In this document: positions 1 to 64,000 of the stretch, piece by piece
Position numbering within the stretch: position 1 is the stretch's first letter
Layout: each line of letters begins with the position of its first letter
Assembly: GCA_963779415.1 (NCBI GenBank)
Contig: CAVZYA010000001.1
Location: forward strand, 768,001-832,000
DNA length: 64,000 nt
Direction of reading: 5' to 3'
DNA from: an uncultured Acidobacteriota bacterium
GTDB taxonomy: Bacteria > Acidobacteriota > Thermoanaerobaculia > UBA5066
Position numbers and translations under genes: made by a program
The notes under the pieces: model-generated
The model's input: only the letters and a program-made list of their open reading frames with translations
What the model was told of the DNA's origin: nothing
Database searches by the model: none

Positions 1-25
1 GGGCAGATGAAGTCCCGGGTCGGCG

Positions 26-640
26 ATGCTTTCTGACGTCCTTCTCGGAGGCGGTCTCGCGTTCGCGGCCGTGGTCCAGCCCGGGCCGCTTCAGGCGTTT
101 CTCGTCACCCGCGCCGCGACGGATGGCTGGAGACGGACGCTGCCCGCCGCGTTCTCTCCCCTGCTGAGTGACGGTCCCATCGCCCTCCTCACCCTCCTCG
201 TCCTCGGACGGCTTCCGCCGCTCGGCCAGCATCTTCTCGGGGTCGCCGGCGGCGTCCTCCTCCTCACCCTCGCGTGGATGTCCTTTCGCGCGATTCGGAC
301 CCCCGTCGCGCCCGCCGAACCGGACCGGCGCGCGATCCCGCGGACGCTCCTGCAAGCGGCAACGGTCAACCTCCTGAACCCCAATCCCTACCTGGCGTGG
401 GCCCTCATCCTCGGGCCCGCCGCCGTGACGGCCTGGCACGAGCACCCCGCTCACGCCGCAGCTCTCGTCGGCGCCTTCTACGGCGCGATGGTCGTAGGTC
501 TCGCGGGCGTCATCGTCCTCGCCAGTAGCGCCCGCAGCCTCCCTCCCCACGCACAGCGGGCCGTCGCTCTCGCTTCCACCGTCGTCCTCGCTCTCCTCGG
601 CATCTATCAGCTCTTCTCCGGCCTCGCGGCACTCGCATAG
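26..640 (+). CDS. LysE/RhtB family translocator
   Basis: 204 aa hydrophobic protein with N-terminal 'QPGP' and central 'VNLLNPNPY' LysE motifs. Confidence 0.85.
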   Translation: MLSDVLLGGGLAFAAVVQPGPLQAFLVTRAATDGWRRTLPAAFSPLLSDGPIALLTLLVLGRLPPLGQHLLGVAGGVLLLTLAWMSFRAIRTPVAPAEPDRRAIPRTLLQAATVNLLNPNPYLAWALILGPAAVTAWHEHPAHAAALVGAFYGAMVVGLAGVIVLASSARSLPPHAQRAVALASTVVLALLGIYQLFSGLAALA

Positions 641-659
641 ATCCGGGATCCCGTCCTCC

Positions 660-2756
660 TCAACGCACCCGAAGCCAACGCGCCCCGTTGTCCAGACGCT
701 CCACGGGCTCGGTGTGGCTCGACAGGAATTCGTAAAGAGCCGACCGACGGAGCTCGACCTCCGAACGTGCCGGGTCTCGAAACAGGACGAGCAGCCCCCG
801 GCTCCGTCCCAGCGTCGCGATGAGCCTCTCCTCGACGCCCTCTCTCTCGAGGCAGTACCAGAGCCGCGGATTGACGTAGGTCCCATCCGGCGTGGAGGTT
901 CCGGTCAACGCATAGAGGTTATCCGTGGGAACCGCGAAATTGAAGAAGCGTCCTCCCGGGGGAATCCGCCTCGCAACGGCCGCGACGAGATCCCTGCTGG
1001 ACGGGTCGTCCCAATAAAGAGTCGTCGTGGAGAACGGCAACCTCACGAGTGCCGCAGACGGAGCCGCCAGGATGACGAAGGCGCCTGCCAGAGCCGCGCT
1101 CCCTGAAGCGTGCTGGATCGCCGCTCCCCTCCCGTGGAACACCTTCCCGGTGAAAGTCCGTCCGGCGGCTCTCCCTGCCAGGAGCCCCAGCACTCCCGAG
1201 AGCGCCACCGGAGGGAGCGCGCGGCCGCTCGCCACTCCGGCCGCAATGCCGGCCACGGCAACGAGGATGGCGGGTGAGCGCAGCCACTTTCCGAGCCGCG
1301 CTGCGCCATCCAGCAGGATCGCCGAGAGGGTGATCAGGAGAGTGCACGTAACGGCCGGGACGTTTCCGTCGGAAGCCGACCCCCAAGGCCCCGCCACACC
1401 CGGATTCAACGGGTGGACATTCACCAGGCCTGGCCCCCTCGCCAGGACGACCAATGCCAGGACCACGGCTCCGATGGCGACGTGTCGGCGCCAACCCTCC
1501 ATGCGCGGCCGCTCGGCGTAGAGAACTCCAGCAAGGGCGGCCGGAGCCAGAAGTGAGAAAAGCGGTCTTGCGTCGTCCATCCACGCCGCGAGAGCCATCC
1601 CCGAGACCAGTATTCCCACGGCCCGGGCCAATCCGCCCCCGGAGAGATGGAATAGGGTGAGCGTGACGGTTGTCGAGAGAGCCGCGACGAAGATCAGACG
1701 CGTCGGAAACCCGCCAAGAGCGGGAATTGCTTGAAGGAGTACCGCCGAAAGGTGAGCGGCCAGGAGAAGAAGGCCTGCCGCCAGTCGCCATTCGAAGACG
1801 CCGTGCCGCCTCCGCGCCATGCGCAGGGCAGTCGAAGCCACGAGGATGGAGCGCGTGGCCAGCAGCGCCAGGAGTCCGATCGCCGAGGCGAGATGCGGGA
1901 CTCCCCAGCGGGGCCATGCCATTCCAATCGCGGAGAGCGCCATCCAGATCGCGGGCGATCTCGACGGTCTGGAGAGCGGAACGCTGTTTCTGATGAGGCC
2001 GACGGCGGGCAGGACGGCAAAGAGAAGCAAACCATCGATCATCGTCGGGAGATCGACCCCCCTGCCGATGTCCCGCGCGAACCCGCCGAAGAGCGGGATC
2101 AGGAATGTCCACCGGAAATGAGCCGTCGTGCGGAACCACGCTCCCCAACCCAGGAGGAAGGCGAGATAGGGAAGCGCGCCGATGGCAGCGACGAGCAGAC
2201 CGCCACGAAGACGGCGACGCCCTCCCGATCCCAGCGTCCAGGCCACGGCTGCCAGAAGCATCCAGGCCGCCGTCTGCTTGACCAGGATCGCGAGCCCCAG
2301 GGGGACAGCCGCCAGAACGAGACTCTGGTCGCGCCCTTCCTTCTCGTACTTTTCGAGTGCCAGAGCCGCGCCGAGCACCAGGGGGACGATGAACGGATCC
2401 GGCCAGAGGGTAGGTCCGTCCGTCGCGAGGCTCAGGAGGATGAAGAGCGGGACGCCGATCAAAAGGCCGATCGCGCCCGCCGTGACCCTCCGTCTTCCGG
2501 GGCGAACGCCCGCCACCAGGAGCACGCCCGTGGCCGCCATCGAGGTGCCGACGATTCCCTTGAAGAGAAGCGACGAGAAGCCGAACACCTTTCCCCCAAA
2601 TGCGATCATGAGAATCAGCAGGGGCGTGTGGGGAAAGAAGATCGAGTCATAGAGACGTGCTCCGCGCGTCACGAAGTACGCGGGAACGACGATCTCCGGC
2701 CAGGCATGGATCGGGAATACGAAAGCAGCCGCCCCCGCGATGACGCCACCAAGCAT
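660..2756 (-). CDS. Polytopic membrane protein, probable GT-C (ArnT/PMT-like) glycosyltransferase; start approximate
   Basis: Many TM segments, 'LYDSIFFPHTPL' early loop, 'LGLAILVKQTA' motif, soluble C-terminal domain. The ORF's upstream extension overlaps hypE, so ATG 2756 was preferred. Confidence 0.55.
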   Translation of the reverse strand: MLGGVIAGAAAFVFPIHAWPEIVVPAYFVTRGARLYDSIFFPHTPLLILMIAFGGKVFGFSSLLFKGIVGTSMAATGVLLVAGVRPGRRRVTAGAIGLLIGVPLFILLSLATDGPTLWPDPFIVPLVLGAALALEKYEKEGRDQSLVLAAVPLGLAILVKQTAAWMLLAAVAWTLGSGGRRRLRGGLLVAAIGALPYLAFLLGWGAWFRTTAHFRWTFLIPLFGGFARDIGRGVDLPTMIDGLLLFAVLPAVGLIRNSVPLSRPSRSPAIWMALSAIGMAWPRWGVPHLASAIGLLALLATRSILVASTALRMARRRHGVFEWRLAAGLLLLAAHLSAVLLQAIPALGGFPTRLIFVAALSTTVTLTLFHLSGGGLARAVGILVSGMALAAWMDDARPLFSLLAPAALAGVLYAERPRMEGWRRHVAIGAVVLALVVLARGPGLVNVHPLNPGVAGPWGSASDGNVPAVTCTLLITLSAILLDGAARLGKWLRSPAILVAVAGIAAGVASGRALPPVALSGVLGLLAGRAAGRTFTGKVFHGRGAAIQHASGSAALAGAFVILAAPSAALVRLPFSTTTLYWDDPSSRDLVAAVARRIPPGGRFFNFAVPTDNLYALTGTSTPDGTYVNPRLWYCLEREGVEERLIATLGRSRGLLVLFRDPARSEVELRRSALYEFLSSHTEPVERLDNGARWLRVR

Positions 2757-2823
2757 GATCAGTAGGCTGAAGGGTGATGGTCGAAAGCGTGCGGGGTCAG
2801 GGCTCGGATCTCTTCTCGCGGGC

Positions 2824-3874
2824 TCAGCAGATCCGCGGGAGCTGTTCGCCGGTGAGGAGGTCCACGATCCGGAGGCCGCCGATCCGGCTTCGCATGACGA
2901 CCTTGCCGGTGTGGTCCGGGACGACGTCTCCGATTCGTGCGGCTTTCGCACCCAGAGGATGGCGCCGGAGGGCCGTCAGGGCGGCGTCGGCGGCTTCGGG
3001 CGCGACGATGACGAGGCACTTCCCCTCGTTCGCCACGTAAAGCGGATCGAGGCCGAGGATCTCGCAGGCGCCCCGGACGTCCTCGCTGACCGGGATGCTC
3101 GTCTCTTCGAGCCGGATCCCCACCTTCGCCTGGACGGCGATCTCGTTCAGCGTCGAAGCGACGCCCCCGCGGGTCGGGTCGCGGAGGACGTGGACCTTCT
3201 CCCCCGCCGCCGCGAGGAGCCCTTCGACAAGACCGTCGAGGGGCGCGCTGTCGGAGACCAGCTCCGTGTCGAACTTCAGCCCTTCGCGGACCGACATGAT
3301 GGCGATTCCATGGACGGCGATTTCGCCCGAGACGAGGACGACGTCCCCCGCCCGGGCCCGGCGCGGCGAGATCTCGATCCCTTCGCGGACGAGGCCGATT
3401 CCGGTCACGTTGACGAAGACGCCGTCCCCTTTTCCGCGGTCGACGACTTTCGTGTCGCCCGTGACGATCGGAACGCCGACGCCTTTCGCCGCGTTTCGCA
3501 TCGAGTCGACGATCCGCCGGAGGTCGTCCATCGGAAGACCTTCCTCGAGGATCAGCCCGGCGGAGAGCGCCAGCGGCTTCGCGCCGCACATGGCGAGGTC
3601 GTTGACAGTCCCGTAGACAGCGAGCGACCCGATGTCGCCGCCGGGGAAGAAGAGCGGCTTGACGACGAAGGAATCGGTCGAGAAGGCGAGCTTCTTCCCG
3701 CCGACGTCGAGGACGGCCCCGTCGTGCAGCTCGCGAAGGAGGGCGTTGTCGAACGACGGCACGAAGAGCTGGTCGATGAGCCGCTGAGTCAGCCGGCCGC
3801 CGCCGCCGTGCGCCAGGAGGACATGCGGATAGTCCGAGAGTCGGGACCGGGCAGGAGAGGTCGAAGTCGCTCAC
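2824..3874 (-). CDS. hypE: Hydrogenase maturation protein HypE (apparent +1 frameshift near 3841)
   Basis: '[17 protein letters not shown]', 'DPTRGG', C-terminal 'GEQLPRIC'. The N-terminus [11 protein letters not shown] / [15 protein letters not shown] is split over two frames. Confidence 0.92.
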
Positions 3875-4961
3875 ACCGCATCTCCCGTAGTTGTAGTAAG
3901 CCGCGCAGGCCCCTTCCGAGGAGACCATCGGCGCGCCGAGGGGCTTCTCCGGCGTGCATTGCGTCCCGAACGCGGCGCAGGCGCTCGGCTTCTTGAGGCC
4001 CCGGAGGATCTCCCCCGCGATGCAGATCGAGGGCTCTTCGGCCGTGATCGTCCCGACGTCGAAGCGCTTCACGGCGTCGTGACCGGCGTATTCGTCCCTC
4101 AGCCGCCATCCGCTCTTCGGGATGACGCCGATGCCGCGCCACGGCGCGGTCGCAGACCTCGAAGACCTCGGCGAGCGTCTCCTGCGCCCTCACGTTCCCG
4201 TCGCGCGTGACGGAGCGGGCGTACTGGTTCTCGACGCCGACGCGCCCCTCTTCGAGGGCTTTGAGGGTGAGCTGGATGCCGTGCATCAGGTCGAGCGGCT
4301 CGAAACCGGTCACGACGACCGGGATCCGGTACTTCTCGGCGATCGGCTCGTACTCGCGGTAGCCCATGACGGTGCAGACGTGGCCGGCCGCGAGGAACCC
4401 CTGCACGCGGTTCGTCGGGGAGCCGAGGATCGCTTCCATCGCGGGGGGGACGAGGACGTGGGAGACGAGGAGGGAGAAGTTCGGGACCCCCGCCTTCTTC
4501 GCCTGCCAGACGGCCATGGCGTTGGCCGGGGCCGTCGTCTCGAAGCCGACGGCGAAGAAGACGACTTCCTTTTCCGGGTTCTTCCGCGCGATCTCCAGCG
4601 CGTCGAGCGGCGAGTAGACCATCCGGACGTCGCCCCCCGAGGCCTTGACCGAAAGAAGATCGCTCTTCGAGCCGGGGACGCGGAGCATGTCGCCGAACGA
4701 CGTGAAGACGACGCCGGGCCGTCGGGCGATGGCGATCGCGCGGTCGATCATCTCGAGCGGCGTCACGCAGACCGGGCAGCCGGGGCCGTGGACCATCGTG
4801 ACGAACGGCGGGAGCATCTCGTCGATCCCGAACCGGATCAGCGTGTGCGTCTGCCCGCCGCAGATCTCCATCAGCGTCCAGGGGCGGGAGACGAGGCCGC
4901 GGATCGACGCGGCGAACTTCCGGACCGATTCACCGTCCCGGTACTCGTCGACGAAGCGCAC
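3871..4961 (-). CDS. hypD: Hydrogenase maturation protein HypD (apparent frameshift near 4143; stop position uncertain)
   Basis: 'MEICGGQTH', '[10 protein letters not shown]', 'GFETT', 'AGHV'. The C-terminal '[22 protein letters not shown]' lies in another frame. Confidence 0.92.
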
Positions 4962-4974
4962 GCGAGAGACTCCG

Positions 4975-5238
4975 TCAGCCCTTCGTTTCCGCCGGCGGGT
5001 TGAGGTCGGCGAGGTCCCCCATCTCCTGAAGAGTCCGGAAGACCTCCTTCGCCGACTCCTCGTCCAGCTTCGAGATGGCAAAGCCGACGTGGACGAGGAC
5101 CCAGTCCCCGGCCTCCGCCTCCGGCGTGTACATCAGGCAGACCTCCTTCGAGATCCCGCCGAACTTCACGACGCCCATCGTCATCCCGAGGTCGTTCCGC
5201 TCGACGCGGACGATCTGTCCCGGCACGCCCAGGCACAT
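4975..5238 (-). CDS. hypC: Hydrogenase chaperone HypC/HybG
   Basis: 'MCLGVPG' start and '[12 protein letters not shown]'. Confidence 0.95.
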
Positions 5239-5253
5239 ACGTGGTCCCCCCGC

Positions 5254-7650
5254 TCAGACCAGAATAGCGCGTCCGGAGGCAATCCGCGCCGCCGCCACGG
5301 CTGCCTGCCCGAGGCAGATGCCGCCGTCGTTCGGCGGGACCTCGCGGTGGAGAAGGACGTCGAATCCTTCGCGACGGAGGGCCGCCGCGGTTCGCTCGGT
5401 CAGGAGCCTGTTCTGGAAGCAGCCGCCGGTCAGCGCGACACGCGGACAGCCGACGCGGCGGGCCACCTCCACGATCGCCGCGGCGAGCGCGTTGTGAAAA
5501 CGCGCGGCAAGCCGCGCGATCGGAACGCCGGCTGCGTGCTCGGCGAGGAGGGCCGAGACGAGGGGAGCCCAGTCGAGAAGGATCTTTGAGGGGGAAGCTG
5601 ACGCATCTACCGTCGGTGCGGTACCTGGCGCGCAGTCACGAAACGCGAGGAGACCGATTTCCTCGAGGGGTAATTCAAGAGACCCCGTGCCGACCTCTCC
5701 GGGGTCGGCGAGCCATTCGAGCTGCATGGCCGCCTGCCCTTCGAAGGAGCATCTCTGTGCCACGCCGAGAAGCGAAGCGACGGCGTCGAAGAGCCGGCCG
5801 GCGGATGACGTCACCGGGGAATTGAGGTTTCTTTCCAGCATCGATGAGAGGACTCGCTTCTCGGCCGCAGAAAACGCTCCCGAGGTCGCACCTGCTCCTT
5901 CTTTCTTACCTTCCAAGAAATCCCCCGTCGTTCCCCTTCCCCCTCTCTCTCTTTCTTCTTCAACCGCCATCTCCCAGAGGATCCCCGCCGCGCTGCGGCG
6001 TGGCTCGCGGACGGCGGCTTCGCCGCCGGGGAGGCGGAACGGCTTGAGATGCGCGACGCGCTCGTACCCGTTCGCATCGCCGAGAAGGAACTCGCCTCCC
6101 CAGACCGTCCCGTCCGTGCCGTAGCCCGTCCCGTCCCACGTGACGCCGAGGGCCGGGCCGTCGACGCCGTTCTCGGCGAGGCAGGAGGCGAGGTGGGCAT
6201 GGTGGTGCTGGACGGGGATCGTCGGGAGCCCCGACGCGAGCGCCCACTTCGTCGAGAGGTAGTCGGGGTGGAGGTCGTGCGCGACCGCCGACGGCGTCAC
6301 CTCGTAAAGGCGCGCCAGATCCCCGATCACCCGTTCGAACGCCGCGAGCGCCTGCGGCGTCTCGAGGTCGCCGATGTGCTGCGAAATGAAAGCCTGCCGT
6401 CCCACGGCGAGCGCCACGGCGTTCTTCAGGTGGGCGCCGACGGCGAGGAGCGGCGGCACCTCGTGCGGCAGGCGGACCGGGAGCGGCGCGAAGCCTCGTG
6501 CCCGGCGCAGGAGCCGCGGGACGCCGTCCACGATCCGCGCTACGCTGTCGTCCATGTGCCTCTCGATGGGGCGGTCGTGGACGAGGAAGAGGTCCGCCAT
6601 CCCGCCGAGGCGGACGAGCGCTTCTCTCTCGTCCGTGCAGATCGGCTCGTCGGAGAGGTTTCCACTGGTGGCGACGATCGGAAACTCGAGCGTGTCGAGC
6701 ATCAGGTGGTGGAGCGGCGTCGCAGGAAGCATCAGGCCGAGGTTCGGGTTCCCCGGCGCCACGTTCTGGGCCACTCCGTTTCCTTCCCGCGCCGGGAGAA
6801 GAACGATGGGCCGCTCCGGCGACTCAAGAAGGAGCGCCGCCTCCTCCGAGACCTCGCAGAGTCTCCTCGCAGCGGGAATGTCGCGGACCATCAGGGCGAG
6901 AGGCTTTTCGTACCGCTGCTTCCGCTCGCGTAGAAGCGCGACGGCGGCCCCGTTTTGCGCGTCGCATGTCAGGTGGAAGCCGCCGAGCCCCTTCACGGCC
7001 GCGATCCGGCCCTTCGAGAGAGCCTCGCCGCAGGCGAGCAGGGCGTCGTCCTGGGTCGCGAGGACGTCACCGGACGGTGCCCAGAGTTCGAGATGAGGCC
7101 CGCAGCTATCGCACGCGTTCGGCTGGGCATGAAAGCGCCGGTCGCGCGGGCTCTCGTATTCGGCACGGCAATCCGCGCAGAGCGCGAAGCCCGCCATCGT
7201 CGTGTTCGGCCTGTCGTACGGCAGCGCCCGGAGGATCGTGAAGCGCGGCCCGCAGTTCGTGCAGTTCGTGAAGGGATAGCGGTGCCGGCGGCTCGACGCG
7301 TCCCGCACCTCGGAAAGACAGACGCCGCACGTCGCGATATCCGGCAGGACGAGAACGCTCTTCGCCCCATTCTCGTGGCTGAACCGGATCTCGAAGGCCG
7401 ACGCCCCTTCAGGGGGGACCTCCCGGTCGCGGACCGAGGTGATCCGGGCGCGAGGAGGGGGATCTTCCTCCAGCCGCTCCCGGAACCGGCCGACGGCGGC
7501 GGCGTCCCCCTCCACCTCGAGGAAAACGCCGCGCCCGTCGTTCCGGACCCAGCCACCGAGCCCCCCGTCCGCCGCGAGGCGGTAGACGAACGGCCGAAAG
7601 CCGACCCCCTGGACGGCCCCCTCGATCTCGACCCGAAGCCTCGTCCGCAC
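5254..7650 (-). CDS. hypF: Carbamoyltransferase HypF
   Basis: Acylphosphatase 'GAVQGVGFRPFVY', Zn fingers 'CTNCGPR', 'HHHAH', 'PPNDGGICLGQ'. Confidence 0.96.
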   Translation of the reverse strand: MRTRLRVEIEGAVQGVGFRPFVYRLAADGGLGGWVRNDGRGVFLEVEGDAAAVGRFRERLEEDPPPRARITSVRDREVPPEGASAFEIRFSHENGAKSVLVLPDIATCGVCLSEVRDASSRRHRYPFTNCTNCGPRFTILRALPYDRPNTTMAGFALCADCRAEYESPRDRRFHAQPNACDSCGPHLELWAPSGDVLATQDDALLACGEALSKGRIAAVKGLGGFHLTCDAQNGAAVALLRERKQRYEKPLALMVRDIPAARRLCEVSEEAALLLESPERPIVLLPAREGNGVAQNVAPGNPNLGLMLPATPLHHLMLDTLEFPIVATSGNLSDEPICTDEREALVRLGGMADLFLVHDRPIERHMDDSVARIVDGVPRLLRRARGFAPLPVRLPHEVPPLLAVGAHLKNAVALAVGRQAFISQHIGDLETPQALAAFERVIGDLARLYEVTPSAVAHDLHPDYLSTKWALASGLPTIPVQHHHAHLASCLAENGVDGPALGVTWDGTGYGTDGTVWGGEFLLGDANGYERVAHLKPFRLPGGEAAVREPRRSAAGILWEMAVEEERERGGRGTTGDFLEGKKEGAGATSGAFSAAEKRVLSSMLERNLNSPVTSSAGRLFDAVASLLGVAQRCSFEGQAAMQLEWLADPGEVGTGSLELPLEEIGLLAFRDCAPGTAPTVDASASPSKILLDWAPLVSALLAEHAAGVPIARLAARFHNALAAAIVEVARRVGCPRVALTGGCFQNRLLTERTAAALRREGFDVLLHREVPPNDGGICLGQAAVAAARIASGRAILV

Positions 7651-7708
7651 CGGAGAGGAGATTACCCGGCGCCGCCGGAGCCCGCGTCCGGGGCCGGAAG
7701 GTCCTGGA

Positions 7709-10700
7709 TCAGGCGGGCGGCTTCCCGCGGCCGATCGAGATGTAGAAGCGGCCGCCGACGAGCGCCGGGTCTCCAGGGTATCCGAGCGCCTTGAAGTCGA
7801 GCCGCTCCTTCACCTCGGGGTATACCTTCCGCCGGTGCTCGGGGAGGTCCATCTGCTGGGCCTTCTGGTGACAGCGCGTGCAGGTGATCGCCTCGGCCTG
7901 GTGGCAGTCGGCGCAGCCGAGCGCCTTCTTCGCCGGGACGACCTCGTGGTGGATCCCGGAGTACATCTTCGTCTCGACGAAGCCGTACTCGCCGGAGTAG
8001 GGGACCCCCGCCTTCTTCATCCCGTCCGTGATCGCCTTCGACAGGTCGAAGTGTGTCCAGAAGCCGTCCCGGAGCTCCGAGATGGCGAGGACGTTGTTCC
8101 CCTTGTCGTACGGGAGGACGGCGGTGTGGAGCTTGAAGGGGAAGATGCGCGCGTCGGGCGTCCGCTTCTCGCCGACCGGGGCGTTCAGGGCGACCGGCTT
8201 GGACGGGTCGATCTTCTCGCCGACGAGCGACGCCGAGCGCGTGCCGTCGTACCAGAGATAGACGGGAAGGACGTCCTTGCCCCACGTGAGGGCGCCGAGC
8301 TTCTTGTCGTAGACGGGCCGCCCGTACGCGTCGGTCTTCTCGGGGCGGTCTTGTCCGGCCACGGAGAAGTCCGCGCCGCACGAGGGTCGGCGCGACGTGG
8401 GCGAAGGAGGGGATGTGGCACGTCTCGCACGCGACGGCCCGGACGTGGTCGTCGAGATGCCGGGAGAGGGGCCCGGCGACGCCGTGGGGCGTCAGGCCGT
8501 GGCACTTCTCGCAGCGGACGCGCCCCTCGACGGCCGGCGCTGAGAAGGACATCCCGGCGATCCGGTGGGCCGTCGTCGTGTGGCAGTCCTGACACCTCAT
8601 GTTCAGGGTGCCCATGTGCATGTCGAGGCCTTCGGCGTTCGAGGCGAGGTCCGGCTCGAGGTCGCCGTGGGCCGCGTTCGGAGCGCCGCCGACCCCGAAA
8701 TGGCACGAGCCGCACTCGCGACGTCCGGGACGTCCGATCTTCCGGGCGAGCGCCGCGAAATCGGTCGACGGGTCCGGCTGCCCCGCGCGGCCCACCACCT
8801 TCCTGTACGTCCCGGTCGAGTCGTGGCAGACGAGGCAGTCAATATTCGCCGGGTCCTTGAAGTCGAAGGTCCCGTCCATCCGGCCGTAGCCGATGTGGGT
8901 GACGGCGCTCTGCGGGGCCGTCGGGGCAATCGTGATGTAGTAGCTGTTGATCATCGAGGCGAGGGCCACCTCGGCGCGGTGTTCCTGCCCGACGATGGTG
9001 GGGGACCGCCCCTTCCAGAGCCAGTGGGCCGTCGAGAGGATGTCCTGTCCGACTTTCGCGTGGCACGTCAGGCACTCGCGCGTCACGTCCTGCGGCCCCG
9101 GCTTCTCCTTGAAGACGACGAGCGCGGCGTGGTTCGGTGTCAGGGGATGATGACAGCCGGCGCAGTCCGTCGGGGCCGTCGTCGGCTTGGGCTGCCGCTC
9201 GTGGCAGCCGATGCACTGCCGGTGGTAGGCCCCCTTCAGCCCGATGCGGGAGGGGGCGTCGGCCTCGTTCGGCAGTCCGTGGCAATGCATGCAGCTCTGG
9301 GGGGGACGGTCGGCCATGTTGTCGTGGCAGGCTGAGCAGGGGCCGCCGAGCTTCACGTCCATCGAGGCGTGAATCTCCTTGATGTCGGTCCCCACGCGGT
9401 CCTCGGTCGAGCTCGCGTGGCGGTGGTGGCAGACCCCGCAGTCCCCGTTGACCAGCTCGTCGTGGATCCGGTGGGCGAACGGGACGGGCTCGTAGTCGTC
9501 CCCCTGGGCCTTGAGGACCGCGGCGTCGAGGAGGTAGAAGTTCTTGTAGCCCGACGGACGGTGCGGGTACGCGGGACCCTTCTCGCTCGCCCGCGCCGGG
9601 GGCTTCGCCGCCGTGACCCGCTGGACCTCCTTCACGGTCAGCTCGCTCGCCTGGATCGCCTCTCTGTGGACGACGACGTAGAGGGCGACGAACCCGAAGA
9701 CGGAGGCGAGGGCGAGGCCGCGGACAACCCAGGTCCAGAACGGGGAGACCGCCTCGGCCCCCTCGTGCGCGAGCGGGGACGGAGCCTTCTCCTCGGCGGC
9801 GGCGCTCCCCGGCAGGATCGGGAAGAAGGTGACCATGAACCGGTAGCAGAAGAAGATCGAGCAGACGATCGCGATCGTCATCGAGATCTCGCCGACCGAC
9901 GGGAAGTAGGCCTTCTGCGAGAACGGCGGCTCGTAGGCGACGAGGAAGACGTTGAACCGGTTCAGGATGACGCCGAAGATGACGAGGCAGGCGCTGAAGA
10001 AGAGCCAGCCGGCGGAACGGCGGACCCCCTCGTTCATCAGGAGGACGAGCGGCGCCACGACCCCGAGGAGGAGCTCGACGGCGAGGGCGACCGTCGCGCC
10101 CGGGTGCGACACGAAGTCGAGCTGCCGGTGCCGGACGACGAGGTCGCCGATCTTGACGACCGCGTAGGCGCCGAGGAACCAGGGGATGAAGCGGGAGAGG
10201 GGCGCCAGAAGGTCCATCTCCGGCTTCCGGCCGAAGCTCGTGCTCGAGTAGATCGACTCGAGGATGACCATCGGGTACCCGACCGCCATCGCCGACATCA
10301 GGAAGAGGAGCGGGAGGATCGGCGTGTCCCAGATCGGGTTCAGCTTCGTGTGGGCGATCATCATCAGCGTCCCGAGGGACGACTGGTGCATGCACGAGAG
10401 GACGACGCCCGCGACGATGAAGACGGGGAGGATGATCCTGATCCAGGAGTGGATCGTCAGGATCGGCTTCTTGATCTTCCGGAGGACGCGGGCCCCCCAC
10501 TCGTCCCCCTCGGCCCGGGCCCGGAGGCCCTCGAGGACCGCCGGGCTCGTCTCGATCGCGAGGACCATGAGGTAGGCCATGACGCACATGCCCACCTCGA
10601 AGAGGACCGAGTTGCCCTGCCAGTTGAAGAGCGGGCGCCAGATGTTCCACCAGCGGCCGAGGTCGAACATGAGCGCGATGGCGACCCACAGGTAGCCGAG

Positions 10701-10994
10701 GAAGGCCGTCAGGATCGCCGGGCGGAGAAGCGGCTTGAACTTCTTCTTCCCGAAGATGTCGACGAGGGCGGCCGTCGTGAAGCCGCCCGCCGCGAGCGCG
10801 ACGCCGCAGGCGACGTCGAAGGAGATCCAGATCCCCCACGTGTTGATGTCGTCGAGGTTCGTGACGAACCTCAGCCCGAGGAGGAGCCGGGTGATGCCGA
10901 ACGCGTAGCCGACCGCCATGAAGACGAGGATGGCGATCGTGCCCGCCGTGAAGAACGGCTTCGATAGGCGCTGGGGGCGCTCGTGCGGGCTCAC
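7709..10994 (-). CDS. NrfD/HybB-type quinol-interacting membrane protein fused to class III cytochrome c and OTR-like multiheme domains (13 CxxCH; apparent frameshift near 8372)
   Basis: NrfD/HybB motifs 'GVALAAGGF', 'DLGRWWN', 'SVLFEV', 'MHQSSLG'. 11 CxxCH in ORF 7662..10994 and 2 in ORF 7709..8362. Confidence 0.85.
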
Positions 10995-11965
10995 GCGGCA
11001 CCTCCCTCACCGCCGGAGGCGGGAGGCGTCGGTCCGGCGGCTCCGGGCGGCGCGCCGCCCCCTTCGGCCTTCCGGTTGTTCATCCACATGATGCCGGCGA
11101 GCAGGCCGTAGAGGGCGATCGGGATCGCCCCGAACCTGAAGATCCCGTGCTGGATCGCCTCGGTCCGGAGGGCCGGCGCCTCCGTCGTCAGCTTCAGGAG
11201 GCCGATCTCCTCGGGCGGGCGGCCGGTCAGGTAGATCCAGGAAGTGCCGCCCACCTCGTGCTCTCCGTAGACGTGCGGGACGTACCGGTCGGGGCGCTTC
11301 TCGAGTCGGTCCTTCGCCATCGCCATGAGCTCGACCCGCGTCCCGAAGACGAGCGCCTCCGTGGGACAGGAGGCGGCGCAGGCCGGGTTCGCCCCGGTCC
11401 CCTTGGCGCGGTCGGTGCAGAACTCGCACTTGCGCACCTTCGGGGTGAGCGCGACGCCGAACTGGTAGGCGGGGACCTCGAACGGGCAGGCGATCTGGCA
11501 GTAGCGGCAGCCGACGCAGATCGTCGGGTCGTAGACGACGGCTCCGTCCTTCGACTTCGTCAGGGCGCCGACGATGCAAGCCGAGACGCACGACGGGATC
11601 AGGCAGTGCATGCACTGGACCTTGCAGTTGGTCTCGGCGCTCGCGGCCTGGTCGGGCGACGGGCTCCCGGGGAACCTGTTCACGACCGTGAAGGCGTTCT
11701 CCGTCGGGCGCCGGAACGTCCGGAGCCCGTCCCGGTTCTCGAAGGAGTCGGCGGTCCGGGGGAGGTGGTTCCGCCGGTTGCAGGCCTCCTCGCACTTGCG
11801 GCACCCGATGCAGAGGGTCGTGTCGACGAGGACGGCCGCGTAGTCCGGGGCGGGTTCGGCCTTCCCCCTGGCGTCCTTCTCCTCCGGGGCGGCCAGCGCC
11901 GCCGTAGCGGCCACGGTCGAGGTCGTCAGCCCGAGGTTCAGCAGGGCCCGTCGGCTCAATGTCAT
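10991..11965 (-). CDS. Tat-exported 4Fe-4S protein, HybA/HmcB-like
   Basis: Tat motif 'SRRALL'; 'CIGCRKCEEAC', 'CMHCLIPSCVSAC', 'CVGCRYCQIACP', 'KCEFC..PACAASCP'; C-terminal TM anchor. Confidence 0.9.
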   Translation of the reverse strand: MTLSRRALLNLGLTTSTVAATAALAAPEEKDARGKAEPAPDYAAVLVDTTLCIGCRKCEEACNRRNHLPRTADSFENRDGLRTFRRPTENAFTVVNRFPGSPSPDQAASAETNCKVQCMHCLIPSCVSACIVGALTKSKDGAVVYDPTICVGCRYCQIACPFEVPAYQFGVALTPKVRKCEFCTDRAKGTGANPACAASCPTEALVFGTRVELMAMAKDRLEKRPDRYVPHVYGEHEVGGTSWIYLTGRPPEEIGLLKLTTEAPALRTEAIQHGIFRFGAIPIALYGLLAGIMWMNNRKAEGGGAPPGAAGPTPPASGGEGGAA

Positions 11966-12185
11966 CGATCTCTCACTTCAGGCTCGTCGCGAGGGGAGCG
12001 GCCGGAGGGGACGACGCGCGCCCACCTTCCGGGATCCGGGTACTCTCCGCCCATCTCACACCTCGCCAATCCCGGAACCGACTCTAGGTTCGTGGTCTGC
12101 GGCGCGCCATGAGCCAAACGCCTCAACTCGCCCGGCGGCGGGCGGGATTACGCGCGGGGGGCCGTCGGGAAGATCTGGAAGGCCG

Positions 12186-13046
12186 TTACTTCTTCGCCTT
12201 CCACTCCGCCAGGGCCTTCTCGAAGGCCTCCAGGTTCGGCTTGTCGGGAGAGGCCTTTCCGAGGGCCACGGCCTCCTCGCCGGCCTTGATCGCCTCGGCG
12301 GTCTTCCCTTCCGCCGCGAGCATCCGGGCCATCTGGGCCGTGTTCGCGTAGCCCTTCTTCGCGGCCACGGAGCGCTCGACGTCCTTCATCGCCTCACCCG
12401 GGTCGCCGAGCTTCTCGCTCGCGAAATACCGCCCCACCGCGAGCGGCGTCTCCCAGTCGTCCGCCTTCGCCCCGGCGACCGCCGCGCGCCCCTTCGAGAG
12501 GACCAACGCTTTGGTGTCGACCTTGAAGTGCACCGGGACCCGCAACTTGTCCCAGATCAGGGAGAGGTCCGCCCCGTCGTTCGAGACGTTCCGGAAGACG
12601 ATCGTGAAGGTCTCCACCGATTCCGGGAAGGCCACCGGCTTGACGGCGACGCGGAGGGCGTCCTTCTTCTCGTCGTACTCGGTCTTGTACCAGAGGTCGA
12701 GGTCCTTGTTGAAGGCGACCGTCCACGACTCCTTGCCGGGGATCGTGACGATGCTGTAGGTACCGGCCGCGAGCTTTTTCCCCTCGACCTCGATGTCGTC
12801 CGGGAAGGAGAGCGTCGTGGCGCGGTTCGCGCCCGTTCGCCACGGCTTGTCGTACGGGACGAGGCCGCCCCAGATCACCCGCCCCTTCACGCCGGGACGG
12901 CTGTAGGAGACGCTGAATTCCGTGACGCCGATTCTCTGCGTCACCGTGGCCTTCGGGCTCGGCATCGGGGCCTCGAACTGGGCGGCGAGGGGCGCCGCGG
13001 AGAGAGCGAGGGCCAGTGCCGCGGAGAGGAGAGCCGGTTTCTTCAT
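12186..13046 (-). CDS. DUF2911 domain secreted protein with TPR-like C-terminus
   Basis: Signal peptide; 'SPKATVTQRIG..YSRPGVKGRVIWGGLVPYDKPWRTGAN'. Confidence 0.85.
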   Translation of the reverse strand: MKKPALLSAALALALSAAPLAAQFEAPMPSPKATVTQRIGVTEFSVSYSRPGVKGRVIWGGLVPYDKPWRTGANRATTLSFPDDIEVEGKKLAAGTYSIVTIPGKESWTVAFNKDLDLWYKTEYDEKKDALRVAVKPVAFPESVETFTIVFRNVSNDGADLSLIWDKLRVPVHFKVDTKALVLSKGRAAVAGAKADDWETPLAVGRYFASEKLGDPGEAMKDVERSVAAKKGYANTAQMARMLAAEGKTAEAIKAGEEAVALGKASPDKPNLEAFEKALAEWKAKK

Positions 13047-13166
13047 CGAATCGCTCCTTTCATCTTTCGGGAGTGGGGAGGCTATCGCAGAACCGGCCGG
13101 GACGCCTCCGCCGAACTCACGTAAGATCCCATTACGGAACTGACCAGTCCGTTCCATTATTCAGAG

Positions 13167-13754
13167 ATGTCCCGAAGCCGAACGGAAAAGAAAAGGACGG
13201 AGATCCTGAAGGCCGCCTCGGACGTCTTCGCCCGGAAGGCCTTTCACGAGGTCCGGACGGACGAGATCGCCGAGGAAGCCGGCGTCGGGAAGGGGACCCT
13301 CTACCGGTACTTCCCGACGAAGGACGACCTCTACTACGCTTCGGTCCTCTCCGGATTCGACGAGCTGGACCAGGTCCTCGAGAGTCTCCGGAACCGGGCC
13401 GACTCGCCGGCCGAGACGGTGGAGCGGCTCGCCCGCGAGGTTCTCCGGATCTTCTGGTCCCGCCCCTCGTTCTCCATGGTGCTGCACAGCCATGCGCGAC
13501 GCTTCCGGGTCCGGGAGCGGGAGATGCACCGCCGGCGCGAGGGCCTCGTCCGGTTTGTGCGGGAGACGGTGGCTCGCGGCGCTTCGCGGGGCGACTTCCG
13601 GCCGGTGGATCCCCGAATCGCCGCCGAAATGTTCCTCGGCATGGTCCGGGGCGCGATCATCCACCGGAGTGCCGCGGACACCCCCGCCGCGCTCGTGAAG
13701 ACCCTCACCGGAACCTTCGTCAACGGAATTTCCCGGAGGAAGGAGGCCTCATGA
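13167..13754 (+). CDS. TetR/AcrR family regulator
   Basis: HTH 'IAEEAGVGKGTLYRYFPTKDDL'. Confidence 0.93.
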   Translation: MSRSRTEKKRTEILKAASDVFARKAFHEVRTDEIAEEAGVGKGTLYRYFPTKDDLYYASVLSGFDELDQVLESLRNRADSPAETVERLAREVLRIFWSRPSFSMVLHSHARRFRVREREMHRRREGLVRFVRETVARGASRGDFRPVDPRIAAEMFLGMVRGAIIHRSAADTPAALVKTLTGTFVNGISRRKEAS

Positions 13755-15193
13755 GGCCGCGTCCCCTGCTTCTCGCCGCTCTCTCCGCTCTGGCCGCTCT
13801 GGTGACGGGATGCGTGGAGAGCCGTCCGGGAGCCTTCGTGGACGCCTCGACGCCGCCGGCCCCCGAGAAGCAGAGCGCCGCGCCGATGCCGCCGGCGCCC
13901 CCCCAGACGGCGCCCCTGCTTCCGCCGGGCCTGGCCGAGGGCGGGAACCTTCCAAAGACGATCACTCCGGTCGAGGCCGTCGGCCTCGCCCTCAGGAACA
14001 ACCCCGCCACGAGGCAGTCCTGGTTCCAGGCACGGGCCGCCGCCGCGGAGGTCGGGAGCAAGCGGGCGGAGTACTACCCGAGCGTGGAGCTTGACGGTTC
14101 CTGGATCCGGCAGAAGGGGGCGTTCCTGAACGGGCAGACCGTCTACTACCAGACGACGTACGGCCCCACCGCCCTCTTGAACTGGCTCCTCTTCGACTTC
14201 GGGGGACGCGCCGCGGACGTGGCGGAGGCCCAGGCGCTCCTCGCGGAGGCGAATGCGGCACACGACGCCGTCCTGAACGACGTCATCCTTCAGGTGCTGC
14301 AGGCGTACTACGGTTACGAGGGAGCCAAGTCGCTCCTCTCGGCGCAGGAGGCCAGCCTGAAGCAGGCCGAGGAGAACCTTCGCGCGGCGGAGGAACGGCA
14401 TCGGGCCGGAGTCGCGACGATCGCCGACGTCCTTCAGGCGCGGACGACCGCGTCGCAGCAGCGCCTCGCCTACGACACCGTGCAGGGCCAGATCGCCGTG
14501 ATCCGCGGCGCGCTCGCCACGTCGCTCGGCGTCCCGGCCAACACGCCGATCGAGGCCGGCGAGCTGCCGGAGAACCTCGACCTCGACCGTGTCACGAAGA
14601 CGGTCGACGATCTGATCGCCCAGGCGGAGAAGCAGCGCCCGGACCTCGCCGCCGCGCGCTCGGCGGCGATCGCGGCGGAGCGTCACGTCGCCTCCCTCCG
14701 ATCGAACCTCTATCCGACCCTCGGCGGCGCGGCGAGCGGAGGCCGAACCTACTTCGGCGGCGCGGGGGCCGGTGCCTCCACGGACATCTACACCGTCGGC
14801 GTCCTCCTCCGGATTCCGGTTTTCACCGGGTTCCAGAGTCAATACGATCTCCGGAAGGCCGAAGAGGAGCGGGGGGCCGCGGACGCCGGTGCGCTGAGCG
14901 TCGAGCAGCTCGTGATCCAGCAGGTCTGGGCCAGCTACTACAGCGTGAAGACGGCGGCGCAGCGGACCCGGACGGCCCGGGACCTCCTCGCGAGCGCGCG
15001 CGAGTCGGCGGACGTCACGCGCGGGCGTTACACCGCCGGCGTCGGAAGCATCCTCGACCTCCTGACCGCCGAGAGCGCCCTCGCCTCGGCCCGCGCACAG
15101 GAGGTCGGAGCCCGCGCCGAGTTCCTCTTCGCGCTCGCCCAGCTCGCCCATGACGTCGGCTCGATAGAGCCGGTCGTAAAGGAAGCTCCATGA
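13751..15193 (+). CDS. TolC-family outer membrane efflux lipoprotein
   Basis: Lipobox LVTGC; OEP repeats 'RHRAGVATIADVLQA' and 'RYTAGVGSILDLLTA'; ATG overlaps the TetR stop. Confidence 0.9.
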   Translation: MRPRPLLLAALSALAALVTGCVESRPGAFVDASTPPAPEKQSAAPMPPAPPQTAPLLPPGLAEGGNLPKTITPVEAVGLALRNNPATRQSWFQARAAAAEVGSKRAEYYPSVELDGSWIRQKGAFLNGQTVYYQTTYGPTALLNWLLFDFGGRAADVAEAQALLAEANAAHDAVLNDVILQVLQAYYGYEGAKSLLSAQEASLKQAEENLRAAEERHRAGVATIADVLQARTTASQQRLAYDTVQGQIAVIRGALATSLGVPANTPIEAGELPENLDLDRVTKTVDDLIAQAEKQRPDLAAARSAAIAAERHVASLRSNLYPTLGGAASGGRTYFGGAGAGASTDIYTVGVLLRIPVFTGFQSQYDLRKAEEERGAADAGALSVEQLVIQQVWASYYSVKTAAQRTRTARDLLASARESADVTRGRYTAGVGSILDLLTAESALASARAQEVGARAEFLFALAQLAHDVGSIEPVVKEAP

Positions 15194-16323
15194 GAACAAG
15201 CCGTCTGGCCGTCTCGCTCCTCCCGATCGCCTTCCTCGCCGGCTGCGGCGGAAAGAAGGCCGGCGGCCCGCCGCCCTCCGTCCCGGTGCGTGTCGGCGAC
15301 GTCAAGCGCCTCGCGGTCCCGTTCAACATCTCGGCCATCGGGCACGTCGAGCCCTATTCCACCGTCGCCGTGAAGCCACGCGTCGGCGGCGAGATCACCC
15401 AGGTCGGCTTCCGGGAGGGAGACGACGTGGCGGCCGGTGCGCTCCTCTTCGTCATCGATCCGAGGCCGTTCCAGGCGGCTCTCGACGAGTCGAAAGCGAA
15501 CCTCGCCCGCGACCGCGCGCGCCTGACGGAAGCCGAGCAGACGCTCAAGCGCTATCAGGACCTGATCAAGAAGGAATACATCACGCAGGAGCAGTTCGAC
15601 CAGGCCCGGGCAAACGACGAGGCCCTTCGCGCGACGACGCAGGCCGACGAGGCGGCGATCGAGACCGCCCGTCTCAACCTCGACTACTGCCGGATCACGG
15701 CTCCCGTTCCCGGCCGCACCGGAAGCCTCCTCGTCCATGCCGGGAACGTCGTCAAGGCCAACGACGACAAGCCCCTCGTCGTCATCAACCAGGTCGAGCC
15801 CGTCTACGTCTCCTTCGCGATCCCCGAGGGTAACTTCGGCGAGGTGAAGCAGCGCGCGGCCGGGGCCCATCTGCAGGTCGTCGCCACGCCGCAGGGGAGC
15901 AAGACCGAGACCGGCGAGCTGACGTTCCTCGACAACGCGGTGGACGCCACGACGGGGACGATCACGCTGAAGGCGTCGTTCCCGAATCGCGACCGCGCCC
16001 TCTGGCCCGGCCAGTACGTGAACACCTCCCTCACGCTGAAGGTCGACGAGGACGCCGTCGTCGCGCCCGTCGACGCCATCCAGACCGGGCAGACCGGAAC
16101 GTATGTCTACCTCGTCAAGCCCGACCAGACCGTCGAGATCCGGAACGTCGCCGTCCACCGGAACTGGCGCTCCTGGGCCCTGATCACGTCGGGCCTCGCC
16201 CCGGGCGACCGCGTCGTGACGGACGGCCAGCTCCGGCTCTCGCCGGGCGCCCGGATCACGGAGAAGACCGACGCGACGCCGGTCCCCACGGCCGCGCCGA
16301 AGAGCGCCGAGGCCGCCCGATGA
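15190..16323 (+). CDS. RND efflux periplasmic adaptor (MFP, MdtA-like)
   Basis: Lipobox; 'LFVIDPRPFQAAL', 'ITAPVPGRTG', 'DNAVDATTGT'. Confidence 0.92.
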   Translation: MRTSRLAVSLLPIAFLAGCGGKKAGGPPPSVPVRVGDVKRLAVPFNISAIGHVEPYSTVAVKPRVGGEITQVGFREGDDVAAGALLFVIDPRPFQAALDESKANLARDRARLTEAEQTLKRYQDLIKKEYITQEQFDQARANDEALRATTQADEAAIETARLNLDYCRITAPVPGRTGSLLVHAGNVVKANDDKPLVVINQVEPVYVSFAIPEGNFGEVKQRAAGAHLQVVATPQGSKTETGELTFLDNAVDATTGTITLKASFPNRDRALWPGQYVNTSLTLKVDEDAVVAPVDAIQTGQTGTYVYLVKPDQTVEIRNVAVHRNWRSWALITSGLAPGDRVVTDGQLRLSPGARITEKTDATPVPTAAPKSAEAAR

Positions 16324-19300
16324 ACATTTCCGCGCTCTTCATCCGTCGCCCCGTCGCCACGACCCTCGTCATGCTGGCGATTCTCTTCTTCGGAATCGTC
16401 GGCTACCGGCTTCTTCCCGTCTCCGACCTTCCCAACGTGGATTTCCCCACGATCCAGGTCACCGCCGGACTCCCCGGCGCGAGCCCGGAGACGATCGCCT
16501 CGGCGATCGCCACGCCCCTCGAGCGGCAGTTCACGACGATCGCGGGCCTCGACAACATGAACTCCACGAGCGTTCTGGGGGTGACGCAGATCACCCTTCA
16601 GTTCAACCTGAGCCGCAGCCTCGACGGGGCCGCCCAGGACGTGCAGGCGGCCATCGGCGCGGCGTCGCGACAGCTCCCGCCGGGAATGCCCAGCCCCCCC
16701 ACCTACCAGAAGGTGAATCCCGCGGACCAGCCAATCCTCTACCTGGCCCTCACCTCGCCCACGCTCCCCCTTTCGACGACCGACGAGTACGCCGAGACGA
16801 TGATCGCGGAGAAGATCTCCACGGTCTCCGGCGTCGCGCAGGTCCAGGTCTTCGGCGCCCAGAAGTTCGCCGTCCGCGTCCAGCTCGACCCGCGAGCCCT
16901 CGCCTCGCGCGGCATCGGAATCGACGAGGCCTCGGCGGCCGTGGCGGCCGCGAACGTGAACATCCCGACCGGGACCCTCTGGGGGCCCACGACGGCCTAC
17001 ACGGTCCTGGCCACCGGCCAGCTCACGGAGGCGGCCGGCTTCGGCCCCCTCATCGTGGCGTACCGGAACGGCTCGCCCGTCCGCGTCCGGGACATCGGAC
17101 GGGCGATCGACAGCGTCGAGAACGACAAGACGGCCGCCTGGTACGTCGACAAGGAAGGCTCCACCCGCGGAGTCGTCCTCGCGATCCAGAAGCAGCCGGG
17201 CGAGAACACCGTGGAGGTCGCCTCGAACATCCGGAAGCTGATCCCCTCCTTCGAGGCGCTCCTTCCCGGATCGGCGAGGCTGAGCATCCTCTTCGACCGG
17301 TCGGAGTCGATCCGCGACTCCGTCTCCGACGTGAAGTTCACGCTCTGGCTGACCCTCGCCCTCGTCGTCATGGTCATCTTCCTCTTTCTCCGGAACCTCT
17401 CGGCCACCGTCATCCCGTCCCTGGCGCTGCCTCTCTCCATCGCCGGGACTTTCGCCGCGATGTACGCCCTCGGCTACAGCATGGACAACCTGTCGCTGAT
17501 GGCGCTGACCCTCTCGGTCGGGTTCGTCGTGGACGACGCCATCGTCGTCCTCGAGAACATCGTCCGGCACATCGAGATGGGCGAAGAGCCTTTCCAGGCC
17601 GCCCTGAACGGCACGAAGGAGATCGGCTTCACGATCGTCTCGATGACACTCTCGCTGACGGCCGTCTTCATCCCTCTTCTCTTCATGGGAGGGATCATCG
17701 GCCGGCTTTTCCGGGAGTTCGCCGTCACGATCACGGTGGCGGTCCTCGTCTCCGGCTTCGTCTCCCTGACGCTCACGCCGATGCTCTGCGCCCGCTATCT
17801 CAAGCCACACGGCGAGCGTGGGCGGGGCCGGTTCTACGAGGCGTCCGAAGGCGTCTTCAACGCCGCGCTCGGTTTCTACCAGCGGGGCCTGAGGTGGGCT
17901 CTTTCGAGAAAGCGCCTCATGATGGCCTTTTCGGCAGCCGTTCTCCTCGCCACGATCTTCCTCTTCCGCATCGTCCCGAAGGGCTTCATCCCGAGCACCG
18001 ACACGGGCCAGGTCTTCTCGCCGACCGAAGCCGCGCAGGGGATCTCCTTCGAGGCGATGGTGGAGCACCAGAAGGCCGCGGCCGCGATCGTCCAGGCCGA
18101 CCCGAACGTGGACGGCTTCATGTCGAGCTGCGGCACCCGGGGCAACATGGCCCAGGGCGGCAACACGGGGATGATCTTCATGCGCCTGAAGCCGCGCAGA
18201 GAGCGGAAGCTCGGGGTCGACCAGATCGTCCAGGAGCTGCGCGTCAAGTTCGCGCAGATCCCCGGCCTCCGGGTCTATCCGCAGAACCTGCCGCCGATCC
18301 GGCTCGGCGGGGTCCTCACCCGCGCCCAGTACCAGTTCACCCTCCAGGCTCCCGACACGAAGGATCTCTACGTGTCGGCGCCGCTCCTCGAGCAGAAGAT
18401 GCGCGGGATTCCCGGCCTGCAGGACGTCAACAGCGACCTCCAGCTCCGCAACCCGACGGCCTACCTGACGATCGAGCGGGACCGCGCGTCTGCGCTCGGA
18501 GTGACCCCCGACGCGATCGAGAACGCCCTCTATACGGCCTACGGCTCCCGCCAGATCTCCACGATCTACACGCCGAACAACGAGTACCAGGTCATCATGG
18601 AGCTGCTTCCGCAGTTCCAGCGCGACCCGTCGGCCTTCCAGCTCCTCTACATCCGCTCGACGAAGGGCGATCTCGTGCCGCTCTCGGCCGTCACGAAGTT
18701 CGAGCGGACGGTCGGGCCGCTCGCGGTCAACCATGCCGGCCAGCTTCCCGCCGTGACGATCTCCTTCAACCTCGCCCCGGGTGTCTCGCTCGGCGAGGCG
18801 GTCGGGGCCATCACCAGGATCGCGCGCGAAATGCTCCCCGCGACGATCCAGACGAGCTTCCAGGGGACGGCGCAGGCTTTCGAGGCCTCGCAGAAGGGAC
18901 TGGGCCTTCTCCTCCTCGTCGCGATCCTCGTCATCTACATGGTGCTCGGGATCCTCTACGAGAACTTCCTCCACCCGCTGACGATCCTGTCGGCGCTCCC
19001 CTTCGCCGGCTTCGGCGCCCTCCTGACGCTCCTCATCTTCAAGACGGAGCTCTCCATCTACGCCTTCGTCGGGGTCATCCTTCTCGTGGGCCTCGTCAAG
19101 AAGAACGGCATCATGATGGTGGACTTCGCGGTCGAGGGGCGGCGGGCCGGGAAGAGCCCCGAGGAGGCCATCTTCGAAGCCTGCGTCGTCCGCTTCCGGC
19201 CCATCATGATGACGACGATGTCGGCGCTCATGGGAACGCTTCCCATCGCCCTCGGCTTCGGCGCGGGGGCCGAGTCGCGCCGGCCCCTCGGCCTCGCGGT

Positions 19301-19463
19301 CGTCGGCGGCCTCCTCTTCTCGCAGATGATCACCCTTTACGTCACGCCGGTCTTCTACGTCTACATGGAGGCGCTTCGCGAGCGCCTCGACCGGCGCAAG
19401 GGGAGGAAGGCCGAGACACTGGCACCCGTCGAGCCGATCGCGGCGAGAGGCGCCGGGCACTGA
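16320..19463 (+). CDS. RND efflux permease (MdtB/MdtC-like)
   Basis: 1047 aa; 'FIRRPVAT', 'VGFVVDDAIVVLENI', 'GLVKKNGIMMVDF', 'RFRPIMMTT'. Confidence 0.95.
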   Translation: MNISALFIRRPVATTLVMLAILFFGIVGYRLLPVSDLPNVDFPTIQVTAGLPGASPETIASAIATPLERQFTTIAGLDNMNSTSVLGVTQITLQFNLSRSLDGAAQDVQAAIGAASRQLPPGMPSPPTYQKVNPADQPILYLALTSPTLPLSTTDEYAETMIAEKISTVSGVAQVQVFGAQKFAVRVQLDPRALASRGIGIDEASAAVAAANVNIPTGTLWGPTTAYTVLATGQLTEAAGFGPLIVAYRNGSPVRVRDIGRAIDSVENDKTAAWYVDKEGSTRGVVLAIQKQPGENTVEVASNIRKLIPSFEALLPGSARLSILFDRSESIRDSVSDVKFTLWLTLALVVMVIFLFLRNLSATVIPSLALPLSIAGTFAAMYALGYSMDNLSLMALTLSVGFVVDDAIVVLENIVRHIEMGEEPFQAALNGTKEIGFTIVSMTLSLTAVFIPLLFMGGIIGRLFREFAVTITVAVLVSGFVSLTLTPMLCARYLKPHGERGRGRFYEASEGVFNAALGFYQRGLRWALSRKRLMMAFSAAVLLATIFLFRIVPKGFIPSTDTGQVFSPTEAAQGISFEAMVEHQKAAAAIVQADPNVDGFMSSCGTRGNMAQGGNTGMIFMRLKPRRERKLGVDQIVQELRVKFAQIPGLRVYPQNLPPIRLGGVLTRAQYQFTLQAPDTKDLYVSAPLLEQKMRGIPGLQDVNSDLQLRNPTAYLTIERDRASALGVTPDAIENALYTAYGSRQISTIYTPNNEYQVIMELLPQFQRDPSAFQLLYIRSTKGDLVPLSAVTKFERTVGPLAVNHAGQLPAVTISFNLAPGVSLGEAVGAITRIAREMLPATIQTSFQGTAQAFEASQKGLGLLLLVAILVIYMVLGILYENFLHPLTILSALPFAGFGALLTLLIFKTELSIYAFVGVILLVGLVKKNGIMMVDFAVEGRRAGKSPEEAIFEACVVRFRPIMMTTMSALMGTLPIALGFGAGAESRRPLGLAVVGGLLFSQMITLYVTPVFYVYMEALRERLDRRKGRKAETLAPVEPIAARGAGH

Positions 19464-19555
19464 CACGCCGGCCGCATCCGGTCTGCCCGACCTCACATGG
19501 TGGTTGAACGAGGTCTGACCCCCGGGACTCGACGAAAGCCGTCTGCCGGCCGGCC

Positions 19556-21106
19556 GTGAGCAAAGCCGAGATCGACCGGGGGATCATCACGGTGGCCACG
19601 ATGCTTGCTTCCATGATGCAGGCGGTCGACACGTCGGTGGCCAACGTGGCGCTCCCCCACATGCAGGGGACCTTTTCGGCGGGGGTCGACGAGATCACCT
19701 GGGTCATCACCTCCTATCTCGTGGCCAACGCCATCGTGGTCCCCATCACGGGATGGCTGGGCAACTTTTTCGGCCGGCGGCGCATCTACCTGCTGAGCGT
19801 CGTCGTCTTCACGCTGGCTTCCCTGGGCAGCGGGGCGGCCCCCAACCTCGTCTTCATGGTCGCCATGCGCGTCCTGCAGGGGCTCTCCGGCGGCATCATC
19901 GTCCCGATGAGCCAGGCCATCCTGCTGGAGGCCTTCCCGCCGACGGAGCGCGGGCGGGCTCTCTCCTACTTCGGCGTCGGGGTCGTCTTCGGCCCGATCC
20001 TCGGCCCGATCCTCGGCGGCTGGATCACGGACAACTGGGGCTGGCGCTGGATCTTCTACATCAACATCCCGCTCGGGCTCGTCGCGGTGCTTCTCGCCCT
20101 GCTTTTCGTGCGCGACCCGGCCTACATCCGGAAGCCCGAGGGGAGCGTGGACCTCTGGAGCCTCCTCTTCATCGCGCTCGGCCTCGGCGGGCTGGAGGTC
20201 GTGCTGAGCCGGGGGGAGCGGCTCGATTGGCTCAAGAGCCACTTCATCCAGGTCACGGCCCTCGTCGCCCTTCTCGGCATCGCCCTCTTCGTCTGGCGCT
20301 CCTTCACCCACGAACATCCGCTCGTGGACCTCTCCGTCCTGAAGAACAAGGAGTTCGCGGCCGGCGTCTCCTTCTCCTTCTTCCAATACTTCGTCCTCTA
20401 CGCCACCCTGATCCTGCTCCCCCTTTACGCACAGAACGTCCTCGGCTATTCCGCCACCTGGGCCGGTCTCGTCCTCGCCCCGGGCGGAGCGGCTTCGCTC
20501 CTGGCCATCCTCCTGGCGGGCCGGATCGTTCACCGCATCGACGTCCGCTGGATCCTGCTGGCGGGCCTCGCGTTCACGTGGGTCTCCATGAAGATGCTCT
20601 GCGTGATCGACCTGAACACGACCTTCGGCTACCTCGCGACGGGCCGATTCACGCTGGGCCTGGGCGCCGGCTTCCTCTTCATCTCCCTGACCGCCGCCGC
20701 CTACAGCACCATGCCCGCGGAGCGGATGGGCCAGGCCACGGGCCTCTACAACCTCGTGCGCAACGAGGCCGGATCCATCGGCATCGCCGTGGCCTCCACC
20801 CTCCTGGCCAGCCGCGCCCAGGTCCACCAGGCGCGCCTCGTGGAATCGTCCAACCTCTTCAACCCCCTCTTCCGCGACCAGCTTCACCGGATGGAGCGGC
20901 TGCTGCAGGCCGTCTCGGGGCTGGATCTCCATTCCTCGAAGTCCCTCGCCCTCGGCCTTCTCTTCGGCCGGGTCCGCGTCCAGGCGTCCGTGATGGCCTA
21001 CGTCGACGTCTTCGCCATGATGACCTGGGCCCTCCTCCTCTTCCTGCCCCTCATCCCCTTCCTGAGGTCCAGAGGGGCCAGAGGCCTCTCCACCGTCGCC
21101 GAGTGA
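19556..21106 (+). CDS. DHA2 (EmrB/QacA) MFS efflux transporter
   Basis: 'DTSVANVALP', 'WVITSYL', 'GPILGGWITDNWGWRWIFYINIP'. Confidence 0.93.
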   Translation: MSKAEIDRGIITVATMLASMMQAVDTSVANVALPHMQGTFSAGVDEITWVITSYLVANAIVVPITGWLGNFFGRRRIYLLSVVVFTLASLGSGAAPNLVFMVAMRVLQGLSGGIIVPMSQAILLEAFPPTERGRALSYFGVGVVFGPILGPILGGWITDNWGWRWIFYINIPLGLVAVLLALLFVRDPAYIRKPEGSVDLWSLLFIALGLGGLEVVLSRGERLDWLKSHFIQVTALVALLGIALFVWRSFTHEHPLVDLSVLKNKEFAAGVSFSFFQYFVLYATLILLPLYAQNVLGYSATWAGLVLAPGGAASLLAILLAGRIVHRIDVRWILLAGLAFTWVSMKMLCVIDLNTTFGYLATGRFTLGLGAGFLFISLTAAAYSTMPAERMGQATGLYNLVRNEAGSIGIAVASTLLASRAQVHQARLVESSNLFNPLFRDQLHRMERLLQAVSGLDLHSSKSLALGLLFGRVRVQASVMAYVDVFAMMTWALLLFLPLIPFLRSRGARGLSTVAE

Positions 21107-21290
21107 AACCTCTCCGCGCGAATACTCAAATCGCTCCCTGGCATTCATCCGCTGGTGCGCGGTGTCACTCCGGGGCCTGCGAACTTCCCGTTCGGGTACC
21201 ACCAGATCGGAGCCACGTACCCACAATGATCCGACGTTGGTATCGGGTCGTAACGATGGGCAATGGCTCTCCGACGAACGCGACCGGGCT

Positions 21291-23036
21291 TCATCGCAAG
21301 CGCAGAGCAAATATCGCGGCGACGACCATGAGAAGACTGAGCAGACCCAGTGCCCATGGCTGCAATGTGGGAATGCTCGCCGGCGGCGCAACGCCGGCAA
21401 CCGTAACGCTCGCCGAGGCCGGGCTGCCCGTACCGCCTTCAACCGAGGTCACCGTACTGGTCGAATTGTTCTGCGTTCCCGGGGCGCTGCCGGTCACGTT
21501 TACGCTGAAGGTGCACGAGGCGGTCGCCGCAAGTGTTGCGCCCGTCAAGCTGGCGGAACCCGACCCGGCGGTCGCCGTGATCGTGCCGCCGCCGCAGCTC
21601 CCGGTGAGACCGTTCGGGGTCGAGACGACGAGGCCTGCCGGGAGGGAGTCGGTGAAGCCGACGCCGGTCAACGCCGTGGATCCGTTGGGATTGCTGATCG
21701 TGAAGCTGAGCGATGTCGACCCGCCTAGCGGAATGCTCGCCGCGCCAAAGGACTTCGCGATCGTCGGCGGGGCGATCGCAACCACGGAGAGACTCGCCGT
21801 CGCCGTGTTGCCCGTTCCCCCTTCGACCGAGGTCACCGCTCCGGTCGTGTTCGTCTTCGTTCCCGGCGTCGTGCCGGTCACGTTGACGCTGAAGGTGCAC
21901 GAGGCGCTTCCTGTGAGGGTCGCCCCCGTGAGACTGGCGGCGCCCGACCCTGCGGTTGCCGTGATCGTCCCGCCACCGCAGCTACCGGTGAGCCCGTTCG
22001 GCGTCGAGATCACGAGGCCTGCCGGAAACGTGTCGGTGAACCCGACGCCGGTCAGGCCGCTGCCGACATTGGGATTGCTGATCGTGAAAGTGAGCGAGGT
22101 CGACCCGTTCAGGGGGATGCTCGCCGCACCGAACGACTTCCCGATCGTCGGCGGCGCCGTCGGAGCAGCGAAACCGCGCACCTCAAAGACCTGGTTGCTG
22201 CCGCCGAACGTCGAAAAGAAGAAGTCGCCGGTCACCGGGTCGATGGCCGCACCCTCGGCCCCGGTCAAGCCGGAGATGAAGGTCTGCCGCGACGCGGGAA
22301 CGGGATTGCCGTTCGCATCGATGGGGTAGCTCCCGACGCTACCGCTGCCATATTCCGAGACGAGCATGCTCTGGCTGGAGAAGAGCGGGGAGCCGAGCGG
22401 GACGTAGATGAACCCCTCCGGGCCGCACGTCGAACTGCACGTGTTCAACGTCGTCTCCAGCGTGGCGCTGCCGAGATTGAAGCCCCCGCTGCCGTCCGAG
22501 GTCAGCGGGACGGTATAGAACCCGTTGCCGCTGTAGCTGACGACCTTAAACTGGCCGGCCCCGTCGTGGCCGGCGGGAACGAAGTTCGCAGCGCCCACCG
22601 AGGACGCGATTCCGAGCGCCGTGAGCCCGACCGTCTTGTAATCGCTGGCATAGGTCGGCGGCAGTACTTCACCCATGTTGTTTACGGGGTATTCGGTGTA
22701 GAACAAAACGCCCCCCGGGCCGAACGCGATGCCGCCGTCGTTATAGGTGCCGAAACCCAGAGCCGTGGCCGCACCCAGGGAGACGACGTGATTGCCGGCG
22801 CCCCGGGTCACGGTCACCGAGTAAAAGAGCCCTGTGGAACCGTTGGCGGCGCCGCCGATCCAGATCGTGTTCGCATCCTTGAAAATCAGGCCTCCGTAAT
22901 CCGTCGGGAGTCCCGTGATCGAGCCGAGGTTCGTGATGGAGTAGGTTCCTGAATAGAAGGGATCCACCGTTTGAGCATTCGCGGCTTGCGACAGGCAGAC
23001 CAGCAGCAGTGGGTACAGGAGCCTCTGAGATTTCAT
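21291..23036 (-). CDS. Secreted surface protein with two Ser/Thr/Gly-rich Ig-like repeats and an IPTL-CTERM sorting tail
   Basis: Signal peptide MKSQRLL..ANA; C-terminus 'SIPTLQPWALGLLSLLMVVAAIFALRLR'. Confidence 0.8.
   Translation of the reverse strand: MKSQRLLYPLLLVCLSQAANAQTVDPFYSGTYSITNLGSITGLPTDYGGLIFKDANTIWIGGAANGSTGLFYSVTVTRGAGNHVVSLGAATALGFGTYNDGGIAFGPGGVLFYTEYPVNNMGEVLPPTYASDYKTVGLTALGIASSVGAANFVPAGHDGAGQFKVVSYSGNGFYTVPLTSDGSGGFNLGSATLETTLNTCSSTCGPEGFIYVPLGSPLFSSQSMLVSEYGSGSVGSYPIDANGNPVPASRQTFISGLTGAEGAAIDPVTGDFFFSTFGGSNQVFEVRGFAAPTAPPTIGKSFGAASIPLNGSTSLTFTISNPNVGSGLTGVGFTDTFPAGLVISTPNGLTGSCGGGTITATAGSGAASLTGATLTGSASCTFSVNVTGTTPGTKTNTTGAVTSVEGGTGNTATASLSVVAIAPPTIAKSFGAASIPLGGSTSLSFTISNPNGSTALTGVGFTDSLPAGLVVSTPNGLTGSCGGGTITATAGSGSASLTGATLAATASCTFSVNVTGSAPGTQNNSTSTVTSVEGGTGSPASASVTVAGVAPPASIPTLQPWALGLLSLLMVVAAIFALRLR
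21390..22157 (-). repeat. Tandem intragenic duplication, two units of about 384 bp (128 aa)
   Basis: 'APPTI(G/A)KSFGAASIPL..GFTD..PAGLV(I/V)STPNGLTGSCGGGTITATAGSG..SCTFSVNVTG' begins at 22157 and again at 21773. Confidence 0.9.
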
Positions 23037-23175
23037 ACGGTCTCTCTCCCTTCTGGGAATGGAATCTGAAAACGAAGGCCTCCGGGGAGTCAACTTGATC
23101 GCGATTGTACCTGTAAGGGAGCAGGAGCCAGCGGCTCGCGTCTCATGTATCCCATTACATTACAGGGACACGCTT

Positions 23176-25083
23176 CTACGCGAGGAAGGCCGTGACGAGG
23201 CGGTTCGCGACGAAAGCCCCGGTGTAGGCGAGGAGGGTCATCCAGGCGAACTGGATCGCCGGCCAGCGCCATCCTCCCGTCTCCCGCTTCACGACGGCGA
23301 TCGTGGAGATGCACTGCATCGCGAAGGCGAAGAAGACGAGGAGGGCCACCGCGCCCCCGGGGGTCAGGTCGTGCCTCAGAGCCGACTGCAGCCCCGCCGA
23401 GTGGGACTCCCCTGCCAGACCGTAGAGGGTGCCGAGAGTCCCGACGATGACCTCGCGCGCCGCGAGGGACGTCACGAGGCCGATGGCGATCTTCCAGTCG
23501 AACCCGAGAGGCCTGACGAGCGGCTCGAGGGCGCGCCCGAAGGTCCCCGTCACGCTGTCGGCGATCGCCGGGGGCTTCCCCCCCGAAAACGGGAGGTTCG
23601 AGAGGATCCAGAGCCCGACCGAGACCGCGAGGATCACGGTCCCCGCCCGCCAGAGGAAGATCTTCGCCCGGTCGTAGAGCCGGAGGCCGATCTGCCGGAG
23701 CGTCGGCCAGCGGTACGGCGGCATCTCCATCAGGAACGGAGTCCCCTCGCTCCGGAGGATCGAGGACTTCAGAAGCCGGGCCGTCACGAATGCCGCGGCG
23801 AACCCGAGGAGGTAGAGGCCGAGAAGCGCCGCGGCCCGCGTCCCCAGGAAGAAGCCGAGGAGCGGCCTCTCGGGGATGAAGGCCGCGATGATGAGCGTGT
23901 AGACGGGAAGCCGCGCCGAGCAGGTCATGAAGGGGGCGATGAGGATCGTCGCGATCCGGTCGCGCCGGTTTTCGATCGTCCGTGTCGCGAGGACCGCCGG
24001 AACGGCGCAGGCATAGGCCGAAAGGAGCGGCAGGAACGACTTTCCCTGGAGCCCCGCCCTCGACATCGTCCGGTCCGCGATGAGCGCGGCGCGGGCGAGG
24101 TAGCCCGAGTCCTCGAGCAGGCCGATGAAGAGGAAGAGAAGGAGAATCTGCGGCAGGAAGACGACGACCGAACCGACGCCTCCCAGGACTCCGCCCACGA
24201 CCAGCTCCCTGAGGAGCGAAGGCGGGAGGGCGGAGCCGATCCACGAGCCGCACGCGGAGACTCCCCGGTCGATCAGGTCCATCATCGGCCGGGCCACCGT
24301 GAAGATCGTCTGGAAGACCGCGATGACGACGAGGGCGAAGATCGAAGGTCCCGCGACCGGATGGAGGAAGACGTCATCCAGACGGCGCGTCCAGACCGGA
24401 GGCGCGGGGGGCGAGTAGCCCGCCTTGTCGCCGAGACGCCCGGCCCACTGCCGGCATTTCGGGACGTCCTGAAGGGACGGCAGGTCCAGGGACGCCGGGA
24501 TGCCCAGCTCCCCGCCGAGGAACTCGAGGACCGGCTCCAGCCCCTCGCCGCGCGACGCGGAGACGAGCGCGACCGGCGCCCCGAGCTGCGAGGCGAGAGC
24601 CTCCGGGTCGAGGTCGCCGCCGCGCGCGTGGAGCTCGTCGGCCATGTTGAGAACGACGATCGTCGGGAGGCCCAGCGCGAGAACCGAAGCCGCGAGGACG
24701 AGGTGCCGCTTCAGGTTCGTCGCGTCGAGGATCAGAAGGACCGCGTCGGGCCGGGGCGTCCCTTCCATCGTCCCCGCGAGGACGTCGTACGTCACCCGCT
24801 CGTCCTCGGAGCGCGCCACGAGGCTGTAGACACCCGGAAGGTCGATCAGGACGATGTCCCGGCCGGAGGCGATCCGCGCGAGGCCCCGGCGTTCCTCCAC
24901 GGTCACGCCGGGGAAGTTCGCCACCTTCTGGCGAAGCCCCGTGAGCCGGTTGAAGAGGGTCGATTTTCCGGAGTTCGGCGGGCCGACCAGCGCGACGAAG
25001 CGGTGCGGATCGTGCGCGGCCGGCGGGGCCGGCGGCACGCCGAGCCCTCCAGCCGGCGTCTCCCGAACCTGAAGCTCGCTCAC
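23176..25083 (-). CDS. feoB: Ferrous iron transporter FeoB
   Basis: G1 'GPPNSGKST', 'NFPGVTVE', 'DLPGVYSL', 'NMAD', 'PFMTCSARLPVY'. Confidence 0.95.
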   Translation of the reverse strand: MSELQVRETPAGGLGVPPAPPAAHDPHRFVALVGPPNSGKSTLFNRLTGLRQKVANFPGVTVEERRGLARIASGRDIVLIDLPGVYSLVARSEDERVTYDVLAGTMEGTPRPDAVLLILDATNLKRHLVLAASVLALGLPTIVVLNMADELHARGGDLDPEALASQLGAPVALVSASRGEGLEPVLEFLGGELGIPASLDLPSLQDVPKCRQWAGRLGDKAGYSPPAPPVWTRRLDDVFLHPVAGPSIFALVVIAVFQTIFTVARPMMDLIDRGVSACGSWIGSALPPSLLRELVVGGVLGGVGSVVVFLPQILLLFLFIGLLEDSGYLARAALIADRTMSRAGLQGKSFLPLLSAYACAVPAVLATRTIENRRDRIATILIAPFMTCSARLPVYTLIIAAFIPERPLLGFFLGTRAAALLGLYLLGFAAAFVTARLLKSSILRSEGTPFLMEMPPYRWPTLRQIGLRLYDRAKIFLWRAGTVILAVSVGLWILSNLPFSGGKPPAIADSVTGTFGRALEPLVRPLGFDWKIAIGLVTSLAAREVIVGTLGTLYGLAGESHSAGLQSALRHDLTPGGAVALLVFFAFAMQCISTIAVVKRETGGWRWPAIQFAWMTLLAYTGAFVANRLVTAFLA

Positions 25084-25343
25084 GCCGCTGCCGCCGCGCG
25101 AAGGCGGACCCGGGCCGCCGTCGACTTGCGGAGCGCGAACTCGGAGCCGTCCACGCGGAAGACGCGAGGGTCGCCTCCGGGCGCCGAGGGCCCCGCGACG
25201 ACGCGGGCCCCCGGGACGAAGCCGAGCTCCATCAGCCGGCGTGCGTCCGGCTCCGCGAGGTCGAAGGCCTCGACCATCCCCTCTTCCCCGCGCCGGAGGT
25301 CCGCGAGGGTCTGCGGGGCGATCTTCTTGAGACGGCGTCTCAT
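25080..25343 (-). CDS. feoA: FeoA family protein
   Basis: 'RRLMELGFVPGARV..APGGDP..FALRK'; stop overlaps the feoB start. Confidence 0.9.
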   Translation of the reverse strand: MRRRLKKIAPQTLADLRRGEEGMVEAFDLAEPDARRLMELGFVPGARVVAGPSAPGGDPRVFRVDGSEFALRKSTAARVRLRAAAAA

Positions 25344-25453
25344 CAGACCCCATTATGGGACAAACCCGGCCTCTTGGCGACTGATGCAGATGTTCCACCT
25401 CGAAGACGACCTCTTCCGGCGCCCAGCGAGGCCCGGGGGGTAGAGTTCCCCCG

Positions 25454-26569
25454 ATGGAAGCGCTCCGGCGCCTCGCCCTCGCGGCCGCCCTCCTTCTCCC
25501 GGCGCCCCTCCCGGCCGCGGACGGTCCCGACGTCGTCCTCTACCTCGTCGGGGACGCGGGAAGGAAGGTGGCCGAGTCGTCCCTCGTCTTCCGGCCGCTC
25601 GCGGCCGAGGCGGCCCGCGACGCTCCCCGGAGCGTGGTGGTGATCCTCGGCGACAACGTCTACCCGGCCGGCCTCCCGGCTCCCGGAAGCCCGGACCGCT
25701 CGGAGATGGAGTCGCGCCTCGAATCGCAGCTCGTCGCCGCCCGCGCCGCCGGCCGCGGCCTCGTCGTCCCTGGAAACCACGACTGGGCACACTGGACGGC
25801 GGACGGCTGGAACGGGATCCGGAGGGAGGAGGCGTTCGTCCGCGAGCACGGCGGTGCCACCGTCACCTTCGCTCCGCCGGGGGGATGCCCCGGGCCCGTC
25901 GTCCTCGACGTCGGCAGCAAGGTGCGGCTGATCGTTCTCGACACCCAGTGGTGGCTCCACGAGTACGAGAAGCCGGAGGGCCCCTCGTCCCCGTGTGCCG
26001 AGAAGAGCGAAGAGGATGTCGTCACGGCGCTCCGGGAGGCGCTCTGGACCGCGGGATCGAGGCGGACGGTCGTCCTCGCGCACCATCCGCTCGAGGGGGG
26101 CGGCCTCTCCGGCTCGCACTTCACCTGGCAGGACCACATCTTCCCGCTCACCCCCTTCGTCCCCTGGCTCTGGCTCCCGCTGCCGGTTTTCGGCTCCCTG
26201 ACGGTCGCCGGGCGGATCGCGTTCGCCAACCAGCAGTTCGAAATGGCCCCGAAGTACCGGAACCTGGAGGAAAAGATGACCCGGGCCTTCGACCCGGTTC
26301 CCCCCTTCATCTGGGCGGCGGGGCACGACCACAGCCTGCAGGTCATCCGCCTTCCGGAGAAGAGCCGGATCTGGAACCTCGTCAGCGGGGCGGGCGGAGG
26401 CACGAAGAGCGTGACCCCGGTCCGGAAGATCGACGGGACGATCTTCTGCCGCAGCGTGCCGGGCTACATGAAGATCGTCTTCGAGAAGAGCGGCCGCGTG
26501 CGCCTCGCCGTCGTCGCAATCCCGGCCCCCGGGAAGAGCGAGACGATCTTCGCCGCTCCCCTCGACTGA
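25454..26569 (+). CDS. Secreted calcineurin-like metallophosphoesterase
   Basis: GDAG, LGDNVY, GNHDW, HHP and GHDH motifs; signal peptide. Confidence 0.88.
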   Translation: MEALRRLALAAALLLPAPLPAADGPDVVLYLVGDAGRKVAESSLVFRPLAAEAARDAPRSVVVILGDNVYPAGLPAPGSPDRSEMESRLESQLVAARAAGRGLVVPGNHDWAHWTADGWNGIRREEAFVREHGGATVTFAPPGGCPGPVVLDVGSKVRLIVLDTQWWLHEYEKPEGPSSPCAEKSEEDVVTALREALWTAGSRRTVVLAHHPLEGGGLSGSHFTWQDHIFPLTPFVPWLWLPLPVFGSLTVAGRIAFANQQFEMAPKYRNLEEKMTRAFDPVPPFIWAAGHDHSLQVIRLPEKSRIWNLVSGAGGGTKSVTPVRKIDGTIFCRSVPGYMKIVFEKSGRVRLAVVAIPAPGKSETIFAAPLD

Positions 26570-26614
26570 GCCGCCGGAACGGCCCCCCGTGACAAGCTCC
26601 GCGCGGGAGGAGCC

Positions 26615-27184
26615 ATGCGCCATCTCGTGAAGTACTTCGTCCGCGGGCTGATCGTCTTCGTCCCCGCCGCCGTCTCCCTCCTCGTCCTCTGGAGCGTCTT
26701 CGTGAAGCTGGACGGGATTCTCGGGATCCCCTTCCCCGGCGCGGGCCTTCTCGCGACGATCGCTCTCGTGACGCTCGTCGGCTTCCTCGCCTCGAACTTC
26801 GTCACCCGGCGCGCCTTCGAGGTCCTGGACCGCGTCTTCCAGCGCGTCCCCCTCGTGAAGCTCGTCTACGGCGCCGTCCGCGACGTCGTGAACGCCTTCG
26901 TCGGCGAGAAGCGGGGGTTCGACCGGCCGGTCTCCTTCTCGCTCGGAGGCGCCGACGCGCCGAAGCTCCTCGGCTTCGCGACGCGGGAGTCCCTCGAAGC
27001 CGTCGGCCTCGAGGGGCACGTGGCCGTCTACGTCCCGCAGTCCTATGCATTCGCCGGGCACGTCTTCCTCGTTCCGCGCGCGCAGGTCTCGCCGCTTGCC
27101 GTCGCCAGCGCCGACGCGATGGCCTTCATCGTCTCGGGCGGAGTCTCCGGGCTCGGGGTGGTGCCCTCCCCGACGCGCGGCTAG
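26615..27184 (+). CDS. DUF502 family membrane protein
   Basis: 'RVPLVKLVY', 'VYVPQS', 'AMAFIVSGG'. Confidence 0.85.
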   Translation: MRHLVKYFVRGLIVFVPAAVSLLVLWSVFVKLDGILGIPFPGAGLLATIALVTLVGFLASNFVTRRAFEVLDRVFQRVPLVKLVYGAVRDVVNAFVGEKRGFDRPVSFSLGGADAPKLLGFATRESLEAVGLEGHVAVYVPQSYAFAGHVFLVPRAQVSPLAVASADAMAFIVSGGVSGLGVVPSPTRG

Positions 27185-27217
27185 ACTCCCCCCCTGGAAA
27201 GCGAAGGACACGACGCG

Positions 27218-28306
27218 ATGGGGACGATGATCGTCACGGGAGGGGCCGGCTTCATCGGCTCGAACTTCGTCCGGATGGCGCTTGCACGGACCGGCGACAG
27301 GGTCGTCGTCTTCGACAAGCTGACGTACGCCGGAAACCTCGAGAGCCTCGCGGAGGTCGCCTCCCACCCCCGTTATGCCTTCGTCCGGGGCGACATCGCC
27401 CACCGCGATTCCGTCCGGACCCTCTTCCGCGAAACGGCCCCGACCTCCGTCGTCAACTTCGCCGCGGAGAGCCACGTCGACCGATCCATCGACGACCCCG
27501 GCGCCTTCGTCCGGACGAACATCGGCGGGACGTACGAGCTCCTGGAAGCGGCGCGCGGGTTTCTCGCTTCCGCTCCGGACGAAGAGCGCCGGAGCTTCCG
27601 GTTCCTCCACGTCTCCACCGACGAGGTCTACGGCTCTCTCGGCCCGACGGGCGCCTTCACGGAGGAGACGCCGTACGCCCCGAACTCCCCGTATGCCGCC
27701 TCGAAGGCGGCCGCCGACCACCTCGTCCGGGCCTGGCGCGAGACGTACGGCCTTCCGACGCTGATCACGAACTGCTCGAACAACTACGGGCCGTTCCAGT
27801 TTCCCGAGAAGCTGATCCCCCTGATGCTCCTCAACGCTGTCGAGGCAAAGCCGCTTCCGATCTACGGCGACGGCGGAAACGTACGCGACTGGCTCTATGT
27901 CGAGGACCACTGCGAAGGGATCCTCTCGGTCCTGTCGCGAGGCGAGCCGGGAGGCCGGTACAACATCGGCGGGCACGGCGAGCGGACGAACCTCGAGCTC
28001 GTCGACCTCCTCTGCGCCCTTCTCGAACAGCAGCGGCCGGCGCGCGACAACCCCGCCCTCCGCGCGAAGGGCCTGACCTCCTACAAAGAACTCAAGAGCT
28101 TCGTGAAGGACCGCCCAGGGCACGACCGCCGCTACGCGATCGACTCCTCGAAGATCCGGCGCGAACTGGGCTGGGCGCCCGGGCACGACCTCGCCTCCGG
28201 CCTCGCCGCCACGGTCGGCTGGTACCTCGCGAATGCCGCCTGGTGCGACTCCGTGCAGTCCGGCCGCTACAAGCGCGAGCGGCTGGGGCTGGCGACGGCG
28301 GGCTGA
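27218..28306 (+). CDS. rfbB: dTDP-glucose 4,6-dehydratase
   Basis: 'TGGAGFIGSN', 'DKLTYAGN', 'AAESHVDRSI', 'STDEVYG', 'DRPGHDRRYA'. Confidence 0.96.
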   Translation: MGTMIVTGGAGFIGSNFVRMALARTGDRVVVFDKLTYAGNLESLAEVASHPRYAFVRGDIAHRDSVRTLFRETAPTSVVNFAAESHVDRSIDDPGAFVRTNIGGTYELLEAARGFLASAPDEERRSFRFLHVSTDEVYGSLGPTGAFTEETPYAPNSPYAASKAAADHLVRAWRETYGLPTLITNCSNNYGPFQFPEKLIPLMLLNAVEAKPLPIYGDGGNVRDWLYVEDHCEGILSVLSRGEPGGRYNIGGHGERTNLELVDLLCALLEQQRPARDNPALRAKGLTSYKELKSFVKDRPGHDRRYAIDSSKIRRELGWAPGHDLASGLAATVGWYLANAAWCDSVQSGRYKRERLGLATAG

Positions 28307-29618
28307 TGCACGGGAACGCCCGCAAGGAGATTCTGGCCGCCGTTCTGCTTCTCCTGGCCGGGTTCCTCATCCGGCTGGCTCTCTCGAGCCGGACGGCGCC
28401 CACCGGGGACAGCCTCCGGTTCCTCTCCCAGGCCGAGGACCTCGCGGCCGGCTCCACGTTCCTGGTTCCGGGGGACCTCTTCTCGGCCGTCCCTCCCGGC
28501 TACCCGCTCTTCCTCCGGGCGGCGGGCTGGATGAGGCCCGGAGTGGAGTTCCTTCTCCGCGTTCAGCTCCTCCTCTCGGTCCTGACGCTTCTCCTCGTCT
28601 GGCTCGCCGCCCGGCGCCTGTCCCGTACGGGAGCCCTCGTGGCGCTGGCCCTTCTCGCCTTCAACCCCTGGCTCGCGCGTCAGCAGGCCCTCGTCATGTC
28701 GGAGACGCTCGGAGCCTTTCTGGTAGCGGTGACGGTCCTGCTCTGGCCCGCGCCCGGGCGCTCGCTCTCGTCCCTCTCGGCTTTCGCCCTCGGCGCGCTG
28801 GCCGTGGGATCATCTCTCGTGGCACCGGCAGCCGCCTTCGTGGCCGTTCCCGTTCTGGGGGTCCTCGCCTGGCAGAGCCGCCGCGACGCCGCCGTGGTGG
28901 GCCTGATCGCTGCCGGAATGATCCTGGTCCTCGCTCCCTGGCAGATCTACCTCTTGAGAAGGACCGGCCGCGTGGAGCCCTTCCTCCTCCACCCCATACT
29001 CTCCCGAAAAACGGGGCTCCAGCTCTGGCTCCGGACCTGGTCCACCACGCCCGATGACAAAGGGGTCTGGTGGAGCGAGGAGACGCGCCGCGACCTTCCC
29101 GAGCGGCTCCTCGGAGAAGGTCCGGACCGGAATCTCATCCAAAAGGCGCTGGAGGAGGCCCCGTACGCCTACGCCGGATACGTCATCGGCAGCGGCTACG
29201 ACGAGACCTTCCGCGAGGCAGCGAGAGAGAGAAAGCCGAGCATCCGGTCCTCTACTGGATCGGTCTCCCGCTCGCAAGGTCCGTCACGCTCTGGCTGGAC
29301 TATCGATCGATGATCGGGATACCGGAGTACCTCCGACGAGCCGGGGGCTTCTTCCATCTCTCGTACTGGGGGACCCACATCGCCTTCTGGAGCGTGAATC
29401 TCCTGACGCTCGGGCTCCTCGGCTGGGGGACCTTACGGGCCGTCCGGTCGAAGGACGCTCTCCTCCTCGCCGTCTTCGCCGGGGCCGTTCTCTATTCCCT
29501 CGCGAGCGCGGCCACGGCCATGGGCGAGTTCCGGAGGAACCTGACGATCGAGCCCGCCCTCGCCCTTCTGGTCTGCGCCCCACCGGTGAGCGGGCGCCCG
29601 CAGGAGCCGGCCTCGTGA
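28306..29618 (+). CDS. GT-C-like polytopic membrane protein (frameshift at a (GA)5 tract near 29232)
   Basis: 'GDS..', 'PPGYPLFL', 'MSETL' ArnT/PMT-like motifs. The hydrophobic C-terminus continues in ORF 29070..29618. Confidence 0.6.
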
Positions 29619-30424
29619 CGGCCTTCGAGTTCTTCCTCTTCTCGACCGACCCGGCGACAGTCTCGAGCCACACCGAGGCCGGCGTCGACGGATTCATCGT
29701 CGACTGGGAGAGCAAGGGGAAGGAGACGCGGCAGTCCGGCGCGGACACGGAGATCAACCACGACACGTCCGAAGATCTCCGGCGGGTGCGGGCCGCGACG
29801 AAGGCCCGCCTCCTGTGCCGCCTGAATCAGCCCGGCCCCTGGACGCCCGGAGAGATCGAGGAGGCCGTCGCCGGCGGGGCCGACGAGCTCCTCCTCCCGA
29901 TGGTGCGGAATCCGAAGGAGGTCCTCGAGGCGATTCGGCTCGCGTCGGGGCGATGTGGCGTCGGCATTCTCGTCGAGACCCTCGATGCCGTCCGCTGCGC
30001 ACACGAGCTGGCCCGCCTCCCGCTCAGCCGCGTCTACGTCGGCCTGAACGATCTCTCCATCGAACGGGGGTCGCGATCGATCTTCGAGTCCCTCACGGAC
30101 GGCCTCGTCGACGGGATTCGGCCGCATTTCACGGTCCCGTTCGGCCTCGCGGGGCTGACCCTTCCGGAGTGCGGGAGGCCGATTCCGTGCCGCCTCCTGA
30201 TCGGCGAGCTGGCCCGACTCTCGTGCCGCTTCAGCTTTCTGCGCCGGTCGTGGCGGCGCGACACGGCCGGACGCGACCCCCGGGTCGAGGTTCCCCGGGT
30301 CAGGGCCGCGATCGAATGCGCCGGAAGGCGGAGCGCAACGGAGATCTCCCGGGATCGCGCGGAGCTGCTCGAGACCGTCGAGGCTGTCGCAGCCGGTGAC
30401 GCGGATCCGAGAGCGATCCCTTGA
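29615..30424 (+). CDS. HpcH/HpaI aldolase / citrate lyase beta family protein
   Basis: 'GVDGFIVDWE..GKETRQ', 'LLLPMV', 'ILVET', 'YVGLNDL'. Confidence 0.7.
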   Translation: MTAFEFFLFSTDPATVSSHTEAGVDGFIVDWESKGKETRQSGADTEINHDTSEDLRRVRAATKARLLCRLNQPGPWTPGEIEEAVAGGADELLLPMVRNPKEVLEAIRLASGRCGVGILVETLDAVRCAHELARLPLSRVYVGLNDLSIERGSRSIFESLTDGLVDGIRPHFTVPFGLAGLTLPECGRPIPCRLLIGELARLSCRFSFLRRSWRRDTAGRDPRVEVPRVRAAIECAGRRSATEISRDRAELLETVEAVAAGDADPRAIP

Positions 30425-31137
30425 CGGGGCCCGGAACGAGTGGCGCCCCTGGAGTGAGGGCGGAGGTCAGCGTCGTACTCCCCGTCTACCGCAACCGGAC
30501 GACGCTGGACGAGCTGCACCGGAAGCTCTCGGCGGCGCTCTCCGGGACGTCCCTGCCGTACGAGCTGATCTTCGTCGACGACGCCTGCCCCGAGGGGTCC
30601 GGTGCCGGGCTCGCCGAGCTCGCGGCGCGCGACTCGCGCGTCCGCGCGATCTCCCTTCCGCGGAACGTCGGACAGCAGCGGGCGGCGTGGCTCGGCCTTT
30701 CGGCCGCGAGCGGCGCCTGGACCGTCGTCATGGACGCGGACCTGCAGGACCCGCCCGAGGCGATTCCGACGCTCCTCTCGGCCGCGGCGCCCGGTGTCGA
30801 CGCCGTCCTCGCGGCCTGGACGGGACGCTACGAAGGGAAGGGACGCCTTCTCACCTCCCGGCTCTTCAAGATCCTTCGCGAGAAGCTGACCGGATATCCG
30901 CGGGACGCCGGGATGTTTTTCGCCCTTCGCCGGCCTCTCGTCGAGGAGATCCTGCGTCACGACGTTCCCCATCCCTTCCTCCCCTCCCTCATCGCCCTTT
31001 CGGGACGACGCTTCGTCACGGTTCCCATCGAGCGGGCGGCCCGCCCCAGCGGCGAATCGGCCTACTCGAAGAGCGCTCTTCTCCTCCGGGCCGCGCGGGA
31101 GATCGCCTACATCATCCGCAGAAGATGGAGCGGGTGA
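30421..31137 (+). CDS. Glycosyltransferase family 2 (GtrB/DPM1-like)
   Basis: 'SVVLPVY', 'IFVDD', 'RNVGQ', 'MDADLQDPPE'. Confidence 0.9.
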   Translation: MTGPGTSGAPGVRAEVSVVLPVYRNRTTLDELHRKLSAALSGTSLPYELIFVDDACPEGSGAGLAELAARDSRVRAISLPRNVGQQRAAWLGLSAASGAWTVVMDADLQDPPEAIPTLLSAAAPGVDAVLAAWTGRYEGKGRLLTSRLFKILREKLTGYPRDAGMFFALRRPLVEEILRHDVPHPFLPSLIALSGRRFVTVPIERAARPSGESAYSKSALLLRAAREIAYIIRRRWSG

Positions 31138-31150
31138 TGGGGATCGAACG
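31120..31150 (-). repeat. att-like copy 1 of the tRNA-Gly 3' end
   Basis: 31126-31149 is identical to tRNA 36814-36837 (24 bp); 31 bp identical to 36497-36527. Confidence 0.9.
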
Positions 31151-31246
31151 AGGGGGCACAACGAGGGAACGAGAACCACTCGAGAAAGGATGCGTCGCGT
31201 CCGCCCTCGTTCCTCCGTTCCCCGGTGCTACCATCCGCCCGGCGCA

Positions 31247-31789
31247 ATGGATCCCGAGTCGAACGCCGCCTCCGGTCCCCCAGGCCCGGATTCCCTCACG
31301 TTCGAGGCGCTCTACGACGAGCTGCACGCGCTCGCGCACCGGCAGATCCGGCGAGCGCGCCCCGGCGAAACCCTGCGCACGACGGCGCTCCTCCACGAGG
31401 CGTACCTCAAGCTCGCTCGCGGCACCTCCGTTAAGGATCGCACGCACTTCTTCTCTCTCGCGGCCCGTGCCATGCGACAGGTTCTCGTCGACCACGCGCG
31501 TAATCACGCGGCATTGAAGCGTGGCGCCGGGCGCCAGATCGCGACGCTCGGGGAGGTCGCATCCGAGGTCGAAACCGATGCCACCGAGCTGATGGCGATC
31601 GACGCCGCCCTCGAGAAGCTGCAGGGCGCGAACAAGCGTCTGGCGCGCGTCGTCGAGCTGCGCTTCTTCGGGGGCCTTTCGGTCGAGGAGACGGCGGAGG
31701 TGCTCGACGCATCGACCGCCACGGTCAAGCGTGACTGGCGGGCGGCGCGGGCGTTCCTGCTGGCGACGCTCTCCCCTCCTCCGCCGTGA
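31247..31789 (+). CDS. ECF-type sigma-70 factor of the kinase-associated (TIGR02999-like) group
   Basis: 'YDELHALA', 'TLRTTALLHEAYLKL', 'AMRQVLVDHAR', 'VVELRFFGGLS', 'TVKRDW..ARA'. Confidence 0.9.
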   Translation: MDPESNAASGPPGPDSLTFEALYDELHALAHRQIRRARPGETLRTTALLHEAYLKLARGTSVKDRTHFFSLAARAMRQVLVDHARNHAALKRGAGRQIATLGEVASEVETDATELMAIDAALEKLQGANKRLARVVELRFFGGLSVEETAEVLDASTATVKRDWRAARAFLLATLSPPPP

Positions 31790-34700
31790 AACCCGACGGA
31801 ACCTGGAGCCGCGCGCTCGAGATCTTCCAGGACGTCGCCGATCTCGAGCCCCGGAGCGCGACCTCCGCGTCGCGGCGGCGTGCGGCGGGGACGAGGTGCT
31901 CCGCCGGCAGGTCGCCGATCTTCTCGCAGCCGATTCGGAGACCCACTCCTCTTTCGACCGAAGCGCCGCAGGGCGCTTCCCGAGCCTGCTCGAAGATGGC
32001 GTCGCCCCTCTCGATCGCTGGATCGGGCGACAGCTGGGCCCCTACCGCATCGTCCGCGAGCTGGGGCACGGCGGGATGGGAGCCGTCTTCCTGGGCGAGC
32101 GCTGCGACGGACAGTTCGAGCAGCGCGTGGCGCTGAAGGTCGCGCGACTCGGCCTCGCCGGCGACGAGGCCCTCCGGCGTTTTCTCGCGGAACGCCGGAT
32201 CCTCGCCGGGCTCGAGCACCCGCAGATCGCCCGCCTGCTCGACGGCGGCGTGACGCCCGAGGGCCTTCCGTTCTTCGCGATGGAGTACGTCGATGGAGTC
32301 CCGATCGGGGATTACTGCGACGAGCGACATCTCTCTCTTCCGCAGCGCATCGAGCTGTTCCTCGGCGTCTGCGCGGCGGTCGATCACGCCCACCACCGCC
32401 TCGTGGTGCACCGCGACCTGAAGCCTTCGAACATCTTCGTGACCGCGGGCGGCGACGTGAAACTCCTCGACTTCGGGATCGCGAAGCTCCTCGGCGCTGA
32501 CGACGAAAGCACCCGTACGCTCGAGCGCCGCCTGACCCCGGCCTATGCCGCGCCCGAACAGATCCGCGGCGAGCCGGTCACGACGGCGACCGACGTCTGG
32601 GCGCTGGGTGTCGTGCTCTACGAGTTGCTCGTCGGGCGCCGGCCGTTCTCGGGCCGAGGGGTGCCGGAAGAGGGCGCTCTCGCCGCGGTCGCCGAGGAGC
32701 CGGCGCGGCCCAGCACGGCGGTGGCGACCGCCGAGCCCGGTGCCCCATCTCGTCGCCGGCGCCGCCGCGCCCTGCGCGGCGACCTCGACACCATCCTCCT
32801 CACCGCCCTGCGAGAGGAGCCTGATCGCCGGTATTCCTCGGCCGCGGCGCTCGGCGAGGACCTCCGGCGGCACCTTGCCTTCCTGCCGATTCGCGCCCGG
32901 CCGGACGGATTCCGCTACCGCGCCGGGAAGTTCGCCGCGCGCCATCGATGGACCCTCGCTATCGCCGCGACGCTCCTCCTCGCGCTCGTCGCCGCTCTCG
33001 GAGCGGCGCTCCATCAGGCACGGGCCAAGGCCCGCGAGGCGCGCGCCTCCCAGGAGGTGACCTCGTTCCTCGTCCGTTTGTTCGAAGGCTCGGATCCGAC
33101 CCTCGCGCGGGGGGCGTCGCTCACCGCACAGGAGCTCCTCGACGAGGGCGTCGACCGCCTGCGATCCGACCTCGCCGCCGAGCCGGAGGTGCGCGCCCGT
33201 CTCCTCCACGCCATGGTGGCGTCGTACGTCGCGCTCGGCCTCTACGAACGTGCGCTGCCGCTCGCCAGGGAAGAGTTGCAGCTGCGCCGTCAGACGTTTC
33301 CGGCCCGGAGCGCGGAGGTCGCCGACAGCATGGACCAGCTCGGCGAGCTCTTCCGTCTCGAGGCGGACTTTGCCGGTGCGGACCCGTTGCTCCGCGGCGC
33401 GCTGGCGGCACGTCGCGCGAGCCTCGATCCGGACGATCCGGCCGTGATCCAGAGCCTCGGCCACCTCGGCCGGCTGTTCGAGGACGAAGGCGAGTTCGCG
33501 CGCGCCGAGGGCCCGTTCCGCGAGGCTCTCGCCGCGAGCGAGCGGCGCTTCGGAGCAAGCTCCCCCGAGAGCGCGGGTCGCCTCGACGACTTCGCCACCA
33601 ACCAGTCGGACCTCGGCCGGGAGTCGAAGGCGATCGAGCTTCTGCGACAGGCGCTGGCGATCCGCGAGAGGGCGCTCGGTCCGGAGGCGCTCGGGGTCGC
33701 CGGCTCGCTGCACAACCTCGGCCTCCAGCTCGACGGCGCCGGCATCTACCGGGAGGCGGCCTCCGTCCTCGAACGTGCGCTCGCGATCCGGCGGAAGGTC
33801 CTCGGGCCCGCACATCCGCTCGTCGGCGCGACCCAGACCGCCCTCGCCGGCGTCTACGACGACCAGGACCGCCTCGACGAAGCCGAGGAGACCGCCGGGA
33901 GAGCGCTCGAGGTCCTTCGCCGCGCGCTGCCCGGGGATCACCCGAAGGTCAGCGAGGCGCTCAACATGCTCGGGGTCATCCGCACCTCGCGTCGCGACTT
34001 CGCCGGCGCCGTTTTGGTCTTCCGGGAGCTGCTCGCACGCTACGAGCGGGTCTCGGGAGAGAACCATCCCGACACGCTCGCGGTCGAGAACAATCTCGCG
34101 GTCACGCTGCTCCACGCCGGGCACGCCCCCGAGGCGGAGTCGCTCGAGCGGGAGATCCTGACGCGGCTGCGCGAGGACAACGGTCAGCCCACCGGAGCCC
34201 TGACGCGACAGAACCTCGCCACGACGCTCGAGCAGGAGGGGAAGCCTCGCGAGGCTCTCGAGTTGGCGCGGCAGGCGCTGGCGCTGCAGCGGCGGCGCGA
34301 GGGCGAGACCTCCGGAAACGTCGCCGTGGCCCTGCGCGTCGTGGCCGTCGCCGAGGAGATGTGCGGCGAAGCGAGACTCGCGGAGCAGGACTTCCGCGCG
34401 AGTCTCCGACTCGGAGAGGAGCTCGCGCCCTCCCGCGGCAACGCGACGTGGGAATGGAGGATCCCGCTGGCCGACTTCCTCGTCGGGGAGGGTCGCTGTT
34501 CCGAGGCTTTGCCGCTCCTCACGAGCGCGCTCGCCGAGATCGACGCGGCCCGTCGTCCCGTCGACCCGATCTGGCGGCTCCAGGCGCAGCTGCTGCAGGC
34601 GCACTGCGCACGGCCCTCTGGCGCGGAAGCCAACGCCGCCAAGGCGGTCCGCGCGGCCCTGCGCGCCATGCCGGCGGTCGAGGTCGATCTCTACCCCACC

Positions 34701-34805
34701 GCGACGGCCCTGCTCTCCGCCCGCGAGACGCCTCGCGCTCCGGCCAGAAAGCCCGCGCCCCGCCCCCCCGTCGGCGGCCACGGCGGAGGACCTCGCGGTC
34801 GATGA
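31786..34805 (+). CDS. Membrane Ser/Thr protein kinase with TPR repeats (apparent frameshift near 31850)
   Basis: 'LGHGGMGAV', 'VALK', 'HRDLKPSN', 'DFGIAK', 'YAAPEQ', a TM helix, then kinesin-light-chain-like TPRs. The N-terminus is in frame 31786..32136. Confidence 0.9.
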
Positions 34806-34893
34806 TCCCGGTATCGCCCCTTTTCCGTTTCTCTGGATAGCGGCAAACCTCGCGTTCCGGGCGGGGGGGCCGAAGGAGACGGGAGGTTTTCAC

Positions 34894-36462
34894 ATGGAAA
34901 CGTCGAACGAGAGGGTCGAATCCAGGAAGACTGTCGGCGCGCGTCTGGCCGCTCGCGGTGCCGTCGCCATCGTGGGGGTGCTTCTCGCGGGCAAGGCGGC
35001 GGGACAGGCGGAGACCTACATCCTGCCGTCGTCCGCTTACAGCCTGGGAGCGGGGGGAGCCGAATTCCAATCGGACGTCCGTCTGCTCAACGTCACCCGG
35101 TCACCGGTGACGGTCACGGCGACGTTCTACGACCAGGCGAACGGCGCGACCGTGCCGGCTTCGCCATTCACGATCCCGGCGCGGAGCCAGGCCTCCTACA
35201 ACAACATCCTCAGCACCCTCTTCGGGGACGGCCTGGGATCGTACGGACCGATCCGGTTCGAGGCGAGCGGGGCGCTCCTCGTCTGGTCGAACGTGGACAA
35301 CGTGAACGCCTGCGGGACGGGGGCGGTCTCGGGCCAATTGATCCCGGCGGTCGACGCCTCTCAAGCCCTGCGGGCGGGGATCATGGGCCAGCTCGCGCTC
35401 AGCGCCAGCTCGACGACGGGCTACCGGACAAACGTCGTCTTCATGAACCCGGGGACCGCCGCCGCCACGGTGACGGCGACCCTGCGGCGCGGGGACGGGT
35501 CGTCGATCGGGACGGTGACCTACCCGGCGCTCCCCGCCGACGGGTTCCGGCAGGTTGCCCTCGGCAGCGGCTTCCCCGGCGCCTCCGGGATGACGGACAC
35601 GAACCTCTTTCTCGAGTTCACGAGCAATCAGCCGGTCCTCTCCTTCGCGTCGGTCATCAACAACGCTTCGGGCGACCCGTTCGCGATCATGGCGTCGGCG
35701 GACACGGCCAGCCAGGAATTGACCGTGACGCTGCCCGGCGGCGTGCCACTCGTGATGGAGACGATCCCGAACGGGACGTTCGCGATGGGATCGCCGGTCA
35801 CGGAGCGGAACCGCGGGAGCGACGAGACGCAGCACCAGGTGACGATCACGAAGTCCTTCTACATCGGGAAGACCGCCGTGACGCAGGCGCAGTGGAAGGC
35901 CGTGATGGGGAGCAACCCGAGCTATTTCTCCAGCTGCGGAGACAGCTGCCCCGTCGAGAACGTCTCCTGGAACGACATCGCGGGGAGCGGAGGGTTCCTG
36001 CAGAAGCTGAACGCGGCGCTCGGGCTCAGCGGAGCATCCGCCTTCCGGCTCCCCACGGAGGCGGAGTGGGAGTGGGCGGCGCGCGGAAACACGACGACCC
36101 GGTTCTCCTTCGGGGACGCGCTGGACTGCGACGACCAGTGCGGCTCGTGCAGCGCGGACTCCTGGGTCTGGTGGTGCGCGAACTCGGGCAACGCGACGCA
36201 CGCGGCGGGACTGAAGCAGCCAAACCCCTACGGTCTGTACGACGTGCACGGCAACATCCGGGAGTGGGTGCAGGACTGGTACGGCGCCTACCCGACGGCG
36301 GCCGTGACGGATCCCGCGGGACCCGCGTCGGGCGGGAGCCGTGTCGTTCGGGGCGGCAGCTGGGACACCGAACTCCAGAACTGCCGGTCGGCGTACCGCG
36401 GAGTCGCCGTCCCCGACTACCGCGATAACGCGTACGGGTTCCGCCTCGCCAAGTCACAGTGA
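34894..36462 (+). CDS. Secreted protein with a C-terminal FGE-sulfatase (SUMF1/CLec-fold) domain
   Basis: 'GTFAMGS', 'VTQAQW', 'PVENVSW', 'RLPTEAEWEWAAR', 'GLYDVHGNIREW', 'RGGSW', 'GFRLA'. Confidence 0.88.
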   Translation: METSNERVESRKTVGARLAARGAVAIVGVLLAGKAAGQAETYILPSSAYSLGAGGAEFQSDVRLLNVTRSPVTVTATFYDQANGATVPASPFTIPARSQASYNNILSTLFGDGLGSYGPIRFEASGALLVWSNVDNVNACGTGAVSGQLIPAVDASQALRAGIMGQLALSASSTTGYRTNVVFMNPGTAAATVTATLRRGDGSSIGTVTYPALPADGFRQVALGSGFPGASGMTDTNLFLEFTSNQPVLSFASVINNASGDPFAIMASADTASQELTVTLPGGVPLVMETIPNGTFAMGSPVTERNRGSDETQHQVTITKSFYIGKTAVTQAQWKAVMGSNPSYFSSCGDSCPVENVSWNDIAGSGGFLQKLNAALGLSGASAFRLPTEAEWEWAARGNTTTRFSFGDALDCDDQCGSCSADSWVWWCANSGNATHAAGLKQPNPYGLYDVHGNIREWVQDWYGAYPTAAVTDPAGPASGGSRVVRGGSWDTELQNCRSAYRGVAVPDYRDNAYGFRLAKSQ

Positions 36463-36496
36463 ATCGCCCCGGCTTCTCTGGAGACTCCAACGTTTG

Positions 36497-36527
36497 AGAA
36501 GATGGAGCGGGTGATGGGGATCGAACG
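36497..36527 (-). repeat. att-like copy 2 of the tRNA-Gly 3' end
   Basis: agaagatggagcgggtgatggggatcgaacg, identical to 31120-31150. Confidence 0.9.
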
Positions 36528-36529
36528 CG

Positions 36530-36772
36530 GACGCCACCGCTTTCCTCGTCGATCTGCTCGATCCGACCGGACCCGTGGTGCGCGTCAACGTCACGATTCC
36601 GAAGGCCGACCTCCGGACGATCGACGCCTTCGCGAAGGACCACGGACTCACGCGATCGGGTCTTCTGACGCGCGGAGCGCTTCGGCTCGTTCGAGACGAA
36701 AGCCGGAGCGCCACGCACGGGCTTCCGAAGAACGCGGACGTGCACGCGCGAAAGCGCTCGACGGGGCGCTGA
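36530..36772 (+). pseudogene. HicB-like antitoxin C-terminal (ribbon-helix-helix) remnant
   Basis: 'VRVNVTIPKADLRTIDAFAKDHGLTRSGLL' resembles the HicB RHH domain; no N-terminal domain after the att copy. Confidence 0.55.
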
Positions 36773-36813
36773 CGGAGCAGGCCCAAGGCCTCAATTCCGT
36801 CAGAGAGAGAAGT

Positions 36814-36888
36814 TGGAGCGGGTGATGGGGATCGAACCCACGACATTCAGCTTGGGAAGCTGACGTTCTGCCGCTGAACTACACCCGC
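36814..36888 (-). tRNA. tRNA-Gly (CCC)
   Basis: GCGGGTG/CACCCGC acceptor stem, TCAGC-TTCCCAA-GCTGA anticodon arm, GTTCGA T-loop, encoded CCA. Confidence 0.97.
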
Positions 36889-36894
36889 TCGAAT

Positions 36895-37150
36895 GACTTA
36901 CGGTTCCGACGCCCCCGGCCACTGTTCGTACCGAGTTCGCGGCACCGCGCGAGAACGCTACCACAGCACGCTCAGACGCGCGAGCGTACCTATCCACGAG
37001 CCGCGTAGAAGCGTGACCGAGCATCGAGGCGAGAACGAACGGCGAAGCTCCCGCGTCAGCCCACGCGCTCCCCGCTGAGTGCCGAAGATCGTGGAAGCGG
37101 AAGCGACGCGTGATCTTCGCGCCCTCCTTAGTCACGGGGCGCGCGAGATT
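36895..37150 (-). pseudogene. Tyrosine recombinase C-terminal remnant
   Basis: 'FRFHDLRHSAGS..LASMLGHASTRLVDRYA' carries the H-x-x-R, LGH and catalytic Y motifs; N-terminal part absent. Confidence 0.8.
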
Positions 37151-37471
37151 CGACCGGACGCCCCTCAGGAAACCGAAATAGACAAGCTCACCGATGAGCT
37201 TCGAGGCAAGTACGGCGGGAAATTCTCGTTCTCCGCGTGTATCCGTTATCTGCTCGATCTCAGGATCAGGACGCACCGCGCTGGTCGACGCGGCGTTGCG
37301 CCGGGTGCTGGGGCGAGTCCGGACTCCTCAGGGGCCGCGACGTCGATCTCGTTTCCCCTCCGAGCCGACTTCCTCGTTCCGGTCTCGTTACCTCGGGATC
37401 TGACGGTCGCGGAAGCAAAGCGGCTCGGGGCGTTTCTCTTGACGCTGGCGGCAGACTTCAAGGCGGAATAA
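37079..37471 (+). CDS. Hypothetical mobile-element protein or fragment
   Basis: Protein-like C-terminus 'FPLRADFLVPVSLPRDLTVAEAKRLGAFL'; start uncertain, overlaps the integrase remnant. Confidence 0.4.
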   Translation: MPKIVEAEATRDLRALLSHGAREIRPDAPQETEIDKLTDELRGKYGGKFSFSACIRYLLDLRIRTHRAGRRGVAPGAGASPDSSGAATSISFPLRADFLVPVSLPRDLTVAEAKRLGAFLLTLAADFKAE

Positions 37472-37576
37472 GCGCCTCAGGCCTGGAACGGCGGTCCAGG
37501 CGCCCGGTCTCGTCCGCTGCGGCGCTGACGGCGCGCTGAACAGGCGCGCGGTGCTCCCCGTAAGGATGGAACTAGA

Positions 37577-37894
37577 TCAGAAGGGCACTCTTGATGCCGC
37601 GGCGCGCCTGAGAGCGGCTTTCGCCTTGAAGTAGGCCCAGACGTTCTGAACCGTGTAGACGGGCGTGAAAAGGGCTGAGCCGAGACTCCACCAACCGAAC
37701 AGGAGGTTGTTTGTCGTGAAGCTTCTAAAGTGGTGGCGTAAGCACGCATCGCATAGCAGGGCATCGAGGTGCTTCTCGTATCGGGCGATGAGAGCGCCCT
37801 TCGTCTGGCTCAGGGACACGAACACGGTCGGAACGCGCGCTCCGCACGACATGCAGGGCCGAAGATCCTCCGAGCTATCGACTGATGTAGACAT
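37577..37894 (-). CDS. Small hypothetical protein with two CxxC motifs and a hydrophobic segment
   Basis: CMSC..CDAC and 'NNLLFGWWSLGSALFTP'; lower GC. Confidence 0.65.
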   Translation of the reverse strand: MSTSVDSSEDLRPCMSCGARVPTVFVSLSQTKGALIARYEKHLDALLCDACLRHHFRSFTTNNLLFGWWSLGSALFTPVYTVQNVWAYFKAKAALRRAAASRVPF

Positions 37895-37949
37895 AATCTT
37901 CCGGTTCTCTAGGACGATTTTTGCCTTTGCGCTTAGCGCGTGAGGATAC

Positions 37950-37979
37950 CGCGTTCAGCGGCGAGCGGAGCGAGGCCGC
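37950..37979. repeat. attC-like repeat, copy A
   Basis: cgcgttcagcggcgagcggagcgag(g)ccgc, 29/30 identical to 40617-40646; lies just downstream of the 38021..39109 gene. Confidence 0.65.
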
Positions 37980-38020
37980 GGCACGCGCGTGTCAGTCCTC
38001 GGCCCGTTGCTGGTTCTCGT

Positions 38021-39109
38021 TCACCTTCCGTGAAGTAGCAGCCATCCGCATCCGCACAGAACTGCGGCGAGAACAAACAGAATCATGGGACTCAGGGCGG
38101 GTATCGGGGTAGCGGCGAGTGGGCCTCCGGATAGCCGCCCCAGTCGACTGGCCACCTCCGTGAACCAGATTGCGCCGTCTCGGCCCACGGTAATTCCCAC
38201 CGGTTCGGACTGTGGCTGAGGAAGGGCAAACGCCGTCAGACTGCCCGCCGTCGTGATGCGGCCGATCTCGTTCGCCCCTTCGTCTGTGAACCACATGGCC
38301 CCGTCCGGGCCTTGAACGATGTCGACAACGCCAGTTGACGCAGGATTCGTAAGCGGAAACTCGGACACTTGCCCACCGACGCCGACCCTCACGACGCTAT
38401 GCGCCTGACCGTAGTTGATCTGTGCACCGAGCCAGAGACTCCCGTCCGGGCCCGCAGCGATGCTGCCATTTGGTTCGGGAGGATTGGGAAGCTTGTAGGA
38501 CAGGAACCCACGGCCACCTGTGTCCAGTCGGCCAACCCCGTTCCCTGAGAACCAAAGCGCCCCATCAGGCCCAACGGTGATCGAATGCGGAAAGAAGCCA
38601 GAAGGAAGCGGATATTCAGTGACCGCGCCTGTCAGAGTCAGTCGACCAATTTGATTCGATAAAGGGTCCGTAAACCAAAGCGCACCGTCAGGCCCGAGAG
38701 TTAGGTCCGCTGCTATGGAGCCCGGAGGAAGAGGAAAGGTCGAGACTGCCCCTGTGGTCACCGAAACACGCACGATCGGGCCGGAGCTCCCGCACCACAT
38801 GCCGCCGTCCCGCGCATCCGCGCAGTGCCCCGGGGTCGCGCCGGGGAACCCTACGGGGGTTTGGAACATCGTCTCAACCCCAGCGGGCGTTATCCGACCC
38901 ATCAGCGACGTTCCCGCATACCACGTCCAGAAGTTGCCGTCTGACCCTACGGTGATCGGAATCGGATTGAATGACACCGGAAATTCCGTTATCTGAGCGG
39001 GCGTCTGCCCAACGACGGCGGCAGCCATAGGGAAAAGTAGACCTAGGACCGCGACCGAACGGGCGAGCCGGTGAGTTGGTTTGGCGCGGAGGTTGGGTCG
39101 CCTATTCAT
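38021..39109 (-). CDS. Vgb (virginiamycin B lyase)-like beta-propeller surface protein with an IPTL-CTERM-like tail
   Basis: Repeated 'ITVGPDGALWFT..IGRIT'; signal peptide; C-terminal 'PIPALSPMILFVLAAVLCGCGWLLLHGR'. Confidence 0.85.
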   Translation of the reverse strand: MNRRPNLRAKPTHRLARSVAVLGLLFPMAAAVVGQTPAQITEFPVSFNPIPITVGSDGNFWTWYAGTSLMGRITPAGVETMFQTPVGFPGATPGHCADARDGGMWCGSSGPIVRVSVTTGAVSTFPLPPGSIAADLTLGPDGALWFTDPLSNQIGRLTLTGAVTEYPLPSGFFPHSITVGPDGALWFSGNGVGRLDTGGRGFLSYKLPNPPEPNGSIAAGPDGSLWLGAQINYGQAHSVVRVGVGGQVSEFPLTNPASTGVVDIVQGPDGAMWFTDEGANEIGRITTAGSLTAFALPQPQSEPVGITVGRDGAIWFTEVASRLGRLSGGPLAATPIPALSPMILFVLAAVLCGCGWLLLHGR

Positions 39110-39297
39110 CGTGTCACCCCGAAATCGAGTGTAAGCCTCGCCGGTATGCCCTACTCGCCCTTTCGACTCCTAACGATATCGTTTCAATGAAGACGAAGAA
39201 AGGGCTGTCCTCGCCGACGTGGTCCCGATGAAATCGGGCCACAAGGACTGACGGGGTCAACCTCGAAGAGGTGCCCCAAGCAAGGGAGGACAGCCCG

Positions 39298-40407
39298 ATG
39301 AAAGCTTACGTGGGAGTGGACGTGCACAGCAAGTCGAGCGTATTCGTGATTCAGAACGAGCGGGGCGAGGAGCTGGGGCGGGGCGAAGTGCCGACGTCTG
39401 CGAAGGGATTCAGGGCGCTTCGAGAGCGGTTTCGGCTCGAGGCGTCCACGGCTGTGGCGCTCGAGTCGGGGACGATGGCGTTCTTCGCGGCGCGACAGCT
39501 GAGGGAGCTTGGACTGTCCCCTTTGGTGGTGGATGCGCGGGAAGTCCGGATGAAAGCGCACCGGCCAAAGCAGAAGAGCGACACGCGGGATGCCGGGGCG
39601 CTCTGCGCCGGCCTTCGCCAGGGGATTTACGAAGCCATCGTCCACGTGCCGCCGGAAAGGATCGAGCACCTGCGGAACACGCTCTCTCGCCGCCGGCACT
39701 TCGTGCGGCTGGCCACAGCTGAGATCAACGCAGCCAAGAAGATGCTTCGCAGCGCGGGACTGTCCGATCTGAGCCGGCAGACCCTGGGGACAGAGCACGC
39801 GTGGCGCCGCCTGCTGCGGGCACTTTTCGACCAACCTCAGGTCCGGAGCTTCGTCGAGCTGCACCGGCGGGCCTGGCAGAGCGCGATGGAGCAGAAGACC
39901 ACCTGCGAAAAGAGCCTCGGGGAGCAGCAGGCGCTCTTTCGGGAAGAGCTCGAGAGGCTCCGGACAGTGCCGGGCGTGGGTGAGATCGTCGCCCTGACGG
40001 CCATCGCGGTCTTCTCGGATGTCACACGATTTCCCAGCGCCAAGCACGCCGCCAGTTACGCGGGCCTCGTCCCCCAGACGTACCAGTCGGGCGAAACGAA
40101 CCGCCAGGGCCACATCACCCGGACCGGCTCGCCCGAGCTGCGCGCCATGCTCGTGCAGGCGGCTCACACGGCCCGAAGGCAAAGCAGCCCCCTGCACCCG
40201 TTCCTGAGAGATCTCAGCCTGCGTCTGGGCGCCCGGCGAGCCGTCATCGCCGTGGCGCACCGGCTCTGCCGGGTGCTGTACGCGATGCTGCGCGACAAGA
40301 CGGTCTTCGATGCCTCGAAGCTGAAAGCCCACGAGCCTTGCCCGCGCGTCGCCGGCGCACGGCTCTATCGGCTGAAACCTCAACCCAGGAGGACCGTGAT
40401 TCGCTAA
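39298..40407 (+). CDS. IS110 family DEDD transposase/recombinase
   Basis: 'YVGVDVHS', 'ALESG', 'KSDTRDA', 'TVPGVG', 'YAGLVPQTYQSG', 'AVAHRL'. Confidence 0.95.
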   Translation: MKAYVGVDVHSKSSVFVIQNERGEELGRGEVPTSAKGFRALRERFRLEASTAVALESGTMAFFAARQLRELGLSPLVVDAREVRMKAHRPKQKSDTRDAGALCAGLRQGIYEAIVHVPPERIEHLRNTLSRRRHFVRLATAEINAAKKMLRSAGLSDLSRQTLGTEHAWRRLLRALFDQPQVRSFVELHRRAWQSAMEQKTTCEKSLGEQQALFREELERLRTVPGVGEIVALTAIAVFSDVTRFPSAKHAASYAGLVPQTYQSGETNRQGHITRTGSPELRAMLVQAAHTARRQSSPLHPFLRDLSLRLGARRAVIAVAHRLCRVLYAMLRDKTVFDASKLKAHEPCPRVAGARLYRLKPQPRRTVIR

Positions 40408-40555
40408 GAGGGCAAGAGCACGCCGCAACTGTTGCCGAGAATCGGATGGATGACCCCGCTGCTGAACGCTGAGCGAAAGAGCTCGGGATATCGTCTGGGG
40501 CGCCATCCGCTGAAGTGATACGTGGGGCATTGACCCCGAATGGACGCGTGGCCGG
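40408..40555 (+). ncRNA. Putative bridge/seekRNA region of the IS110 element
   Basis: GATATCGT (40487-40494) equals the left target flank; CCGCTGAA (40507-40514) is the reverse complement of the right part of the target; a small hairpin lies between them. Confidence 0.65.
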
Positions 40556-40616
40556 CGGCTTCAAGCGGCAAGAAGACCCATCCAACGACGAGGCGCTTGA
40601 CAAGAATCTTCATGGG

Positions 40617-40646
40617 CGCGTTCAGCGGCGAGCGGAGCGAGTCCGC
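40617..40646. repeat. attC-like repeat, copy B
   Basis: Matches 37950-37979; abuts the stop of 40646..41044. Confidence 0.65.
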
Positions 40647-41044
40647 TACCAAGCGCCACTTGATCCTGATGCCTCGAACTCAACGACTTTCGTAAGGCGA
40701 AGGGTAACGCCCATCAGTTGGATGTTTCGAGCGCCGGGCGCCACGCGGAAGAGGCTACCGTGCGCTCCGGCAAGTTCACGATAGTAGCGTTCGACCTCCA
40801 AGCTGAACGCCTGATGATTGAACGGGCCGGGATAGGAGGCGAGGTCGGGAGGGCCAACCTCAAGCGGGTTGTCGGACTCGAACTTGGCGCCGACGATCTG
40901 TTTCACGTCGCAGTGAAGCCCCGTCAATTCGCGACCGTTCACTTCGAGAGTGAAGAACACGCGCGACACCATGTGCTCATCGTCGCTGGCGAATTCCTGT
41001 GAGTTCACTTCGCACTTCAAGAATGTGATGCGAATGGTGGGCAT
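40646..41044 (-). CDS. Hypothetical protein (cassette-like ORF)
   Basis: 132 aa with globular composition, RBS GAGGAG upstream, lower GC. Confidence 0.65.
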   Translation of the reverse strand: MPTIRITFLKCEVNSQEFASDDEHMVSRVFFTLEVNGRELTGLHCDVKQIVGAKFESDNPLEVGPPDLASYPGPFNHQAFSLEVERYYRELAGAHGSLFRVAPGARNIQLMGVTLRLTKVVEFEASGSSGAW

Positions 41045-41220
41045 CGCGCGCTCCTCTTCGGACGCCCCAGAGTACTGCGCCGAAGGCCGGGAGCGAAGCG
41101 CGCCGCTCTACTCGAAGGATGTCACGCGCGGCAGCTGGTCCGCGTCGTCGGCGAGTTCGCAGCGAGACGCGCAGCACGAACGCTCGACCCGTAAACCGTT
41201 GAGCGTGCAGTCCGTCGAGG

Positions 41221-41263
41221 GCTTGGGAAGCTGACGTTCTGCCGCTGAACTACACCCGCTCGA
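41221..41263 (-). repeat. Displaced 5' half of tRNA-Gly (att site)
   Basis: 43 bp identical to 36850-36892; identity stops just after the anticodon loop. Confidence 0.92.
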
Positions 41264-41275
41264 GGGCGGAGGGCT

Positions 41276-41304
41276 GTTTTACCCGCGCCCGGGGGGCGCG
41301 TCAA
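41276..41304 (-). promoter_or_regulatory. Putative sigma70 promoter, likely the original tRNA-Gly promoter
   Basis: Minus strand TTGACG-N17-TAAAAC, ending 16 bp upstream of the tRNA 5'-half copy. Confidence 0.6.
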
Positions 41305-41891
41305 GGCTCGGGAGGCCCCGGAGCCTCTTCCCCGTGCCGCGCGATGCCGCGGGAGGACCGGAGGACGTAGTGGAGCCCCGATCCGACGGCGAGGGCGGCG
41401 ACGATCCCGAAGAAGGCCCGCGCGACCTGGGCCGGGAGCACTTCGACGTTCGCTAGGAGGATCGCGACGATCAGGCAGATCTCGGAAAAGGTCGTCAGCT
41501 TCCCGAGGACGGACGGCGGGAACTCCCGCGTACCGAGCGCGAGGTACATCACGAGCGAGACGACGAGGATCAGGACGTCCCGGAAAATCGTCAGGACGAG
41601 GAGCCAGATCGGGACGTGGACGACGGTCGGCGTCGCTCGAAGCGAGAAGACGACGAAGCTGGAGACGAGGAAGAGCTTGTCGGCGATCGGGTCGAGGTAG
41701 GCCCCGAGCGGCGAGCCCATGCCGAAATGCCGGGCGAGGTAGCCGTCCACGATGTCCGTGATCGCGGCGACGAGGAAGATGACGAGCGCCAGAGAGTGCC
41801 GCCCGTCGAGGATCGTCATGACGAGGAACGGGAGGGCGACGAGGCGGAGGAAGGTGAGGAGGTTCGGCAGGGTCCACGGGCGGAGCTCCAT
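41301..41891 (-). CDS. CDP-alcohol phosphatidyltransferase (PgsA-like)
   Basis: 'PNLLTFLRL', 'TDIVDGYLAR..SPLGAYLDPIADK'. Confidence 0.9.
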   Translation of the reverse strand: MELRPWTLPNLLTFLRLVALPFLVMTILDGRHSLALVIFLVAAITDIVDGYLARHFGMGSPLGAYLDPIADKLFLVSSFVVFSLRATPTVVHVPIWLLVLTIFRDVLILVVSLVMYLALGTREFPPSVLGKLTTFSEICLIVAILLANVEVLPAQVARAFFGIVAALAVGSGLHYVLRSSRGIARHGEEAPGPPEP

Positions 41892-41903
41892 GCCGCCGCC
41901 CCG

Positions 41904-42603
41904 TCAGCGTCCCGGACCGGGTGCGGGGGGCGGAGTCCGGATCGCCCTCCTCGATCCGGACGTAGACGACGCGTCCCTTCGGGACGATCAACTGCTCCGC
42001 CGCCATCTGGGACATGGTCCGTGAGACGGTCTCGCGGCTCGACCCGATCGTATCGGCGATCTCCCGCTGCGCGGGGCGGACGACGACGGCCCACCCTCCA
42101 CCGGCCTTCCGCCCCCGCGCGGCCGCCAGCTCGCGGAAGTAGCGCGCGAGACGGCTCTTCACGTCGAGAGAGGCGAGCCCTTCGATCGTCGCGTTCGCCC
42201 GGCGCAGGCGGCGCGAGAACGTGCGGAGGAGCGCGCACGTGAGAAGGAAGTTCGACCGGAGAAGCTCGAAGAAGACCTCCCGCGAGAGAACGACCAGCTC
42301 GGACCGCTCCTGCGCGACGACCGTCGCCGATCGCGGCTCCTCGTCGACGAGCGCCATTTCGCCGAAATGGTCCCCTTCGCCGAGAGAGCCGACGACGACC
42401 TCGCGCCCGTCCGGCGAGAGGATCGTGACGGCCACGCGTCCGCGGACGATGACGAAGAAGCTCTCCCCCGGCTGCCCCTGCCGGACGATCACCTCGCCCC
42501 GGCGATAGACCCGCATCTGCGCGACCTTCTGGAGCGTCGCACGCTCGGCGGTCGAGAGCCCTTCGAAGAGCGGCACCCTCTGGAAGAGGTCCGTCCCCGT
42601 CAT
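41904..42603 (-). CDS. Crp/Fnr family regulator (probable indel in the G-run near 41927 before the stop)
   Basis: cNMP domain 'FGEMAL..PRSATV'; HTH 'QREIADTIGSSRETVSR'. Confidence 0.88.
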
Positions 42604-43904
42604 CGCGCGCCACCTCCCTGTCCCGCCCGGGCCGACGCCATGAGGCCCCGGACGGCCTCGCGACCGCTGAGCGTTCGCGCCGTCGTGGCCGGAAGTATCC
42701 CGCACTTTTCCAGCGAGGCGGCGGAAGGGCGTTCGTCGGCGAGACATTCCGGAAGGGGCGAGCCGCCGCTCGAAAGAAGGGCGACCCGCCGAAAGATCCC
42801 GGCCGCTTCCGTCCGCGAGACCGGCTGGTCGGCCCCGACCCGGTGGGTCTCGCGGGAGACGGAGAAGAAATGGAGGGCGATCGCCCGGACGAGCGCCTGG
42901 CTCTCGGCACGGTCCACGGCGTCCACGGCCACCTCGGGGGCCGCCGGGTCGTGCGCGTCGCGCACCTCCGGGACGAGCCACCAGGCGAGAACCGCCATCT
43001 GCGCGCGGGTCAACCGCGGGGAAAGCGCGGCGCGGCGGGCAGCCTCGGGGAGGTTCTGTACCTGGAACTGGAAGCGCGCCTCCTCGAGGGAAGCCTCCGT
43101 CTCCGGGTGACGCTTCGCGAGATCGCCGTAAAGCGCCACGGCCTCGGCATATCGGGCGCTCTTCATGGCGAGCCCCGCGGTCACCTCGGTCCACGAGTCG
43201 TCGGCCGGACCGAGCGCGTGCGCCTTCGCGGCGGCCGTGTACGCGTCCTCGAGGCGTCCCTCGTCCTCGGCCGACCGCGCGAGAAAGCGGTAACCCGCCG
43301 GAGAGGAGGGGTCGATCTCGACGAGGGCGAGGGCGGCGCGGCGCGCCGCCGGAAGGTCCTTCTTCGCGAGAGCGGCCTCCGCGTCGTCCGAGGTCTTCGC
43401 GACCAGCGACGTCCGGACCGCCGCGAGGCGGTCGCCGACGCGTGGATCCTCCGGAAGAGCGATCACGAGCTTTCGATAACCTTCGAGAGCCTCCCGGTCC
43501 TTCCCTTCCGCCGCGTCGAGGTCGGCGAGCGCCTCCGCCGCCGGCACCCACCCGGGGTTCTCCTTCACGAGCGCCGTCAGGCTCTCCCGGGCCGCGCTGA
43601 AGCGGGAGGTCAGAAGGTCCGCATAGGCGAGGCCGAGTCGGAACGGAGCGGGCGTGGCGCTTTTCGCAGCCGCCAGGGAGAAGGTCTTCCGGGCTTTCAC
43701 GATCTTTCCCGCCCGAAGCTCTTCCATGCCGCTTCGGAGGTCCCGGGCGTCCGAAGCCGAGAGCGTCCCGGGCGGAAGCGAGAACGCCGGATCGCGGATA
43801 CCGAACGGAGCGTCGGGCGCGGGCACTTCGGGCACGGGCGCGGAGGCGCACCCGGTCACGAGAAGGCCGAGCGCGATCGCCGCGGCCGCGGGCCGGATCT
43901 TCAA
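42600..43904 (-). CDS. TPR-containing lipoprotein
   Basis: TTG start, lipobox LVTGC, helical TPR-like repeats. Confidence 0.7.
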   Translation of the reverse strand: MKIRPAAAAIALGLLVTGCASAPVPEVPAPDAPFGIRDPAFSLPPGTLSASDARDLRSGMEELRAGKIVKARKTFSLAAAKSATPAPFRLGLAYADLLTSRFSAARESLTALVKENPGWVPAAEALADLDAAEGKDREALEGYRKLVIALPEDPRVGDRLAAVRTSLVAKTSDDAEAALAKKDLPAARRAALALVEIDPSSPAGYRFLARSAEDEGRLEDAYTAAAKAHALGPADDSWTEVTAGLAMKSARYAEAVALYGDLAKRHPETEASLEEARFQFQVQNLPEAARRAALSPRLTRAQMAVLAWWLVPEVRDAHDPAAPEVAVDAVDRAESQALVRAIALHFFSVSRETHRVGADQPVSRTEAAGIFRRVALLSSGGSPLPECLADERPSAASLEKCGILPATTARTLSGREAVRGLMASARAGQGGGAR

Positions 43905-44158
43905 GCCGCCGGCGGGCGGGGAACGGCGTTCGTCGTCGGGAGCGTCCCCGCACCCACGATCGCGACGGAGGCGATGGCGTGCTTGTAGATCATCTCCTCG
44001 CGGCCGTCGACCTCGAGGACGATCGCGAAGCGGTCGAAGCGCCGGATCCGGCCGACGCGCACCTTCTCGGAGAGGAGCGTCACCTCGACCGGCGTGTTGT
44101 CCTTCCGGAGCTGGTAGAAGAAACCGTCCTGCACGTTGATGGGGGGCTTCACGTTCAT
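43901..44158 (-). CDS. hfq: RNA chaperone Hfq
   Basis: 'NVQDGFF..LRK', 'FDRFAI', 'MIYKHAIAS'; downstream of miaA. Confidence 0.92.
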   Translation of the reverse strand: MNVKPPINVQDGFFYQLRKDNTPVEVTLLSEKVRVGRIRRFDRFAIVLEVDGREEMIYKHAIASVAIVGAGTLPTTNAVPRPPAA

Positions 44159-45108
44159 CCGGGACTCCCTTCGAAAAAAGAGGGAAAGAGAGGTCGCGCG
44201 AGCGCGACGACGAGATCGGAAAGATCCGCCCGGTCTGCCCGGAGCGGCACGAGGTTCTTTTCGCGGCGAAACCAGGTCTCCTGGCGCTTCGCGTACCGGC
44301 GGGTCTCGCGGAGGATCCTCTCCTCCCACTCGGCCCGTTCGATCCGCCCGGCAAGGAGATCCGCCGTCTCGCGGTAGCCGATGGCGGCGAACGCGGGGGC
44401 GTCGGCGGGAACTCCCCCCTCGAGCAACCGGCGGACTTCAGCGGGGAGTTCGGGCGCCATCGATTCGCGGAATCTCCGATCGATTCTTCCATACAGGACC
44501 GGACGGGGCAACGTGAGGAGAACGCGGACGGCGGGCTCCTCCCACCGCTCGCCGGGGCGCTCGGCGAAGAGGGCCGTGGGACGGTGCCCGGTCGCGAGCG
44601 CGATCTCGAGAAGACGGATGGAGCGTGCGGCGTCGTTCGGAAGGACGCGTCCGGCCGCGTCGGCGTCGAGGACCGAGAGCATCTTCCGGAGGAAGGGAGC
44701 GCCTCTCCGGGCCGCGACCGCCGCGAGCGCGGCACGAACGAGGGGCTCCCGGCGTGGTCCGACGAAGAGCCCCTCGAAGAAGGTACGGACGTAGAAGCCG
44801 GTCCCGCCGCAGAGGACGGGGAGGCGCCCGCGCCCGAGGATCTCGCGGGCGATGCGGCGCGCCTCGAAGGCGAAGGCTCCGGCGTTCCACGGCTCTCCCG
44901 GGTCCCGGACGTCGACGAGGTGGTGCACGACCCGCCCCCGTTCGGCCGGCGTCGGCTTGGCGGTCCCGACGTCGAGGCCGCGATAGACCGCGAAGGCGTC
45001 GGCCGAGATCACCTCTCCCCCGAGCCTCTCCGCCACCGCGACGGCGAGGGAGGACTTCCCGGTCGCCGTGGCGCCCAGGATCGCGAGGACGCCGCGGGGA
45101 CCCGTCAC
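44155..45108 (-). CDS. miaA: tRNA dimethylallyltransferase
   Basis: 'GATATGKS', 'DVGTAKP', 'GGTGFY', 'AIGYRE', 'TRRYAKRQETW'. Confidence 0.95.
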   Translation of the reverse strand: MTGPRGVLAILGATATGKSSLAVAVAERLGGEVISADAFAVYRGLDVGTAKPTPAERGRVVHHLVDVRDPGEPWNAGAFAFEARRIAREILGRGRLPVLCGGTGFYVRTFFEGLFVGPRREPLVRAALAAVAARRGAPFLRKMLSVLDADAAGRVLPNDAARSIRLLEIALATGHRPTALFAERPGERWEEPAVRVLLTLPRPVLYGRIDRRFRESMAPELPAEVRRLLEGGVPADAPAFAAIGYRETADLLAGRIERAEWEERILRETRRYAKRQETWFRREKNLVPLRADRADLSDLVVALARPLFPSFFEGSPG

Positions 45109-47504
45109 CTCCTCCCTCCGGGCACGCTCTCCGGAAAGAGCGGGAGGATCCGTCCCCCCCGGACGAGGAGCGCCACGTCTCCGTCGTGGTCCGTCCGGAA
45201 CGTCTTCACGCGCGCTTCGGAGAGACGCGCGAGGACGGCCGGAGACGGATGGCCGAACCGGTTGTGCCGGCCGACGCCGATGAGGGCGACGCGCGGCGCC
45301 ACGGCCGCGAGCAGCTCCGGGATCGTCGAGGTCGCGCTGCCGTGGTGGGCCACCTTCAGGATGTCGGCGCGAAGGGAGGCTGGCCGGTCCAGGAGGTCAC
45401 GCTCCGCAGGGGCCTCCACGTCGCCCATGAGAAGGATCGTCCGCCCCTCGACCTGGGTCCGGAGGACGAGCGAGCTGTTGTTCTCCGGAGAGCGGAGATA
45501 CGGATGCCCGGACGGATGGAGAACGTCGAAGTCGAATCCTCCTGCCGGGAAGCGGTCCCCGGCCGCGAGGCGCCGGAGCGGGAGGCGCCGGCGCTCGGCC
45601 GCCTCCAGAAACTCGTCGAGAAACTCGTTCCGGGGCGCCGTGGCCGGGAGGAAAACCTCGCCGACCGGAAGGAGCGCGAGGACGGCGAGTAGGCCGCGCG
45701 AATGGTCCGGATGAGGATGCGTCAGGACGACCGCGTCGAGGGAGACGACCCCGCGGTCCGCGAGCTTCGGGAGGAGGCGGAGCCTCCCCATCTCGTAGTC
45801 GCGATCGCGGCTGCCGCCGCCGTCGACGAGGACCCGTCCTTGCGGGGAGACGAGAAGCCACGCGTCTCCCTGCCCCACGTCGAGCGCCTGGAGGCGCGCC
45901 GTCCCCGGTTCGGCAGGCGGCGCACGGCGGACGAGGAGGAATCCCATCACGGCGGCCGCGAGAGCGACCGAGCCCCGGCGCGCCGCGGCGAGGCGCGCCG
46001 TTCCCGCAACGAGGAGGAGGAGCGCCACGAAAACCGACAGAAGGTACGGCGGGGTCGAAATGAAGCGGACCGCCCCGAGCCCGTCGAGGACCGAGAGAAC
46101 CCCCACCATCGCGTCCGAAAGGAGCCGGAGCGGCCCGACCGCGGCCGCCGCGGCGAGCGGCGAGACGAGAAGGAGAGGCGACAGCAGGATCGCCAGATAG
46201 AGGAAGAGGACCGAGAGCGGCACGACGATCGGGTTCGAGAGGAGTCCCACGAACGGAACGACGTTGAAGACGAAGGCCTGGATCGGGAAGACCGCCAGCT
46301 CCGCGCCGACCGTCGCCGCGGCCGCGTCGACGGCGATCGCCGGGCGAAGCCCCTTTTCCCGCAGCCACCTCGCGATCGGTGCGCCGAACGCCGAGAGGCC
46401 GAAGACGGCGGCGAACGTCAGGAGGAAGCCGACGTCGAAGAGGTCCTCCGGTTCGGCCAGAAGGAGGACCAGCGCCGAAAACCCGACGACCTGTCCGGGC
46501 GACGTCGGCCGCCCGATCAGGCGCGAGCCGAGGTAGAGCGCGATCATCAGCGCCGCGCGAAAAACGGGAGGCCGCCCCCCCGCGAAGACGGCGAAGAGAA
46601 GCGTCGCGGCGAGCGTCGCCGAGTCGCGCGCCCGGACGGAGAGGTGCAAGGTCGACAGGAGGAAGCCCAGCCCCGCGGCGACGAGAGCCACCTGGAGGCC
46701 GGAGATGGCGACGATGTGGGCGACGCCGCCGTCCCGGAACGCCGCGACGGTCTCGGCCGGAAGATCGGCCGTCTCTCCCATCGCGAATGCGAGGACGAAG
46801 GCCACGGCCCGGCGGTCCTCCGCGGACGCGTCGGCCAGATTCCGCTTGAGGCGCCGCTTCACCGCCGCGTGGAGGCTCTGGAGAAAGCCGAGGGGACCGG
46901 CCGGACCTGCGATTCGGTCGATCTGACCGGCGCTCTTGAGAACGAGGCGAGGCTGAGCCGGGAAGCGGAAGGGAGAGCGCGCGGAGGGAGGATCCTCCGG
47001 CAGCCGGACCGGACCGCGCACGCGGATCCGGTCCCCGATCTCCGCCACGTCCGAGGGGTCCGCTCCCCCGGCGACGACGAGCGCAACCGGCGCCTCGAAG
47101 GCGACCGGAAGGCCGCCCGACGTCGCCGACTCCACGTCGAGGCGCGCCCGAAAGAGCGAGCCGCTTCGGCTCCAGAGCCGGTCGATCCGCCCCGTCACCT
47201 CTACGACCGCGTTCTCACCGAGCGCGCGCGCTGCCTCTTCCGTCCTCTCGGCCGGGAGAAGAAAGCTCGCCCGGAACCGGACCCCGCCTGCGACGGCGAA
47301 GACGAGCACGGCGCCGACGATCCCGAGCCGCCGGTCGCCCCGGAGGGAGACCGCCGCCGCCGCGAGGCCGAGGGTCGCGAGGAGCCCCGCGACCGTGGCC
47401 GAGGGGGGCACCGGGAGGAGAGCCGAGAGGGCGATCCCGGAGGCCGCAGCGAACGCGGCGGGAACCGCCGGGGCGCCGGCGTCCGCGGACCACGATCTCA
47501 TCAT
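45105..47504 (-). CDS. comEC: ComEC/Rec2 DNA uptake channel with MBL domain
   Basis: 'HIVAISGLQV', 'DVGQGDA', 'THPHPDH', 'KVAHHGS', 'NRFGHP'. Confidence 0.92.
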   Translation of the reverse strand: MMRSWSADAGAPAVPAAFAAASGIALSALLPVPPSATVAGLLATLGLAAAAVSLRGDRRLGIVGAVLVFAVAGGVRFRASFLLPAERTEEAARALGENAVVEVTGRIDRLWSRSGSLFRARLDVESATSGGLPVAFEAPVALVVAGGADPSDVAEIGDRIRVRGPVRLPEDPPSARSPFRFPAQPRLVLKSAGQIDRIAGPAGPLGFLQSLHAAVKRRLKRNLADASAEDRRAVAFVLAFAMGETADLPAETVAAFRDGGVAHIVAISGLQVALVAAGLGFLLSTLHLSVRARDSATLAATLLFAVFAGGRPPVFRAALMIALYLGSRLIGRPTSPGQVVGFSALVLLLAEPEDLFDVGFLLTFAAVFGLSAFGAPIARWLREKGLRPAIAVDAAAATVGAELAVFPIQAFVFNVVPFVGLLSNPIVVPLSVLFLYLAILLSPLLLVSPLAAAAAVGPLRLLSDAMVGVLSVLDGLGAVRFISTPPYLLSVFVALLLLVAGTARLAAARRGSVALAAAVMGFLLVRRAPPAEPGTARLQALDVGQGDAWLLVSPQGRVLVDGGGSRDRDYEMGRLRLLPKLADRGVVSLDAVVLTHPHPDHSRGLLAVLALLPVGEVFLPATAPRNEFLDEFLEAAERRRLPLRRLAAGDRFPAGGFDFDVLHPSGHPYLRSPENNSSLVLRTQVEGRTILLMGDVEAPAERDLLDRPASLRADILKVAHHGSATSTIPELLAAVAPRVALIGVGRHNRFGHPSPAVLARLSEARVKTFRTDHDGDVALLVRGGRILPLFPESVPGGRR

Positions 47505-47516
47505 GCGGCCGGTACT

Positions 47517-48877
47517 CTACGTTCGGCGCGAGAGGAGCGCGACCGTTTCGACGTGGTGCGTCCCCGGAAAGAGGTCGAGAAGGGTCATCCGCTCGATCGA
47601 GTACGTCTCGTGAAGCGCCCCGAGATCCCGGGCAAGGGTCGGCGGGTCACACGAAACCATCAGAAGAGCCTTCGGCTGAAGGCTGAGCATTCCGCGCCGA
47701 ACGGCCGGCGAAAGTCCGGCTCGTGGCGGGTCCGCGACGACGACGTCGAAGGAACCGACGGACTTCGGGAGGTTCTTCGAGCCAAGGAAGGCTTCCGCGG
47801 TCGACCGGACGGACCGGGCGCCCCGGAACCCTTCCTTCTCCCATCTTCGAAGATTCTCCGAAAGGTCCCGGGACGAGGAAACGTCCACTTCCACCGCCGT
47901 GACGCTCCCCTCCGCGCGGGGCGCGATCTCGAGGAGCGTCCGCGTCAGGAAGCCCGCGCCCGCGTAGAGATCGAGAGCACGGAAGGGGCCGTGGGCGCCT
48001 TCCTCGCGTCGGAGAGCCATGTCGAGCGCCGCGCGGATCTCCTCGAGAAAGGAATCGAGAAGAAACCGGTTTCCCTGGAAGAACGACGAGACCGAGACAC
48101 GGAATGGGACCTCCCCGGCGACGATGTCGAGCGACGACGGCCCGTCTTCCAGGAGGACCCTTCCCCTCGCCGAGAGGACTCTCAACCCTTCGAAGCATCC
48201 TCTCCCTCTCCCGTCTTCGAGCTTCGGCCGCGGCCCCGCCGCGAGCCGAAGCTCGCCAAGAGCGTCGTCCCGTCGCGGTCCTCCAGTGTCGAGAGCTCGC
48301 CCTCCGCCGGACCGAGGGCGCGGAGCGTCTCCCGGACCGAAGGGAGACGCTCGAGGAAGGGCTTCGACAGAATCTCGCAGGCGGAGAGGTCCGGCACGAT
48401 CCGGTTCGACCGGGGCGCGTAGAACCCGAGCCGCCCGTCGGCATCGAGGTGCAGCCGGTTCCGAAGCCGGTAGTTGGGCGGCGAGGGGACGAAGCGAAGG
48501 GGAGGGAGCTCCGCGATCCCGATCCGGCCGACGCGGTGAAGAGCGTCGAGAACGAGGCCGGTCTTGAGCGCGGAAGCGGAATCCCGCCGTGCCGCCGGCC
48601 AGTCGCATCCGCCGCACGAGCCGTCTGCCGCCCGCGGGCAGATCTCGTCTTCCTCCCGGCGGTGCGGACCCGCGGAGAGGATCTCCACCGCTCGTCCCCT
48701 GAGAAGCCGCTCCCCTTCCGGAGCCAGCTCCGCCACGACGCGATCCCCCGGGAGCGCGCCCGAGACGAGCGCCACGACGCCGCCGACGCGTCCGAGCCCG
48801 TCGCCCCCCGGCACGACACGCTCGATTGCGATCTCGTGGCGTGCCGCGCCCGAACCGCTCATCGCGCCTTCAGCCAC
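47517..48877 (-). CDS. TRAM-domain RNA m5U methyltransferase, RlmD/TrmA family (apparent frameshift near 48260)
   Basis: N-part 'C..CGGC', 'YRLR'; C-part 'SFFQGN', 'DLYAGAG', 'DPPRAG', 'VSCDP.TLARD', 'DLFPGTHHVE'. Confidence 0.88.
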
Positions 48878-49566
48878 TAAAAGAGCGTGAGGGCCGGAAG
48901 GCCGAGCCGCCGCCTCACCTCCCGGCGCGTCAGGGCCCTCCGCATCCGCTCCACGACCTCCGTCGAGATTCCCGCCGTCTCTCCGAGAGACTCGGCCACT
49001 CCCGCCTCGACGGCGGCCAACGCCTCCGGCGAGAGCGCCTTTCGGAAGGCTCTGACCATCGTGGCTTCGATGGCCGACAGCTTCTCCTCGATCTCGTCGA
49101 AGCCTCCGTCCGGGGAGAGCGCTTCGACCTTCGAGACGGCTCTTCCAATCCCCTTTCGCAGGATCTCCCGGTCGATCCCCTCCGGCTCCACGCTATCGGC
49201 CGACCGAAGGGCGTCGACAAGAGCCTGCAGGCGTGGGGCGATCTCCGCGGGCTTCTCGTCGCGCCGTCCCTCGCCCTGTCCGACGAGGCCCCGCTGCTCC
49301 ATCTGCCACCGTTCCTCGACGGCGCCGGCGCAATAGGCGACCGAGCTGATCTTGCCCGCGATTCCGCGCTCGCGCCGCCGCTCGAAGGTCTCCCGGATGG
49401 CGCGGACCACCGTGTCCGCCGGGACACCGCTCTCGTGCCATCCCCGGATCAGCTGCCAGTCCTTCGCCGAGAGGAGGAACGGCGTTCCGCGCTCGGCGAT
49501 GAACGCTTCCTCGATCCTCATGGCGTACGCCGCCTCGTCGAGCGGCTCTTCCGCGCCTTCGCCCAT
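48877..49566 (-). CDS. Hypothetical helical protein
   Basis: In-operon ORF between birA and the RlmD-like gene, coupled to its neighbours. Confidence 0.7.
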   Translation of the reverse strand: MGEGAEEPLDEAAYAMRIEEAFIAERGTPFLLSAKDWQLIRGWHESGVPADTVVRAIRETFERRRERGIAGKISSVAYCAGAVEERWQMEQRGLVGQGEGRRDEKPAEIAPRLQALVDALRSADSVEPEGIDREILRKGIGRAVSKVEALSPDGGFDEIEEKLSAIEATMVRAFRKALSPEALAAVEAGVAESLGETAGISTEVVERMRRALTRREVRRRLGLPALTLF

Positions 49567-49570
49567 CGGA

Positions 49571-50374
49571 TCAGAAGGAGGCGATCTCGCCCGAGACGAC
49601 GGTCTCGACGCCCGATCCCGTATCGAGCCTCAGGAACCCGTCCTCCGTGACGCCGACGTATTTCCCCTTCGTTTCCCGGCCGGCGTCGACGACGGTGAGG
49701 GTCTCCCCCTTCCGGTGCGCCGAAACGGCTTCGAACGCGGCCGCGAGATCGGCGGGGGGAGACTCGAGCCCCGCATCGATCGACTCGAGGAGCGCGACGA
49801 GCGGCCCTTCCCCTTCGAGAAGGCCCGCCGGTGCCCCGGCCACGGCAAGCGAGACGGCGTCCTTTAGCCCGGCCGCATCGAGCGCCTCGCGCGAGGCGCC
49901 GACGTTGAGACCGATCCCCGCCACCGCGTATCCCTCCTCGTCCAGGCCCCGGGCCTCGACGAGGATTCCGCCCAGTTTTTTTCTGCTGACGAGGAGATCG
50001 TTCGGCCACTTGAGGCGGACGTCCAGCCGGAACCGCGACGAGAGGCCGCGCGCCAGGGAGACGCCGAGCCGGATCGGGACCCGGACGCGCTCGGGCCCCG
50101 ACGGCCAGGAGAGAAGAAGCGAGACCGCGAGAGAGGTGTCGTCCGGCGAGACCCACCGCCGCCCCCCGCGCCCGCGTCCCGCGGTCTGGCGACGCGAGAC
50201 GAGAGCCGTCGGCCCGATCTCGGTTCCGTCGGCGAGTAGCTTCTCGGCCACGCTCTTTCCGAGGTCGTTCGTCGAGCCGACGGTGTCCACGAAGACGATG
50301 TTCTCGAGGAACGGGAACCGCCGGCCTCCGAGCGGGGCGCGCGCGCCCAGCGGGGAGCGGAAGGGCGCCGTCAT
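49571..50374 (-). CDS. birA: Biotin-protein ligase (no HTH)
   Basis: 'GSTN', 'QTAGRGRGGRRW', 'KWPND', 'KLGGILVE', 'GIGLNV'. Confidence 0.92.
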   Translation of the reverse strand: MTAPFRSPLGARAPLGGRRFPFLENIVFVDTVGSTNDLGKSVAEKLLADGTEIGPTALVSRRQTAGRGRGGRRWVSPDDTSLAVSLLLSWPSGPERVRVPIRLGVSLARGLSSRFRLDVRLKWPNDLLVSRKKLGGILVEARGLDEEGYAVAGIGLNVGASREALDAAGLKDAVSLAVAGAPAGLLEGEGPLVALLESIDAGLESPPADLAAAFEAVSAHRKGETLTVVDAGRETKGKYVGVTEDGFLRLDTGSGVETVVSGEIASF

Positions 50375-53037
50375 CCCGCCGCCGCTCCGAGATTTCCGGA
50401 GAGCCGCGCGCGGCGTTCCTCCAGCTCGGCCAGCTGCCTGCGGTTCTTCTCGACGACCGCCGGAGGCGCCTTCGCGAGGAAGGCCTCGTCGGCGAGCTTT
50501 TTCCGGAGCGACTCGGCGTCGCGCTCGATCGCCGCGAGCTCCTTCTCGAGCTTCCGCCGCTCCCCGGCCCCCATCTCCTTCACCGGCAGGGCGACGACGA
50601 GCCCGACCGCGCCGATCGCGTCGTGGAAGGCCCCGGGGATCGCGGCCTTCGACGCCACCCGGAGGGACTTCAGCCGCGCGAGGTGGACGAGGAGCGGCGC
50701 GTGCCTCTCGAGAGACGCGGCGAGCGGCCCCTCGGCCTCGAGGGCGGCGTCGAGCGCCTCGGTCTGCGGGAGGCCCCGCTCGGCGCGGAGGTTCCGGATC
50801 CGCGTCGCGGCCGCGCGGAGCGTCTCGACCGTCTGGACGGCGAGCGGGTCGTCCCACGACGGCTCCGCCCTCGGGAACCGCGTGACCGGCAGCCGGTCCC
50901 CGTCCCCGGCGAGGGCGTCGCGGATCTCGCACGAGACGAAGGGCATGAAGGGGTGGAGGAGCGCGAGCGAGTCGAGGAGGACCCGGTGGAGGACGGCGCG
51001 CGTCTTCGCCTTCTCCGTCTCGGAGAGCTCCGGATCGCGGAAGACGGGCTTGGCCATCTCGACGTAGCCGTCGCAGAACTCCGACCAGAAGAAGGCATAG
51101 AGGGCGCTGGCGGCCTCGTCGAACCGGTAGCTCTCGAGCGAGGAGGTGACTTTCGCGATCGCCGTCGAAAGGCGGGCGAGGATCCACCGGTCGACCGTCC
51201 CGAGCGCGCCGTAGTCGAGGACCGTCGCCTCGGGCTTCCCCTCGTGAAGCATCCCGAGGGCGAAGCGCGCGGCGTTCCAGACCTTCGTCGCGAAGGCGCG
51301 GGCCGGCGCGATCCGCGACGTTCCGAAGGGGATGTCGCGGCCCGTCCCCGACTGGATCGCGAGGGCGAACCGGACGGCGTCGGCGCCGAATTCGTCGCAC
51401 ATCTCGAGCGGGTCGATCACGTTCCCCTTCGTCTTCGACATCTTCGCGCCCGCCTCGTCGCGCACGAGGCCGTGGATGACGACGTCGGAGAACGGCGCAC
51501 GGCCGTCGAACCAGACGCCGGACATGATCATCCGGGCGACCCAGAAGAAAAGGATGTCGAAGGCCGTCACGAGGACGGTCGTCGGGTAGAAGCGCGAGAA
51601 GTCGGGGGTCTTCTCGGGCCAGCCGACGACGGAGAGAGGCATGAGCCAGGAAGAGAACCACGTGTCGAAGACGTCGCCGTCCTGCGTCAGGGCCTTCGAC
51701 CCGCAGGTCCCGCAGGCGGTTGGGTCCTCCGCGCCCGGCGCGGGGACGGTCACGTGGCCGTCCGGGCAGTACCAGGCCGGGATCGGGTGTCCCCACCAGA
51801 GCTGGCGGGAGACGCACCAGTCGCGGATGTTCCGCATCCACTCGTCGTACGTCTTCTTCCAGAGCTCCGGAACGAAGCGCGTCTCGCCCGAGTCGGTCGC
51901 GGCCACCGCCTTCCCGGCGAGCGGCCCCGCCTTGACGTACCACTGGAGGGAGACGAGCGGCTCGAGGACGGTGTCGCAGCGCTGGCAGCGCCCGATCGGA
52001 AGGACGTGCGCCTTCTCGCCGCGGCGGAGCCCCGCGGTCTCGAGGTCGCGCAGGACCTTCCGCCGCGCCGCGGCACGGTCGAGCCCCGCGTAGGCCGCCC
52101 CGGAGGCCGCCGTCATCTTCGCGTCGAACCCGATCACGGTGACGATCGAAAGAGAGTGCCGCCTCGCGGCCTCGAAGTCGTTCGGGTCGTGCGCCGGCGT
52201 GATCTTGACGGCGCCCGTCCCGAACTTCGGATCGACGAGCGGGTCGGCCACGACCGGGATCGTCCGGTCCGTGAGCGGAAGCCGCACCTTCTTCCCGACG
52301 ACGTGGCGGTAGCGATCGTCCCCGGGGTGGACGGCCACGGCCGTGTCGCCGAGCATCGTCTCGGGGCGCGTCGTCGCGACGACGATCTCGCCCGAACCGT
52401 CCTCGAGCGGGTAGCCGATCGACCAGAGGAGCCCCGACTGCTCGACGTGGTTCACCTCGAGGTCCGAGAGGACGGTCGCGCAGCGCGCGCACCAGTTCAC
52501 CATCCGCTCCGCCCGGTACGCGAGCCCCTGGTGGTAGAGGGTCGTGAAGGCGTGGCGGACGGCCTTCGAGCGTGGAGCGTCGAGCGTGTAGTACTCGCGC
52601 GAGAAGTCGCACGACGAGCCGAGGCGCCGGATCTGGCTCCGGATGTCTCCCCGGCGCGCCGCGGCCCATTCCCGGCAGATCTCGAGGAACCGCTCGCGCC
52701 CGACGTCGTGCCGCGACTGCCCGGTCCGCTCCCCGAGGTTCCGCTCAACGACCATCTGCGTGGCGATCCCCGCATGGTCGACCCCGGGGAGCCAGAGGAC
52801 GGCCCGTCCCTCCATCCGCCGCCAGCGGCAGAGGATGTCCTCCAGCGTCCGGCCGAGCGCGTGCCCGACGTGGAGCTTTCCGGTCACGTTCGGCGGCGGG
52901 ATGACGATGACGTACGGGACGGCGTCCGGCCCCGCGGCCTCGGGACGGAAGAGCCCCGCCTCCTCGTGGAGGCGGTACCACTTCATCTCGAACGCGACGG
53001 GATCGAAGTTCTTCGGAAGCTCGTGCGGTGCGTTCAT
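50371..53037 (-). CDS. valS: Valyl-tRNA synthetase
   Basis: 'PPPNVTGKLHVGH', 'DWCVSRQLWWGH', 'KMSKTKGN', C-terminal coiled coil. Confidence 0.97.
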   Translation of the reverse strand: MNAPHELPKNFDPVAFEMKWYRLHEEAGLFRPEAAGPDAVPYVIVIPPPNVTGKLHVGHALGRTLEDILCRWRRMEGRAVLWLPGVDHAGIATQMVVERNLGERTGQSRHDVGRERFLEICREWAAARRGDIRSQIRRLGSSCDFSREYYTLDAPRSKAVRHAFTTLYHQGLAYRAERMVNWCARCATVLSDLEVNHVEQSGLLWSIGYPLEDGSGEIVVATTRPETMLGDTAVAVHPGDDRYRHVVGKKVRLPLTDRTIPVVADPLVDPKFGTGAVKITPAHDPNDFEAARRHSLSIVTVIGFDAKMTAASGAAYAGLDRAAARRKVLRDLETAGLRRGEKAHVLPIGRCQRCDTVLEPLVSLQWYVKAGPLAGKAVAATDSGETRFVPELWKKTYDEWMRNIRDWCVSRQLWWGHPIPAWYCPDGHVTVPAPGAEDPTACGTCGSKALTQDGDVFDTWFSSWLMPLSVVGWPEKTPDFSRFYPTTVLVTAFDILFFWVARMIMSGVWFDGRAPFSDVVIHGLVRDEAGAKMSKTKGNVIDPLEMCDEFGADAVRFALAIQSGTGRDIPFGTSRIAPARAFATKVWNAARFALGMLHEGKPEATVLDYGALGTVDRWILARLSTAIAKVTSSLESYRFDEAASALYAFFWSEFCDGYVEMAKPVFRDPELSETEKAKTRAVLHRVLLDSLALLHPFMPFVSCEIRDALAGDGDRLPVTRFPRAEPSWDDPLAVQTVETLRAAATRIRNLRAERGLPQTEALDAALEAEGPLAASLERHAPLLVHLARLKSLRVASKAAIPGAFHDAIGAVGLVVALPVKEMGAGERRKLEKELAAIERDAESLRKKLADEAFLAKAPPAVVEKNRRQLAELEERRARLSGNLGAAAG

Positions 53038-53092
53038 GGCGCGATGAACCGCTGACGTTACCAGAGGGGACGCGGCGCCCCGGGGCGGGAGG

Positions 53093-54304
53093 TCAGTCGG
53101 CCCGCTCCAGCTCGCGAAGCCGCTCGCGGACGAGCCGCTCGGCCATCTCGGGGACGACGTCCCAGGCGACCTTCCGGACCACGCGCTCGCCGAGGATTTC
53201 CACGACGCGACGCGCCACCCGTTCCACGTCGTCGTCCGAGAGCGGGCGGTCCGCGGCCGGGGTCGCCCCGACGATCCGGGTCAGGTCGGTGAGGCTCGCC
53301 CGCGCGGCCAGCGTCTCGAGTTCGCTCGCGTGAGGCTCGGGGAGCGCCCCTCCGAGGGGCGGAATCTCGACCGAGCTTGCGGCCGCATCGGTCTCGTCGG
53401 CCGGCAGGATGAAGACGGGGTGCGCCTCGCGCGAGGCCGCCGATCGCTCGAAGCGGGCAATGTCCACCTCGATGTCCCGACGGGGGACCTCGTCCTCGAG
53501 CCCGCCGAGGTCCACCTCCCAGCCAGGTGACGGAGGTATTCCGGATGCGACCAGAGGGAGCTCCGCTTCGCGGAACGGCTCCGCGACGACTTCCTCCACC
53601 ATCTCCCCGGACGGCGATGTCGGAGGCTCCGCGGCCGGCGGAGCGTCGGATGCAGACGTCTGGATCGCCGCCGCAGCGTAAAGAGTCTCCGGCACGGGGG
53701 GCTCTTCCGCGGACGGAATGACATGACCAACGTTCGTGGGGCTCGTTTCCTCTCCCAGTTCGGGCAGAGCGGGCCCGGGCTCCGGCTCGGGCGGGGCTGC
53801 CTCGATCCCGGCCTCGGCCGGCAAGGCTTCCGTGGCCATCGCTTCCGGCTCGTCCGGAATCGGCTCCGGCTCCGGCTCGGGCGGCAGAGGAGGAGGAGGA
53901 GGGGGCGGCGGCGGGGCCGCGGCTCTCTCCTCCTTCGACCTCACGACGAGGTCGCGGACGAGAGCGAGGAGGGCGTGGGAGTCGAACGGCTTCGTGACGA
54001 CCGTGTCCGCCCCGACGCGGTCGGCACGCGGGCGGTCGAAAGGCTCGAATGTCCCGGTCAGCATCACGACCGGGATGTAGGCGCCGTACGGAAGCCTCTT
54101 TACCGCCTCGCACAGCTCGTAGCCCGTGAGGCCCGGCATCACGGCATCGGCCAGAACGATGTCGGGCTCGTACTCGGCGAGGAGACCGGCGGCCTTGTCG
54201 CCGCTCCCCACCGCGCGAAGCTCCCACTCCGAGCCGGCGAACGTGAGCTCCACGACCTTCTGGATCGTCAGACTGTCGTCCGCAAGGAGGATCCGGTGGC
54301 CCAT
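53093..54304 (-). CDS. RomR-like response regulator (receiver, Pro/Glu linker, conserved C-terminal helix)
   Basis: 'ILLADDSLTIQKV', 'DIVLADAVMPG'; C-terminal 'VAWDVVPEMAERLVRERLREL'. Confidence 0.8.
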   Translation of the reverse strand: MGHRILLADDSLTIQKVVELTFAGSEWELRAVGSGDKAAGLLAEYEPDIVLADAVMPGLTGYELCEAVKRLPYGAYIPVVMLTGTFEPFDRPRADRVGADTVVTKPFDSHALLALVRDLVVRSKEERAAAPPPPPPPPPLPPEPEPEPIPDEPEAMATEALPAEAGIEAAPPEPEPGPALPELGEETSPTNVGHVIPSAEEPPVPETLYAAAAIQTSASDAPPAAEPPTSPSGEMVEEVVAEPFREAELPLVASGIPPSPGWEVDLGGLEDEVPRRDIEVDIARFERSAASREAHPVFILPADETDAAASSVEIPPLGGALPEPHASELETLAARASLTDLTRIVGATPAADRPLSDDDVERVARRVVEILGERVVRKVAWDVVPEMAERLVRERLRELERAD

Positions 54305-55279
54305 TCACACTCTCCGGCCGAGAAAATGACGTCCTGTTCGGGCGTTCTCCGAGTCTACTACGCCCGCATCCCCCAGGGCCCCCTGAAGCGCCGCGAAGAC
54401 GCGCGACGCGGGCACCCGTCCGGTGACCGCCGAAAGCGCTCGCGAGGCCGCGGCGACGGCCCCAAGCGAGATGCCGGTCTCCCGGCCCATCCCGTGGAGA
54501 AGGTAGAGAAGGTCCTCCGTCGCCACGTTTCCGGCGGCTCCCGGCGCGTAGGGACATCCGCCGAGCCCCCCGGCCGAGGCGTCGAAGATCCGGACCCCCG
54601 CGCGAAGCCCTTCGACGACGTTCGCGAGCGCCGTCCCGCGCGTGTCGTGGAAATGAAGGGCGACCGCTCCGATCGGGACCCCCGCTTCGACCGTCCTTCC
54701 GCAGACGTCCGGCACCTGCGTCGGGACGGCGACGCCGATCGTGTCGCCGATCGAGATCTCGTCGCACCCCGCCGAAAAAAGCCTCGCCGAAACGGCCGCG
54801 GCCGCCTCCGGGCGGACCGTCCCCTCGTAAGGGCAGCCGAAGGCGCAGGAGACGTAGCCGCGCACGCGCATCCCGGCCCGCTTCGCCCGCCCGATCACGG
54901 GAGCGAATCGCCCGAACGACCCGTCGATCGTCGCGTTGATGTTCCGGAGATTGAAGGTCTCGGAGGCGGCCGTGAAGACGGCGATCTCTCGCACCCCCGC
55001 CGCCTCGGCCCGGTCCATCCCCTTCTCGTTCGGCACGAGGACGGGATAGCGGACCCCCTCCCGCTTCCGGATCCTCCGGAAGACCTCCTCGCCGTCGGCG
55101 AGCTGCGGGATCGCGCGCGGCGAGACGAACGCCGTCGCCTCCACGACGGGGAGCCCCGCCGCCGCGAGCGCCTCGATGAAGGCCACTTTCGCCTCCACCG
55201 GGACGACGGCGGCCTCGTTCTGGAGGCCGTCCCGCGGCCCCACCTCGACGACCGTGACGCGGCCCGGCGCGGCGCTCAC
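54305..55279 (-). CDS. liuE: Hydroxymethylglutaryl-CoA lyase
   Basis: 'EVGPRDGLQNE', 'HFHDTRG', 'GGCPYAPGAAGN'. Confidence 0.93.
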   Translation of the reverse strand: MSAAPGRVTVVEVGPRDGLQNEAAVVPVEAKVAFIEALAAAGLPVVEATAFVSPRAIPQLADGEEVFRRIRKREGVRYPVLVPNEKGMDRAEAAGVREIAVFTAASETFNLRNINATIDGSFGRFAPVIGRAKRAGMRVRGYVSCAFGCPYEGTVRPEAAAAVSARLFSAGCDEISIGDTIGVAVPTQVPDVCGRTVEAGVPIGAVALHFHDTRGTALANVVEGLRAGVRIFDASAGGLGGCPYAPGAAGNVATEDLLYLLHGMGRETGISLGAVAAASRALSAVTGRVPASRVFAALQGALGDAGVVDSENARTGRHFLGRRV

Positions 55280-55674
55280 TCGATCTCCACGAGCCGGTCC
55301 CCCGCCGAGACCATCGAGCCTTCCGAGACCCGGAGATTCCGGACGACCCCCGCCCGCGAGGCGCGTACCGGGTGCTCCATCTTCATCGCCTCGAGGAGGA
55401 GAAGTGTCGTCCCTCTCGCGACGGTCTCTCCCTCCGCCACGAGGAGCGCGCGCACCTTTCCGGGCATCGGCGCCACGAGATCGTGCTCGGCCTCGTCCGA
55501 AGCGGCGGCACGACGAACCGCCGCACGCTCGATCCGGTAGGTCTCGCCCTCGAAGAAGACCCAGACGAGGTTTCCGTCCCGGACGGCGCGCAGGGGAGCG
55601 GCCCCGTCCGACGGCGCAGGTCGACGTTCCTCCGGCTCGAAGAGGGTCCCGGTCACGGTGTCACGCAGTCTCAT
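55276..55674 (-). CDS. Biotin carboxyl carrier subunit
   Basis: 'APMPGKV', 'EAMKME'. Confidence 0.9.
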
Positions 55675-57143
55675 CGCAGCACCCGGAATCCCCCTGCTTC
55701 GAAGGGATCAGGGAAAGAGACGCTCTTTCGGTGAGCCTCCGGCACATTCGAGGAAAATTCCCGGTGGGCGGCCTCGAAAACCGCCTTCGGCGGAGGGGGG
55801 GCGGGCGGGACCGCGAGCCTTTCGAGAAGCGACGTGTCCATCTCCCCGCGCCGGACCGGCCCGGTGTCGAGGACGCGCCGCAGGTAGGAGAGATTCGTCG
55901 TCACGCCGAGAGCGACCGTCTCTCCGAGAGCCGTGGCGAGCCGCCGCCTCGCCTCCTCGCGCGTCGCGCCGCGGGCGATCACTTTCGCGAGCATCGGATC
56001 GTAGTGGACCGACACCTCGTCCCCGGCCCGGACTCCAGAGTCGACGCGAACGCCGGGGCCGGACGGTTCTTCCCAGACGAGGAGACGCCCCGTCTGCGGG
56101 AGGAAGCCGTTCTCCGCGTCCTCGGCGTAAACCCGCGCTTCGAAAGCGTGGGCATGGGGGGTCCGGGGGATCTGATCGGGAAGCGGCTCTCCGGCCGCGA
56201 CGCGGAGCTGAAGAGCGACGAGGTCGAGCCCGAAGGCCTCCTCCGTGACGGGGTGCTCCACCTGCAGCCGCGTGTTCATCTCGAGGAAGAAGAAGGTCCC
56301 GTCGGGCGCGAGAAGGAACTCCACGGTCCCGGCGCTTTCGTACGCGACCGCTCGCGCCGCCGCGACCGCCGCCTCCGAGAGGCGCCTGCGAAGCTCCGGG
56401 GAAACGGCGGGCGACGGGCTCTCCTCGATCACCTTCTGATGGCGGCGCTGGAGGGAGCACTCGCGCTCCCCCACCGCGACGACGCGCCCGTGCCGGTCGC
56501 CGAAGACCTGCACTTCGACATGACGGGGCCGCTCGAGGTATCTCTCGGCATAAAGCGTCCCGTCCCCGAAGGCCGCCTCGGCCTCGCGCCCGCAGGACGC
56601 GAGAGCGTCGGAAAGCTCCGCGGCGTCCCTGACGACTCGCATCCCCTTCCCGCCTCCCCCCGCCGACGCCTTGATCACGATCGGAAAGCCGACGAGAGAG
56701 GCAAGCCCGGACGGCGAGAGGTCGTACGACCCGGGGACGACCGGAATCCCCGCGGCGCGCATCCGCTCGCGCGACGGGATCTTCAGCCCCATCGCCTCGA
56801 TCGCTGCCGGTGGCGGACCGACCCACGCGAGCCCCGCGTCCTCCACCGCGCGCGCGAACGCCGCGTTCTCGGAGAGGAACCCGTAGCCGGGATGGACCGC
56901 GTCACAGCCGGTCCGGACCGCGGCCTCGAGGACCCTCTTCGGGTCGAGGTACGAGGAGGCCGCCGGAGGCGGTCCGATGAGAACGGCGTCCGCCGCGAGC
57001 CGGACGTGCCGGGCGCCGGAGTCCGCCTCCGAGAAGACGGCGACCGGCTCGATTCCCGCCGTCCGGCAGCCTCGAATGACGCGGACGGCGATCTCGCCGC
57101 GGTTCGCGACGAGCAGCCTCCGGATCGGCCGGAGCGTCGTCAC
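55671..57143 (-). CDS. Biotin carboxylase subunit of methylcrotonyl-CoA carboxylase
   Basis: 'ANRGEIA', '[10 protein letters not shown]', 'GGGGKGM', '[10 protein letters not shown]'. Confidence 0.93.
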
Positions 57144-57144
57144 T

Positions 57145-57960
57145 TCAGGCCCGTTCCTTCTCCCGGGCCGCCCACGACGGAGGCCGCTTCTCGAGGAACG
57201 CCGTGACCCCTTCGCGCCCCTCGGCCGAGGCCCGGCGCTCCGCGATCCGCTGCACCGTGAGCGTCTGCTGCTCGCGCGGCGCGAGCGAGGCCACCGTCCG
57301 GACCAGCTTCTTGGCCTCCGCCAGCGCCTCCGGTCCTCCGAGCAGGAGCGAGGCGATCACCTCTTCCGCGACCGAGGCGAGGGACGCCTCCGCGGCGACG
57401 ACGTGGACGAGGCCGATCCGCCGCGCCTCGTGCGCATCGAACCGCCCTCCCGTGAGGAACCACTCCCGTGCACGCGACTCGCCGATTTTCCGGATGACGT
57501 ACGGCGAGATGACGGAGGGGATGAGGCCGAGCCGGACCTCGGTCGTGCCGAAGAGAGTCCCTTCGGCCGCGACCGCGACGTCGCAGACGGCGACGAGCCC
57601 CGTCCCCCCGCCGAGAGCGGCTCCGTGGACCCGGCCGAGGAGGGGCTTCGGAAGCTCGTCCATGAGGCGGAAGAGCTCGGCCAGCTCTGCCGCGTCGCGG
57701 CGGTTCTCCTCCATCGTGAAGCCCGCCATCCGTTTCATCCAGTTCAGGTCGGCGCCGGCGCAGAAGGCCTTTCCTTCGCCCGAGAGCTCGACGACATGGA
57801 CGGCCGGATCCGACGCGAGCGACCGGAAGACGCGTTGAAGCTCACGGACGAGAACGTCGTCGAATGCGTTCCGGATCCCGGGACGCGCGAGGACGACCTG
57901 CGCCACGCGCCCCCCGTGCGACCGCTCCACCCGGACGGGACCTTTCGGCTTTGCGCTCAC
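57145..57960 (-). CDS. liuC: Methylglutaconyl-CoA hydratase (enoyl-CoA hydratase family)
   Basis: '[11 protein letters not shown]', 'GGGTGL', 'EVRLGLIP'; operon context. Confidence 0.85.
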
Positions 57961-57973
57961 GACCGATTCCTCC

Positions 57974-59587
57974 TCACATCCGGAAGACGCCGAATCGGGA
58001 CTCCGAAACCGGCGCGTTGAAGGCGGCCGAGAGCCCGAGGGCGAGCACGGTGCGCGTCTCCTTCGGGTCGAGGATGCCGTCGTCCCAGAGGCGCGCGGTC
58101 GCGTAATAGGGGCTCCCCTCGGCCTCGTACTTCTGGAGCGTCGGCCGGCGGAACGCCTCGCGCTCCTCCGGCGTCATCCGGGGCTTTCCCTCGCGCTCGC
58201 GCTGCTCGTCCTTGACGGTCGCGAGGACGTCCGCCGCCTGCTCGCCCCCCATGACGCTGATCCGCGCGTTCGGCCAGCTCCAGAGGAAGCGGGGCTGGTA
58301 CGCGCGGCCGCACATCCCGTAGTTTCCGGCCCCGAAGGAGCCGCCGACGATGAGGGTCAGCTTCGGGACCGCGGCGTTGGCGACCGCATGGACCATCTTC
58401 GCTCCGTCCTTTGCGATCCCTCCGTGCTCGGCGGCCTTCCCCACCATGAAGCCCGTGATGTTCTGGAGGAAGAGGAGCGGGAGGCGCCGCTGCGAGGCCA
58501 TCTCGATGAAATGGGTCGCCTTGAGGGCCGATTCCGAGAAGAGGACTCCGTTGTTGGCGAGGACCGCCACCGGGAATCCCGCGATCCGCCCGAAGCCGGT
58601 GACGAGCGTCGCCCCGTAACGGGCCTTGAACTCGTGGAAGCGCGAGCCGTCGAGAATCCGCGCGAGGATCTCCCGGACGTCGTACGGCCGCCTGAGGTCG
58701 GCGGGAAGGACCCCGTAGATCTCCTCGGCGGGGTAGAGAGGCTCCTCGGGAGCGGCGAGGTCGCCGGGGAGGGACTTGACCGTGTTCAGGCGCGAGACGA
58801 TCTCGCGCACGCGGGCGATCGCGTCGGCGTCGTCGTCGGCGAGATGGTCGGCGACCCCCGAGAGGCGCGTATGGACGTCGCCTCCCCCCAGCTCCTCCGC
58901 CGTCACGCTCTCCCCCGTCGCCGCCTTCACGAGGGGCGGGCCGGCGAGGAAGATCGTCCCCTGCTCCTTCACGATGACGGTCTCGTCCGACATCGCCGGG
59001 ACGTAGGCACCCCCCGCCGTGCACGAGCCGAGGACGGCCGCCACCTGCGCGAGGCCCGCCGCGCTCATCCGCGCCTGGTTGTAGAAGATCCGGCCGAAGT
59101 GGTCGCGGTCCGGGAAGACCTCGTCCTGGAGCGGCAGGAAGGCGCCGCCGGAATCGACCAGATAGACGGACGCGAGGCCGTTCTCGGCGGCGATCTCCTG
59201 CGCGCGGAGATGCTTCTTGACGGTGATCGGAAAGTAGGTTCCGCCCTTCACCGTCGCGTCGTTCGCGACGACCATCACCTCGCGGCCGGAGACGCGCCCG
59301 ATCCCGGTGACGAGCCCCGCGCACGGCGCGGCGCCGTCGTACATCCCGAAGCCCGCGAGGGGCGCGATCTCGAGGAACGCGCTCCCCGCGTCGAGAAGCT
59401 GCTCGATCCTCTCGCGGACGGGGAGCTTTCCGCGCCCCGTCTGCCGGCCGCGCTCCTTCTCGCCGCCGCCGTCCCGCGCGCGCGCCACCTCCTCGCGCAG
59501 TCGCGCGGCGAGGGCGGCGTGGTGACGGTGGTTCGCGCCGAACTCTTCCGACCTGGGGTCGATTCGGGAGACGAGGACTTCGCTCAC
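57974..59587 (-). CDS. liuB: Methylcrotonyl-CoA carboxylase beta (carboxyltransferase) subunit
   Basis: '[11 protein letters not shown]', '[15 protein letters not shown]', 'ARLWDDG', 'FGVFRM'. Confidence 0.93.
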
Positions 59588-59593
59588 CGGCCG

Positions 59594-60010
59594 TCAGCCG
59601 GCCGCGGCGACGCGTCCCGTGAGCCGCCGGATCGCCTCGACGGTGTCGCCCGTCGTCGTCCCCGGCAGAAAGATCTCGCGGACGCCCTTCGCCCGGAGAG
59701 CCACGATGTCCTTCTCCGGAATGATCCCGCCGACGACGACGGGAATCTGGCCTCCGCCCCGCTCCTCGAGCGCCTTGAGCACTTCCGGAACGAGGACGTT
59801 GTGCGCGCCGGAGAGGATCGAGAGGCCGACGACGTCGACGTCTTCCTGCACGGCGGCCGCGGCGATCTGCGGCGGAGTCTGCCGGAGGCCCGTGTAGATG
59901 ACCTCCATGCCGGCGTCCCGAAGGGCGCGCGCGATCACCTTCGCTCCGCGGTCGTGGCCGTCGAGGCCGGGCTTGGCGATGAGGACCCGGATGGGACGTT
60001 CGGCTTTCAT
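59594..60010 (-). CDS. Stand-alone cobalamin-binding subunit of an acyl-CoA mutase (MCM C-terminal-like)
   Basis: '[12 protein letters not shown]' (DxHxxG), 'SILSGAH', 'GGIIP'. Confidence 0.92.
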
Positions 60011-60049
60011 CGGGACCGATTCTAATAGAATGACTTGCAGGGAGACGGG

Positions 60050-61354
60050 ATGGAGCGACTCGGCGACCTGATGGTCGGAAGAGGCCTCGCCACGGAAGAG
60101 CAGAGGGCTCACGCTTTTCTGATCTACCGCCGGGAGGGGGGACGCTTCGGAACCGCGCTTCTCGAGTCGGGCGTCCCGGAGGCGGCCATCGCCGCGGCGC
60201 TCGGAATCCAGCACAACGTCGCGTCCGCCGGCGGGGCGGAGCTGGAGGAGATCAAGCCGGAGGTCCTTCGCCTCGTTTCGATCCGGAGTGCCCAGCGCCT
60301 CGGCCTCATTCCGTTCAAGCGGGAGGGGCGCGTCCTGTCGGTGGCGCTCAAGGACCCGAAGGATCTCCGGGCGCTGGACGAGATCGGTCTCGCGACGGGC
60401 CTTCAGGTCCGCGCTTTCGTCGCCACCGAGGCCCGGATCGACACGGCGCTCGCGAAGCATTACGGCGCGCGCGTCGAGCCGCGGCACGTCGGAGCGATTC
60501 GCCTTTCCGCCCACCGGAAACCGCCCCCCCGGCAGGACGCGAGCTCGACCGAACCGAGCACGGCACCGCGGCGGGCCCGGCCCGCCACGCTCCGGATCAT
60601 TCACCCGCCGACTTCGGGGGGCCGCTCTCCGATCCCTCCGTCGATACCCGCTCCGGCCGCCGCGAGGATCGCGCGCCCGAGCGCGACGACCCGGGACCGG
60701 ACGGATCCCTGGAGCAGCACCGACCCGCGCGGCACTGCCGCCGTCCTTCCGCTGGAGCAGGATTTCGTCGAGGACGCGTTCCGCTCCGCCGCGCCGGAAC
60801 CCTCCCCGCCCATGAGCCCCGAGCACCCGGAGCCGCGGATGCCCGACGATCTCGTTCCCGACGGACCGGCGCCGACCGTGGAGGAACGGCTCGCCGAAGA
60901 GCTCGGAGAGGCCACGACGAACGAGGACGTCATCGATGCCGTTCTCACCGCCGCCGGGCACTATGTCCGGCGGGTCGCTCTTTTCGTCGTGCAGGGAGAC
61001 TACGTCGCCGGGTGGGGCGCGCGCCCCGATCCTCCGGGAGAGCTGCGCGAGTTCCGTCTCCCGCTCGCCGAGGCCTCCGTCTTCGCCACGCTCCGCGACA
61101 CCGAGGGGTTCTACGTCGGCACCTACATGGACCTGCCGACCACGGTCCGGGTCCTTCGCGCGCTCGGCTCGGACGGGCTCGGCACGATGGCCGTCGTTCC
61201 GGTCACCCTCAAGGGAAAGACGGTTCTCTACATCTGGGGCGAGTCGGAGTCGTACACGCGCCCTCCCTCGGTCCCGGCCCTGAAGCGCCTCGCGGCGATG
61301 ATGGCCACGGGCCTGGAGATCGTCCGGCTCAAGAGCCGGCTCTTCGCCCTCTAG
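60050..61354 (+). CDS. MshEN/T2SSE_N domain protein without an ATPase domain
   Basis: '[21 protein letters not shown]', T2SSE_N-like 'SVALKDP', Pro-rich linker, GAF-like C-terminus. Confidence 0.7.
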
Positions 61355-61422
61355 CCCCTTCGGACCCCCCTAAGACTCTCGATTTGAACGAGATCAGGGA
61401 TTCCCGGTAAACTCCCCCCTGC

Positions 61423-61737
61423 GTGATCAAGAACGACATCATCAACGGCGTCGCGGACGCGGCCGGCGTCCCGCGCCAGAAGGCCGCTCTCGCCGTCGAA
61501 ACGATCATCGACGTCATGCGTCGCGCGCTCGAGCGCGGCGAGCGGATCGAGCTGCGCGGCTTCGGCGTCTTCCTCGTGAAGCCCCGCAAGAAGGGGATCG
61601 GACGAAATCCGAAACGGCCGACCGAGGAAGTCCAGATCCCGCCCGGATTCACGATCCGTTTCAAGCCGGGGAAGGAGCTGCGCGACCTGACGACGCCGGT
61701 TCCGGTCCCGGCCCCCGAAGAGCCCCCCAAGCCCTGA
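61423..61737 (+). CDS. HU/IHF family DNA-binding protein
   Basis: 'RIELRGFGVF', 'GRNPK', 'FKPGKEL'. Confidence 0.93.
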   Translation: MIKNDIINGVADAAGVPRQKAALAVETIIDVMRRALERGERIELRGFGVFLVKPRKKGIGRNPKRPTEEVQIPPGFTIRFKPGKELRDLTTPVPVPAPEEPPKP

Positions 61738-61741
61738 CCGG

Positions 61742-62647
61742 ATGAGCGCGGGCTTTCCCGGGTCCGCTCCCCCGCCGCGAAGACGCGAGCGGTGGTGGCT
61801 TCACGGACTCCTCCTCGTCCTGACGATCGCCACGACGACGTACGTCGGAGCCGGATTCGCGGTCAACTTCCGGCCGGGCCTTCTTCCTGCGGGAGGCCTC
61901 GTCCGCGGCTCCCTCGCCCCGCTCGTCCGCGGCGCGCTCTCGTTCTCCCTGCCGCTCCTCGCGATCCTCCTCGCACACGAGATGGGGCACTACCTCATGT
62001 GCCGGCATTACGGGATCGACGCTTCGCCGCCGTATTTCCTTCCGTTCCCCTCCCTCGTCGGGACCCTCGGTGCCTTCATCCGGATCCGCCAGCCGATCGC
62101 TTCGAAGAGGCAGCTCTTCGACATCGGCGTCGCCGGACCGATCGCCGGATTCGTCGTGGCGATTCCGCTTCTCTTCTGGGGGATCGCCCATTCGCGCCCG
62201 AATCTCTCCCCGGTTCTCGAAGAGGGGACGATCCTTTTCCGCTATCCGCTCGCGGTGACGTGGGCTCAGATGCTGACCCTCGGCCAGACGTTCACGAGCG
62301 AGCAGGCGGTCGAGCACCCCGTCTTCCTCGCCGCGTGGTTCGGCCTCTTCGTCACGGCGCTGAATCTCCTCCCCATCGGCCAGCTCGACGGCGGACACGC
62401 CCTCTACGCGGTCCTCGGCCGCCACCAGCGGAGGGCCGCCTGGCCCATCCTCGCCGTCCTCGCCCTCCTCGGGCTGAAGTGGCCCGGCTGGTGGCTCTGG
62501 GTCGTCATCACGCTCTTCATCGGCGTGAAGCACCCGCCCGTCCTCGACGAGGACGAGTCGCTCGACCCGGCGCGCCTCGCCGTGGCGTTCCTCGTCCTGC
62601 TGATCTTCGCCGTCTGCTTCGCGCCGATCCCGCTCGTCGTCACCTGA
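61742..62647 (+). CDS. Site-2 protease (M50 family)
   Basis: 'HEMGH', 'AGP', 'NLLPIGQLDGGH'. Confidence 0.92.
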   Translation: MSAGFPGSAPPPRRRERWWLHGLLLVLTIATTTYVGAGFAVNFRPGLLPAGGLVRGSLAPLVRGALSFSLPLLAILLAHEMGHYLMCRHYGIDASPPYFLPFPSLVGTLGAFIRIRQPIASKRQLFDIGVAGPIAGFVVAIPLLFWGIAHSRPNLSPVLEEGTILFRYPLAVTWAQMLTLGQTFTSEQAVEHPVFLAAWFGLFVTALNLLPIGQLDGGHALYAVLGRHQRRAAWPILAVLALLGLKWPGWWLWVVITLFIGVKHPPVLDEDESLDPARLAVAFLVLLIFAVCFAPIPLVVT

Positions 62648-62651
62648 GCGC

Positions 62652-63143
62652 TCAGGCACCCGTCAGCTTCAGGATCAGCCGGATCTGCCCCGTGTGGTAG
62701 ACGTCGTGAGCGGCGGCGCCGGCGATGAGACCCAGGAACGAACGGCGGCTGCCGGGCGCGCGGGACCGGAGCTTCTTTGCGGGGAAGACTTCGACTGCGG
62801 CGCGGAGCTTCCGGTGCTCCTCGCGGAGGAGAGCGAGATCCGCCGGCCACGATTCGAGAGCGGACGCCCCATCTCGCGGGAAGAAGTTGCTTCCCTTCAG
62901 AGGGAACGATCCCCGCTTCTCTCCGGTCAGCTTCCGACGGACGGCGTACTTCCAGTAGGCGCAGTGAAGAGCCAGCTCCTGGATGCTGTGGCGCCCCGCT
63001 CCCGGCCGGGCGCCCGCCTCGGCTGCCGAGAGCGTCCGGAGCGATCCGAAGAGATTCGGGCCGTGCCACGCTTTCCGGTCGAAAGCCTCGTCGAGGAGAT
63101 GGAGAAGGACCCCGATCTCGGGGCTCGTCTTTTTCGCATTCAT
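62652..63143 (-). CDS. DinB superfamily protein
   Basis: 'AWHGP', 'HSIQELALH', 'HDVYHTGQI'; alternative start at 63170. Confidence 0.85.
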   Translation of the reverse strand: MNAKKTSPEIGVLLHLLDEAFDRKAWHGPNLFGSLRTLSAAEAGARPGAGRHSIQELALHCAYWKYAVRRKLTGEKRGSFPLKGSNFFPRDGASALESWPADLALLREEHRKLRAAVEVFPAKKLRSRAPGSRRSFLGLIAGAAAHDVYHTGQIRLILKLTGA

Positions 63144-63166
63144 CGCTCTCATCGTTCTCGTCGCAT

Positions 63167-63631
63167 TCATCGTCCGCCTCCATCCGGCGCACGCTTCGAC
63201 CGCCAGGTGAAGGTGACCGGGCCGTCGTTGACGAGCTCCACCTCCATCATGGCGCCGAAGCGCCCCGTCTCGACCGGGACGCCATAGGCCTTGAGCGCCG
63301 CCACGTAGCGGGCGAAGAGCGGCTCGGCTACGTCCGGCCTGGCCGCCCCTTCGAAGCCGGGACGTCGCCCCCGCGAGAGGTCCGCGCCGAGCGTGAACTG
63401 CGACACGGCGAGGACGGAGCCTCCCGCCTCCCGGACGTCGCGGTTCATCCGCCCCGACCCGTCCGCGAAGACCCGAAGCTCCGCCGTCTTCCGCGCGGCC
63501 TCGTCAGCGCTCTCCTCGCCGTCCTGCGGCTCGACGCAGCCGAGGACGAGAAGCCCCGGCCCGATCGACCCGACGGTCTCGCCGCCGACGCGGACCGCGG
63601 CGCGCGTGACGCGCTGGAGGACGAGGATCAC
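63167..63631 (-). CDS. dtd: D-aminoacyl-tRNA deacylase
   Basis: 'LQRV', 'SQFTL', 'GRFGAMMEVELVNDGPVT'. Confidence 0.95.
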   Translation of the reverse strand: MILVLQRVTRAAVRVGGETVGSIGPGLLVLGCVEPQDGEESADEAARKTAELRVFADGSGRMNRDVREAGGSVLAVSQFTLGADLSRGRRPGFEGAARPDVAEPLFARYVAALKAYGVPVETGRFGAMMEVELVNDGPVTFTWRSKRAPDGGGR

Positions 63632-64000
63632 GCCTCCCTCCGCCGCCGGAGCACGCCGAAGATCTCCTCCACCTCGGGCGCCCGGAGCGCCACTGCCACG
63701 CCGACGAAGAGGAGCGAGGCCCCCGCGATCACCCCGATCAGCCACGAGCCCCTCGCGGCGAAGCGCCAGGCCGGATCGTACGGGAGGAGCCTTTCGGCGG
63801 CGGCGAGGACGACGACCCCCATCACGAGGCTCGCGCCGAGCGTCCGGCCGAGCGACCGGATCAGCTCGCGTCCCCCGAGGGGGCCGAGCTTCCGGCGAAG
63901 GAGCGCGAAGAGGAGGAGGAAGTTGATCCAGAAGCCGGCCGAGGTCGCGAGGGCGACGCCGGCGTGCTTCATCGGTCCCGCGAGGACGACGCAGAGGATC
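63628..64000 (-). CDS. murJ: Lipid II flippase MurJ, C-terminal part (truncated by the window edge)
   Basis: 'HAGVALATS..WIN' MviN-type C-terminal TM region. Confidence 0.7.
   Translation of the reverse strand, partial: ILCVVLAGPMKHAGVALATSAGFWINFLLLFALLRRKLGPLGGRELIRSLGRTLGASLVMGVVVLAAAERLLPYDPAWRFAARGSWLIGVIAGASLLFVGVAVALRAPEVEEIFGVLRRRREA

What the first reader, a model, noticed from the sequence alone, without database searches (positions are those of the whole stretch)
39167..40570. IS110/IS1111 element whose downstream non-coding end matches its own 16-bp target (bridge/seekRNA-like guides)
Seen: removing 39187-40564 restores CCTAAC-GATATCGTTTCAGCGGC. In the non-coding region after the transposase, GATATCGT (40487-40494) is identical to the first 8 nt of this site. 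CCGCTGAA (40507-40514) is the reverse complement of the next 8 nt, and a TGG-GGCG-CCA hairpin sits between the two. A second hairpin, GGGG-CATTGA-CCCC (40524-40537), displays the reverse complement of TCAATG seen at the left junction and may be a donor guide. Known: IS110/IS1111 recombinases use bridge/seekRNAs with a same-sense left guide and an antisense right guide, and IS1111-type elements encode the RNA downstream of the transposase. Inference: this is an intact RNA-guided recombinase with readable specificity. The exact junction is ambiguous by about 1 nt because TTCAA occurs at both ends.
Basis: partly seen in the sequence, partly recalled or inferred. Interest (0 to 1): 0.85.

Follow-up and report, generated by a model that had tools for sequence, protein, structure and literature searches.

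The report
RNA-guided insertion sequence in integron attC site

Summary
The element is real, but its anatomy differs from the finding. It spans 39181-40617 (1437 bp), not 39187-40564. Related copies stay homologous up to ...TCTTCATGGGC. It is inserted antisense in an integron attC site, 5 nt from the GTTAGG core that starts the next cassette. The uninterrupted site GATAYCGMGYTCAGCGG occurs 260 times in 31 of 61.

GATATCG (40487-93) is a genuine same-sense guide. Its partner is GCUGAACGC (40461-69), antisense to the right flank, not CCGCTGAA. The two face each other across an internal loop of a conserved fold, antisense guide first, as in published IS1111 seekRNAs.

The guides track the flanks. 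The antisense guide matches 152 of 162 nt over 18 insertions. The same-sense guide matches in 17 of 18. In six genomes, 14 of 14 occupied attC sites lie within one mismatch of the resident guides, against 22 of 53 free sites. A 56%-identical relative sits elsewhere in attC with a correspondingly changed guide.

CCGCTGAA and the CATTGA loop do not covary. No RNA data could be obtained. Verdict: a new member of a known kind.

The parts
39168..39180 (+). Left half of the interrupted attC site: TCCTAAC (reverse complement of the GTTAGGA core that starts the next cassette) followed by GATATC.
   Evidence: Every left flank ends (Y)TAAC/G-GATAYC. The uninterrupted repeat reads GCCTAAC-GATATCG(C/A)GTTCAGCGGCGAG...GTTAGGC.
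39181..40617 (+). The insertion sequence, 1437 bp. In this copy the ends are ambiguous by 1 nt, because CG stands at both junctions (39180-81 and 40617-18).
   Evidence: Homology among copies with different outer flanks. In 9 copies (L036, G420 x6, G428 x2) the left junction reads C-G and the right reads C-A. This places the crossover right after the C.
39187..39193 (+). Left subterminal inverted repeat, ATGAAGA.
   Evidence: Complement of TCTTCAT at 40607-13. In the 56%-identical L069 element both arms differ together: ATGAAAG / CTTTCAT.
39183..39188 (+). TTCAAT, a -10-like hexamer that would lie 17 nt after TTGACA (40597-602) only when the two ends are joined in a circle.
   Evidence: TTGACA, 17 nt (18 in L029), TTCAAT in 8 of 8 copies. 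The integrated state scores 2 of 6 for the -10. No promoter-like site was found in the linear sequence. Function is inferred.
39298..40407 (+). Transposase/recombinase gene, 369 aa. D8, E56, D95, D98 and S264 are read by eye as the DEDD plus Ser residues.
   Evidence: The C-terminal domain aligns to ISCro4 (9t56) and IS621 (8wt6), with the SG motif conserved.
40417..40566 (+). Conserved structured non-coding region, the proposed seekRNA/bridge-RNA body. Its true 5' and 3' ends are unknown.
   Evidence: 94% mean column identity over 9 copies. RNAalifold gives 45 pairs. Covariance model R1 finds it only next to this transposase lineage, in 9 of 63 family genomes.
40461..40469 (+). Antisense (T) target guide GCUGAACGC, complementary to the top strand of the right flank GCGTTCAGC (40618-26).
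   Evidence: 9 of 9 nt here. Over 18 independent insertions, 9 match 9/9, 8 match 8/9 and 1 matches 7/9. Five guide variants occur, four of them standing at a matching flank.
40469..40486 (+). Hairpin separating the two target guides (CUGAGC-loop-GCUCGG).
   Evidence: pair 56/67 is A-U in 5 copies and G-C in 4.
40487..40496 (+). Same-sense (B) target guide GAUAUCG. Its next bases, UCU (UUU in most copies), resemble the first bases of the element's left end.
   Evidence: Positions 1-6 equal the left flank in 17 of 18 insertions. L038 is the exception. The GATACCG variants sit at GATACCG flanks (L028, L032).
40507..40514 (+). It is a real 8/8 antisense match to TTCAGCGG in the right flank, but it is not supported as a guide.
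   Evidence: Invariant across copies whose flank differs. CCG is paired in stem 27-29/91-93.
40516..40521 (+). Candidate donor guide UGAUAC, antisense to the left end GTTTCA with one mismatch. Hypothesis only.
   Evidence: In L069 the homologous AGAUAC is a 6/6 antisense match to its left end GTATCT, beginning at the shared G. In the window this is not distinguishable from chance.
40524..40537 (+). Hairpin GGGG-loop-CCCC. The loop is variable and is not a guide.
40540..40549 (+). Candidate donor guide AUGGACGCGU, same-sense to the right junction ATGGGCGCGT (9 of 10). Hypothesis only.
   Evidence: In L069, AUGGACG equals its right end ATGGACG 7/7 (10/10 with the flank). The C/A at 40547 varies together with the G/U at 40468. 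That is one evolutionary event.
40597..40602 (+). TTGACA, a -35-like hexamer in the right end.
   Evidence: Conserved in copies; L030 reads TTAACA.
40607..40613 (+). Right subterminal inverted repeat, TCTTCAT, 4-5 nt from the end.
40618..40666 (+). Right part of the interrupted attC site (GCGTTCAGCGGCGAGCGGAGCGAGTCCGC...). Its far end is degenerate in this copy, so the end coordinate is approximate.
38021..39109 (-). Cassette gene that starts 59 nt beyond the attC core. It encodes a 362-aa protein of the virginiamycin B lyase (Vgb_lyase) family.
   Evidence: PF24684, 214.8 bits.
37945..37961 (+). Uninterrupted attC target-type site GATACCGCGTTCAGCGG at the far end of the same cassette. It has one mismatch to the same-sense guide.
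   Evidence: G000:C1:805945.

Best explanation
This is a 1437-bp IS1111-type member of the IS110 family (39181-40617). It is inserted antisense into the attC recombination site of an integron gene cassette in an Acidobacteriota genome. It sits 5 nt from the GTTAGG core, near the 3' end of attC as read in the cassette direction.

The 210-nt region after the transposase gene is proposed to encode a seekRNA/bridge RNA. Two single-stranded segments face each other across an internal loop:
- GCUGAACGC (40461-69) pairs with the top strand of the right half-site, G-CGTTCAGC.
- GAUAUCG (40487-93) pairs with the bottom strand of the left half-site, GATAT-CG.
The two footprints overlap at the crossover, C|G.

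Shown by comparison: the ends, the attC target, the conserved fold, and the fact that both guide segments change with the flanks.

Inferred from the published IS1111/IS110 mechanism:
- the RNA is made and bound by the recombinase;
- the element excises as a circle, whose joint would create a TTGACA-17-TTCAAT promoter;
- recombination is conservative and makes no duplication.

More tentative (about 40-50%): the strands flanking the second hairpin (40516-21 and 40540-46) read the element's own joined ends.
For: 1. Family: Pfam PF01548 and PF02371; NF033542 at 225 bits against a cut-off of 140.
2. Ends: homology of 12 related loci (6 from genome contigs, 6 from metagenome contigs) runs to ...TCTTCATGGGC and stops there.
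3. Target:
- The flanks are the two halves of a repeat, GCCTAAC-GATATCG(C/A)GTTCAGCGGCGAG...GTTAGGC.
- The uninterrupted site GATAYCGMGYTCAGCGG has 260 matches in 31 of 61 family genomes and 0 control matches, in arrays about 450-600 bp apart.
- An integron integrase (TIGR02249, 468.8 bits, cut-off 265) lies beside copies of the repeat in the window's own genome.
- In a 20-site array the longest ORF is on the strand opposite to the element's direction in 15 of 19 cassettes, and in all 7 cassettes that an ORF fills by at least 80%.
4. Fold: the RNAalifold consensus puts the two guides on opposite strands of one internal loop. The closing hairpin has a two-sided change, A-U in 5 copies and G-C in 4.
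5. Covariation:
- The antisense guide matches the right flank in 152 of 162 nt over 18 insertions. The variable positions 7 and 10 match in 17 of 18 each, and position 8 in 10 of 18.
- Among the first 9 loci, 83 of 100000 permutations of the flanks did as well. Relatedness was not removed.
- The same-sense guide matches in 17 of 18.
6. Occupancy within genomes: 14 of 14 occupied sites have at most 1 mismatch to the resident guides, against 22 of 53 free sites (one-sided Fisher 3.9e-5). In G004 the 10 copies of the commonest attC type (2 mismatches) are all free.
7. Retargeting: L069 (transposase 56% identical) sits in the middle of attC, CGAAG-CG|AGTCCGC. Its loop reads CGAAGCGU in place of GAUAUCGU.
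8. Order: antisense guide 5' of same-sense guide, overlapping footprints and a downstream non-coding region are what Siddiquee et al. describe for IS1111 seekRNAs, including attC-targeting ISKpn4 and ISPst6.
Against: - No RNA evidence.
- In this single sequence the matches are only mildly unusual: 61 of 2000 shuffles.
- Position 8 of the antisense guide mismatches in 8 of 18 insertions, including all six copies in G420. L040 has two mismatches. L038 has a same-sense guide mismatch.
- L069's antisense guide pairs with only 10 of 12 flank bases, with one bulge. Its ideal site was not enriched in 17 genomes of its genus: 15 matches against 21 control matches.
- L029's left junction reads GATATCG-AGTTCA-ATGAAG where the other 10 left junctions read GATATCG-TTTCA-ATGAAG. 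This is unexplained.
- The crossover can be placed only to within C or CG.
- The window's copy is single, although 4 perfect free sites exist in the genome. It also has two broken pairs in the outer stem, so its activity is uncertain.
- Copies within one genome are not independent, and only about four guide changes underlie the covariation.
- The transposase is 369 aa, outside the 330-350 aa quoted for IS1111 transposases. Its phylogenetic place was not tested.
Confidence: 0.85

Rival explanations
1. The element ends at 40564 with TTCAA at both ends. The guide pair is GATATCGT (5') plus CCGCTGAA (3'), flanking a TGG-GGCG-CCA hairpin. CATTGA in the next hairpin is a donor guide.
For: All the strings are present at the stated places. 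CCGCTGAA is an 8/8 antisense match to TTCAGCGG in the true right flank.
Against: - Homology continues 53 nt past 40564.
- TTCAA at 40560-64 is specific to this copy and breaks a conserved stem.
- The restored 16-mer occurs in 0 of 61 genomes.
- CCGCTGAA is invariant where the flanks read CTCAGCGG.
- The CATTGA loop varies while the left end does not.
Confidence: 0.03
2. The recombinase recognises the attC site by protein-DNA contacts or by the folded attC structure. The guide-like matches are by-products of shared descent between elements and the attC types of their hosts.
For: attC sites are structured, and proteins (IntI) do recognise them. The matches in one sequence are weakly significant. 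Few independent guide changes exist. Position 8 mismatches are tolerated.
Against: - Within single genomes the element occupies the attC variants that match its guides rather than the commonest variant.
- L069 changed both position in attC and guide together.
- The guides lie in the loop geometry that has been shown experimentally to guide relatives, per the sections of Siddiquee et al. read.
Confidence: 0.07
3. The 40461-69 segment covaries with the right junction because it pairs in RNA with a read-through transcript of the junction, or with 40546-49, as a regulatory structure. It does not pair with target DNA.
For: ACGC (40466-69) is complementary to GCGU (40546-49). Pair 52/131 is G-C in 5 copies and U-A in 4. 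97% of cells are paired, against 11-61% when the partner is slid by 1-3 columns.
Against: - The complementarity is only 4 bp and reflects one evolutionary event.
- It conflicts with pairs of the consensus fold.
- The flank bases belong to attC, not to the element, since uninterrupted sites carry them.
- This reading does not explain the same-sense guide or the occupancy result.
Confidence: 0.04

Closest known systems
IS1111-family elements with a seekRNA (ISEc11, ISPa11, ISKpn4, ISPst6; Siddiquee et al. 2024, PMC11187229; sections 6, 9, 12, 13 and passages read)
   Same: - DEDD transposase.
- The longer non-coding region lies downstream of the gene.
- Subterminal inverted repeats.
- The antisense (top-strand) guide lies 5' of the same-sense (bottom-strand) guide, with overlapping footprints.
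- No target duplication.
- A promoter would be assembled at the circle joint.
- ISKpn4 and ISPst6 also target attC sites.
   Different: - The transposase is 369 aa, against 330-350 aa quoted for the family.
- It is at most about 32% identical to any IS110-family protein found on PLSDB plasmids.
- The host is Acidobacteriota.
- RNA production and binding are untested here.
- The supplementary figures showing the ISKpn4/ISPst6 seekRNA-attC matches could not be seen (supplements closed), so a base-by-base comparison was not made.
IS1111-attC group (ISPa21, ISPst6 and relatives; Tetu & Holmes 2008 and Post & Hall 2009 were not held; known here only through a passage in PMC3001079, and reference lists)
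   Same: Targets integron attC sites and is inserted antisense to cassette transcription.
   Different: [quoted passage not shown] This lineage sits 5 nt from the 3' core (GTTAGG), and its 56%-identical relative L069 sits in the centre.
- Common descent with that group was not tested and looks unlikely given the low identity to plasmid-borne relatives.
- A different IS110-family element (29% identical), with a 10-bp subterminal repeat, occupies the other end of the same attC type in L059.
IS621 / IS110-group bridge RNA (Durrant et al. 2024, PMC11208160, and Hiraizumi et al. 2024, PMC11208158; passages read)
   Same: - Two guides per loop, one per DNA strand, flanking a hairpin.
- A short core at the crossover.
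- Possibly a second loop for the donor ends.
- Guide bases that match the recombined junction recall the handshake guides.
   Different: - In IS621 the RNA lies upstream of the gene.
- The guide order along the RNA is the reverse of the order seen here.
- Here the donor loop is only a hypothesis, with one mismatch in each arm in the window's copy.

Membership tests
IS110 family (DEDD recombinases) | N-terminal DEDD/RuvC-like domain plus C-terminal Transposase_20 domain | tested here: met
   PF01548 at 56.1 bits and PF02371 at 85.6 bits. NF033542 at 225.3 bits against a cut-off of 140.
IS110 family (DEDD recombinases) | Catalytic D, E, D, D and the serine of the SG motif | tested here: inconclusive
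   The SG motif (S264) aligns with ISCro4 and IS621. D8, E56, D95 and D98 were read by eye against the residue list in the Hiraizumi passage. The N-terminal domain did not align to the solved structures.
IS1111 group | Subterminal inverted repeats (7-17 bp) | tested here: met
   ATGAAGA 39187-93 and TCTTCAT 40607-13, each 4-6 nt inside the ends. L069 has ATGAAAG / CTTTCAT.
IS1111 group | The longer non-coding region lies downstream of the transposase gene | tested here: met
   210 nt downstream (40408-40617) against 117 nt upstream (39181-39297).
IS1111 group | In the seekRNA the top-strand-complementary segment lies 5' of the bottom-strand-complementary segment | tested here: met
   40461-69 (antisense) precedes 40487-93 (same-sense).
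IS1111 group | Transposase clusters with IS1111 transposases (330-350 aa, GL-P----S(t)G motif) | tested here: inconclusive
   The GLVPQTYQSG motif is present. The length is 369 aa, outside the quoted range. No phylogeny with named references was made.
seekRNA / bridge RNA-guided recombination | Guide segments that covary with the target flanks | tested here: met
   There are mismatches, mainly at position 8.
seekRNA / bridge RNA-guided recombination | The RNA is transcribed, binds the recombinase and is required for transposition | not testable with these tools
No Rfam family matched.
seekRNA / bridge RNA-guided recombination | A donor-binding loop that reads the element's own ends | tested here: inconclusive
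   In L069, ATGGACG (sense) and AGATAC (antisense) both abut the shared G of the joint, either side of the second hairpin. Both matches together arose in 63 of 2000 shuffles. In the window each arm has a mismatch, and 994 of 2000 shuffles did as well.
IS1111-attC group | Inserted in attC sites, antisense to the cassettes | tested here: met
IS1111-attC group | Insertion near the 5' end of attC | tested here: not met
   The insertion is 5 nt from the 3' core GTTAGG in the cassette direction. The criterion comes from a passage in PMC3001079.
IS1111-attC group | Monophyly with ISPa21 and ISPst6 | not tested
   No named reference sequences were at hand. The best plasmid matches are 30-32% identical.
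Integron attC site (the target) | Inverse core RYYYAAC and core GTTRRRY at the two ends; arrays spaced by one cassette; an integron integrase in the genome | tested here: met
   GCCTAAC ... GTTAGGC, with 20 sites in 17 kb. 260 sites in 31 of 61 genomes. TIGR02249 at 468.8 bits, about 660 bp from a site.
Integron attC site (the target) | Folded bottom strand with extrahelical bases | not tested
   Not examined.

The most novel reading that the evidence does not exclude
This is a previously undescribed Acidobacteriota lineage of attC-specific, RNA-guided IS1111-like elements, distinct from the classical IS1111-attC group. It has been naturally retargeted along the attC site, from next to the 3' core to the centre. 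Its RNA is a full four-guide bridge: a target loop (40461-69 / 40487-93) and a donor loop whose arms flank the second hairpin (40516-21 / 40540-46). Each loop has its antisense arm first, and the two arms of each loop overlap at the crossover base.
Probability: 0.4. Interest if true: 0.45.

Novelty: new member of a known kind. Interest (0 to 1): 0.35.

Why it matters
RNA-guided targeting by IS110/IS1111 elements, and IS1111 relatives that hit attC sites, are both already published, so the mechanism itself is not new.

What this locus adds:
- A clean natural data set. There are 18 independent insertions, five variants of the antisense guide and dozens of free and occupied attC variants within the same genomes. 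Together they show which guide positions are read strictly (7 and 10) and which tolerate mismatch (8).
- A diverged relative that moved to another position in the same site by changing its guide.
- Evidence that chromosomal integrons of soil Acidobacteriota are invaded at both ends of attC by different IS110-family lineages. This should block cassette excision and read-through expression.
- A compact GC-rich recombinase and RNA pair whose specificity can be read from sequence, which may interest people engineering bridge recombinases.

Tried and rejected
- An alternative junction model has the crossover after TTCA, with the target GATATCGTTTCA|GCGG. It was rejected because that site is absent from 61 genomes, while GATAYCGMGYTCAGCGG is abundant. 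Only L029's left junction would fit it.
- An orthologous empty site was sought with the left flank in 60 relatives (no usable match) and with the right flank (only the attC repeat and one 70% match to the neighbouring gene). None was found, so the empty-site argument rests on paralogous attC sites.
- Rfam 15 over 38500-41500 gave one sub-threshold chance hit (RSV_PBS, E 0.14) and nothing else.
- The single-sequence fold of 40405-40570 was not unusual (z -0.8).
- No sigma-70-like promoter was found in the linear element.
- A search for the ideal site of L069's antisense guide gave chance level, 15 matches against 21 control matches.
- The protein search of 401 genomes of the class at E 1e-40 found only 3 genomes with a match, the window's own included. 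The RNA-model search of the family was more productive.
- The 4-bp complementarity 40466-69 / 40546-49 is left unexplained.
- Literature. Searches for 'attC' + 'bridge RNA' and for 'integron' + 'Acidobacteriota' + 'attC' + 'IS110' found no description of this lineage. PMC12444791 only cites the IS1111-attC papers.
Full report
**What is at the coordinates.** The ORF 39298-40407 encodes a 369-aa IS110-family recombinase: PF01548 and PF02371, and NF033542 at 225 bits against a cut-off of 140. Its C-terminal domain aligns to the solved ISCro4 and IS621 recombinases, with the SG motif kept. The element is single-copy in its 4.36-Mb genome. Rfam has nothing for the region.

**Where the element really ends.** Twelve related loci were found in genome and metagenome contigs. 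Eleven have transposases 80-86% identical and one partial locus, L041, is 72%. More came from an RNA-model search of the family. After removing duplicates, these give 18 independent insertions with a readable right junction.
- The TTCAA at 40560-64 is private to the window's copy. The other 8 of 9 aligned copies read TTCGTG, and the window's two changed bases break two pairs of a stem that those 8 keep.
- The element is therefore 39181-40617, 1437 bp.
- It has 7-bp subterminal inverted repeats: ATGAAGA at 39187-93 and TCTTCAT at 40607-13.

**The target is an integron attC site.** Left flanks always end (Y)TAAC-GATAYC. Right flanks begin (G/A)(C/A)G(T/C)TCAGCGGCGAG...GAGTCCGC...GTTAGRC.
- These are the two halves of a repeat that stands uninterrupted elsewhere in the same genome.
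- The site GATAYCGMGYTCAGCGG has 260 matches in 31 of 61 genomes of the family and no control matches. The matches lie in arrays spaced about 450-600 bp apart.
- A 17-kb array from G425 has 20 such sites, each GCCTAAC...GTTAGGC.
- The window's genome has an integron integrase (TIGR02249, 468.8 bits, cut-off 265) about 660 bp from one of these sites.
The arithmetic was right, but the site is not a natural one.
- Cassette ORFs run opposite to the element's direction. This holds for the longest ORF in 15 of 19 cassettes, and for all 7 cassettes that an ORF fills by at least 80%.
- The element is therefore antisense to the cassettes and sits 5 nt from the GTTAGG core that begins the next cassette. 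Here that cassette carries a Vgb_lyase-family gene.

**The crossover.** In most copies CG stands at both junctions: GATAT-CG-TTTCA on the left and ATGGG-CG-CGTTCA on the right. In 9 insertions (L036, six in G420, two in G428) the left junction reads C-G and the right reads C-A. Free sites reading GATATCAAGCTCAGCGG exist in those genomes. The exchange therefore falls just after the C. L029 is an unexplained exception, with GATATCG-AGTTCA-ATGAAG on the left.

**The RNA.** The 150 nt from 40417 are 94% identical across 9 copies. They give a consensus fold of 45 pairs.
- Stems 40443-58 / 40496-509 enclose an internal loop.
- The loop's 5' strand contains GCUGAACGC (40461-69).
- Its 3' strand contains GAUAUCG (40487-93).
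- The loop is closed by a hairpin with a two-sided change, A-U in 5 copies and G-C in 4.
- GCUGAACGC is the exact complement of the right flank GCGTTCAGC (40618-26).
- GAUAUCG equals the left flank plus the crossover.
- Antisense arm first, footprints overlapping at the crossover, is what Siddiquee et al. report for IS1111 seekRNAs. It is the reverse of IS110-type ISEc21 (sections 9 and 12 read) and of IS621 (passages).

**Do the guides track the targets?** Five variants of the antisense guide occur: GCGTT, GCGCT, GAGTT, AAGCT and ATGCT/TAGCT, each followed by CAGC.
- Over 18 insertions, 9 match their flank 9/9, 8 match 8/9 and 1 matches 7/9, or 152 of 162 nt.
- Position 7 agrees in 17 of 18, position 10 in 17 of 18, and position 8 in only 10 of 18.
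- For the first 9 loci, permuting the flanks reached the observed score in 83 of 100000 trials. This is not a true probability, because the copies are related.
- The same-sense guide agrees with the left flank in 17 of 18. Both GATACCG copies of one genome lie at GATACCG flanks. L038 is the one mismatch.
- A test within genomes avoids shared descent between element and host. In six genomes, 14 of 14 occupied sites are within one mismatch of the resident guides, against 22 of 53 free sites (Fisher 3.9e-5). In G004 the ten copies of the commonest attC type, two mismatches away, are all free.
- L069, whose transposase is 56% identical, is inserted in the centre of attC..CGAAG-CG|AGTCCGC.. Its 3' loop strand reads CGAAGCGU instead of GAUAUCGU. 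Its 5' strand pairs with 10 of 12 bases of its right flank, with one bulge. An ideal site for that strand was not found above chance.

**What fails.**
- CCGCTGAA (40507-14) is an 8/8 antisense match to the true right flank. But it never varies, even where the flank reads CTCAGCGG, and part of it is in a stem. Its counterpart in L069 matches nothing.
- The loop CATTGA varies freely while the left end is constant.
- In this single sequence, matches as long as the real ones arise in 61 of 2000 shuffles.

**Donor side (tentative).** In L069 the strands flanking the second hairpin read AGAUAC, antisense to its left end GTATCT, and AUGGACG, identical to its right end. Both abut the shared G, mirroring the target loop. 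Both matches together arose in 63 of 2000 shuffles. In the window the homologous UGAUAC (40516-21) and AUGGACG (40540-46) each have one mismatch to the ends and are not distinguishable from chance. The base at 40547 (C/A) changes together with the guide base at 40468 (G/U). This is one event, and it is also compatible with a 4-bp RNA pairing.

**Circle promoter.** Joining the ends would place TTGACA (40597-602) 17 nt before TTCAAT (39183-88) in 8 of 8 copies (18 nt in L029). The integrated state has only 2 of 6 for the -10, and the linear element shows no promoter-like site. This is sequence-level only.

**Comparison and novelty.** The mechanism matches published IS1111 seekRNA elements, two of which (ISKpn4 and ISPst6) target attC.
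- The classical IS1111-attC group is described as inserting near the 5' end of attC, antisense (passage in PMC3001079). This lineage is antisense but at the 3' end.
- Its transposase is only about 30-32% identical to the best plasmid-borne relatives.
- I could not read Tetu & Holmes 2008, Post & Hall 2009, or any supplements.
- Two literature searches found no description of this lineage.
- I file it as a new member of a known kind.

Noticed in passing
window 37945-39180 and 40618-41044: The element sits in a small cluster of two attC sites with no integrase nearby. The layout is: attC (37945-~38005); a 362-aa Vgb_lyase-family gene on the minus strand (38021-39109); the interrupted attC; then a 132-aa ORF with no Pfam match (40646-41044, minus strand).
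   Followed up: partly
G000:C2:1589144-1592887 (locus L060): The genome's integron integrase (C2:1591940-1592887, minus strand) lies upstream of attC sites at C2:1591265 and 1589144, and on the same strand as the cassette direction they imply. This is not the usual divergent arrangement.
   Followed up: no
L059 (G425:C18) 2950-6224 and 12320-14090: Two attC sites of one array are interrupted at the same internal position by an IS3-type element (rve domains). One of them also carries a second IS110-family element, 29% identical to the window's. It is inserted at the opposite end of attC (GCTGCAA|...|TGAGGTGTTAGGC) and has a 10-bp subterminal repeat, GGACTCCTCC / GGAGGAGTCC.
   Followed up: partly
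window 39202-39212 and 39286-39296: GGGCTGTCCTC near the left end is the exact complement of GAGGACAGCCC, which covers the ribosome-binding site just before the transposase ATG. Both are conserved in the other copies. This may be a translational block. It was read by eye and was not folded.
   Followed up: no
window 40563-40564: The window's copy reads AA where the 8 other aligned copies read GT. This breaks two pairs of the outer stem of the RNA and creates the TTCAA that misled the junction call.
   Followed up: yes
L029/L034 (G382:C122), left junction: One copy has GATATCG-AGTTCA-ATGAAG instead of GATATCG-TTTCA-ATGAAG. This gives an 8-nt direct repeat, CGAGTTCA, at its two junctions. Unexplained.
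   Followed up: partly
G420 (loci L066, L073, L076-L079): Six copies in one genome all carry the guide variant ATGCTCAGC, and all sit at AAGCTCAGC flanks. The same single mismatch therefore recurs six times.
   Followed up: partly
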